15,134 nucleotides of DNA from a virus (taxonomy: Duplodnaviria; Heunggongvirae; Uroviricota; Caudoviricetes): the IMG/VR virus record IMGVR_UViG_2648501400_000006; one strand, 5' to 3'. How positions within the stretch are numbered: the first letter of the stretch is position 1; each line of letters begins with the position of its first letter. The translations under genes were made by a program, and so were the position numbers. Positions 1-15,134 of this stretch are shown one piece after another. The notes below the pieces were generated by a model. That model did no database searches, had not been told where the DNA came from, and was given only the letters and a program-made list of their open reading frames with translations.

Positions 1-855
1 GAAGGAAAAGTGCTGCGTCATCGTGGTGGTGAAACCCGCGTGTTACGTCCGGGCTACGTCAAGCCGAAACACGAATTTAATTACCAGCAGGCGGTTGAGC
101 GCCTTCCTGGTGAAGATCCGGCTCAACTGAACGATCCGGCTTACCGCCGTCTGCGTATCATTACCGATAACCTCAAACAGGAAGAGCACGCGATTGTCCA
201 GGTGGAAGAAATACAGGCGGTAAATGCTGTGTTGTATGGCAAATATACGATGGAAGGAGACCAGTTCGAGAAAATTGAGGTCGATTTTGGCAGGTCGACG
301 AAGAATAACATCACTCAGGGTAGTGGTAAGGAGTGGTCAAAACAGGATCGTGACACGTTCGATCCTACACATGATCTTGACCTCTACTGCGACCAGGCCA
401 GCGGTCTTGTGAATATTGCCATTATGGACGGTACCGTCTGGCGTCTTCTGAATGGTTTTAAGCTGTTCCGCGAAAAACTGGATACCCGTCGCGGTTCAAA
501 TTCTCAACTCGAAACGGCAGTGAAAGATCTGGGCGCAGTGGTGTCCTTCAAGGGGTATTACGGCGATCTGGCCATTGTGGTGGCGAAAACGTCTTATATA
601 GCAGAAGACGGTATCGAAAAACGTTATCTGCCGGAGGGCATGCTGGTTCTGGGGAATACTGCTGCAGATGGGATCCGTTGTTACGGTGCCATTCAGGATG
701 CGCAGGCGTTGTCCGAAGGTGTGGTGGCCTCTTCCCGTTATCCGAAACACTGGCTGACGGTGGGGGATCCCGCCCGTGAATTTACCATGACGCAGTCCGC
801 GCCGCTGATGGTGTTGCCGGACCCGGATGAGTTTGTGGTGGTACAGGTGAAATAA
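1..855 (+). CDS. E: Major capsid protein E (lambda gpE-like), 5'-truncated by window edge
   Basis: Frame-1 ORF open from base 1 to TAA at 853-855; translation (…PGYVKPKHE…KLDTRRGSNS.LETAVKDLG…GDPAREFTM.QSAPLM…DPDEFV.VQ) matches the C-terminal ~280 aa of lambda gpE as I recall it; lies immediately upstream of FI/FII as in lambda. The 'M' at 10 is an internal GTG, not the true start. Confidence 0.9.
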   Translation, partial: EGKVLRHRGGETRVLRPGYVKPKHEFNYQQAVERLPGEDPAQLNDPAYRRLRIITDNLKQEEHAIVQVEEIQAVNAVLYGKYTMEGDQFEKIEVDFGRSTKNNITQGSGKEWSKQDRDTFDPTHDLDLYCDQASGLVNIAIMDGTVWRLLNGFKLFREKLDTRRGSNSQLETAVKDLGAVVSFKGYYGDLAIVVAKTSYIAEDGIEKRYLPEGMLVLGNTAADGIRCYGAIQDAQALSEGVVASSRYPKHWLTVGDPAREFTMTQSAPLMVLPDPDEFVVVQVK

Positions 856-862
856 TCCGTGA

Positions 863-892
863 GCGGGGGCGAAATGCCCCCGTGTCTTTTTT
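863..892 (+). terminator. GC-rich stem-loop (stem 864-870/876-882, loop GAAAT) followed by T-tract 887-892, between E and FI
   Basis: Read directly: CGGGGGC-GAAAT-GCCCCCG then TGTCTTTTTT. Must be read through (Q-antiterminated late transcript) because downstream tail genes are co-oriented. Confidence 0.4.
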
Positions 893-906
893 CACAGGGG
901 GCTGAT

Positions 907-1281
907 ATGGCAACGAAAGAGCAAAATCTGAAACGGCTTGATGAACTGGCCCTGATTCTGGGGCGTGAGCCGGATATATCCGGGAGTGCCGCAGAGATAG
1001 CGCAGCGGGTGGCGGAATGGGAAGAGGAAATACAGTCATCCGGCGAGGATGTTCAGGTTGGGGATACGGTGATCCGGGAGCGGGAAACCGCGGCTCATGA
1101 TGTTCGTGAGGATACATCCGGTGCGTTAACGCGCATCAGAGTTCTGACCTGCCTCCATCTCTGTGGCATTGATGGTGAAACAGGGGAATCCGTTGAGATT
1201 GCGGATGTTGGTCGGGTGATTCTGATTATGTCCTCAGATGCAAAAACACACGTTGATGGCGGAATGGCTGTTTATGCGTGA
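907..1281 (+). CDS. FI: DNA-packaging/head assembly protein FI-like
   Basis: ATG at 907 preceded by GGGGG RBS-like stretch (896-901); 124 aa acidic protein positioned between E and FII as lambda FI; sequence similarity to lambda FI is loose, so the call rests mainly on position and size. The GTG at 859 lies inside the hairpin and was not chosen. Stop overlaps FII start. Confidence 0.6.
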   Translation: MATKEQNLKRLDELALILGREPDISGSAAEIAQRVAEWEEEIQSSGEDVQVGDTVIRERETAAHDVREDTSGALTRIRVLTCLHLCGIDGETGESVEIADVGRVILIMSSDAKTHVDGGMAVYA

Positions 1282-1627
1282 TTTTCAGAATGCCTTTGAT
1301 GCTGCCCTTGCCGGGGTGGACAGTACGATTGTTGAAGTGATGGGGCTCTGTGCACAGTTCACCTCGGGGGCACAGTGTGGCGGAGAAGTTCAGGGGGTTT
1401 TTGACGATCCGGAGTCGCTGGGATTTGCCGGTAGCGGGGTCCGTATTGAAGGAAGCAGCCCGTCATTATTTGTGCGGACGGATACGGTGCGTGCCGTGCG
1501 GCGTGGTGACACGCTGACCATTAATGGTGAGACATTCTGGGTGGATCGTGTTTCTCCGGATGACGGGGGCAGCTGTTATCTCTGGCTCAACCGTGGGCAA
1601 CCACCCGCCGTTAACCGGCGACGATAA
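1274..1627 (+). CDS. FII: Head-tail joining protein FII-like
   Basis: ATG at 1274 (MRDFQNAFDAALAG…) overlapping FI stop; translation …GVFDDPES…GVR.EGSSPSLFVRTD.VR..RRGDTLTI….FWVDRVSPDDGGSC.LWL.RG.PPAVNRRR closely matches lambda gpFII. Confidence 0.85.
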   Translation: MRDFQNAFDAALAGVDSTIVEVMGLCAQFTSGAQCGGEVQGVFDDPESLGFAGSGVRIEGSSPSLFVRTDTVRAVRRGDTLTINGETFWVDRVSPDDGGSCYLWLNRGQPPAVNRRR

Positions 1628-1642
1628 ACGCAGGGTGAAATT

Positions 1643-2176
1643 ATGGCGATAAAAGGGCTTGAGCAGGCGATTGATAATCTGAGCCGGGTTCGTAAAAACG
1701 CCATTCCGGCGGCTTCTGCAATGACCATTAACCGCGTGGCCACAACGGCGATTAATCAGTCTTCATCACAGGTTGCCCGGGAAACCAGGGTGAACCGGAA
1801 ACTGGTTAAGGAACGGTCCAGACTGAAACGGGCCACGGTCAGAAATCCGAATGCCAGAATTATCGTTAACCGCGGTGATCTCCCGGTGATTAAGCTGGGG
1901 ATCAGGATGCCGGGGCGTCGTCCGGACAGCATACTCAAAGCCGGTCAGCATCGTTATCAGCGGGCATTTATTCAGCGATTAAAAAATGGTCGCTGGCATG
2001 TCATGCAGCGTGTGGTCGGGAAAAACCGTTACCCCATTGATGTGGTGAAAATCCCGATGGCGGCCCCACTGAAACAGGCGTTTGATGAGAATGTTGACCG
2101 TATCCGGCGTGAACGTCTGCCCGGAGAACTGGCATACGCGCTGAAACAACAACTGAGGATTGCGATAAAACGATGA
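1643..2176 (+). CDS. Z: Tail completion protein Z-like
   Basis: 177 aa; N-terminus MAIKGLEQA..NLSR… and C-terminus …AFIQ.LKNGRWHVMQRV.GKNRYPIDVVKIPMA.PL…RIRRERLP.EL.YAL..QLR..IKR match lambda gpZ; ATGA start/stop overlap with U. Confidence 0.85.
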   Translation: MAIKGLEQAIDNLSRVRKNAIPAASAMTINRVATTAINQSSSQVARETRVNRKLVKERSRLKRATVRNPNARIIVNRGDLPVIKLGIRMPGRRPDSILKAGQHRYQRAFIQRLKNGRWHVMQRVVGKNRYPIDVVKIPMAAPLKQAFDENVDRIRRERLPGELAYALKQQLRIAIKR

Positions 2177-2568
2177 AACATACTGATATCCGTGCTGCAG
2201 TGCTGGATGCACTGGAGCTGCATGAACACGGGGCGACGCTGTTTGATGGTCGCCCCGTTGTTTTTGACGAAGAGGATTTTCCCGCGGTCGCGGTTTATCT
2301 GACGGATGCAGAGTATACCGGTGAAGAGCTGGATGCAGATACCTGGCGGGCCACACTGCATATTGAAGTGTTCCTACCGGCACAGGTACCGGATTCAGAG
2401 CTGGATTCGTGGATGGAAACCCGGATTTATCCGGCGATGACCGCGATCCCGGCACTGGCAGACATGATTACCACGATGGTTAAGCAGGGCTATGACTATC
2501 GTCGTGATGACGATATGGCGTTATGGAGCTCTGCAGATCTGACTTATTCCATTACATACGAGATGTGA
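2173..2568 (+). CDS. U: Tail tube terminator protein U-like
   Basis: 131 aa; [74 protein letters not shown]…YDYRRDDD…[13 protein letters not shown] is near-identical in pattern to lambda gpU. Confidence 0.9.
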
Positions 2569-2575
2569 GGACGAT

Positions 2576-3295
2576 ATGCCAACACCAAATCCCCTGGAGC
2601 CGGTAAAAGGTGCCGGTACCACCCTGTGGGTTTACAACGGCAAGGGTGACGCCTATGCAAACCCGTTGTCAGACGATGACTGGCAGCGACTGGCTAAGGT
2701 GAAGGATCTGACGCCGGGCGAGATGACGGCAGAACCCTACGATGATAACTACCTGGATGATGAAGACGCGGACTGGACCGCGACCGGGCAGGGACAGAAA
2801 TCTGCAGGAGATACCAGTTTTACACTGGCCTGGAAACCGGGAGAAGAAGGTCAGAAAGGGCTTATAGGCTGGTTTGAAAGCGGGGATGTGCGGGCCTATA
2901 AAATCCGTTTTCCGAACGGCACGGTGGATGTGTTTCGTGGCTGGATCAGCAGTATCGGTAAGGCAGTGACGGCGAAAGAAGTGATCACCCGAACAGTGAA
3001 AGTGACCAACGTGGGCAAACCTTCCGTAGCGGAAGAACGCAGCAAAATTACGCCGGCCACTGCAATTAAGGTGACACCGACATCCGGTACCGTGGAAAAA
3101 GGAAAAACAACCACCCTGACGGTTTCTTTTGAGCCGGAAAGTGCAACCGACAAGACGTTCAGAGCGGTTTCCGCCGATCCGTCAAAAGCAACCATTACTG
3201 TGAAAGATATGACAATCACGGTAAACGGCGTGAAGACAGGAAAAGTGCAGTATCCCCGTGATGACCGGAAATGGTCAGTTCGCCACAGTAGCTGA
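2576..3295 (+). CDS. V: Major tail tube protein V-like; last ~13 codons out of the ancestral frame (apparent 1-nt insertion near 3251)
   Basis: GAGGA RBS at 2567-2571. 239-aa ORF matches lambda gpV ([68 protein letters not shown]…[42 protein letters not shown]…) up to …TITVNGV.TGKV, then ends [14 protein letters not shown]. The shifted frame 3249-3329 encodes [26 protein letters not shown], which resembles the lambda gpV C-terminus (…[21 protein letters not shown]). Confidence 0.85.
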
Positions 3296-3342
3296 AGTCA
3301 CCGTTACTGAAGCGGGCGCTGCAGGGTAAACGGAGGTAATAC

Positions 3343-3774
3343 ATGTTTCTGAAAACAGAACAATTTGAATATAACGGTGTGTCCGTCACGCTTTCCGAAT
3401 TGTCTGCGCTGCAGCGTATTGAGCATCTTGCCCTCCTGAAACGGCGTGCAGAACAGGCAGAATCCAGCGGCAACCTGCAGGTAAGCGTGGAAGATCTCGT
3501 CAGAACCGGCGCGTTTCTGGTGGCGATGTCCCTGTGGCATAACCATCCGCAGAAAACGGCATCACCGTCAATGAATGAGGCCGTGATGCAGATCGAACAG
3601 GAAGTCCTCACCACCTGGCCTGCGGATGCCATTGCCCGGGCGGAAGATGTGGTGTTGCGTCTGTCCGGGATGAGCGGGCCTGTTCATGCGGATACGGACA
3701 GCACCGAAGTGGCGAAAAATAACGCGCTGACTGATGATGATTTTTCTGCGGGAAAGTCTTCGACGGCGAGCTGA
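3343..3774 (+). CDS. G: Tail assembly chaperone G
   Basis: GGAGG RBS at 3329-3335; 143 aa MFLKTE.FE.NGV.VTLSELSALQRIEHLAL.KR.AEQAES…TGAFLVAMSLWHNHPQKT…SMNEAV.QIEQEVLTTWP… matches lambda gpG. Confidence 0.9.
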   Translation: MFLKTEQFEYNGVSVTLSELSALQRIEHLALLKRRAEQAESSGNLQVSVEDLVRTGAFLVAMSLWHNHPQKTASPSMNEAVMQIEQEVLTTWPADAIARAEDVVLRLSGMSGPVHADTDSTEVAKNNALTDDDFSAGKSSTAS

Positions 3775-4214
3775 ATTTTGCCCTCAGACTGGCGCGTGAG
3801 ATGGGGAGGCCTGACTGGCGCGCCATGCTTGCCGGGATGACATCCACCGAATATGCCGACTGGCGACATTTTTACCGCACGCATTATTTTCACGATACCC
3901 AACTGGATATGCATTTTTCCGGGCTGACGTACGCCGTACTCAGCCTGTTTTTTTGCGATCCGGATATGCATCCCTCTGATTTCAGTCTGCTTGCCCCCCG
4001 GCATGAGGAAGAGCAGACGGAGAGGCCGGATGAGGAAAAAATGCTGATGCAGAAAGCGGCAGGACTTGCCGGAGGCGTCCGGTTCGGTGGGGACGGAGGG
4101 CGCGAGATTTTATCGTCTGCGGATGTGGCGGATGTCAGCGAGGATGATGCCGCATTAATGATGGCTTCAGCGGGGATTCCCGGAGGTGTGAGATATGTCC
4201 CAGCCGGTTGGTGA
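3343..4214 (+). CDS. T: Tail assembly chaperone G-T fusion made by programmed -1 ribosomal frameshift at 3750-3756
   Basis: The T-frame (frame 0) has no own start/RBS and is open from the slippery site to TGA 4212-4214; its translation (…MGRPDWRAMLAGM.STEYADW..FY.THYFHD..LDMHFSGLTY.VLSLFF.DPDMHP.DFSLL…LMQKAAGLAGGVRFG…) matches lambda gpT. Slippery heptamer G-GGA-AAG sits in the G zero frame 19 nt before the G stop. Confidence 0.8.
3750..3756 (+). promoter_or_regulatory. -1 programmed ribosomal frameshift slippery heptamer GGGAAAG (G/G-T)
   Basis: Sequence GCG GGA AAG with GGA and AAG as in-frame G codons (codon start 3751 is in frame with the G ATG at 3343); same heptamer and relative position as the lambda G-T frameshift site. 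Confidence 0.75.
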
Positions 4215-6775
4215 TCTTGTTATTGACCTGAGTCTGGATGCGGTCCGTTTCGATGAGCAGATGAGCCGGGTAAGGCGTCATTTTTCAGGACTGGAGACCG
4301 ACGCCAGAAAAACCGCCAGTGCTGTTGAACAGAACCTGAGCCGCCAGGCGCTGGCTGCACAAAAAGCCGGGATTTCCGTCGGGCAGTATAAAGCGGCCAT
4401 GCGAACCCTGCCCGCACAGTTTACGGATATCGCCACGCAGCTTGCCGGTGGTCAGAATCCCTGGCTGATCCTGCTGCAACAGGGCGGTCAGGTGAAGGAC
4501 TCCTTCGGCGGGATGATCCCCATGTTCAGGGGGCTTGCCGGTGCGATCACCCTGCCGATGGTCGGGGTCACCTCGCTGGCGGTGGCGACAGGTGCGCTGG
4601 CGTACGCCTGGTACCAGGGAGATTCCACGCTTTCAGCGTTTAATAAAACCCTGGTTCTTTCCGGTAATCAGTCCGGACTGACTGCCGATCGCATGCTGAC
4701 GCTCTCAAGAGCCGGACAGGCAGCAGGGCTGACGTTTAACCAGGCGAGAGAGTCACTGGCAGCCCTGGTGAATGCCGGTGTGCGTGGTGGTGAACAGTTT
4801 GATGCCATCAACCAGAGTGTCGCGCGTTTTGCGTCTGCATCCGGTGTGGAGGTGGACAAAGTCGCAGAAGCCTTCGGAAAACTGACCACCGACCCGACGT
4901 CGGGACTGATGGCGATGGCGCGCCAGTTCCGTAACGTGACGGCAGAGCAGATTGCGTATGTTGCACAGCTGCAGCGTTCCGGAGACGAGGCCGGGGCATT
5001 ACAGGCGGCGAACGATATCGCCACGAAAGGCTTTGATGAGCAGACCCGTCGCCTGAAAGAAAACATGGGAACACTGGAGACCTGGGCGGATAAAACAGGG
5101 AAGGCATTCAAATCGATGTGGGATGCCATTCTGGATATCGGTCGTCCTGAGTCCTCAGCGGATATGCTCGCCAGTGCACAGAAGGCATTTGATGAGGCGG
5201 ATAAAAAATGGCAGTGGTACCAGAGCCGGAGCCAGCGCCGCGGAAAAACCGCCTCTTTCCGGGCCAACCTTCAGGGCGCATGGAATGACCGGGAAAATGC
5301 CCGTCTGGGGCTGGCAGCGGCCACGCTGCAGTCGGATATGGAAAAAGCCGGTGAACTGGCCGCCAGGGACCGGGCCGAACGGGACGCATCACAGCTGAAG
5401 TATACCGGAGAGGCGCAGAAGGCGTATGAGCGTCTGCTGACGCCGCTGGAGAAATATACCGCCCGTCAGGAAGAACTGAATAAGGCACTGAAAGACGGGA
5501 AAATCCTGCAGGCAGATTACAACACGCTGATGGCGGCGGCGAAAAAGGACTATGAAGCGACGCTGAAAAAGCCGAAACAGTCAGGAGTCAAAGTGTCAGC
5601 CGGCGAGCGTCAGGAAGACCAGTGCGCATGCTGCCCTGCTGACGCTTCAAACAGAACTCCGGACGCTGGAAAAACACACCGGAGCGAATGAGAAAATCAG
5701 CCAGCAGCGTCGCGATTTATGGAAAGCGGAAAATCAGTATGCGGTCCTGAAAGAGGCAGCCACGAAACGGCAGTTATCTGAGCAGGAAAAATCCCTGCTG
5801 GCCCATGAGAAAGAGACGCTGGAGTACAAACGCCAGCTGGCTGAGCTGGGAGACAAAGTTGAACACCAGAAACGGCTGAATCAGCTGGCACAGCAGGCTG
5901 CGCGGTTTGAACAGCAGCAGAGCGCGAAGCAGGCGGCAATCAGCGCAAAAGCCCGCGGACTCACCGACCGTCAGGCGCAGCGGGAGTCGGAAGAGCAGCG
6001 CCTTCGTGACGTGTACGGTGATAATCCGGATGCGCTGGCGAAGGCCACATCTGCACTGAAGAACACCTGGTCTGCGGAGGAGCAGCTTCGTGGAAGCTGG
6101 ATGGCCGGTCTGAAGTCCGGCTGGGGCGAGTGGGCAGAAAGTGCGACGGACAGTTTTTCGCAGGTTAAAAGCGTGGCCACGCAGACCTTTGACGGTATTG
6201 CACAGAATATGGCAGCGATGCTGACCGGCAGCGAACAGAACTGGCGTGGTTTCACCCGTTCTGTGCTCTCCATGCTGACAGAGATTTTTCTGAAGCAGGC
6301 GATGGTGGGGATAGTCGGGAGTATCGGCAGCGCCATTGGCGGTGCTTTCGGTGGTGGTGCGTCTGCCTCCACGGGGACGGCCATTCAGGCTGCGGCGGCG
6401 AACTTCCATTTCGCGACCGGGGGATTTACGGGGACGGGGGGTAAATATGAACCTGCGGGAATTGTTCATCGCGGGGAGTTTGTCTTCACGAAGGAGGCAA
6501 CCAGCCGGATTGGCGTCGGCAACCTGTATCGTCTGATGCGCGGGTATGCGGAAGGTGGTTATGTGGGCGGTGCCGGAAGTCCGGCGCAGATGCGGCGGGC
6601 GGAAGGCATTAGTTTTAATCAGAACAATCACGTGGTGATTCAGAACGACGGTATCAACGGACAGGCAGGGCCGCAGCTGATGAAAGCGGTGTATGACATG
6701 GCCCGCAAGGGGGCGCAGGATGAGATTCAGGCGCAGATGCGTGATGGCGGCGTATTTTCCGGAGGCAGGCGATGA
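4195..6775 (+). pseudogene. H: Tail tape-measure protein H-like, split by an apparent +1 frameshift near 5619-5620 (N-part frame 1: 4195-5691; C-part frame 2: about 5567-6775)
   Basis: GGAGGTG RBS at 4179-4185. The 4195 ORF matches lambda gpH from the N-terminus (…VGDLV.DLSLDA.RFDEQM.RVRRHFSG…GISVGQYKAAMR.LPAQFTD.ATQLAGGQ.PWLILLQQGGQVKDSFGGMIPMFRGLAGAITLPMVG…) through …KKPKQS.VKVSAG.RQED, then reads QCACCPADASNRTPDAGKTHRSE*. Frame 2 from 5621 reads SAHAALLTLQ.ELRTLEKH.GANEKISQQRRDLWKAENQ… and continues through …AGIVHRGEFVFTKEATSRIGVGNLYRLMRGYA.GGYVG… to TGA 6773-6775, matching the lambda gpH continuation. Removing one C at 5619/5620 (GAAGAC[C]AGTGCG) restores one ORF of ~859 aa. Frame 2 has a stop at 5564-5566, so the switch must lie in 5567-5691. 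Confidence 0.75.
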
Positions 6776-7101
6776 AAACCTTTCGCTGGAAAGTGAAGCC
6801 GGATATGGAGGTGAACTCGCAGCCGTCGGTGCGTGAAGTGCGTTTTGGTGACGGGTATTCGCAGCGTATGGCTGCGGGGCTGAATGCTGACCTGAAAACA
6901 TACCGTGTGACGCTTTCCGTGACCCGGGAGGAGGCCCGACATTTGGAGGCGTTCCTGGCAGAGCACGGTGGCTGGAAGGCGTTTCTGTGGACACCGCCTT
7001 ATGCCTGGCGGCAGATAAAGGTGACCTGTGCCGCCTGGTCATCACGGGTTCGCATGCTGCGGGTTGAATTCAGTGCCGAGTTTAAGCAGGTGGTGAACTG
7101 A
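6772..7101 (+). CDS. M: Tail tip assembly protein M-like
   Basis: 109 aa, the lambda gpM size; GGAGG RBS at 6756-6760; ATGA overlap with the H stop; positioned between H and L. Confidence 0.9.
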   Translation: MKTFRWKVKPDMEVNSQPSVREVRFGDGYSQRMAAGLNADLKTYRVTLSVTREEARHLEAFLAEHGGWKAFLWTPPYAWRQIKVTCAAWSSRVRMLRVEFSAEFKQVVN

Positions 7102-7799
7102 TGCAGGATATTCACGAAGAAAGTCTGAACGAGTCGGTTAAATCAGAGCAGTCACCGCGGGTGGTACTCTGGGAAATCGACCTGACGGTACAGGGTGGTG
7201 AGCGGTATTTTTTCTGCAATGAGCTGAATGAAAAAGGGGAGGCGGTTACCTGGCAGGGGCGGCAATATCAGGCATACCCGATTGACGGCAGTGGCTTTGA
7301 GATGAACGGGAAGGGCAGCAGTGCCAGACCGTCGCTGACGGTGTCCAATCTGTTTGGTCTGGTCACCGGGATGGCGGAGGACCTGCAGAGCCTGGTGGGG
7401 GCCACGGTGGTCCGCCGCCGGGTGTATGCCCGTTTTCTGGATGCGGTGAATTTTGTGGCAGGCAATCCGGAAGCGGACCCGGAGCAGGAGCTGAGCGACC
7501 GCTGGGTGGTGGAGCAGATGTCAGAGCTGACGGCCATGACGGCCTCGTTTGTGCTGGCGACACCGACCGAGACGGACGGGGCGCTGTTTCCTGGTCGCAT
7601 CATGCTGGCGAACACCTGTATGTGGGATTACCGGGGAGATGAATGCGGGTATAACGGTCCTGCGGTGGCGGATGAGTTCGACAACCCCACCACGGATATC
7701 CGTAAGGACAGATGCAGCAAGTGCATGCGCGGGTGTGAGATGCGCGGCATGGTGGCTAATTTTGGCGGTTTCCTTTCCATTAACAAACTTTCGCAGTAA
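7101..7799 (+). CDS. L: Tail tip protein L-like
   Basis: 232 aa, the lambda gpL size; TGATG overlap with the M stop; conserved Cys-rich C-terminus (…CMWDYRGDECGYNGPAVADEFDNPT.DI.KD.CSKC…) as I recall for gpL. Confidence 0.9.
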   Translation: MQDIHEESLNESVKSEQSPRVVLWEIDLTVQGGERYFFCNELNEKGEAVTWQGRQYQAYPIDGSGFEMNGKGSSARPSLTVSNLFGLVTGMAEDLQSLVGATVVRRRVYARFLDAVNFVAGNPEADPEQELSDRWVVEQMSELTAMTASFVLATPTETDGALFPGRIMLANTCMWDYRGDECGYNGPAVADEFDNPTTDIRKDRCSKCMRGCEMRGMVANFGGFLSINKLSQ

Positions 7800-7804
7800 A
7801 TCCA

Positions 7805-8483
7805 ATGACACAGACAGAATCAGCGATTCTGGCGCATGCCCGGCGGTGTGTGCCTGCGGAGTCGTGCGGCTTCGTGGTGAGAACGCCGGAGGGGGAGCGG
7901 TATATCCCTTGTGTGAATATCTCTGCAGAGCCGGAGGCGTATTTTCGTATTGCACCGGAAGACTGGCTGCGGGCAGAGATGCAGGGGGAGATTGTGGCAC
8001 TGGTCCACAGTCATCCCGGTGGTCTGCCGGGGGGAAATTCATAAATTCCGCTGTGTACCACATCTGACAGGACGGCGCTTTGAGCACGGGGTGACGGACT
8101 GTTACACGCTGTTCCGGGATGCCTACCATCTGGCGGGAATTGATATGCCGGATTTTGAGCGTGAGGATGACTGGTGGCGCAACGGTCAGAACCTTTACCT
8201 GGACAATATGGCGGTCACCGGCTTTTACCGGGTGCCCCTGTCCTCTGCACAGGCGGGCGATATCCTGCTGTGCTGCTTTGGCGCATCGGTGGCCAATCAT
8301 GCCGCCATTTACTGCGGCAACGGTGAACTGCTTCACCATCTGCCTGAACAACTGAGTAAACGGGAGAGGTATTCCGAAAAATGGCAACGACGAACGCATT
8401 CTGTCTGGCGTCACCGCCACTGGCACGCATCTGCCTTCACGGGGATTTGCAACGATTTGGCCGCCGCCTCAGCCTGTATGTGA
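7805..8483 (+). pseudogene. K: Tail tip assembly protein K-like (MPN/JAMM + NlpC/P60), disrupted: N-part frame 2 (7805-8044, stop TAA 8042-8044), C-part frame 0 (about 8028-8483)
   Basis: 7805 ORF: MTQTESAILAHARRC.PAESCGFVV.TPEGERY.PCVNIS.EPEA…EDWL.AEMQGEIVALVHSHPGGLP then GGNS*. Frame 0 from ~8028: RGEIHKFRCVPHLTGRRFEHGVTDCYTLFRDAYHLAGI.MPDF.REDDWWRNGQNLYLDN…LLCCFG.SV.NHAAIYCG.GELLHH.PEQLSKRERY..KWQRRTHS.WRHR.W.ASAFTGI.NDL.AAS… ending TGA 8481-8483 and overlapping I by 103 nt. The HxH of a JAMM motif is present but the expected downstream S-x-x-D is missing; the junction coincides with a G6 run (8029-8034). From memory of lambda K, about 22 codons are absent, implying a ~65-bp out-of-frame deletion. 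Confidence 0.65.
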
Positions 8484-9061
8484 ACACGGCAGCGGAAGCC
8501 ATCCGGGCGCTGTCGTTACAGGTGCCGGGATTCCGCCGTCAGATGAACGAAGGCTGGTACCAGATACGTATTCGCGGTGAGGACACGGCACCGGAGGCGG
8601 TGTACGCCCGTCTTCACGAACCTCTGGGTGAGGGGGCGGTCATCCACATTGTGCCGCGACTGGCCGGAGCCGGAAAGGGCGGACTGCAGATTGTGCTGGG
8701 GGCGGCGGCCATCGTGGGGTCGTTCTTCACTGCCGGGGCATCAATGGCGTTATGGGGTTCAGCCCTGGCAGCCGGCGGTTTTTCTGCCACCACGATGCTG
8801 TTTTCACTGGGGGCCGGCATGATTCTGGGTGGTGTGGCTCAGATGCTTGCCCCGAAGGCCAAAGTACCGGAGTACAAAAGCACGGATAACGGCAGACAGA
8901 ACACGTATTTTTCGTCACTGGACAACATGATTGCCCAGGGGAACCCGATGCCGGTGCCTTACGGGGAAATGCTGGTTGGCTCCCGCCGTATATCCCAGGA
9001 CATCAGTACCCGTGATGAAGGCGGTGACGGGAAGGTGGTGGTTATCGGGCGGCAGGCATAA
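8381..9061 (+). CDS. I: Tail tip assembly protein I-like
   Basis: 226 aa; …LASP..ARICL.GDLQRFGRR…AEAIRAL..Q.P.FR…GWYQ.RI.G.D…GAVIHIVPR.AGA..GG.QIVLGAAAI.GSFFTAGA…FSLGA.M.LGGVAQMLAPKA..P…TDNG.QNTYFSSLDNM.AQGN..PV.YGEM.VGSR..SQ.IST.DEG…VVVIGR matches lambda gpI; starts 103 nt before the K stop. Confidence 0.9.
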   Translation: MATTNAFCLASPPLARICLHGDLQRFGRRLSLYVNTAAEAIRALSLQVPGFRRQMNEGWYQIRIRGEDTAPEAVYARLHEPLGEGAVIHIVPRLAGAGKGGLQIVLGAAAIVGSFFTAGASMALWGSALAAGGFSATTMLFSLGAGMILGGVAQMLAPKAKVPEYKSTDNGRQNTYFSSLDNMIAQGNPMPVPYGEMLVGSRRISQDISTRDEGGDGKVVVIGRQA

Positions 9062-9066
9062 AAGCG

Positions 9067-9104
9067 AAAAAATCCCGCAGTGCTCACGGACAGGAACTGC
9101 GGGA
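9067..9104 (-). terminator. Minus-strand intrinsic terminator candidate (stem 9073-9080/9097-9104 followed on the minus strand by T6 = complement of A6 at 9067-9072)
   Basis: Read directly: AAAAAA-TCCCGCAG-(16-nt loop)-CTGCGGGA on the + strand; on the - strand this is hairpin then TTTTTT. Located about 150 nt past the sodC stop in the sodC transcription direction, abutting the I stop. Confidence 0.45.
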
Positions 9105-9221
9105 GCGTTACGAAGATTGAGTGTAAGGAATTATTCTTATGTCACGACAAAAACATTAACTCAGAGAGGGAGGATGTGCCGTTCTTTTCAGGGAGAAAGG
9201 ATTTATCGTCCTGAGGAATAA

Positions 9222-9245
9222 AGGTAAGGGGCCCGCCCCTTACCT
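9222..9245 (-). terminator. GC-rich 10-bp hairpin (AGGTAAGGGG-CCCG-CCCCTTACCT) 6 nt downstream of the sodC stop; weak U-tract
   Basis: Perfect inverted repeat read in sequence; on the - strand it is followed by TTTATTCCTC. Could be a sodC terminator or transcript-stabilising hairpin. Confidence 0.4.
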
Positions 9246-9251
9246 GACTGA

Positions 9252-9779
9252 TTATTGAATGATGCCGCAGGCCATTCTCGCACCACCACCGCCCAGGGAC
9301 TCCGGATGGTCATGATGGTTATCACCGCCAGCATGAAGCATGAGAGAACGCCCTTTAATCTCTTTTAATGAGTTCAGTCTCGGGGCCAGGACCGGGTAGT
9401 TCGCTTTTCCGTCATGCGTCACGAACAGCGCAGGGAGGTCGCCCAGGTGTCCATCCGGAGACCAGGGGCCAAGATGTTTGCCGGTGTTTTTCGGGTCAAA
9501 GTGACCGCCAGCCGATAATGCTGCGACCGGTTTTCCGTCTTTCAGTGCCGGGGCGCAATTTCCTTTTTCGTGCACATGAAAACCATGAATGCCTTCAGAC
9601 AGAGAGTGAAGGGCTGGTGTGAACAGCAGACCGTAGGGGGTCTCCTGAATGGTTATTTTTCCAATGCTGACTTCTTTTCCGTCAGCACTGACAAGGTTCA
9701 TTGGGACTTCCTGTTCTGCTGCGTATCCGCATGATGCTGCTGTCAGCATGGCAATAGCAGCAATGATTTTACATTTCAT
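9252..9779 (-). CDS. sodC: Periplasmic Cu,Zn superoxide dismutase (prophage-encoded SodC)
   Basis: Minus-strand ORF; chosen start is the ATG at 9777-9779 ([20 protein letters not shown]… signal-peptide-like N-terminus) with GAGGA RBS 4 nt upstream. Translation contains hallmark Cu,Zn-SOD motifs (…[22 protein letters not shown]…AGGHFDP..TGKH.GP…[14 protein letters not shown]…APRL.SL.EIKG.SLM.H.GGDN..D.P..LGGGGAR.ACGIIQ). The longer 9252-10286 ORF in the track is an upstream read-through without support. Confidence 0.9.
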
Positions 9780-9912
9780 AAAATCCTCATTAATTCCGTT
9801 AACAGACTGAGCTTGCTGGTTACAGGGTAACAAACAGCGTTCTGATGATATCGCGCAATAGCTGTGCAATATCCTGTCACTGCGATTAATAATACCAATT
9901 GAGAGGAACATT
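9780..9912. promoter_or_regulatory. Divergent sodC/J intergenic region; presumed sodC promoter (exact -35/-10 not resolved)
   Basis: 133-bp AT-richer spacer between the sodC start (minus) and the J start (plus); sodC is antisense to the late operon so needs its own promoter here. I could not confidently assign sigma70 hexamers by eye. Confidence 0.3.
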
Positions 9913-12900
9913 ATGGGCAAAGGTGGCGGCAGGGCGCACACGCCTCGAGAGGCGAAGGATAATCTCAAATCCACGCAGATGATGAGTGTGATTGATGCGA
10001 TTGGTGAGGGACCGATAGAAGGCCCGGTGAAGGGGCTGCAGAGTATCCTGGTGAACAAAACCCCGCTGACGGACACGGACGGCAATCCTGTGATACACGG
10101 TGTGACCGCGGTCTGGCGCGCCGGGGAGCAGGAGCAGACACCACCGGAAGGCTTTGAGTCCTCCGGAGCTGAAACCGGACTGGGCGTGGAAGTGACGAAG
10201 GCAAAGCCGGTAACGCGCACCATTACATCCGCGAACATTGACCGCCTGCGGGTCACCTTCGGGGTGCAGTCACTGTTGGAGACCACCTCAAAGGGCGACC
10301 GTAATCCCTCTTCTGTCCGACTGCTGATTCAGTTGCAGCGTAACGGTAACTGGGTGACGGAAAAGGATGTCACCATTAACGGCAGGACCACCTCACAGTA
10401 CCTGGCGTCGGTGATTCTGGAGAATCTGCCTGAGCGGCCCTTTAACATCCGGATGGTCCGGGAGACAGCGGACAGCACCTCGGACCAGCTGCAGAATAAG
10501 ACGCTCTGGTCGTCATACACCGAAATCATCGATGTGAAACAGTGCTACCCGAACACGGCGATTGTGGGGCTGCAGGTGGATGCGGAGCAGTTTGGCGGTC
10601 AGCAGATGACGGTGAACTACCATATCCGAGGTCGCATCATCCAGGTGCCGTCAAACTATGACCCGGAAAAACGCACGTACAGCGGCATCTGGGACGGCAG
10701 CCTGAAACCGGCATACAGCAACAACCCGGCCTGGTGCCTGTGGGACATGCTGACTCACCCGCGCTACGGCATGGGAAAACGTCTGGGGGCGGCAGACGTG
10801 GACAAATGGGCGCTGTATGCCATCGGGCAGTACTGCGACCAGACGGTCCCGGATGGTTTCGGGGGCACAGAGCCGCGGATGACCTTTAATGCGTACCTGT
10901 CACAACAGCGTAAGGCATGGGATGTGCTCAGTGATTTCTGCTCGGCGATGCGATGTATGCCGGTATGGAACGGCCAGACGCTGACGTTCGTTCAGGACCG
11001 CCCGTCGGATGTGGTGTGGCCGTACACCAACTGCGATGTGGTGGTGGATGATAACGGCGTGGGGTTTCGCTACAGCTTCAGCGCCCTGAAGGACCGCCAC
11101 ACGGCGGTGGAGGTGAATTACACCGACCCGCAGAACGGCTGGCAGACCTCCACGGAACTGGTGGAAGACCCGGAAGCCATACTGCGCTACGGGCGCAACC
11201 TGCTGAAGATGGATGCGTTCGGTTGCACCAGTCGCGGTCAGGCCCACCGTGCCGGGCTGTGGGTGATAAAGACCGGACTGCTGGAAACGCAGACGGTGGA
11301 TTTCACGCTCGGGTCACAGGGGCTGCGTCACACACCCGGTGACATTATTGAAATCTGTGATAACGACTATGCCGGGACCATGACCGGCGGACGTATCCTG
11401 TCCATCGATGCCGCCAGCCGCACCCTGACACTGGACCGTGAGGTGACCCTGCCGGAGACAGGTGCCGCCACGGTGAACCTGATTAACGGCAGCGGTAAGC
11501 CGGTGAGCGTGGCCATCACTGCACACCCCGCGCCGGACCGGATACAGGTCAGCACCCTGCCTGATGGTGTGGAGACATACGGTGTATGGGGACTCTCCCT
11601 GCCGTCACTACGTCGTCGCCTGTTCCGCTGTGTCTCCATCCGGGAAAACACGGACGGCACCTTTGCCATCACGGCGGTGCAGCACGTACCGGAAAAAGAA
11701 GCCATTGTGGATAACGGGGCCAGCTTTGAGCCACTGTCCGGTTCGCTGAACAGCGTCATCCCGCCGGCTGTGCAGCACCTGACGGTGGAGGTGAGCGCGG
11801 CTGACGGTCAGTATCTGGCACAGGCGAAATGGGACACGCCGCGGGTGGTGAAGGGTGTGCGCTTCAGTCTGCGCCTGACCAACGGAAGCGGAGAAGACAG
11901 CCGTCTGGTGACCACCGCCATCACTGCGGATACAGAGCATCGTTTCAGTGGTCTGCCGCTCGGGGAATACACCCTGACAGTCAGGGCAATTAACAGTTAT
12001 GGCCAGCAGGGCGAACCGGCCACCACCACCTTCCGGATTAACGCGCCAGCAAAACCCGCCACCATTGAACTGACGCCGGGGTATTTTCAGATAACGGCGG
12101 TCCCGCGTCTTGCGGTGTATGACCCGACGGTACAGTTTGAGTTCTGGTTTTCGGAGGCAAAAATCGCAGACACATCTCAGGTGGAAACCTCTGCCCGTTA
12201 TCTGGGGACCGGCAGTCAGTGGAGTGTATCCGGCCCGCACATTAAGCCCGGGAAGGATTTCTGGTTTTACGTGCGCAGCGTCAACCTGGTGGGGAAATCT
12301 GCGTTTGTGGAAGTCAGCGGGCAGCCCAGCAATGATGGTGAAGGGTATCTGGAATTTTTCCGGGAAAAAATAGGAAAACTGCATCTGGCTCAGGGGCTAT
12401 GGGAGCTGATAGACAACAGCCAGCTTGCGGATGAGATGGCGGAGATGAAGACCACCATCACCGAAACCCGCAATGAAATCACACAGACGGTCAGTAAAAC
12501 GCTGGAAGACCAGAGCGCCACCATTCAGCAGATACAGCGCGTGCAGAAGGACACAAATGATGACCTGGCTGCGCTGTACATGCTGAAGGTTCAAAAAACG
12601 AAAGACGGCATTCCCTATGTGGCCGGGATTGGTGCAGGGATTGAGGATACTGATGGCCAGCCACTGAGCAACATACTGCTGCTGGCTGACCGTATCGCGA
12701 TGATAAATCCGGAGAGCGGCAACAGCACTCCGTTATTTGTGGCGCAGGGGAATCAGCTGTTCATGAACGACGTGTTCCTGAAGCGTCTGTTTGCGGCGAG
12801 TATCACGTCATCCGGCAACCCCCCGACGTTTTCCCTGACGCCGGAAGGGAAGCTGACAGCCAGGAACGCGGATATCAGCGGAGCAATTACCGCGAATACC

Positions 12901-13389
12901 GGCACGCTCAATAATGTCACCATTAACGAGAACTGTGTCATCAGAGGGAAACTGTCTGCAAACCAGATTGAAGGCGACCTGGTGAAGACGGTGGGGAAAG
13001 CCTTTCCCCGGAATAACAGTTATGCCAGCGGGACGGTAACCGTCACAGTTTACGATGACCAGGGCTTCGACCGGCAGATTATCATTCCCCCGGTGCTGTT
13101 TCGCGGGACGAAACACCAGAATTTCAACAGCCCGAATCAGCAGTCGTACTGGTATTCCACCTGTAAGCTGCAGGTGCTGAAGAACGGGGTTGAGATTTTC
13201 CATGAACCGGCAACGGATGTCAGCCGGGTGTTCTCATCGGTGATAGATATGCCGGCAGGGCGGGGTCATGTCACCCTGACGTTTAATGTGTCGTCGGCCG
13301 GTGCGAACAACTGGACGCCGACAACGTACATCAGTGATTTACTGGTTGTGGTCATGAAAAAATCCACGGCAGGGATCAGTATCAGCTGA
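9913..13389 (+). CDS. J: Tail tip / host-specificity protein J-like (central tail fibre)
   Basis: 1158 aa; GAGAGGAA RBS at 9901-9908; N-terminus MGKG…[35 protein letters not shown]… and long stretches (…[52 protein letters not shown]…[34 protein letters not shown]…[32 protein letters not shown]…[17 protein letters not shown]…) match lambda gpJ; the C-terminal ~150 aa diverge. Confidence 0.9.
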
Positions 13390-13408
13390 CGGTTTATTAA
13401 CCCGGACG

Positions 13409-13432
13409 GGCACCTCAGGAGGTGCCTTTTTT
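13409..13432 (+). terminator. Intrinsic terminator after J (stem 13409-13415/13420-13426, loop CAGG, T6 at 13427-13432)
   Basis: GGCACCT-CAGG-AGGTGCC-TTTTTT read directly, 20 nt after the J stop. Confidence 0.6.
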
Positions 13433-13457
13433 ATTGACTGAAAACAAAGAGGTAATC

Positions 13458-14081
13458 ATGCGGCATTTATACGCAACGATATTATTGTTTACTACCCTGC
13501 TGGCAGGAATTGCCTTTCCTGCACAGGCTGAAAGCGGACACGGTGCATTTTCCGTGGGATATGCTCAGGTTCACCCGGGCGGCGTACCGGCATTGTCCGG
13601 TACCGGTGCGCGTGCAGGTGATTTAAAAGGGATTAATGTGAAATACCGTTATGAGTTCACGGATCACCTGGGCGGCATTGTCGCGCTGAGTTATGCATCG
13701 GTGAAGAAAAGTGACACGATGAAGACGGGTGAAAATACCTTCCATTATGAAAGCCTGCGCGGTCGTTATGTCAGTCTGATGGCCGGCCCTGTCTGGCAGC
13801 TCAGTGAGCGGGTCAGTCTCTATGGCATGGCCGGGATGGCGTACACCCGCTGGTCTGACAGTGTTCAGGATTACCGGCGTGATGAAGTGAAACCGGGGTA
13901 TGTGAAGGAGACCACCACCGCCAGTGATGGTCATACTGCGCGTCATCTGTCGCCGGCCTGGAATGCCGGGATTCAGTTCAGTCCCGTAGAGACGGTGGTT
14001 ATTGACCTTGCTTATGAAGGTTCCGGCAGTGGCGACTGGCGCACTGACGGTTTCATCGTGGGTGTCGGCTATAAATTCTGA
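13458..14081 (+). CDS. lom: Lom outer-membrane protein (Ail/Lom/PagC family)
   Basis: ATG at 13458 with GAGG RBS (13448-13451); signal peptide MRHLYATILLFTTLLAGIAFPAQA; …GINVKYRYEFTD.LG…MAGP…YEGSGSGDWRTDGFIVGVGYKF matches lambda Lom including the identical C-terminus. The upstream GTG at 13422 lies inside the J terminator and was not chosen. Confidence 0.9.
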   Translation: MRHLYATILLFTTLLAGIAFPAQAESGHGAFSVGYAQVHPGGVPALSGTGARAGDLKGINVKYRYEFTDHLGGIVALSYASVKKSDTMKTGENTFHYESLRGRYVSLMAGPVWQLSERVSLYGMAGMAYTRWSDSVQDYRRDEVKPGYVKETTTASDGHTARHLSPAWNAGIQFSPVETVVIDLAYEGSGSGDWRTDGFIVGVGYKF

Positions 14082-14107
14082 TTAGCCAGGTAACACAGTG
14101 TTATGAC

Positions 14108-14134
14108 AGCCCGCCGGTTCAGGCGGGCTTTTTT
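14108..14134 (+). terminator. Intrinsic terminator after lom (stem AGCCCGCC/GGCGGGCT, loop GGTTCA, T-tract 14130-14134)
   Basis: Perfect 8-bp GC-rich inverted repeat followed by TTTTT(T), 27 nt after the lom stop. Confidence 0.6.
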
Positions 14135-14145
14135 GTGGGGTGAAT

Positions 14146-15134
14146 ATGGCAGTAAAGATTTCAGGTGTACTGAAAGACGGCACAGGAAAACCGGTACAGA
14201 ACTGCACCATTCAACTGAAAGCCAGACGGACCAGCACCACGGTGGTGGTGAACACGCTGGCCTCAGAAAATCCGGATGAAGCCGGGCGTTACAGCATGGA
14301 CGTTGAGTACGGTCAGTACAGCGTTATTCTGTTGGTGGAAGGGTTCCCGCCGTCACATGCCGGGACCATCACCGTGTATGAAGATTCTCAACCCGGTACG
14401 CTGAATGATTTTCTCGGTGCCATGACGGAGGAGGATGCCCGGCCGGAGGCACTGCGCCGTTTTGAACAGATGGTGGAAGAGGTGGCGCGTCACGCTGAGG
14501 AGGCGAAGAAGAATGCCGGAGAGGCGGAGACGTCAGCGAGGAATGCCGGCATATCAGCCAGTCAGGCAGAAGAGAGCGCTGCAAATGCTGACACTTCAGC
14601 AGGGGAGGCATCGGAGTCAGCCCGGCAGGCGGCAGAAAGTGCAGCCTCAGCAAAGCAGTCAGAGGATGCGTCCTCGTCCTCGGCTTCTGCGGCCGCTCAA
14701 AAAGCCAGTGAGTCATCACAAAGTGCAGCAGAAGCTGAATTGTCAAGAAAGACGGCAGAAAGTGCAGCCGGTAATGCAGCCAGGGATGCAACGACCGCAA
14801 CAGAAAAAGCCCGGGAGTCAGCAGAAAGCGCACAGTCAGCGGAACAAAGCAGGATAGCGGCGGAAGAGGCCGTAAACCGAATCCCCACCGTGGTGGGACC
14901 TCCCGGGCCAAAGGGGGAACAGGGGCCCGCGGGTCCTCAGGGGCCGAAGGGTGATAAGGGAGAGCGCGGTGACACCGGCCCTGTCGGGGCAACCGGCGAA
15001 CGGGGACCGGCAGGTGATGCTGGTCCGGCAGGCCCGCAGGGGCCGAAAGGTGACAGGGGAGAGCGGGGAGAGACCGGTCTGACGGGAAATGCAGGTCCAC
15101 AGGGTCCAAAGGGAGATACCGGTGCGGCAGGCCC
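14146..15134 (+). CDS. stf: Side tail fibre protein Stf-like, 3'-truncated by window edge; carries collagen-like Gly-X-Y repeats
   Basis: Translated by hand (not in the ORF track because no stop lies within the window): [111 protein letters not shown]… is near-identical to the lambda Stf N-terminus; followed by an Ala/Ser/Glu-rich low-complexity segment and, from 14896, [79 protein letters not shown]…. Confidence 0.85.
14896..15134 (+). repeat. Collagen-like triplet repeat (GGN-NNN-NNN)n coding region inside stf
   Basis: At least 26 consecutive Gly-X-Y triplets in frame with stf, continuing to the window end; this also creates the long Pro-rich shadow ORF on the opposite strand (14369-15109). 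Confidence 0.85.

Follow-up and report, generated by a model that had tools for sequence, protein, structure and literature searches.

How should one read a phage tail region in which three genes are broken while the genes carried as cargo are whole? The question is raised by a window of 15,134 bases, the entire stretch analysed here, which is one complete contig (JHSW01000103.1) of a draft E. coli-type assembly. A preliminary description, confined to positions 2576-9061, pointed to a different frame-disrupting lesion in each of the tail genes V, H and K, beside intact cargo genes (sodC and lom) and intact small genes (Z, U, G, M, L and I), and offered two readings: decay of a cryptic prophage with retention of host-beneficial cargo, or a low-quality consensus. 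The pattern itself stands. Alignment to the closest complete genome, together with translation, confirms all three lesions; the genes called intact are full length, each with one terminal stop; and the interval does run from the start of V to the stop of I. The answer proposed here is that three real mutations most probably damaged the tail genes of this lambda-like prophage, and that the intactness of sodC and lom is what chance predicts.

Late genes of a lambda-like prophage, for head and tail, make up the window. They run E, FI, FII, Z, U, V, G/T, H, M, L, K, I, sodC (oppositely oriented), J, lom and stf, and the Z-U-V-G/T-H-M-L-K-I-J order, with the matching Pfam family for each gene, is that of a lambda-like siphophage tail module. 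In a functional module all essential tail genes have intact frames; here V, H and K are interrupted. Both contig ends fall inside genes (E and stf), and the window includes no host flank or attachment site; its close relatives are chromosomally located. Named lambda-like and Stx phages are 93-95% identical to it in DNA sequence, and the highest identity among the complete E. coli genomes searched is 97.4%, to E. coli 2015C-4136CT1 (L001). Global alignment to L001 reveals four indels in total, three of which are the coding lesions. The fourth, an additional C at 877, is intergenic, in a hairpin 3' of gene E; it was considered as a lesion and rejected, as the C5 form is present in 17 further public contigs and in the related contigs L007 and L008 discussed below, and the C4 form in L001 only.

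Elsewhere the module is in good order: FI, FII, Z, U, G, the T frame, M, L, I, sodC, J and lom each have a single terminal stop and the length found in L001. On the plus strand, Z (tail completion, Minor_tail_Z) occupies 1643-2176 and U (tail terminator, Phage_tail_U) 2173-2568. The tail assembly chaperones follow V: G (Phage_TAC_2) at 3343-3774, with a GGGAAAG slippery site at 3750-3756, near its end, and the T frame (Phage_tail_T), open to 4214 and presumably reached by a predicted -1 frameshift. The tail tip genes M (6772-7101, Phage_min_tail) and L (7101-7799, Phage_tail_L) lie beyond H; J, the central tail fibre and host specificity gene (9913-13389, 1158 aa, GpJ domains), equals gpJ of L001 in length; the side tail fibre gene stf (14146-15134; phage_tail_N, Collagen) is cut by the contig end to its N-terminal part. 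The tail tip gene I (Lambda_tail_I) occupies 8381-9061: it probably starts at ATG 8381, which gives 226 aa and an overlap with the end of K, and not at GTG 8480 (193 aa). The longer form scores 56.7 bits over profile positions 3-83, the shorter 35.2 bits over 26-83, and a GGAGAGG-like site lies upstream of 8381.

The first lesion is in V, the major tail tube gene (plus strand). Its reading frame, 2576-3295, encodes 239 aa; a T inserted at 3251 (cag[T]atc), outside any homopolymer and exactly after codon 225 of 250, swaps the last 25 residues for 14 out-of-frame ones. With the T removed the frame runs to 3329 and gives 250 aa, ending as in L001. The Phage_TTP_12 domain is complete (residues 18-152), and Big_2 stops at profile position 62 of 79, compared with 1-79 in L001; the protein would thus keep its entire tube-forming domain and lose only the last strands of the outer Ig-like domain. 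Removal of the whole C-terminal domain of gpV in lambda lowers activity about 100-fold without abolishing tail formation (PMC8718954). The V lesion probably weakens the protein and no more.

The second lesion is in H, the tape measure gene (plus strand), where the N-terminal reading frame spans 4195-5691 (498 aa) and the remainder is open from 5624 to 6775. Here, too, the change is an inserted T (5623, cag[T]gcg), outside any homopolymer and directly behind codon 476 of 859; translation then runs out of frame for 22 residues to a stop at 5691. Without the T, H is 859 aa long and ends as in L001. TMP_2 matches the first part and Tape_meas_lam_C the second. The gap between the two reading frames called in H (5691 to 6011) was entertained as a second lesion and dismissed: the frame is open throughout 5624-6775, and the gap appears because that open frame has no ATG, GTG or TTG before 6011. 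In lambda, the C-terminal helix of gpH (residues 818-842) is located in the tail tip with gpI (PMC10721106). The H protein of the window would end its proper sequence at residue 476, without the C-terminal part found within the tail tip. The insertions in V and H are both of a T after an in-frame CAG codon, a coincidence that is to be counted against the favoured account.

The third lesion is of another kind. In K, a tail tip assembly gene (plus strand), 65 bases are deleted at 8019/8020, after nucleotide 215, and a stop follows at 8044; the N-terminal reading frame is 7805-8044 (79 aa), and the NlpC/P60 part lies in another frame, to 8483. The intact relatives (L001, L007 and L008) have the 65 bases and two copies of TGGTCTGCC 65 bases apart, a 9-bp direct repeat; the sole remaining copy is at the deletion junction in the window (8011-8019). 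Prok-JAB stops at profile position 79 of 114 and NLPC_P60 is found in the other frame only, whereas K of L001 has both. As the deletion takes out the Ser and Asp of HSHPGGLPWLSEAD, the product would be without the Ser-x-x-Asp half of its metalloprotease (JAMM) motif, and without its NlpC/P60 domain. In the intact relatives K is 247 aa long, longer than lambda K, which is about 199 aa.

Are these lesions in the DNA, or only in the assembly? Because the window is a contig of a draft assembly, and a short one, poor consensus is a fair worry, and the distribution of the lesions adds to it. The carriers found are all NCBI draft assemblies with no annotation, and three of them have neighbouring accession prefixes (JHSW, JHTA and JHTC), so that one shared pipeline is possible. 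None of the three lesions occurs in the best-matching complete E. coli genomes listed (of 5,426), and the V insertion is in none of the best 30 of those matches. The metagenome collection contains none either. For the H junction with the insertion, neither that collection nor the viral one gave a match, against 9 and 49 matches, respectively, for the intact junction. Among viral contigs the intact V junction occurs in at least 120 and the inserted form in one, L067. The K deletion was seen in this one assembly only, with no match among the best-matching complete genomes listed or in the metagenome and viral collections.

Even so, it is very unlikely that all three lesions are errors of a low-quality draft consensus masking tail genes that are in fact intact. 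An error of this kind should not be reproducible elsewhere; the V insertion recurs in contigs L003/L008, L007 and L067 and the H insertion in L007 and L008, with the reservation that these assemblies may share a pipeline. L007 and L008 are the draft contigs JHTA01000061.1 and JHTC01000063.1: both bear both T insertions, and K is intact in both. With 291 positions at which these contigs differ from the window, random error would not produce the same two insertions again. Moreover, platform-specific indel errors concentrate in homopolymers, and neither inserted T is in one. The K deletion lies exactly between 9-bp repeats; repeats of that length would not lead a k-mer assembler astray and are usual at sites of replication slippage. 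Outside the lesions the contig is clean: the sole other indel is a common allele, no other gene is disrupted, identity to L001 is 100% over 1-1000 and 13001-13500, with one mismatch in 13501-14000, and substitutions elsewhere respect codon positions, with a strong bias to synonymous sites.

Comparison with related strains, as the preliminary description had advised, thus separated the lesions: V and H insertions are found in other contigs, and the K deletion in the window alone. It also undid the idea of three independent lesions, since the insertions in V and H travel together. They are borne on one block, 3113-6300 (plus strand), recognized by a mosaic pattern of run lengths, that is near-identical in the window, JHTA01000061.1 and JHTC01000063.1; relative to L008 it has 3 SNPs in 3,188 bases, and the flanks on both sides differ by 2-3%. 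At 62 positions the window agrees with L008 and differs from L001. As the window matches L008 only within the block and is 2-3% different elsewhere, these are different sequences and not one data set seen twice. Moreover, JHTC01000063.1 has an additional nonsense change in H, TGG to TAG at codon 139; the damage is therefore nested across contigs, one of them adding this codon and the window alone having the K deletion. Such nesting is a further argument against error of assembly.

One way to understand the block is that the V and H alleles have not just been inherited vertically: homologous recombination would have moved frameshifted segments into at least three lambda-like prophage backbones, so that the damage spread sideways through the prophage pool, perhaps tolerated or favoured since recipients lose the ability to make tails. 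L007 and L008 share with the window the 3.2-kb segment of altered V, G-T and altered H, whereas L067, the fourth carrier of the V insertion and the third background for it, is identical to the window over 3005-3383 only, the 379 bases at the altered end of V. This suggestion is a tentative one, and we consider it rather doubtful.

The sequence of events favoured for the three mutations is as follows. The single-T insertions in V and H would have arisen in an ancestor, and are now part of the 3.2-kb block that several related draft genomes share; K would have lost its 65 bases afterwards, only in the line of this strain, through slippage from one 9-bp direct repeat to the other. All of the lesions seem recent compared with how far the genes have diverged in sequence: there is no second frame-breaking change in the window, and the substitution pattern is still like that of working genes. 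Because the search found no intact copy of the window's exact V or H allele (identity to the nearest is 95.5% and 98.0%, respectively), the age of the insertions is read just from dN/dS and this lack of further damage. The cargo genes sodC and lom would be separate inserts (morons) with their own terminators, left untouched because they are independent of the tail genes.

What would such a prophage be able to do? H and K are essential in lambda genetics. A defective prophage is one with an inactivating lesion in at least one essential particle gene, and two such lesions are predicted here: H is cut at residue 476 of 859, and K is without its NlpC/P60 domain and half of the JAMM motif. On the evidence of the reading frames, H and K would be knocked out and V weakened, in which case no working tails would come from the prophage's own genes, and any transfer of sodC and lom by a prophage so placed would need helper prophages.

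Such help is conceivable. Defective in cis, the element might still be mobile, if co-resident lambda-like prophages supplied intact V, H and K and the genome with sodC and lom were packaged and transferred. Among E. coli genomes with this module, the median number of such places is 3 and the maximum 14; the visible head genes and J are all intact; and in E. coli O157, where frameshifts, deletions and IS insertions are common in the morphogenesis genes of lambdoid prophages, other co-resident prophages complement Sakai prophages with such defects, which are thereby packaged and in some cases transferred (PMC2669165). The repressor, integrase, replication, lysis and terminase genes, however, lie outside the window, as does the rest of the genome, so that any helpers in this strain would be hypothetical; the broken alleles, moreover, turned up in four contigs only among the very large collections searched, which fits poor horizontal spread. 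Continued mobility is possible but is not what we would expect.

There remains the cargo. The minus-strand gene sodC (9252-9779) encodes a Cu/Zn superoxide dismutase of 175 aa, the length found in L001 (Sod_Cu, E = 1.3e-31), with a terminator-like hairpin with a 10-bp stem just downstream on the same strand (9245-9222). On the plus strand, lom (13458-14081; 207 aa; Ail_Lom, E = 8.5e-51) is bracketed by terminator-like hairpins at 13408-13427 and 14108-14129. Each thus has the features of a moron: a gene unrelated to phage growth, between late genes, with its own predicted terminator. A simple and crude scan for the sigma-70 consensus found no promoter near either.

A selective account of the pattern supposes adaptive domestication: selection favoured loss of the tail, or kept sodC and lom while the phage genes decayed, so that the contrast between them is meaningful. 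That both cargo genes are whole and flanked by their own terminator-like hairpins is compatible with this, and so is the persistence of the broken V-H block in more than one prophage background; among related public contigs, in which broken tail genes are common, sodC is intact in 10 of 10 that could be scored and H is broken in 6 of 35. H, however, is hit most often simply as the longest target after J. Moreover, sodC and lom make up 7.9% of the coding sequence, and three random lesions would therefore miss both with P = 0.78, which is no significant deficit; all three would land in tail genes with P = 0.41.

The comparison of dN/dS that had been proposed gives no contrast of tail with cargo. 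The broken genes show no sign of relaxed selection: V (0.10-0.17), H (0.04-0.12) and K (0.04-0.21) have values like those of intact tail genes (J, 0.10; L, 0.03). From its relatives, sodC differs at 2-3 sites only, too few for an informative value, and its dS is 0.008, compared with 0.10-0.13 next door, which points to recent spread of the cassette and not to selection at the level of the protein. Intact cargo beside broken tail genes cannot be read here as evidence of selection, and domestication of this kind is improbable. Of the reading as decay with cargo retained, then, the decay survives, in recurrent and nested lesions, and the signature of retention does not. A general caution follows: intact cargo beside broken phage genes is the chance expectation when the cargo is a small share of the sequence, and a selective reading calls for a test at the level of populations.

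Frame-broken tail genes of the sort described are an ordinary and well-documented kind of prophage decay. The defective lambdoid prophages of the enterohaemorrhagic strain O157:H7 Sakai (the Sp3-Sp15 series) have the same late-gene layout and virulence-related inserts among the tail genes; in them, too, head and tail genes are damaged by frameshifts, deletions or IS insertions, and several similar prophages in one genome recombine and complement each other (Asadulghani et al. 2009, PMC2669165). The window differs in that no complete E. coli genome searched exceeds 97.4% identity to it, and in that it covers the segment from E to stf only. The cryptic prophages of E. coli K-12 are non-inducible chromosomal remnants, some with genes that benefit the host (Wang et al. 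2010, PMC3105296); they are of long standing and have suffered extensive deletion, whereas the present element, known from its sequence, has lost almost nothing and has three or four recent point-like lesions.

Bacteriophage lambda itself has the same gene order and Pfam families, the GGGAAAG slippery site between G and T, and lom after J; the window departs from it in the oppositely oriented sodC that separates I from J, and in its broken V, H and K. For annotation, V, H and K of the window should be marked as pseudogenes and not as separate short genes; the case has little importance beyond that. The laboratory ‘wild type’ of lambda also carries a stably inherited single-base frameshift in a tail gene, stf (PMC10721106); there the lesion is in a dispensable side fibre and the phage is viable, whereas in the window the essential H and K are hit.

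Contig JHSW01000103.1 (draft assembly GCA_001266175.1), which is the window in full (15,134 bases), is on its gene content the late region of a lambda-like prophage. Every gene has a Pfam match. First come the 3' end of E, the major capsid gene, and FI and FII; there follow Z (1643-2176), U (2173-2568), V (start at 2576, frameshifted), G (3343-3774), the T frame (up to 4214), H (start at 4195, frameshifted), M (6772-7101), L (7101-7799), K (start at 7805, broken by a deletion), I (stop at 9061), sodC (9252-9779, on the strand opposite to the tail genes), J (9913-13389), lom (13458-14081) and the 5' part only of a side tail fibre gene, which ends at the contig end. Gene order, protein families and the slippery heptamer between G and T, which is in place, are those of a lambda-like tail module; intactness is missing. 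A related module is present in 4,383 of 5,426 complete E. coli genomes, at a median of three places per genome. Over 2576-9061, named lambda-like and Shiga-toxin phages are 93-95% identical to the window, and identity to any of the complete genomes (n = 5,426) reaches at most 97.4%.

The lesions were defined against E. coli 2015C-4136CT1, the complete genome that matches the window best, in which all the corresponding genes are annotated as intact; the alignment contains four indels across 15 kb. V has an additional T at 3251, exactly 3' of codon 225 of 250; H has an additional T at 5623, exactly 3' of codon 476 of 859; K lacks 65 bases at 8019/8020, a stretch that in intact relatives has one TGGTCTGCC as its first bases and another after its end, a single copy being kept at the junction in the window. 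Removal of each T gives V and H proteins of normal length with normal C-termini. The remaining genes, sodC and lom included, equal the reference in length and have a single terminal stop. The preliminary description, which placed a different frame-disrupting lesion in each of V, H and K within 2576-9061 and took sodC, lom and the small tail genes to be intact, was thus correct in both respects, coordinates included. The k-mers GGAAGACCAGTGCGCATGCTGCC, AAGTGCAGTATCCCCGTGATGAC and CATCCCGGTGGTCTGCCGGGGGGAAAT can be used to screen other assemblies for the lesions.

Other candidates at these sites fell away. A second H lesion, in the gap between H reading frames (5691-6011), was rejected, as from 5624 onwards the frame stays open up to the usual stop. 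An additional C at 877 is intergenic, in a hairpin (865-886) after gene E; the five-C run occurs in 17 further public contigs, besides the copies of the window and the two related contigs JHTC01000063.1 and JHTA01000061.1, and four Cs are found only in 2015C-4136CT1. Five Cs being the common allele, the base is neither a fourth lesion nor a pipeline marker; judged by this distribution, the difference is a harmless length variant. Both T insertions lie directly 3' of an in-frame CAG codon. Uninterrupted, the H site is a Dcm sequence (CCAGG), which the V site is not; no convincing motif or palindrome common to the two insertion sites was found, nor any common mutational cause.

Whether such lesions reflect decay or a poor consensus was approached through other contigs. 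Comparison with related strains, as the preliminary description had proposed, located both T insertions in JHTA01000061.1 and JHTC01000063.1 and the V insertion in a further contig of the viral collection, L067. JHTA01000061.1 encodes the identical truncated H protein; in a four-way alignment, K is intact in it and in JHTC01000063.1. The window and JHTA01000061.1 differ at 291 positions, so the contigs are no mere duplicates of a single data set; within 3113-6300, the V-G-T-H block that carries both insertions, there are three differences in 3,188 bases, and on either flank the two are 2-3% apart. JHTC01000063.1 differs from JHTA01000061.1 at six positions and has, atop the shared frameshifts, a nonsense change at H codon 139 (TGG to TAG; its position 6586, 4610 in the window). 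L067, found with a degenerate V-junction pattern, is identical to the window over 3005-3383, T included, and differs on either side; its V protein cluster contains one unannotated NCBI contig only. The damage is nested: V and H lesions are shared, the K deletion is private to the window and the nonsense codon to JHTC01000063.1. Taken on these four contigs, this is the pattern expected for inherited mutations. Changes in the block since the common ancestor (two synonymous, one non-synonymous, one nonsense) are too few for a test.

On this evidence the lesions are probably real mutations. The other account, that they are products of assembly or sequencing, draws on the nature of the carriers: every one is an unannotated draft from NCBI, and three have accession prefixes that lie close together, which makes a shared pipeline possible, and the K deletion is supported by one assembly. 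It is nevertheless improbable: the V and H insertions recur in contigs of different flanking sequence, and in nested fashion; both Ts are outside homopolymers; the K deletion shows 9-bp microhomology typical of replication slippage, in a repeat too short to confuse a k-mer assembler; the window is 100% identical to 2015C-4136CT1 over 1-1000 and 13001-13500, with one mismatch in 13501-14000; substitutions elsewhere are mostly synonymous, and other signs of bad base calling are absent. Of the two explanations first offered, then, decay is favoured over poor consensus by the recurrence of the insertions, the nesting and the sequence contexts; the further idea that useful cargo was selectively retained gains no support (see the cargo genes, below).

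The broken alleles are rare. When the 3.2-kb block was compared with the complete genomes, the 30 best matches all lacked the two extra bases, spanning two to three bases less than the query. Queries of 101 bases across the V and H junctions gave no match in complete E. coli genomes, a result uninformative alone, since nearby SNPs leave no 28-base seed. In the metagenome and viral collections the H insertion junction had no hits, against 9 and 49 for the intact junction; for V, the viral collection gave a single hit to the insertion junction and at least 120 to the intact one. A search for these exact alleles in intact form found none; the closest V end is 95.5% identical and the closest block 98.0%. 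The alleles come from a rarely sampled lineage, so far seen broken only, in keeping with an element that has ceased to spread as a phage.

The lesions differ in their predicted severity. V retains the complete tube-forming domain, and its outer Ig-like Big_2 domain is cut to Pfam profile positions 2-62 of 79. As lambda without the whole gpV outer domain still forms tails, with activity about 100-fold lower (PMC8718954), the V lesion is probably weakening, not lethal. The H frameshift leaves the Pfam domains TMP_2 and Tape_meas_lam_C in separate parts, each in its own frame. Lambda gpH determines tail length, and its C-terminal helix lies in the tail tip with gpI (PMC10721106); by analogy, a product ending at residue 476 should be nonfunctional. 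K loses the Ser and Asp of the H-x-H-x7-S-x2-D metalloprotease motif (HSHPGGLPWLSEAD in 2015C-4136CT1), and the deletion puts its NlpC/P60 domain out of frame. At the level of sequence, this element is a defective prophage.

The pairing of intact cargo with broken tail genes, which the preliminary description expected where a decaying prophage retains host-beneficial cargo, is also what chance predicts. The two cargo genes, sodC and lom, together cover 1,152 of roughly 14,650 coding bases; for three randomly placed lesions, the probability of sparing both is 0.78 and that of all three landing in tail genes is 0.41. The proposed dN/dS contrast between tail genes and sodC did not appear either. 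In repaired frames compared with intact relatives, the broken genes gave 0.10-0.17 (V), 0.04-0.12 (H) and 0.04-0.21 (K), similar to the intact J (0.10), L (0.03) and I (0.25); V, H and K were therefore working genes through nearly all of the divergence, and the lesions are recent. For sodC, with only two to three differing sites, the ratio is meaningless. Its dS is 0.008, where the neighbouring I has 0.13 and J has 0.10, and from this very low synonymous divergence relative to its neighbours sodC seems to be a cassette shared recently among otherwise different prophages, rather than a case of protein-level selection. Terminator-like hairpins flank sodC and lom, which have the structure of independent inserts; in a crude scan, no consensus promoter turned up for either. 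Selective retention of the cargo is unsupported.

Broken tail genes are in any case no rarity. Integrity was scored in 58 public contigs with an intact H junction, many of them drafts in which some breaks may be errors: H was broken in 6 of 35, L in 4 of 31, K in 2 of 33, J in 2 of 13, G in 1 of 39 and Z in 1 of 20, with none broken for V (27 scored), M (47) or sodC (10). Eight 'broken I' calls were rejected as variant C-termini or stops at codons 191-193; two calls in which no stop was found are probably edge effects. About six of the 58 contigs had two or more broken genes. Multi-lesion tail modules are commonplace in the public record, draft errors or not, and the longest genes are broken most often.

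The window is a mosaic: it matches 2015C-4136CT1 over 1-1474 and 13001-14000, JHTA01000061.1 over 3113-6300 and 8195-8449, and neither over 2367-3103, 6301-7592 and 8848-12819. Phage recombination could account for this; chimeric assembly of several co-resident prophages is less likely. In most lambdoid prophages of E. coli O157 Sakai, morphogenesis genes bear frameshifts, deletions or IS insertions; the prophages are mutually similar and recombine, and complementation by co-resident prophages allows packaging and even transfer (PMC2669165). The window matches that situation in its morphogenesis-gene lesions. Through relaxed homologous recombination, temperate phages also swap sequence with defective prophages (PMC3945230), and the mosaic fits such exchange. 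That recombination moved dead alleles into several prophage backbones is plausible on the mosaic pattern, provided that the drafts are correctly assembled; if true, this would go only slightly beyond the recombination between prophages that is already known. No finding here lies outside known prophage biology.

Three further observations concern single genes. In the 2015C-4136CT1 prophage the type III effector gene nleB2 lies directly after the tail fibre genes (20395-20549); the window stops short of that point. The T frame (3801-4214) shows 10 non-synonymous and 3 synonymous differences from that strain, a dN/dS of about 1 on a small sample, unlike all neighbouring genes; the eight amino-acid changes are dispersed and mostly conservative. 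RefSeq relatives annotate I as a 193-aa form with a GTG start. An ATG at 8381, with a GGAGAGG-like site upstream, would give 226 aa and, in another frame, run across the final 103 bases of K (8381-8483); as Lambda_tail_I (Pfam) matches the long form over profile positions 3-83 (56.7 bits) and the GTG form over 26-83 (35.2 bits), I probably begins at the ATG.

What the first reader, a model, noticed from the sequence alone, without database searches (positions are those of the whole stretch)
5567..5691. Tape-measure gene H split by a single-nucleotide (+1) frameshift
Both halves are individually lambda gpH-like, but they sit in frames 1 and 2. The switch point is localisable to GAAGAC[C]AGTGCG at 5619-5620; deleting one C gives the expected …RQEDSAHAALLTLQ.ELRTLEKH… continuity. 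A broken tape-measure protein would abolish tail assembly, implying a defective prophage unless this is a sequencing or assembly error. The site is not a long homopolymer, which argues mildly against a typical homopolymer read error.
Basis: partly seen in the sequence, partly recalled or inferred. Interest (0 to 1): 0.5.

Follow-up and report, generated by a model that had tools for sequence, protein, structure and literature searches.

The report
Assembly-made frameshift in tape-measure gene
The one-base break in the phage tail tape-measure gene is in the deposited sequence, but it is a computer-made blend of two intact gene copies from the same genome, not a mutation.

Summary
The lambda-H-like tape-measure gene reads as two pieces, 4195-5691 and a second frame open 5567-6775. 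There is one surplus base in GAC-C-AG-T-GCG (5619-5623).

The biological reading does not hold. The window is a whole draft contig, JHSW01000103.1. Between about 1489/2367 and 6240 it is not the sequence of a real molecule. At 87 of 90 sites where two intact relatives (L011, L018) differ, the window has the alphabetically lower base (A<C<G<T). This holds in all six base-pair classes (p=2e-22). Controls run about 50:50, and the bias stops after 6260.

The two allele families differ at the break by compensating one-base indels: GAC CAG GCG versus GAC AGT GCT. The contig keeps both the extra C and the extra T.

I aligned two intact 859-codon H genes (L098, L018) and took the lowest base per column, preferring a base to a gap. 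This reproduces the frameshift, the exact 498-aa product and its out-of-frame tail. Only 6 differences remain over 2066 nt.

The same mechanism makes a second false frameshift in gene V (3248/3251). A sister assembly shows the same signature.

Verdict: collapsed-repeat consensus artefact. It gives no evidence for a defective prophage.

The parts
4195..5691 (+). 5' piece of the tape-measure gene H as deposited. It is 498 aa, and the last 23 aa (QCACCPADASNRTPDAGKTHRSE) are out-of-frame read-through.
   Evidence: Pfam TMP_2. The exact product occurs only on this contig and one sister-assembly contig.
5567..6775 (+). 3' piece of H in the other frame. It is open from 5567; gene callers start it at 6011 or 6101.
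   Evidence: Pfam Tape_meas_lam_C.
5619..5623 (+). The frame-switch site, C-C-A-G-T. The contig carries both the C of the GAC CAG GCG allele type and the T of the GAC AGT GCT (lambda) allele type, which adds one net base.
   Evidence: Three-way comparison, allele survey, lambda alignment, in-silico reproduction.
1489..6240 (.). Block in which the contig is a column-wise merge of two diverged prophage copies, with the alphabetically lowest base chosen. It is clear from about 2367 and possibly starts at 1489. It covers genes Z(part)-U-V-G-T and most of H.
   Evidence: Over the 500-nt bins 2501-6000, mismatches to the five nearest relatives total 397 window-lower against 16 window-higher. Flanking bins are balanced and have relatives with 0 mismatches. 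Against L098 there are 104 mismatches, 99 window-lower. For L011/L018 the count is 87 of 90, p=2e-22.
3248..3251 (+). A second false +1 frameshift of the same origin, near the 3' end of major tail gene V (2576-3295). V reads as 239 aa here but 250 aa in both parental types.
   Evidence: L098 lacks the base at 3251 and L109 lacks the base at 3248; the window keeps both.
3750..3756 (+). GGGAAAG slippery heptamer at the end of G (3343-3774), ahead of T (3801-4214). This is context: the genuine lambda-type G-T -1 programmed frameshift site, unrelated to the H break.
   Evidence: motif position; Phage_TAC_2 and Phage_tail_T. The role of GGGAAAG in lambda G-T is established knowledge and was not tested here.

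Best explanation
The frameshift was made by genome assembly. The sequenced strain most likely carries two lambdoid prophages whose tail genes are 95-97% identical. That there are two copies in one genome is inferred. The assembler collapsed the two copies into one contig across about 1489/2367-6240. At every column where they differ it wrote the base that comes first in the order A, C, G, T, and it wrote a base where one copy had a gap. This behaves like a deterministic tie-break between two equally weighted sequences. At codons 476-477 of H the two allele families read GAC CAG GCG and GAC AGT GCT. An aligner renders this difference as two compensating one-base gaps: GAC[C]AG[-]GC against GAC[-]AG[T]GC. 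Keeping a base over a gap in both columns gives GACCAGTGCG, one base too many. H then appears split into a 498-aa piece and a C-terminal piece. Both underlying H genes are expected to be intact 859-codon ORFs. The merge rule, its extent and its sufficiency to produce the frameshift are shown. Which software step did it, and that the two copies sit in one genome rather than in a mixed culture, are inferred.
For: (1) In 4195-6260 the window carries the alphabetically lower base at 87 of 90 sites where L011 (Q-type) and L018 (S-type) differ, binomial p=2e-22. One of the three exceptions, 5620, is created by the alignment at the indel. The counts by class are AC 13, AG 30, AT 7, CG 8, CT 19 and GT 10. 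Nine control sequences give 33-54 'min' against 35-48 'max'. In 6261-6775 the window gives 20:25.
(2) The best pair under a 'minimum' rule cuts mismatches from 63 to 36. A 'maximum' rule gives no gain (62). Neither rule helps for seven control targets.
(3) Along the whole contig the bias is confined to one block. Bins 2501-6000 give 65:0, 99:1, 33:1, 60:3, 43:2, 17:2 and 80:7. Outside the block the counts are balanced and relatives with 0 mismatches exist.
(4) min(L098, L018) equals the window with 0 residuals over 5001-5600 and 1 residual over 5601-6260. min(L098, L109) leaves 1 residual over 2301-3300, against 46 and 48 for each alone and 91 under the 'max' rule.
(5) In-silico reproduction: two intact 859-codon H genes were aligned to each other without reference to the window, and the lowest base per column was taken with base over gap. 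The result is 2581 nt, with the same +1 and the same 498-aa product ending QCACCPADASNRTPDAGKTHRSE*. It differs from the window at 6 positions in 4195-6260.
(6) The only other indel difference between the parents inside the block (3248/3251 in V) is resolved the same way and makes a second frameshift.
(7) The sister contig JHTA01000061.1 equals L098 outside patches. Inside patches it is always the lower base (for example 14:0, 14:0, 10:0, 14:0). It has the identical H blend.
(8) The exact junction was not found in any H homologue in viral, metagenome or representative-genome collections; the five hits of a 21-mer were unrelated. No listed E. coli complete-genome match carries the extra base.
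Against: No reads were available, so double coverage and the absence of reads spanning GACCAGTGCG were not observed directly. The exact parental alleles of this strain are not in hand. Four or five sites in the block (1795, 2379, 3963, 4533, 5801) do not follow the rule relative to L098, and I attribute them to L098 not being the exact parent. The same 498-aa product occurs in two assemblies, which on its face looks like inheritance. A deterministic rule applied to the same two prophages explains this too. I could not identify the assembler or confirm that it breaks ties alphabetically. The resolution could also have happened downstream, for example ambiguity codes replaced by their first base.
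Confidence: 0.95

Rival explanations
1. A real one-base insertion (C or T) in the tape-measure gene of a resident prophage. This would be a pseudogene that makes the prophage unable to build tails.
For: The frameshift is present in the deposited record, and the identical truncated product is in a second assembly whose flanks differ by about 1.5%. Interrupted H genes do occur among relatives: 4 of 57 distinct sequences, at other positions. The K gene of the same contig has a 65-bp out-of-frame deletion.
Against: A real insertion does not explain why the surrounding 4 kb takes the alphabetically lower base at about 97% of variable sites. It does not explain why the sequence is reproduced by merging two intact genes, or why a second +1 sits at the only other compensated-indel site. 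No intact or broken relative shares the local sequence. The four interrupted relatives show no such bias.
Confidence: 0.03
2. A real recombinant allele. Heteroduplex DNA formed between a Q-type and an S-type H gene of two co-resident prophages was repaired in short patches, and both one-base loops were retained.
For: The window alternates between the two allele types every few bases around the site. Lambdoid tail genes are mosaic, and E. coli genomes carry up to 7 copies of this segment.
Against: Patchy repair has no reason to choose bases by alphabetical order. 87 of 90 choices follow that order across all six base-pair classes. The same rule applies over 4 kb and in a second assembly with different patch boundaries.
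Confidence: 0.01
3. A translated two-ORF arrangement: programmed +1 ribosomal frameshifting, or a functionally split tape measure.
For: The two frames overlap by 125 nt (5567-5691), which would leave room for a shift. The neighbouring G-T pair uses programmed -1 frameshifting (for the motif; its role is established knowledge).
Against: The arrangement is not conserved. None of the 80 closest relatives, nor lambda or PhiR12, has the extra base here. 53 of 57 distinct full-length relatives have a single ORF. I saw no known +1 shift motif on reading the overlap.
Confidence: 0.005
4. A random base-calling error (a single spurious base) in an otherwise correct contig.
For: This is a draft assembly, and one extra base is the smallest possible error.
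Against: The site is not a homopolymer. The identical base is present in a second assembly. The extra base coincides with a compensated indel between two allele types inside a block of systematic base-order bias.
Confidence: 0.005

Closest known systems
Collapsed-repeat (chimeric consensus) misassembly in draft genomes
   Same: Two near-identical repeat copies, here the tail modules of two lambdoid prophages, are merged into one contig. The consensus is a sequence that exists in neither copy, and spurious frameshifts and pseudogenes result. The contig arms follow different copies: the left arm is identical to L098 over 1-1488, and the J gene is nearly identical to L109.
   Different: The merge follows a strictly deterministic rule (first base in A, C, G, T order, and a base over a gap) rather than a coverage-weighted majority. 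That makes it recognisable without reads and reproducible in two assemblies. I did not find this specific signature described, but my literature search was minimal.
Bacteriophage lambda gpH, the tail length tape-measure protein (Pfam TMP_2 + Tape_meas_lam_C)
   Same: With one base removed, the gene is an 859-aa protein, 79% identical and collinear with lambda H (853 aa). It sits between T and M in a lambda-order tail module.
   Different: As deposited it is in two frames. The deposited nucleotide sequence over most of the gene is a blend of two alleles, so even the repaired protein is not a real allele.
Tape-measure pseudogenes in cryptic or defective lambdoid prophages
   Same: The appearance is the same: a truncated N-terminal ORF plus an orphan C-terminal ORF. 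Four relatives in IMG/VR have H interrupted elsewhere.
   Different: Those four show no base-order bias. Here the break is explained entirely by the merge.
Lambda G-T programmed -1 ribosomal frameshift
   Same: It is in the same gene cluster, about 1.9 kb upstream, and GGGAAAG is present at 3750. It is another place where two tail-gene frames overlap.
   Different: It is a conserved slippery heptamer with a -1 shift. The H site has no slippery motif, would need a +1 shift, and is not conserved in any homologue.

Membership tests
Lambda gpH-type tape-measure protein | N-terminal TMP_2 domain and C-terminal Tape_meas_lam_C domain | tested here: met
   Precomputed Pfam hits: PF06791 on the 498-aa piece and PF09718 on the C-terminal piece.
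Lambda gpH-type tape-measure protein | Full-length collinear similarity to lambda H | tested here: met
   79% identity over 859 against 853 aa after removing one base. Nucleotide identity is 80-83%.
Lambda gpH-type tape-measure protein | Position between tail chaperone genes G/T and tail-tip genes M/L | tested here: met
   Gene order E-FI-FII-Z-U-V-G-T-H-M-L-K-I-(sodC)-J-lom-stf, the same as lambda and PhiR12.
Lambda gpH-type tape-measure protein | One uninterrupted ORF of about 850-860 codons | tested here: not met
   The record has two frames. This failure is attributed to the assembly. Relatives L098, L109, L018, L011 and L106 all have 859 aa.
Collapsed-repeat consensus artefact | The sequence is a column-wise function of two real sequences and matches neither | tested here: met
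   min(L098, L018) and min(L098, L109) leave 0-1 residuals per 600-1000 nt, against 9-48 for single sequences. De novo reproduction.
Collapsed-repeat consensus artefact | A non-biological choice rule at variable sites (base-order bias in all substitution classes) | tested here: met
   87 of 90, p=2e-22, across all six classes. Controls are about 50:50.
Collapsed-repeat consensus artefact | The signature is confined to a block, with flanks matching real sequences | tested here: met
   bias only in about 2001-6000. There are 0-mismatch relatives in bins such as 1-1000, 6501-7500, 11001-11500 and 12501-15000.
Collapsed-repeat consensus artefact | About twofold read depth and two read haplotypes over the block | not testable with these tools
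   No reads are available.
Programmed ribosomal frameshift site | The two-frame arrangement is conserved in homologues | tested here: not met
   0 of 80 IMG/VR relatives have the extra base. 53 of 57 distinct full-length relatives have a single ORF.
Programmed ribosomal frameshift site | A recognisable shift-prone motif in the overlap | tested here: not met
   I read 5567-5691. There is no X XXY YYZ heptamer at the switch, and no prfB-like CUU UGA or SD-spaced +1 site. This was visual inspection only.
Prophage pseudogene (real inactivating mutation) | The lesion is present on real DNA molecules of the strain | not testable with these tools
   This needs reads or resequencing. The indirect evidence speaks against it.

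The most novel reading that the evidence does not exclude
The alphabetical tie-break merge may not be limited to this contig. It may be a systematic product of the pipeline behind this batch of GenBank E. coli drafts (JHSW/JHTA and neighbouring accessions) and possibly other projects. If so, public databases hold synthetic hybrid prophage genes and false pseudogenes wherever a strain carries two similar prophages. These can be detected without reads, because mismatches to nearest relatives are almost all in the direction 'query base earlier in the alphabet'.
Probability: 0.55. Interest if true: 0.3.

Novelty: not a real feature. Interest (0 to 1): 0.07.

Why it matters
It removes a false lead. 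This contig gives no evidence that the prophage has lost its tape measure, and strain-level claims about prophage integrity or inducibility should not rest on it. More generally, multi-prophage E. coli drafts can contain blended in-silico alleles. These inflate pseudogene counts, create 'novel' alleles and fake fine-scale recombination mosaics. The base-order asymmetry test used here is a cheap, read-free way to flag them. There is no new biology.

Tried and rejected
- I looked for the same junction elsewhere. A 27-mer and a 21-mer across the site were searched in genome contigs, viral contigs and metagenome contigs. The only hits were five unrelated chance matches with no homology to the window.
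- I looked for an intact parent carrying the same local sequence. I searched C-deleted and T-deleted 160-mers, the 97 nt downstream of the site, and a 39-mer. The best identity was 92.5-93.8% in 5,426 complete E. coli genomes, and IMG/VR gave nothing. I first read this as an unusual allele; it is what a synthetic blend predicts.
- I tried to decide by parsimony which base (C or T) was inserted. The question is moot, because each base comes from a different allele.
- I considered patchy mismatch repair of a heteroduplex as the source of the fine mosaic. I rejected it once the choice at each site proved to be alphabetical.
- I considered programmed +1 frameshifting and rejected it for lack of conservation and lack of a motif.
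- I searched papers for the accession prefixes to identify strain and assembler and found none. A general misassembly search gave nothing specific.
- I tested whether the four relatives with interrupted H carry the same signature. They do not.

Full report
**What the window is.** The 15,134-base window is identical to a complete draft contig, JHSW01000103.1 of assembly GCA_001266175.1. Cluster members of its H product are named as E. coli proteins by their sources. The contig carries a lambda-order head-tail module: E (cut), FI, FII, Z, U, V, G, T, H, M, L, K, I, a minus-strand Cu/Zn superoxide dismutase gene, J, lom and the start of a side tail fibre gene. This order comes and matches lambda and phage PhiR12_1.

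**Checking the observation.**
- The H homologue starts at 4195 and reads in one frame to a stop at 5689-5691, giving 498 aa.
- The other frame has its last stop at 5564-5566 and is open from 5567 to 6775.
- The finding's coordinates, 5567-5691, are therefore exactly the interval where the frame must change.
- Alignment to lambda places one surplus base at GAAGAC[C]AGTGC.
- Alignment to the closest relatives places it at GACCAG[T]GCG.
- Deleting either base gives an 859-aa ORF that is 79% identical to lambda gpH over its full length.
The localisation to 'the C' is only one of two equivalent descriptions.

**Is the split seen elsewhere?**
- All 40 listed matches to 5470-5770 in complete E. coli genomes (out of 3,655 genomes with a match) span 300 nt against the query's 301. 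The best is 95.7% identical.
- None of the 80 closest H loci from IMG/VR has the extra base. They read CAG-GCG, CTG-ACG, CGG-GCG or AGT-GCT.
- Exact-pattern scans of the viral, metagenome and representative-genome collections found only unrelated chance hits.
- The exact 498-aa product exists on one other contig, JHTA01000061.1 of GCA_001266255.1 (L003).
- That contig differs from the window by 121 substitutions over 8 kb, but by only 3 between 3251 and 6250.
- At this stage the finding looked like a real, inherited allele.

**The turning point.** The window around the site alternates every few bases between the two allele types. Listing every site where a Q-type relative (L011) and an S-type relative (L018) differ showed that the window always takes the base that comes first in the alphabet.
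- Between 4195 and 6260 this holds at 87 of 90 sites (p=2e-22). For the sister contig it is 89 of 90.
- Of the window's three exceptions, one (5620) is created by the alignment at the indel. The other two (4533, 5801) are sites where the window and the sister contig differ.
- The rule holds in all six base-pair classes: A over C 13, A over G 30, A over T 7, C over G 8, C over T 19, G over T 10.
- Nine control sequences scored against the same pair give 33-54 against 35-48.
- The window itself gives 20:25 downstream of 6260.
- A search over all pairs of relatives shows that a 'minimum' rule cuts mismatches from 63 to 36, while a 'maximum' rule does nothing. Neither rule helps for seven control targets.
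- No mutational or recombinational process selects bases by alphabetical order. A program breaking ties does.

**Extent of the signature.**
- I compared each 500-nt bin of the contig with its five nearest relatives among 163 loci. The bias is confined to one block. Bins 2501-6000 give 65:0, 99:1, 33:1, 60:3, 43:2, 17:2 and 80:7 (window lower : window higher).
- Bins outside the block are balanced and often have a relative with zero mismatches.
- Against L098, an IMG/VR prophage contig with an intact 859-codon H, the window is identical over 1-1488. It then shows 104 substitutions up to 5923, 99 of them 'window lower', plus two one-base gaps in L098 at 3251 and 5623.

**Exact reconstruction.**
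- Taking the lower base of L098 and L018, with a base preferred to a gap, reproduces the window with 0 residuals over 5001-5600 and 1 residual (5801) over 5601-6260.
- L098 with L109 leaves 1 residual over 2301-3300. Each alone leaves 46 and 48, and the 'max' rule leaves 91.
- At the frameshift, L098 reads GAC C AG - GCG and L018 reads GAC - AG T GCT. The window has both the C and the T.
- As an independent test I aligned the two intact H genes to each other with megablast, without the window, and applied the rule. The product is 2581 nt. It has the same +1 and the same first stop after 498 aa, with the identical tail ...QEDQCACCPADASNRTPDAGKTHRSE*. It differs from the window at only 6 positions in 4195-6260.
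- With an aligner that leaves the site ungapped (blastn scoring) no frameshift arises. So the artefact needs the two-gap rendering of CAG GCG against AGT GCT.

**Corroboration.**
- Inside the block there is one other place where the parental types differ by compensating one-base indels, at 3248/3251 near the end of gene V. The window again keeps both bases. V reads 239 aa with an aberrant tail, while both parental types have 250 aa.
- The sister contig L003 equals L098 (0-1 mismatches per 500 nt) except in two patches, at window coordinates about 25-2000 and about 3025-6000. In those patches every difference to L098 is 'contig lower', for example 14:0, 14:0, 6:0, 14:0, 10:0, 10:0, 4:0 and 14:0.
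- Two assemblies thus show the same rule with different patch limits. This explains why they share the 'allele': a deterministic rule applied to the same pair of prophages gives the same blend.

**What is really there (inferred).** The strain most likely has two lambdoid prophages with 95-97% identical tail modules, one L098-like and one with a lambda-like (S-type) central H segment and an L109-like V and J. Each probably has an intact H and V. The contig's left arm follows the first prophage, its right arm follows the second, and the middle is a blend. A mixed culture would give the same picture. I could not identify the assembler. The tie could also have been resolved downstream, for example ambiguity codes replaced by their first base. 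Either way the block is not a real molecule.

**Rivals.**
- A real insertion, or a patch-repaired recombinant, cannot explain the alphabetical rule.
- Programmed +1 frameshifting is excluded by the lack of conservation and the absence of a motif.
- A random base-call error is excluded by recurrence in the sister assembly and by the context.
- Four relatives have H interrupted elsewhere but show no base-order bias. Genuine or other-cause interruptions exist, and they are a different thing.

**Verdict.** This is a collapsed-repeat consensus artefact. There is no new biology. The value lies in removing a false pseudogene call and in a simple read-free diagnostic. Direct proof needs the reads: two haplotypes, double depth, and no read with GACCAGTGCG.

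Noticed in passing
window 3248-3251 (gene V, 2576-3295): A second false +1 frameshift of the same origin. One parental type lacks the base at 3248 and the other lacks the base at 3251; the contig keeps both. V reads 239 aa with the tail ...[18 protein letters not shown], instead of 250 aa ending ...VTVTEAGAAG.
   Followed up: yes
window 8020-8028 (gene K, 7805-8044 and onward): The contig lacks 65 bp that the sister contig L003 and every relative covering the site have. The deletion lies between two copies of the 9-bp repeat TGGTCTGCC. It shifts the frame of K and removes part of the JAB/MPN motif region (HSHPGGLPWLSEADRR...). It lies outside the biased block, so it may be a real deletion in the second prophage or another assembly fault.
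   Followed up: partly
window 10629-11983 (gene J): Against L109, which is otherwise nearly identical across J, all 14 substitutions in this stretch have the window carrying the alphabetically lower base (14:0). This is probably a second, smaller collapsed patch (bin 10501-11000 gives 31:9).
   Followed up: partly
whole window, compared with L098, L109 and L003: The contig appears to be a chimera of two prophages. Positions 1-1488 are identical to L098, while J (10001-13000) is nearly identical to L109 and clearly unlike L098. The sister contig L003 follows L098 throughout. This accounts for the 97-98.5% identity between the two contigs.
   Followed up: partly
window 3750-3756, G 3343-3774, T 3801-4214: The lambda-type GGGAAAG slippery heptamer is present near the end of G, upstream of T. 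This is the expected G-T programmed -1 frameshift arrangement. It lies inside the blended block but appears intact.
   Followed up: no
window 9252-9779 (minus strand), 13458-14081: A Cu/Zn superoxide dismutase gene (Pfam Sod_Cu) sits on the opposite strand between I and J, and a lom-type outer-membrane protein gene follows J. These are prophage cargo genes. The sister contig has both too, whereas PhiR12_1 has different inserts, between L and K.
   Followed up: no
L093, L116, L160, L073 (IMG/VR relatives): Four of 57 distinct full-length H homologues are interrupted at other positions; their first ORFs are 161, 620, 236 and 587 aa. None shows the alphabetical bias, so they are real pseudogenes or errors of another kind.
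   Followed up: partly
H codons 476-477 across relatives (window 5620-5626): The allele families read CAG GCG (Q-A), CGG GCG (R-A), CTG ACG (L-T) or AGT GCT (S-A). The Q and S versions can be related either by three substitutions or by a pair of compensating one-base indels. That ambiguity is what tripped the assembler's aligner.
   Followed up: yes

What the first reader, a model, noticed from the sequence alone, without database searches (positions are those of the whole stretch)
8000..8060. Tail assembly gene K disrupted inside its JAMM/MPN motif at a G6 run
The N-terminal K ORF ends at TAA 8042-8044 right after HSHPGGLP, the HxH of a JAMM metalloprotease motif; the expected S-x-x-D is absent. 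The rest of K (NlpC/P60-like, with the conserved C-terminus overlapping I) continues in another frame from ~8028. The junction coincides with GGGGGG (8029-8034). Compared with my memory of lambda K, about 22 codons are missing, suggesting a ~65-bp out-of-frame deletion rather than a simple indel. Either way K is not an intact single ORF here.
Basis: partly seen in the sequence, partly recalled or inferred. Interest (0 to 1): 0.55.

Follow-up and report, generated by a model that had tools for sequence, protein, structure and literature searches.

The report
Broken prophage tail gene K
A lambda-like prophage has lost 65 bases from its tail-assembly gene K through a deletion between two 9-base repeats, which leaves an ordinary dead gene in a prophage whose tail genes were already damaged.

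Summary
The K reading frame (7805-8044, 79 aa) stops at TAA 8042-8044 just after HSHPGGLP. The rest of K (8028-8483, a complete NlpC/P60 domain) lies in the +1 frame.

Alignment with lambda, BP-4795, an Stx1a phage, four complete E. coli prophages and a sister draft contig shows one lesion: an exact 65-bp deletion. In intact alleles the deleted segment is bounded by two copies of TGGTCTGCC spaced 65 bp apart. One copy survives at 8020-8028. This is the signature of a slippage or microhomology deletion.

The deletion removes codons 76-96 plus two bases of codon 97, including the S-E-A-D of the JAMM motif HxHx7SxxD, and shifts the frame.

The G6 run (8029-8034) is also present in intact alleles, so it is not the lesion. 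Changing its length could restore the frame but not the motif.

I found the junction in none of 5,426 complete E. coli genomes, 50,697 phage records or three contig collections. The window is a whole draft contig (JHSW01000103.1). Its sister contig, JHTA01000061.1, has K intact.

Both contigs share +1 frameshifts in the tape-measure and major-tail genes, so this is a late, private lesion in a prophage that was probably already defective. It is an ordinary finding. Read-level confirmation was not possible.

The parts
7805..8044 (+). N-terminal remnant of tail-assembly gene K (79 codons plus TAA). It is a truncated Prok-JAB/MPN domain with the JAMM Glu (E19, GAG 7859-7861) and H68-S69-H70 (8006-8014). 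The last four residues (GGNS) are out of frame.
8020..8028 (+). Deletion junction. This is the single surviving copy of the 9-bp direct repeat TGGTCTGCC. Intact alleles have two copies 65 bp apart, and the 65 bp between them is missing here.
8029..8034 (+). G6 run. It is also present in intact K alleles, so it did not cause the disruption.
8042..8044 (+). Premature TAA stop reached after the frameshift.
8028..8483 (+). C-terminal remainder of K in the +1 frame. It holds a complete NlpC/P60 (C40 peptidase) domain, including the conserved Cys context GVTDCYTLF, and ends at TGA 8481-8483. It has no convincing start codon or ribosome-binding site of its own.
8381..9061 (+). Tail-assembly gene I (Lambda_tail_I). 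The ORF is open from ATG 8381, the lambda-style start. PGAP starts I of relatives at GTG, equivalent to window 8480, which overlaps the K stop (GTGA).
7101..7799 (+). Minor tail gene L, intact, immediately upstream of K.
5623..5623 (+). Context: an extra T that frameshifts the tape-measure gene. The result is 4195-5691 (498 aa), with the rest open in another frame to 6775. The gene is 859 aa in relatives. The sister contig L009 shares this insertion.
3251..3251 (+). Context: an extra T that frameshifts the 3' end of the V-like major tail gene (2576-3295, 239 aa, against 250 aa in relatives). The sister contig L009 shares this insertion.

Best explanation
Gene K of a lambda-like prophage is the JAB/MPN plus NlpC/P60 tail-tip assembly protein that PGAP labels 'C40 family peptidase'. 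Here it has been inactivated by a 65-bp deletion between two copies of the 9-bp direct repeat TGGTCTGCC. I infer that the deletion arose by replication slippage or another RecA-independent misalignment between short direct repeats. It removes codons 76-96 plus two bases of codon 97 (WLSEADRRLQIKSALSWWLVC). That stretch contains the Ser and the zinc-binding Asp of the JAMM motif and the last third of the JAB domain. The deletion also shifts the frame, so translation stops after 79 residues. The NlpC/P60 half is left untranslated. Translation of I may also suffer, because in relatives its GTG start overlaps the K stop. That effect is inferred. gpK is required for lambda tail assembly, so this prophage could not make infectious tails from its own K. 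The lesion is young and private to this draft genome. It sits in a tail module that probably already carried frameshifts in the tape-measure and major-tail genes. This is ordinary prophage decay.
For: Exact 65-bp gap against lambda, BP-4795 and Stx1a_10012, against four complete E. coli prophages and against the sister draft contig. Intact alleles have TGGTCTGCC twice with 65-bp spacing, which equals the deletion length. Domain truncation is shown, and loss of the motif HSHPGGLPWLSEAD. All 60 best E. coli hits are 744-bp intact genes annotated 'C40 family peptidase'. The junction 45-mer has no match in 5,426 complete E. coli genomes or 50,697 phage records. The junction pattern is absent from the metagenome, genome and viral contig collections. 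The exact 79-aa product occurs on this contig only. The sister contig JHTA01000061.1 has an intact 247-aa K, and the K deletion is its only indel difference from the window. Against L006, K differs at 7 synonymous and 1 non-synonymous codons, L at 11 and 0, and M at 7 and 0, so loss of function is recent. Literature: the JAMM motif is EXnHS/THX7SXXD with His and Asp binding zinc (PMC300881); K is JAB plus NlpC/P60 and I is ubiquitin-like (PMC1779556); gpK is required for tail assembly and is not found in virions (PMC12617516, PMC10721106).
Against: No reads were available, so I could not show that the deletion exists in the organism and not only in the assembly. The source is a draft assembly. 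Its two other frameshifts are odd: each is a T inserted after CAG, outside any homopolymer. That raises some doubt about sequence quality. The deleted segment has no hairpin that would favour slippage (z -0.65). That does not argue against a repeat-mediated deletion, but it adds nothing to it. Loss of function is inferred from sequence and from lambda genetics. It was not tested.
Confidence: 0.85

Rival explanations
1. The 65-bp gap is an assembly, library or sequencing artefact of a draft genome, and the real prophage has an intact K.
For: The window is an entire 15,134-bp draft contig that ends inside repeated phage genes. The junction was found in no other collection searched. The same contig has two unusual single-T insertions. 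E. coli genomes carry a median of three K-like copies, which complicates short-read assembly.
Against: The shared repeat is only 9 bp, too short to let a k-mer or overlap assembler jump, so reads spanning the junction must have existed. The deletion end points fall exactly on a direct repeat, as expected of a biological slippage event. The rest of K is a normal allele, 99.9% identical to an intact gene. The sister assembly from the neighbouring accession series, probably the same sequencing project, does not show the deletion, so it is not a systematic error of the pipeline.
Confidence: 0.12
2. The break is a length change in the G6 homopolymer, either phase-variable slippage or a homopolymer sequencing error.
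For: The frame change lies next to GGGGGG at 8029-8034. A different K copy (L008, O103:H2 PV16-126) is annotated as frameshifted by a G5-to-G6 change at another G run, equivalent to window ~7890.
Against: Intact alleles have the same G6 run. The only difference from them is the 65-bp gap. Editing the run to G5 or G8 restores one ORF but not the S-x-x-D segment.
Confidence: 0.01
3. The split gene still works. Either ribosomes slip +1 on CCG-GGG-GGA to make an internally deleted K, or they re-initiate (for example at GTG 8019) to make a stand-alone NlpC/P60 protein.
For: The C-terminal frame is +1 of the N-terminal frame, and a G run spans the switch point. Iyer et al. (PMC1779556) describe prophage K versions that have only an NlpC/P60 domain.
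Against: No relative shows a two-frame arrangement. No candidate start in the C frame has a well-spaced Shine-Dalgarno sequence. The arrangement is private to one contig, so it shows no sign of selection. The tape-measure gene of the same prophage is also frameshifted. Iyer et al. themselves suggest that the NlpC-only versions are degenerate.
Confidence: 0.02

Closest known systems
Bacteriophage lambda gpK (tail tip assembly protein K; TAPK of Iyer et al. 2006; PGAP 'C40 family peptidase'), 247 aa in its full form
   Same: Same position between L and I. Same domain content at the DNA level: Prok-JAB followed by NlpC/P60. The DNA aligns directly with lambda K, and the closest intact E. coli allele is 99.9% identical.
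   Different: The window lacks 65 bp (codons 76-96 plus two bases of codon 97). It loses the S-x-x-D of the JAMM motif and is split into two frames, so it is a pseudogene of this family and not a working member.
Deletions between short direct repeats in E. coli (replication slippage or RecA-independent misalignment; the classic lacI deletion spectrum, cited from general knowledge)
   Same: One copy of a 9-bp repeat is retained, and the deletion length equals the repeat spacing of 65 bp.
   Different: Nothing unusual. The deleted stretch contains no palindrome or hairpin.
Defective lambdoid prophages of pathogenic E. coli that carry scattered frameshifts and deletions in morphogenesis genes (general knowledge)
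   Same: Several inactivating lesions lie in one tail module: V-like gene, tape-measure gene and K. The module is a mosaic relative to its sister prophage. An independent K frameshift occurs in another strain.
   Different: This particular K allele was found in no other collection searched.
NlpC/P60-only TAPK versions in some prophages (Iyer et al. 2006, PMC1779556)
   Same: An intact NlpC/P60 coding segment survives without a functional JAB domain.
   Different: Here the NlpC/P60 part has no start codon of its own and is out of frame. It looks like a fresh lesion and not an established architecture.

Membership tests
Lambda gpK-like tail assembly protein (JAB/MPN + NlpC/P60) | Gene located between minor tail gene L and tail assembly gene I in a lambda-type tail operon | tested here: met
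   L is at 7101-7799 (Phage_tail_L, E 5e-92) and I at 8381-9061 (Lambda_tail_I).
Lambda gpK-like tail assembly protein (JAB/MPN + NlpC/P60) | Complete JAB domain with the JAMM motif E-x(n)-H-S/T-H-x7-S-x-x-D | tested here: not met
   E19 and H68-S69-H70 are present, but S-E-A-D is deleted. Prok-JAB profile positions 3-79 of 114 are matched, against 3-113 in intact relatives. Motif definition from PMC300881.
Lambda gpK-like tail assembly protein (JAB/MPN + NlpC/P60) | NlpC/P60 domain fused in frame to the JAB domain in a single ORF of about 247 codons | tested here: not met
   The NLPC_P60 coding segment is complete (profile 1-105 of 105) but lies in the +1 frame after a TAA stop.
Lambda gpK-like tail assembly protein (JAB/MPN + NlpC/P60) | Required for, and active in, tail tip assembly | not testable with these tools
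   The requirement for gpK is taken from the literature (PMC12617516).
Direct-repeat (microhomology) mediated deletion | The ancestral allele carries the same short repeat at both deletion ends, and one copy is retained | tested here: met
   TGGTCTGCC occurs twice in L004, L006, L007, L008 and L009 and once in the window at 8020-8028.
Direct-repeat (microhomology) mediated deletion | Deleted length equals the start-to-start spacing of the repeats | tested here: met
   The spacing is 65 bp and the deletion is 65 bp.
Homopolymer-tract phase variation or homopolymer sequencing error | The tract length differs between the disrupted and intact alleles | tested here: not met
   G6 is present in the window and in intact alleles.
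Programmed ribosomal frameshift or recoding | The two-frame arrangement is conserved among relatives | tested here: not met
   All 60 best E. coli hits and all aligned phages have one 744-bp ORF. The junction is absent from every other collection searched.

The most novel reading that the evidence does not exclude
The split K might not be dead. A +1 ribosomal slip on the G run (CCG-GGG-GGA), or re-initiation near the TAA stop, could produce an NlpC/P60-containing product without a working JAB domain. That would be a natural experiment showing which half of gpK tail assembly needs.
Probability: 0.03. Interest if true: 0.3.

Novelty: already known. Interest (0 to 1): 0.1.

Why it matters
It matters little beyond correct annotation. 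K in this contig should be called a pseudogene, and the prophage should be scored as tail-defective. Its tape-measure and major-tail genes are frameshifted as well. The case is a clean example of a microhomology deletion as a late step in prophage decay. It also offers a defined natural allele that removes the zinc-binding Asp of the JAMM motif, should anyone wish to test what the JAB domain of gpK does.

Tried and rejected
1. G-run indel. Rejected because the G6 run is identical in intact alleles, and editing it restores the frame but not the motif.

2. Hairpin-assisted slippage. The deleted segment folds no better than shuffled sequence (z -0.65).

3. An 81-nt junction query against E. coli genomes. 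This was uninformative because the tool joined the two halves across the 65 bp in intact genes. I replaced it with a 45-mer that cannot seed on intact alleles, and that query found no match.

4. 61-nt queries centred on the two extra T's. They gave no match at all, because these patches share no exact 28-mer with any complete genome. I replaced them with 201-nt and 241-nt queries.

5. Literature search for the WGS accessions JHSW and JHTA. Nothing relevant was found, so the strain remains unnamed.

6. Independent starts for the NlpC/P60 half. TTG 7992, GTG 8019, GTG 8091 and ATG 8145 lack a well-spaced ribosome-binding site, and ATG 8145 lies downstream of the conserved Cys.

7. Structure prediction and the large protein searches were not run, because the question was settled at the DNA level.

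Full report
**Observation**

An ORF starts at ATG 7805, five bases after the stop of gene L (7101-7799). It encodes 79 residues ending ...ALVHSHPGGLPGGNS and stops at TAA 8042-8044. H68-S69-H70 lie at 8006-8014. GGGGGG is at 8029-8034. From 8028 the +1 frame reads RGEIHKFRCVPHLTGRRFEHGVTDCYTLF... through to TGA 8481-8483.

Pfam assigns the N fragment to Prok-JAB (PF14464, E 4e-12), but only over profile positions 3-79 of 114. It assigns the C fragment to NLPC_P60 (PF00877, E 8e-14) over the whole profile, 1-105 of 105. The flanking genes are L (Phage_tail_L) and I (Lambda_tail_I). The locus is therefore the lambda K position.

**What the lesion is**

A megablast search of 7805-8483 against phage records returned 265 records. 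In every listed hit the 679 query bases spread over 744 record bases in two pieces.

The multiple alignment with lambda, BP-4795 and Stx1a_10012 shows one gap of 65 bases. So does a whole-window alignment with the closest complete E. coli prophage, NZ_CP039403, at 98.5% identity. So does a five-way alignment with three further complete prophages.

The missing segment in L004 is TGGTCTGCCCTGGCTGAGCGAGGCCGACCGGCGGCTGCAGATAAAAAGTGCACTGTCCTGGTGGC. It is followed by a second TGGTCTGCC. Intact alleles thus carry a 9-bp direct repeat with a start-to-start spacing of 65 bp. The window keeps one copy, at 8020-8028.

Two facts mark this as a deletion by misalignment between short direct repeats. The deletion length equals the repeat spacing, and the end points fall on a 9-bp identity, which a random deletion would show with a chance of about 4^-9. 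The mechanism itself is inferred from established knowledge of such deletions in E. coli. The deleted stretch has no notable hairpin (z -0.65).

**Role of the G run**

The G6 run is present unchanged in intact alleles (CTGCCGGGGGGAAATTC in Stx1a_10012 and in L004, L006, L007 and L008). It is therefore a neighbour of the junction and not its cause.

Removing one G or adding two G's in silico restores a single ORF. The product then reads HSHPGGLPG(G)EIHKF and still lacks the deleted residues. A homopolymer miscount therefore cannot rescue the JAMM motif.

**Effect on the protein**

Intact K is 247 aa. It contains HSHPGGLPWLSEAD at residues 68-81. With E19, this fits the JAMM consensus EXnHS/THX7SXXD, in which the His and Asp residues bind zinc (PMC300881).

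The deletion removes codons 76-96 plus two bases of codon 97 (WLSEADRRLQIKSALSWWLVC). That takes out the Ser, the Asp and the last third of the JAB domain, and it shifts the frame. The NlpC/P60 half is intact at the DNA level but has no convincing start of its own. TTG 7992 sits directly against its putative Shine-Dalgarno sequence. GVTDCYTLF contains the conserved Cys of the NlpC/P60 domain. GTG 8019 and GTG 8091 lack a Shine-Dalgarno sequence. ATG 8145 lies downstream of that Cys.

In relatives, PGAP starts gene I at a GTG that overlaps the K stop (GTGA; window 8480-8483). Premature termination at 8044 may therefore also reduce I translation. That step is inferred.

**Function from the literature**

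Iyer, Burroughs and Aravind described K as JAB plus NlpC/P60 and I as a ubiquitin-like protein. They predicted that K processes I (PMC1779556). gpK is required for tail assembly (PMC12617516) and was not detected in virions (PMC10721106). A K-null prophage is therefore expected to make no functional tails. This rests on lambda genetics and was not tested here.

**How widespread the allele is**

K-like sequence occurs at 14,628 places in 4,333 of 5,426 complete E. coli genomes. All 60 best hits are 744-bp genes annotated 'C40 family peptidase', and the best is 99.9% identical.

A 45-mer across the junction was designed so that intact alleles cannot supply a 28-base seed. It has no match in those genomes or in 50,697 phage records. 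A 30-base junction pattern is absent from the metagenome, species-representative genome and viral contig collections.

The window is the entire contig JHSW01000103.1 of draft assembly GCA_001266175.1, and the exact 79-aa product is recorded only there.

**The sister contig**

The truncated tape-measure product (498 aa) led to a second draft contig, JHTA01000061.1 of GCA_001266255.1. It carries the same tail region. It differs from the window by 328 substitutions and one indel, which is the 65-bp K deletion. K there is an intact 247-aa JAB plus NlpC/P60 protein.

The two contigs are mosaics. Window 3113-6300 is nearly identical between them, with 3 substitutions. Other parts differ by several percent, up to about 10% around gene I.

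**Other lesions in the tail module**

Relative to the four complete prophages, the window and the sister contig both carry two single-T insertions.
- One is at 3251. It changes the last 26 residues of the V-like major tail protein, giving 239 aa against 250.
- One is at 5623. It truncates the tape-measure protein at 498 of 859 residues, and the downstream frame stays open to 6775.

All listed E. coli hits to these two regions are one base shorter. Substitutions on both sides of each insertion are a mix of synonymous and conservative changes in the reference frame. The insertions are therefore late events on a genuine, rare allele, or else systematic errors of that sequencing project. I cannot tell which without reads.

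Codon differences from L006 are mostly synonymous: K 7 to 1, L 11 to 0, M 7 to 0, tape measure 35 to 12. The module was under purifying selection until recently.

**Verdict**

The most economical reading is a lambdoid prophage in an early stage of decay. The tape-measure and V frameshifts, if real, are shared and older. The K deletion is the youngest, private event.

The main rival is an assembly or library artefact, which I put at about 0.12. A 9-bp repeat is too short to mislead an assembler, and the sister assembly does not show the gap. Only reads or PCR can close this question.

A G-run indel is refuted. A recoding or re-initiation reading has no support from conservation.

It is biologically ordinary: a pseudogene of a known gene, made by a known kind of mutation.

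Noticed in passing
window 5623 (tape-measure gene 4195-5691, with its remainder to 6775): An extra T after CAG (ccagTgcgc) frameshifts the tape-measure gene to 498 aa; it is 859 aa in relatives. The sister draft contig L009 shares it. It is absent from four complete prophages and from all listed E. coli hits. It is either real decay or a project-specific systematic error.
   Followed up: partly
window 3251 (V-like major tail gene 2576-3295): A second extra T, also after CAG (gcagTatcc), changes the C-terminal 26 residues of the major tail protein (239 aa against 250). L009 shares it. Both insertions sit in patches only about 94% identical to any complete E. coli genome.
   Followed up: partly
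L003 (lambda NC_001416, about record positions 14,260-14,275; alignment A1 column ~156): The classical lambda reference (J02459/NC_001416) is one base short in the 5' part of K compared with all relatives and with independently sequenced lambda records (227 against 228 nt). This explains the 149-nt L-K gap and the 199-aa K annotation that starts at an internal Met. Full-length K is 247 aa and includes the JAMM Glu.
   Followed up: partly
L008 7802-8546 (E. coli O103:H2 PV16-126), equivalent to window ~7890: An independent K pseudogene, annotated 'frameshifted' by PGAP. It is caused by a G5-to-G6 change in a different G run, so K disruptions recur in E. coli prophages by other routes.
   Followed up: partly
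window 3750-3756: GGGAAAG lies near the end of gene G (3343-3774), just before T (3801-4214). This is the lambda-type slippery site for the programmed -1 frameshift that makes the G-T fusion.
   Followed up: no
window 9252-9779 (- strand), 13458-14081 (+): Cargo genes in the tail module: a Cu,Zn superoxide dismutase gene (sodC) on the opposite strand between I and J, and an Ail/Lom outer-membrane protein gene after J. Both are also present in the closest complete prophages.
   Followed up: no
window 8480-8483: In relatives, PGAP starts gene I at a GTG that overlaps the K stop (GTGA), whereas lambda's annotation starts I at the upstream in-frame ATG (window 8381). The true start of I, and any translational coupling to K, is unsettled.
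   Followed up: no
window 3113-6300 compared with L009 5089-8276: The window and the sister contig are mosaics. This 3.2-kb block differs by 3 substitutions, while flanking parts differ by several percent, up to about 10% around gene I. That suggests recombination between prophages.
   Followed up: partly

Follow-up and report, generated by a model that had tools for sequence, protein, structure and literature searches.

The gene that separates the tail genes I and J in this lambdoid prophage is sodC, an antisense gene for a Cu,Zn superoxide dismutase that belongs to the already well-known phage-borne SodC-F morons and is, as cargo, nothing new, since morons with a phage-borne SodC that adds to fitness and virulence have entered the textbooks. 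What is added here are only the boundaries of the cassette that carries sodC, the displacement of the promoter of the small RNA gene pasB, and the variety of pasB arrangements encountered at the I-J junction of related phages. Very probably, the cassette acts as a self-contained antisense unit from which an exported and dimeric Cu,Zn superoxide dismutase, anchored in part by lipid, is produced by the repressed prophage, protecting the envelope of the lysogen from external superoxide.

The window, i.e., the whole stretch of 15,134 nucleotides that was analyzed, represents the late (head-tail) region of an Escherichia coli lambdoid prophage, as judged from ORF and Pfam annotation and from its relatives. 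Its genes follow the order capsid, FI, head-tail joining, Z, U, V, G/T, H, M, L, K, I, J, an Ail/Lom gene, and the start of a side tail fiber gene, and neither a Q gene nor a late promoter is found within it. Table 1 lists the longest ORF for gene I; in RefSeq relatives, its start is placed at a site corresponding to 8480. The stop codon of I (TAA, 9059-9061) and the start codon of J (ATG) bear out the spacer length of 851 bp claimed in the initial annotation, and the short spacer that the latter mentioned for lambda measures 60 bp (I ends at 15444, J starts at 15505). Within the spacer, sodC is oriented divergently from J and convergently with I.

Table 1. Features at the I-J junction of the window (positions refer to the whole window).
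Feature	Position	Strand	Description
Tail assembly gene I	8381..9061	+	Longest ORF; Pfam Lambda_tail_I, E 3.3e-15; relatives annotated "tail assembly protein"
I-J intergenic spacer	9062..9912	.	851 bp
pasB-family sRNA gene body lacking its promoter	9066..9162	-	PasB alignments; covariance model from 9162 to 9066
Intrinsic terminator of the pasB homolog	9067..9104	-	9-bp stem 9104-9096/9081-9073, then U6 9072-9067
sodC cassette	9169..9912	.	744 bp; absent from sodC-less relatives, which have about 125 bp of other sequence there
sodC terminator-like hairpin	9222..9245	-	10-bp stem, 4-nt loop, U-rich tail UUUAUUCCUC; directly 3' of sodC
sodC CDS, SodC-F type Cu,Zn superoxide dismutase	9252..9779	-	ATG at 9779 to TAA at 9252; 175 aa plus stop
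Export signal, residues 1-20	9720..9779	-	Read from the translation; lipobox AASC, signal-peptidase-I site after Ala20
Divergent sodC/J control region	9780..9912	.	Between the two start codons
Shine-Dalgarno sequence GAGGA of sodC	9784..9788	-	4 nt before ATG; GAGGG in 16 other junctions
Tail tip/host specificity gene J	9913..13389	+	Pfam: seven matches, including six to GpJ or phage-tail domains; lowest E 3e-41

The sodC product matches the Pfam family Sod_Cu (PF00080) over profile positions 3-133 of 133 (E 1.3e-31, 110.2 bits at a cut-off of 28.9). It also matches the bacterial SodC chains of the PDB, the best of them with an E value of about 1e-61 and all within the range of 1e-61 to 1e-55; Salmonella SodCI (1eqw) is among them with 1e-60, as is E. 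coli SodC (1eso) with 1.8e-55. Aligned residue by residue with SodC from E. coli K-12, SodCI from Gifsy-2, SodCIII from Fels-1, and a Serratia SodC, it possesses all copper ligands (H68, H70, the bridging H93, and H149), all zinc ligands (H93, H102, H111, and D114), the active-site residue R168, and the disulfide cysteines C75 and C171, and every one of these residues is invariant across the five bacterial proteins. They align with H46, H48, H63, H71, H80, D83, H120, R143, and C146 of human SOD1, R168 corresponding to R143 and C171 to C146. The complete opposite-strand gene for a Cu,Zn superoxide dismutase that had been claimed for the spacer is therefore present as an intact 175-aa ORF, the similarity check foreseen for its product has returned the expected family, and none of the metal-binding histidines is lost, a point on which the initial annotation had made its reading depend. 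Within the N-terminal export signal, the lipobox AASC comprises residues 14-17 (Cys17) and the cleavage context reads GYA/AEQ at residues 20/21. The exact protein has the RefSeq accession WP_052906844.1 and shares 99% identity with the common E. coli prophage allele as well as with the copy of EDL933, in whose 90% cluster it falls. Regarding the proposal of a periplasmic, prophage-borne SodC moron rather than a novel system, protein family, ligands, base composition, presence and absence among relatives, and near-identity to SodC-F all agree with it. With respect to the features by which morons are recognized, sodC lies between genes that are adjacent in related phages, deviates in base composition, and has a terminator-like hairpin.

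The lower GC content of sodC compared with the flanking tail genes, first estimated by eye, can now be given as computed values, which are 0.525 for the coding sequence and 0.501 for the cassette vs. 0.608 for I and 0.578 for J. At third codon positions the difference is larger (0.50 for sodC vs. 0.68 for I and 0.71 for J), and the GC content of the cassette ranks among the lowest 0.4% of all 744-bp windows of this sequence. Alignment with the sodC-less Stx2c_JNE110649 and Stx2_EH2201 reveals that positions 9062-9168 (107 bp) are common to all of them and that the sequences are unrelated from 9169 to the start of J. Judged from such alignments, the cassette is a replacement of about 125 bp within an older spacer of about 240 bp and not a pure insertion. 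It took the place of the pasB promoter and of a plus-strand hairpin located 5' of J; a plus-strand hairpin precedes J in lambda, in Fels-1, and in spacers that contain only pasB.

Among 17 sodC-containing junctions, 14 of which are distinct, the block 9107-9912 displays a pairwise identity of 99.9%, and its flanks are 94.1% (last 360 bp of I) and 95.3% (first 390 bp of J) identical. Such a near-invariant block inside diverged flanks argues for a recent spread and against co-descent with the tail genes, and the cassette is young mobile cargo that has been distributed horizontally in recent times by recombination in the flanking tail genes. The I-sodC-J arrangement, searched for as a 2-kb stretch with at least 80% coverage, occurs in 540 of 5426 complete E. 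coli genomes, in which sodC is annotated by PGAP, and also in two Stx2a phage records with an annotated sodC. I-J spacers of 240-340 bp devoid of sodC are encountered in Stx phages and in about 100 IMG/VR contigs, where they carry only pasB.

If sodC were an ancestral resident of the I-J junction that had been inherited vertically since before the split of the E. coli and Salmonella phages, its sodC-less relatives would have lost the gene. Such a scenario could draw on phage Fels-1, which carries sodCIII at I-J on the opposite strand, and on amino acid identities to Fels-1 that are similar for the SodC of the window (59%) and for its phage proteins, namely 70% for I, 69% for L, 64% for J, and 49% for M. 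However, the non-coding flanks of the cassette have no detectable similarity to Fels-1, the insertion points differ, and Fels-1 is devoid of pasB and has kept the lambda-type hairpin 5' of J. In addition, the near-identity of the cassette in E. coli within flanks that differ by 5-6%, the GC content at third codon positions (0.50 compared with about 0.70 in the flanks), and the lack of sodC in lambda and in most pasB-bearing relatives speak against an ancestral sodC, and we consider it very improbable. The initial annotation had named an ancestral position of sodC in this phage lineage as an argument against its own view; what is found instead are lambda and more than 100 close relatives without sodC and a block of 99.9% identity over diverged flanks, as one would anticipate for young mobile cargo. 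Concerning the origin of this cargo, the SodC of the window is 58% identical to the host's own SodC and 57-60% identical to the SodCs of Salmonella phages. In a search for a close donor, covering one genome per species, identity did not exceed about 69%, and the sodC loci that matched best belong to Leminorella, Pseudomonas, Serratia, and Pragia. With values this low, sodC was not copied from the host gene, and the search shows no close donor.

The 107-bp segment between gene I and the cassette contains the body of a pasB-family gene. PasB is an Hfq-dependent sRNA of 83 nt that was identified by RIL-seq in the EPEC strain E2348/69 (Pearl Mizrahi et al., 2021, PMC8550237). Placed by means of the published northern probe and coordinates, it maps to 1466261-1466343 (minus strand) in prophage PP6 of that strain, between I (end at 1466255) and J (start at 1466496). 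A covariance model built from seven PasB-family units, excluding window-like variants, recognizes the homolog in the window along all 97 positions of the model (46.4 bits, E 5.7e-8). The counterpart of the 83-nt PasB of E2348/69 extends from 9150 to 9067 on the minus strand, and homology to sodC-less spacers reaches up to 9168. Among relatives, the stem of the pasB terminator is conserved and its loop is variable in length. On the minus strand of the sodC-less spacers of about 240 bp, which stem from phages that are 75-98% identical there, an AT-rich block, a -35 element (TTCACA), and a TATAAT-like -10 element precede a stretch of about 95 nt, which is followed by a hairpin (CCCGCAG...CUGCGGG) with a U-run. 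In the window, this homology stops at 9168/9169, between the -10 element and the transcribed part. Residual homology to the pasB promoter in the 3' flank of sodC (9169-9251) does not exceed that of shuffled sequences, and the sigma-70 scan detects no promoter-like site directly upstream of pasB in the window. As the homology ends at 9168 and no residual promoter is found upstream, pasB has lost its promoter in the sodC-carrying form. The pasB body follows the sodC terminator hairpin on the same strand at a distance of 53 nt.

The 107-bp segment (9062-9168) is present in 1362 of the 5426 genomes, with a best match of at least 99% in 509 records. As this number is close to that of the 540 genomes with the I-sodC-J arrangement, we take these 509 records to be the sodC-linked form. 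BLAST counts of pasB would include about 500 genomes whose sRNA gene has no promoter of its own. Some phages harbor one to four tandem pasB-like genes at their I-J junction. Such tandem genes are absent from the main text and the supplement of the 2026 PasB survey, and the 2026 survey of Pas sRNAs (Zhu, Shabalina & Storz, preprint) makes no mention of sodC.

Other candidates for this part of the spacer were considered and discarded. Rfam gave nothing for the whole window at gathering thresholds, and a permissive Rfam scan of 8900-10000 produced a match to STnc400 over the sodC stop and terminator (23 bits at a threshold of 80) and a snoRNA match, both of which are attributable to chance. The sRNAs AgvB, AsxR, Esr41, and STnc100 are contained in Rfam and do not match, so that they do not account for the 107-bp element. 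Small ORFs within 9062-9251 (96, 44, 43, and 42 aa) are considered spurious as they overlap the conserved sRNA and the terminators, and the longest of them (96 aa) has no Pfam match. The supplements of Tree et al. (2014) on Hfq CRAC in EHEC, consulted for an sRNA beside sodC, do not contain the term "sodC."

A more speculative possibility, which we regard as rather unlikely, is that the pasB body serves as the distal part of a sodC 3' UTR. The sodC terminator (9245-9222), which has a weak tail, would then be partly read through, transcription would stop at the pasB terminator, and processing would release a PasB-like Hfq-binding sRNA under the control of the sodC promoter; the I-J junction would represent a dedicated landing pad for antisense cargo around pasB. 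If this were true, a PasB derived from the sodC 3' UTR would couple oxidative-defense cargo to an sRNA regulon.

Several of the signals required for expression of sodC can be recognized in the cassette. The ribosome-binding site of its own that had been assigned to sodC is found as GAGGA, reading from 9788 to 9784 on the minus strand, and the cassette also supplies the ribosome-binding site of J (GAGAGGA, 9901-9907). The region contains six terminator-like sites compared with 1.5 +/- 1.4 expected from shuffled sequences. Regarding the terminator-like hairpins that the initial annotation had attributed to sodC, two real minus-strand hairpins exist, one of which belongs to the pasB-family gene and not to sodC; the sodC terminator itself was called from pattern and fold. 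The divergent promoter region that was also claimed did not hold up beyond its position, since a search for sigma-70 consensus promoters on both strands of 8800-10200 found none (0.8 expected). By-eye promoter candidates upstream of sodC and J were dismissed because of poor hexamers or wrong spacing, and so was a PhoP box, for which sodCI had served as the model, as just one good half-site is discernible by eye before sodC. The sodC promoter is presumed to lie within 9780-9912 or just inside J. For the near-identical gene of O157, the 299 bp preceding the start codon drove expression of lacZ in an RpoS-independent manner, and the gene is transcribed from there in the lysogen (PMC2569942); with no sigma-70-like promoter visible upstream of sodC, its autonomous transcription rests on this published gene.

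How late transcripts reach J across an antisense gene is a related issue. In lambda, a single Q-antiterminated transcript spans the entire late region. The spacer of the window contains no strong plus-strand terminator, the sole candidate being a weak site at 9536-9555, and we infer that late transcripts most likely arrive at J by Q-antiterminated read-through. A promoter of J inside the cassette, employed in place of late read-through, might be suspected because the cassette supplies the ribosome-binding site of J and has removed the plus-strand hairpin seen in lambda, Fels-1, and pasB-only spacers. Nevertheless, neither a strong plus-strand terminator, which would make a separate J promoter necessary, nor a plus-strand promoter-like site in 8800-10200, which would support it, is encountered, and the established one-transcript organization of the lambda late region is contrary to it as well, so that we attribute to a J promoter in the cassette only the slightest probability.

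Taking antiterminated read-through as the preferred explanation, the cassette may work as follows. It landed in a spacer that already held the antisense pasB gene, deleting the pasB promoter and the plus-strand hairpin before J. In the repressed prophage, the late operon would be silent and sodC transcribed, and as the late operon is silent in the lysogen, transcription of sodC should face no head-on conflict. Both terminators on the minus strand would halt transcripts of sodC before these extend antisense into I and K. After induction, the Q-modified polymerase coming from the late promoter would ignore terminators and cross the cassette antisense to sodC in order to reach J. In a Gifsy-2 lysogen, expression of sodCI is above 100 TPM and that of lytic genes is at or below 10 (PMC7067206).

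The phage genome in which this copy of the cassette resides bears lesions. Compared with its closest complete relative, which is 98.5% identical over the whole window, it has one additional T in V (3251), one additional T in the tape-measure gene H (5623), whose reading frame then stops prematurely at 5691, and, in K (8020), a deletion of 65 bp between 9-bp direct repeats. Should these lesions be genuine, the prophage is unable to assemble tails, and how late transcription proceeds no longer matters for this copy. Of six variable sites in the cassette block, four have changes seen only in the window, and one of them causes the exchange P161S in the PLGGGG loop, where Pro is present in every SodC compared. 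These private sites, the exact occurrence of WP_052906844.1 on one contig only, and the lesions in V, H, and K could suggest that sodC is a decaying remnant in a defective prophage and that the allele with P161S and an altered Shine-Dalgarno sequence is no longer functional or expressed. We think this improbable, as the ORF is of full length, ligands, disulfide cysteines, and signal peptide are intact, and the change from GAGGG to GAGGA leaves the Shine-Dalgarno sequence no weaker; moreover, cargo genes often outlast phage functions, and the single-base insertions could be sequencing errors.

The closest known counterparts are SodC-F1 and SodC-F2 of the lambdoid prophages of O157:H7, which share with the SodC of the window the AASC lipobox and the signal-peptidase-I site at 20/21 (PMC2569942), and O157 genomes and Stx phages display the same I-sodC-J arrangement. 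Compared with SodC-F1/F2, the window has P161S, one synonymous change, and two upstream substitutions to itself. Expression of the O157 sodC-F genes was demonstrated with lacZ fusions and tagged proteins (PMC2569942), and SodC-F1/F2 are expressed in exponential, stationary, and anaerobic cultures independently of RpoS (D'Orazio et al., 2008, PMC2569942). They are dimeric, more active, and more stable than chromosomal SodC, contribute to peroxide resistance, and have a dual location, being soluble as well as lipid-anchored; for SodC-F1, whose protein is 99% identical to that of the window, an activity of 19380 U/mg was reported (PMC2569942). E. coli K-12 SodC (b1646) belongs to the same family and has the same set of ligands, with 58% identity to the protein of the window, but unlike the phage SodC-F enzymes it is monomeric, RpoS-dependent, and only soluble (PMC2569942), differences which together with the low identity indicate that the phage gene is no duplicate of the chromosomal one.

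PasB of E2348/69 and the pasB homolog of the window share the antisense position at the I-J junction, the stem CCCGCAG/CUGCGGG with its U-run, and the core UCCUU..AUCUUC. The homolog is about 66% identical to the 83-nt type PasB but shares 95% of its sequence with the widespread PhiR5_1-type variant; accumulation that depends on Hfq and pairing with targets were shown just for the E2348/69 allele (PMC8550237).

Among Salmonella phages, Gifsy-2, which the initial annotation had cited, carries sodCI, whose expression in lysogens is high and which acts as a virulence factor (PMC7067206). As in the window, it is an antisense Cu,Zn superoxide dismutase moron within the tail operon (57% identity), but it sits between a lom-like gene, located downstream of M, and L and not at I-J. 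Fels-1 uses the same junction and orientation as the window; its sodCIII is, like the sodC of the window, an antisense Cu,Zn superoxide dismutase gene between lambda-like I and J genes and has a GC content below that of its neighbors. The two genes are 59-60% identical at the amino acid and 64% at the nucleotide level. In Fels-1, I is separated from the sodC stop by only 53 bp without pasB, J is still preceded by the lambda-type hairpin, and homology between its non-coding sequence and the cassette flanks of the window does not exceed that of shuffled sequences. We read the arrangements in Fels-1 and in the window as repeated use of one permissive site and not as shared ancestry of the cassettes.

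The region immediately 5' of J in phage lambda, Fels-1 and spacers that carry only pasB, the gene for an Hfq-dependent sRNA, contains a GC-rich plus-strand hairpin followed by a T-run. Its sequence, AAACCGCC..GGCGGTTTTGTC, is common to lambda and Fels-1, and in Stx phages the hairpin takes the form CAGGCAYCC..GGRTGCCTG, with a compensatory pair change. This plus-strand hairpin is absent from positions 9780-9912 of the window, and its loss is due to the E. coli sodC cassette. The same cassette has supplanted the canonical promoter of the pasB homologue in the window, of which the terminator is kept.

Features of the I-J spacer and of the region following J in the window and in related phages
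Feature	Sequence	Coordinates	Strand	Remarks
pasB homologue (Hfq-dependent sRNA gene)	window	9066-9162	-	between I and sodC
Ail/Lom-family outer-membrane gene	window	13422-14081	+	after J
Hairpin 5' of J	L006 (lambda)	766-790	+	
Hairpin 5' of J	L005 (Fels-1)	about 4370-4395	+	
Hairpin 5' of J	L002 (comparison locus)	about 2300-2335	+	
Tandem PasB-like array	L114 (IMG/VR contig)	12105-13093		likewise in IMG/VR contigs L121, L123, and L046

Within the otherwise nearly invariant sodC cassette, four substitutions (at 9299, 9756, 9784, and 9876) occur only in this window. They include P161S, which falls in the conserved PLGGGG loop of SodC, and the remaining ones are one synonymous change, one from GAGGG to GAGGA in the Shine-Dalgarno sequence, and one further upstream. 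A match to the Salmonella sRNA STnc400 at 9212-9288 on the minus strand, scoring 23 bits in Rfam against a threshold of 80 (E 0.08), was rejected; it spans the stop codon and terminator of sodC, owes its weak similarity to the terminator hairpin, and is probably a chance match.

Three differences separate the window from CP039403, its closest complete relative: an additional T at 3251 in the major tail gene V; an additional T at 5623 in the tape-measure gene H, which brings in an early stop codon at 5691; and the loss of 65 bp at 8020 in K between direct repeats TGGTCTGCC. Either the prophage is defective or these differences are errors of sequencing. The site after J, a second classic moron position, is occupied by the Ail/Lom-family gene. 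In the closest relative (L003, 18470-20197), genes for type III effectors, namely nleB2, a partial nleC, and a frameshifted nleH, are situated just past the tail fibre genes, outside the end of the window.

Other forms of the I-J spacer exist in related phages. A third common form, encountered in IMG/VR contig L101 and 42 other IMG/VR loci, consists of a single pasB unit and about 100 bp with a different hairpin (AAACCCCGGTATC..GATACCGGGGTTT) placed between the pasB promoter and J, the interval from pasB to J being about 280 nt. In some related phages, the spacer contains an array of four diverged PasB-like units in tandem, each about 220-247 bp long; every unit has a terminator and a TTCACA box, and a TATAAT-like -10 element is present in three. 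As the 2026 survey of PasB reports copies at least 28 kb apart (Zhu, Shabalina & Storz, preprint), such four-unit tandem arrays seem to be new to the literature.

Follow-up and report, generated by a model that had tools for sequence, protein, structure and literature searches.

The viral DNA analysed here (15,134 nt in all, hereafter the window) ends in a stretch encoding a collagen-like Gly-X-Y repeat, which raises the question of what kind of protein carries this repeat and what that protein does for the phage. An earlier reading made from the sequence alone (the sequence-only reading) had placed the repeat in a homologue of stf, the side tail fibre gene of phage lambda. We are highly confident that the window holds the 5′ three-quarters of a prophage side tail fibre gene of the EPclA type, the product of which would be trimeric, would dock on the tail in the manner of lambda Stf, and would consist of a collagen shaft ending in a C-terminal knob.

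The Gly-X-Y repeat and its reading frame

The fibre gene starts on the plus strand with an ATG at position 14146 and is still open at the end of the window (14146..15134), where 989 nt, that is 329 codons and two further nucleotides, can be translated. From residue 251 (nt 14896), the translation passes through 26 unbroken Gly-X-Y triplets and the glycine of a 27th before the window ends (14896..15134, + strand; residues 251–329 and beyond). Thus, the run of at least 26 triplets from position 14896 that the sequence-only reading had found in the stf frame was confirmed by translation, and the same frame is upheld by a Pfam match and by codon-position-3 bias as described below. Because glycine makes up just 5.2% of residues 1–250, the chance of 27 in-register glycines is about 2e-35, and a six-frame scan of the 15-kb window found no second Gly-X-Y run of at least 5 triplets. 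The HMM search for collagen repeats that had been suggested with the earlier reading returned PF01391 (Collagen) on the window fragment alone (52.0 bits against a cut-off of 27.2, E 5.8e-14), and the score rose to 65.2 bits on a full-length homologue. Proline accounts for 16.5% of the collagen segment and occupies 12 of the 26 X positions, and the Y position is mostly taken by Ala, Lys, Thr, Gln or Arg. The segment had been called rich in Pro, Lys, Glu and Arg, which holds for proline but not for the other three, as Lys, Glu and Arg (5–6% each) are no commoner than Ala (10%) or Asp and Thr (6% each).

The GC content of the collagen segment is 70.7%, compared with 56.4% for the window, and a long antisense ORF (14369-15109, 246 aa) exists at the same place. 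It could therefore be argued that the Gly-X-Y periodicity is a by-product of a GC-rich repeat and that the antisense ORF encodes the real product. However, three strong Pfam domains lie in the plus frame, and nucleotide differences from relatives fall mostly on its third codon position: 20 of 27 differences from the Stx1a_10012 fibre (L004), including 10 of the 11 in the collagen part, and 23 of 34 from the gene of ECs2717, the EPclA reference protein introduced below (5 of 6 in the collagen part). Since the differences from these diverged relatives fall mostly on codon position 3, the plus frame is the selected one. In addition, all length variants of the repeat are variants of the plus frame, the EPclA protein has been expressed and characterised (PMC3368898), and the 246-aa antisense product gave no Pfam match. 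We rejected this ORF as a by-product of a stop-poor repeat of 70.7% GC, and the probability that it is the real product is negligible.

A fibre of the EPclA type

EPclA (EHEC prophage collagen-like protein A) was described by Ghosh et al. in 2012 (PLoS One 7:e37872; PMC3368898), who distinguished four architectures among the collagen-like proteins of EHEC prophages and assigned to EPclA the order PfN-PCoil-Col-PfC. The protein is typically 437 aa long, with a PCoil of 116 aa and a Col of 111 aa; each O157:H7 genome has it in seven or eight prophages, and the reference protein is ECs2717 of prophage Sp14 in E. coli O157:H7 Sakai (PMC3368898). Collagen-like fibres of prophages from pathogenic E. 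coli, which the sequence-only reading had described as known, are indeed the subject of that study, and the window protein is identical to ECs2717 at 314 of 329 residues (95%; 15 substitutions, no gaps), and at 78 of 79 in the collagen part.

The domain boundaries of the two proteins also agree (PfN 1–133/140, PCoil to residue 250, Col from residue 251). In the window, residues 1–133 (14146..14544, +) match PF08400, Phage_tail_N, which is the PfN of Ghosh et al. (E 1.4e-69), and on the window fragment this N-terminal domain of EPclA scores 232.7 bits against a cut-off of 26.6. Residues 134–250 (14545..14895, +) are assigned to the PCoil by composition and by the match of the published PfN-PCoil reverse primer. 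The Ala/Ser/Glu-rich segment noticed earlier in front of the repeat was found here with 31.6% Ala, 20.5% Ser and 13.7% Glu, next to published values of 32/19/13% for the PCoil (PMC3368898). Two cloning primers of Ghosh et al. have exact counterparts in the window, the forward primer at 14146-14163 and the PfN-PCoil reverse primer at 14884-14895. The window copy differs from ECs2717 in its setting, which is a prophage where the V-, H- and K-like genes are disrupted (see below).

Database annotation points the same way. PHROG 3279 (tail fiber) matches the window fibre with E 5.6e-138, and 437-aa genes with 99.4% DNA identity to the window fibre are annotated as 'prophage tail fiber N-terminal domain-containing protein'. 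NCBIfam supplied no family name, because its only matches, to collagen adhesins and to TolA low-complexity sequence, were all sub-threshold. By its sequence, the window protein is an EPclA-type collagen-like side tail fibre, a protein type that has been known and characterised since 2012.

The published work on the recombinant protein describes a close homologue. Recombinant EPclA is trimeric by AUC and SEC-MALLS and gives a collagen CD signal that melts at 42 °C, and a separate alpha-helical coiled-coil transition is seen at about 52 °C (PMC3368898). Two modules act in trimerisation, PfC alone and PfN-PCoil, the latter being trimeric and alpha-helical, and rotary-shadowing EM shows EPclA as a hinged dumbbell of 50–62 nm (PMC3368898).

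Attachment to the tail

The N-terminus had been read as similar to lambda Stf, and this was borne out both by structure and by gene order. Residues 1–94 (14146..14427, +) correspond to the tail-docking domain (beta-sheet and helix) of Ur-lambda gpStfN, matching the 'Tail fiber protein' of PDB 9E7M/9MGH with E 1e-50; identity to lambda Stf is 93.6% over these residues and about 90% over residues 1–116. The gene follows J (9913-13389) and the Ail/Lom outer-membrane gene lom (13458-14081; PF06316, E 8.5e-51), giving the order J-lom-fibre as in lambda. In Ur-lambda, gpStfN is made of a six-stranded beta-sheet and a helix, and twelve copies of it build a collar where the tail tube meets the tip (PMC12617516). 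Four trimeric side fibres extend from this collar; they bind OmpC and speed adsorption before J engages LamB (PMC12617516). Because of the N-terminal homology together with the J-lom-fibre gene order, docking of the window fibre on the tail as lambda Stf does is well supported, and an accessory role in adsorption may be inferred by analogy.

The resemblance to lambda Stf extends to an Ala/Ser-rich helical region after the docking domain, and it ends there. The distal part of lambda Stf has Pf2 repeats and an OmpC-binding tip and needs the Tfa chaperone, whereas that of the EPclA type is a collagen helix with a PfC knob, and its relatives are without an intact tfa. The earlier statement that lambda Stf lacks a collagen part proved right: a scan of all frames of lambda from J through lom and stf to tfa found no Gly-X-Y run of at least 5 triplets, and the tblastn match of lambda to the full-length fibre stops at residue 116.

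The surroundings of lom and J hold some further features. A terminator-like GC-rich hairpin with a T-run was found by consensus scan downstream of lom on the plus strand (14108-14137); this site, also given as 14108-14129, ends 17 nt before the fibre start codon. A second terminator-like site lies at 13408-13427 (+), and these two consensus matches bracket lom, in a layout that resembles the classic self-contained 'moron'. The fibre gene behind the hairpin is presumably read by antiterminated late transcription. The tail operon also includes sodC, a cargo ('moron') gene for Cu/Zn superoxide dismutase (PF00080, E 1.3e-31), which lies on the minus strand at 9252-9779 with the I-like tail assembly gene on one side and J on the other; relatives have the same annotation.

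The N-terminus also bears on a different function for the collagen segment, namely that of a bacterial surface adhesin or a mimic of host collagen, as in streptococcal Scl1/Scl2 and Legionella Lcl, and not of a virion shaft. With these proteins and with Bacillus BclA, the window protein shares an unhydroxylated prokaryotic Gly-X-Y triple helix, predicted in its own case, joined to a C- or N-terminal trimerisation domain. The NCBIfam models for Lcl, SclB and SclA are similar to its Gly-X-Y part (E 2.6e-25 to 1e-18), and in the relatives the prophage lies among virulence genes (lom, sodC and type III secretion effectors). However, the scores of these models (88.9 bits against 500, 77.3 against 325 and 68.3 against 400) fall far below their cut-offs and cover only the low-complexity repeat. 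The protein differs from Scl1/Scl2, Lcl and BclA in being a virion component without a secretion signal or a cell-wall anchor; its N-terminus is a tail-docking domain solved in the virion, not a signal peptide, and its gene stands in the late tail operon after J and lom. On the sub-cut-off scores and the virion docking N-terminus the adhesin was rejected, and we regard it as very improbable.

The complete gene and its downstream region

The C-terminal 108 residues of the fibre, which would comprise 11 triplets and PfC, lie beyond the window and are described here from relatives. Many complete E. coli genomes have loci with 99.4% identity to the last 1.7 kb of the window, and Stx1a- and Stx2a-converting phages match this part at 98%. 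In the visible gene, 9 of 987 nt differ from the best relative and the ORF is intact; the collagen part has a single mismatch in 239 nt to locus L001. The full gene in near-identical prophages measures 1,314 nt (437 aa), and in these homologues the collagen forms one domain of 37 triplets (residues 251–361). Next comes PF06820 ('prophage tail fibre C-terminus'), a knob of 64 aa found at residues 363–426 of the L001 gene (E 6.5e-36). The expectation that the domain continues past the window is supported by the 99.4%-identical loci, which have 11 more triplets and then PF06820. This knob was present in 22 of the 23 complete EPclA-type relatives in the IMG/VR sample, the exception being L024, where the C-terminus is frameshifted.

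A tfa gene had been expected downstream, and this expectation fails in the relatives, because there the fibre gene is followed by an ORF with PF06820 only, and then by effector genes and a tfa remnant. The ORF encodes 89 aa, always begins 2 nt after the fibre stop and carries a second PF06820 (E 5e-36; PHROG 576). It was located at 8062-8331 in L001, 20524-20793 in L003, 2672-2941 in L005 and 3072-3341 in L007, which corresponds to a place downstream of the window end, and it shares 40% identity with the fibre's own knob. Mondal et al. reported that the copy of this ORF in phage Sp5 is non-essential and proposed that it is a reservoir for tip variation (PMC5155283). Further downstream of the fibre module in the closest relatives (L001 8508-11665 and L003 20970-24127), we observed the T3SS effector genes nleB2, nleC (truncated), nleH (frameshifted) and nleF, together with a remnant of a tail-fibre assembly gene.

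Variation in shaft length

The sequence-only reading had supposed that the repeat number would be variable and recombinogenic and had proposed a comparison of copy number among related prophages. The comparison supports this view: counts of 21, 27, 36, 37 and 38 triplets were found, always in frame, and the variation is modest. Among the complete EPclA-type fibres of IMG/VR, 17 of 23 have 37 triplets, two have 38, one has 36 and three have 27. Phage YYZ-2008 has 21 triplets and Stx1a_10012 has 38, and the tables of Ghosh et al. list collagen lengths of 63–144 residues, up to 48 triplets (PMC3368898).

Two kinds of change were recognised. First, the 38-triplet form has three tandem copies of the 9-nt unit GGCAGGCCC instead of two, and TRF reports the same 9-nt tandem in another register, CGGCAGGCC, with 100% identity. 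Second, in the short shaft of YYZ-2008, 144 nt have been cleanly removed between two copies of GGGACCG, a 7-nt microhomology. To judge from these alignments, the shaft changes in whole triplets, either through slippage of the 9-nt tandem or through loss of the sequence between short repeats. The segment also contains longer imperfect internal repeats: two copies of a 45-nt unit are 82% identical, and a 56-nt block recurs at a spacing of 99 nt with 80% identity.

Some individual relatives deviate in other ways. In L033 (IMG/VR 2526164594_000035), the protein has 400 aa and the collagen begins at residue 244 instead of 251; its PCoil is shorter by exactly one heptad (7 residues), in agreement with the heptad-multiple differences of Ghosh et al. 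(PMC3368898). In the Stx1_699 fibre (L002 4748-6061), residue 254, in the second triplet, is changed from Gly to Glu (GPPEPK), and because this breaks the first repeat, the unbroken run starts at residue 257.

The collagen repeat may also affect where assembled sequences end. The window ends (15134) inside the 9-nt tandem GGCAGGCCC, the copy number of which differs among relatives. Among the IMG/VR contigs, L035 stops within the first triplets of the repeat (...GPPGPKG) and L023 inside the knob. As a genome can have as many as 16 copies, the fibre gene probably breaks assemblies often, and its multi-copy, GC-rich collagen repeat is a likely site for this.

It is tempting to see in these variants a functional tuning of shaft length, and in the 89-aa PfC-only ORF a candidate alternative tip that changes receptor specificity, but we hold this to be unlikely and offer it as speculation. 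If it were true, the triplet variants (21–38) would match the reach of the fibre to the depth of the host O-antigen or capsule, and the 89-aa tip would either replace the fibre's own knob through recombination or join the trimer during assembly.

Distribution, mosaicism and receptor

When the 437-aa protein was used as a tblastn query against 50,697 phage records, full-length matches were obtained in 141, mostly long-tailed Stx1a, Stx2a and Stx2c phages. Short-tailed Stx2 phages matched over residues 249–437 only, with 93–95% identity, and lambda and many other lambdoid phages over residues 1–116 only. By these matches, the gene is a mosaic of a lambda-type N-terminus and a collagen-plus-knob cassette, the latter also present in the lateral fibres of the short-tailed phages. 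Of 5,426 complete E. coli genomes, 4,804 have the N-terminal module, but the collagen-type gene is represented over at least 80% of its length in only 693 (about 13%), with up to 16 matching places per genome.

The counterpart in the short-tailed phages is EPclB (933W L0121, Sp5 ORF67/ECs1228, phi24B gp61). Its last collagen domain and PfC knob are 93–95% identical to those of the EPclA type, and the 89-aa PfC-only ORF is also the next one downstream. It differs in its N-terminus, which is a podovirus nozzle/adaptor attachment domain, in its total length of 645 aa, and in having two or three collagen segments split by a Pf2 repeat. The EPclB fibre has been placed at the tail ends by immuno-EM, and its deletion abolishes the infectivity of Sp5 (PMC5155283). 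For phi24B, a cryo-EM preprint (10.64898/2026.04.10.717836) resolves the N-terminus of gp61 only and gives the rest as a prediction, a long flexible collagen-like shaft with a small C-terminal globular domain.

Whether the homologous knob binds BamA is disputed. The closely related lateral fibres of phage lambda_2B8 reportedly do not recognise BamA, as relayed in the phi24B preprint (10.64898/2026.04.10.717836), and the lambda_2B8 fibre has 95.4% identity to the window fibre. In phi330, a long-tailed EHEC phage, OmpC was assigned to the J-like central fibre; this report on long-tailed EHEC phages makes no mention of the collagen-type side fibre (PMC12502783).

State of the prophage copy

The intact prophage L003, which is the best whole-window match (98.2–98.9% identity), was used as the reference for lesions in the window. 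First, an additional T at 3251 leaves the major-tail V-like gene (2576..3295) with 239 aa, compared with 250 aa in L003. Second, an additional T at 5623 splits the tape-measure H-like gene (4195..6775) into ORFs of 498 and 254 aa. Third, the K-like C40 peptidase gene (7805..) has lost 65 nt out of frame, at about 8020-8028, and the deletion is flanked by 9-nt direct repeats. Both single-nucleotide insertions, at 3251 and 5623, are outside homopolymers.

If these lesions are real, the prophage would be without a tail of its own, and its fibre gene would be idle or available to co-resident phages only. The gene could then be a relic, kept as stock for recombination or borrowed by co-resident lambdoid prophages, and the presence of up to 16 matching places per genome and of several frame-lost EPclA copies in O157 (Table 2 of Ghosh et al.; PMC3368898) would fit such a history. 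However, the visible fibre ORF is intact, as noted above, and the lesions may be errors of sequencing or assembly. Furthermore, lambda tolerates loss of the C-terminal Ig-like part of V, which also counts against a tail defect from the first lesion. We regard the relic as a real possibility that is nevertheless somewhat doubtful, and it bears on the activity of the gene in this host, not on the identity or mechanism of the protein, which is still read here as an EPclA-type side tail fibre.

Proposed working of the fibre

On the basis of the homologies above, we propose that three chains would assemble into one fibre. The N-terminal ~94 residues of each chain would dock on the collar, of which the 12 copies in Ur-lambda anchor four trimeric fibres, and residues ~100–250 would form a trimeric, Ala/Ser/Glu-rich alpha-helical coiled coil. 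A flexible hinge would follow, and then the Gly-X-Y collagen triple helix, for which a rise of 0.286 nm per residue predicts about 32 nm in the 437-aa form (111 collagen residues) and about 23 nm for the 79 residues in the window. The 64-aa PF06820 knob at the C-terminus, beyond the window, would trimerise and may nucleate folding of the triple helix from that end, and it may also contact a putative receptor on the cell surface. Finally, a long and hinged shaft could widen the reach of the virion and speed reversible adsorption before J binds, like the Stf of Ur-lambda.

In conclusion, the collagen-like repeat at the end of the window belongs, with high confidence, to an EPclA-type side tail fibre. 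The discovery value of this result is small, as the domain plan, the trimeric collagen helix and the length polymorphism were all published in 2012. From the practical side, a GC-rich repeat present in many copies is likely to break or collapse in assemblies. For annotation, the result is useful in that it assigns the window to a lambda-like prophage of EHEC/EPEC type, of which it is the head-tail-fibre arm.
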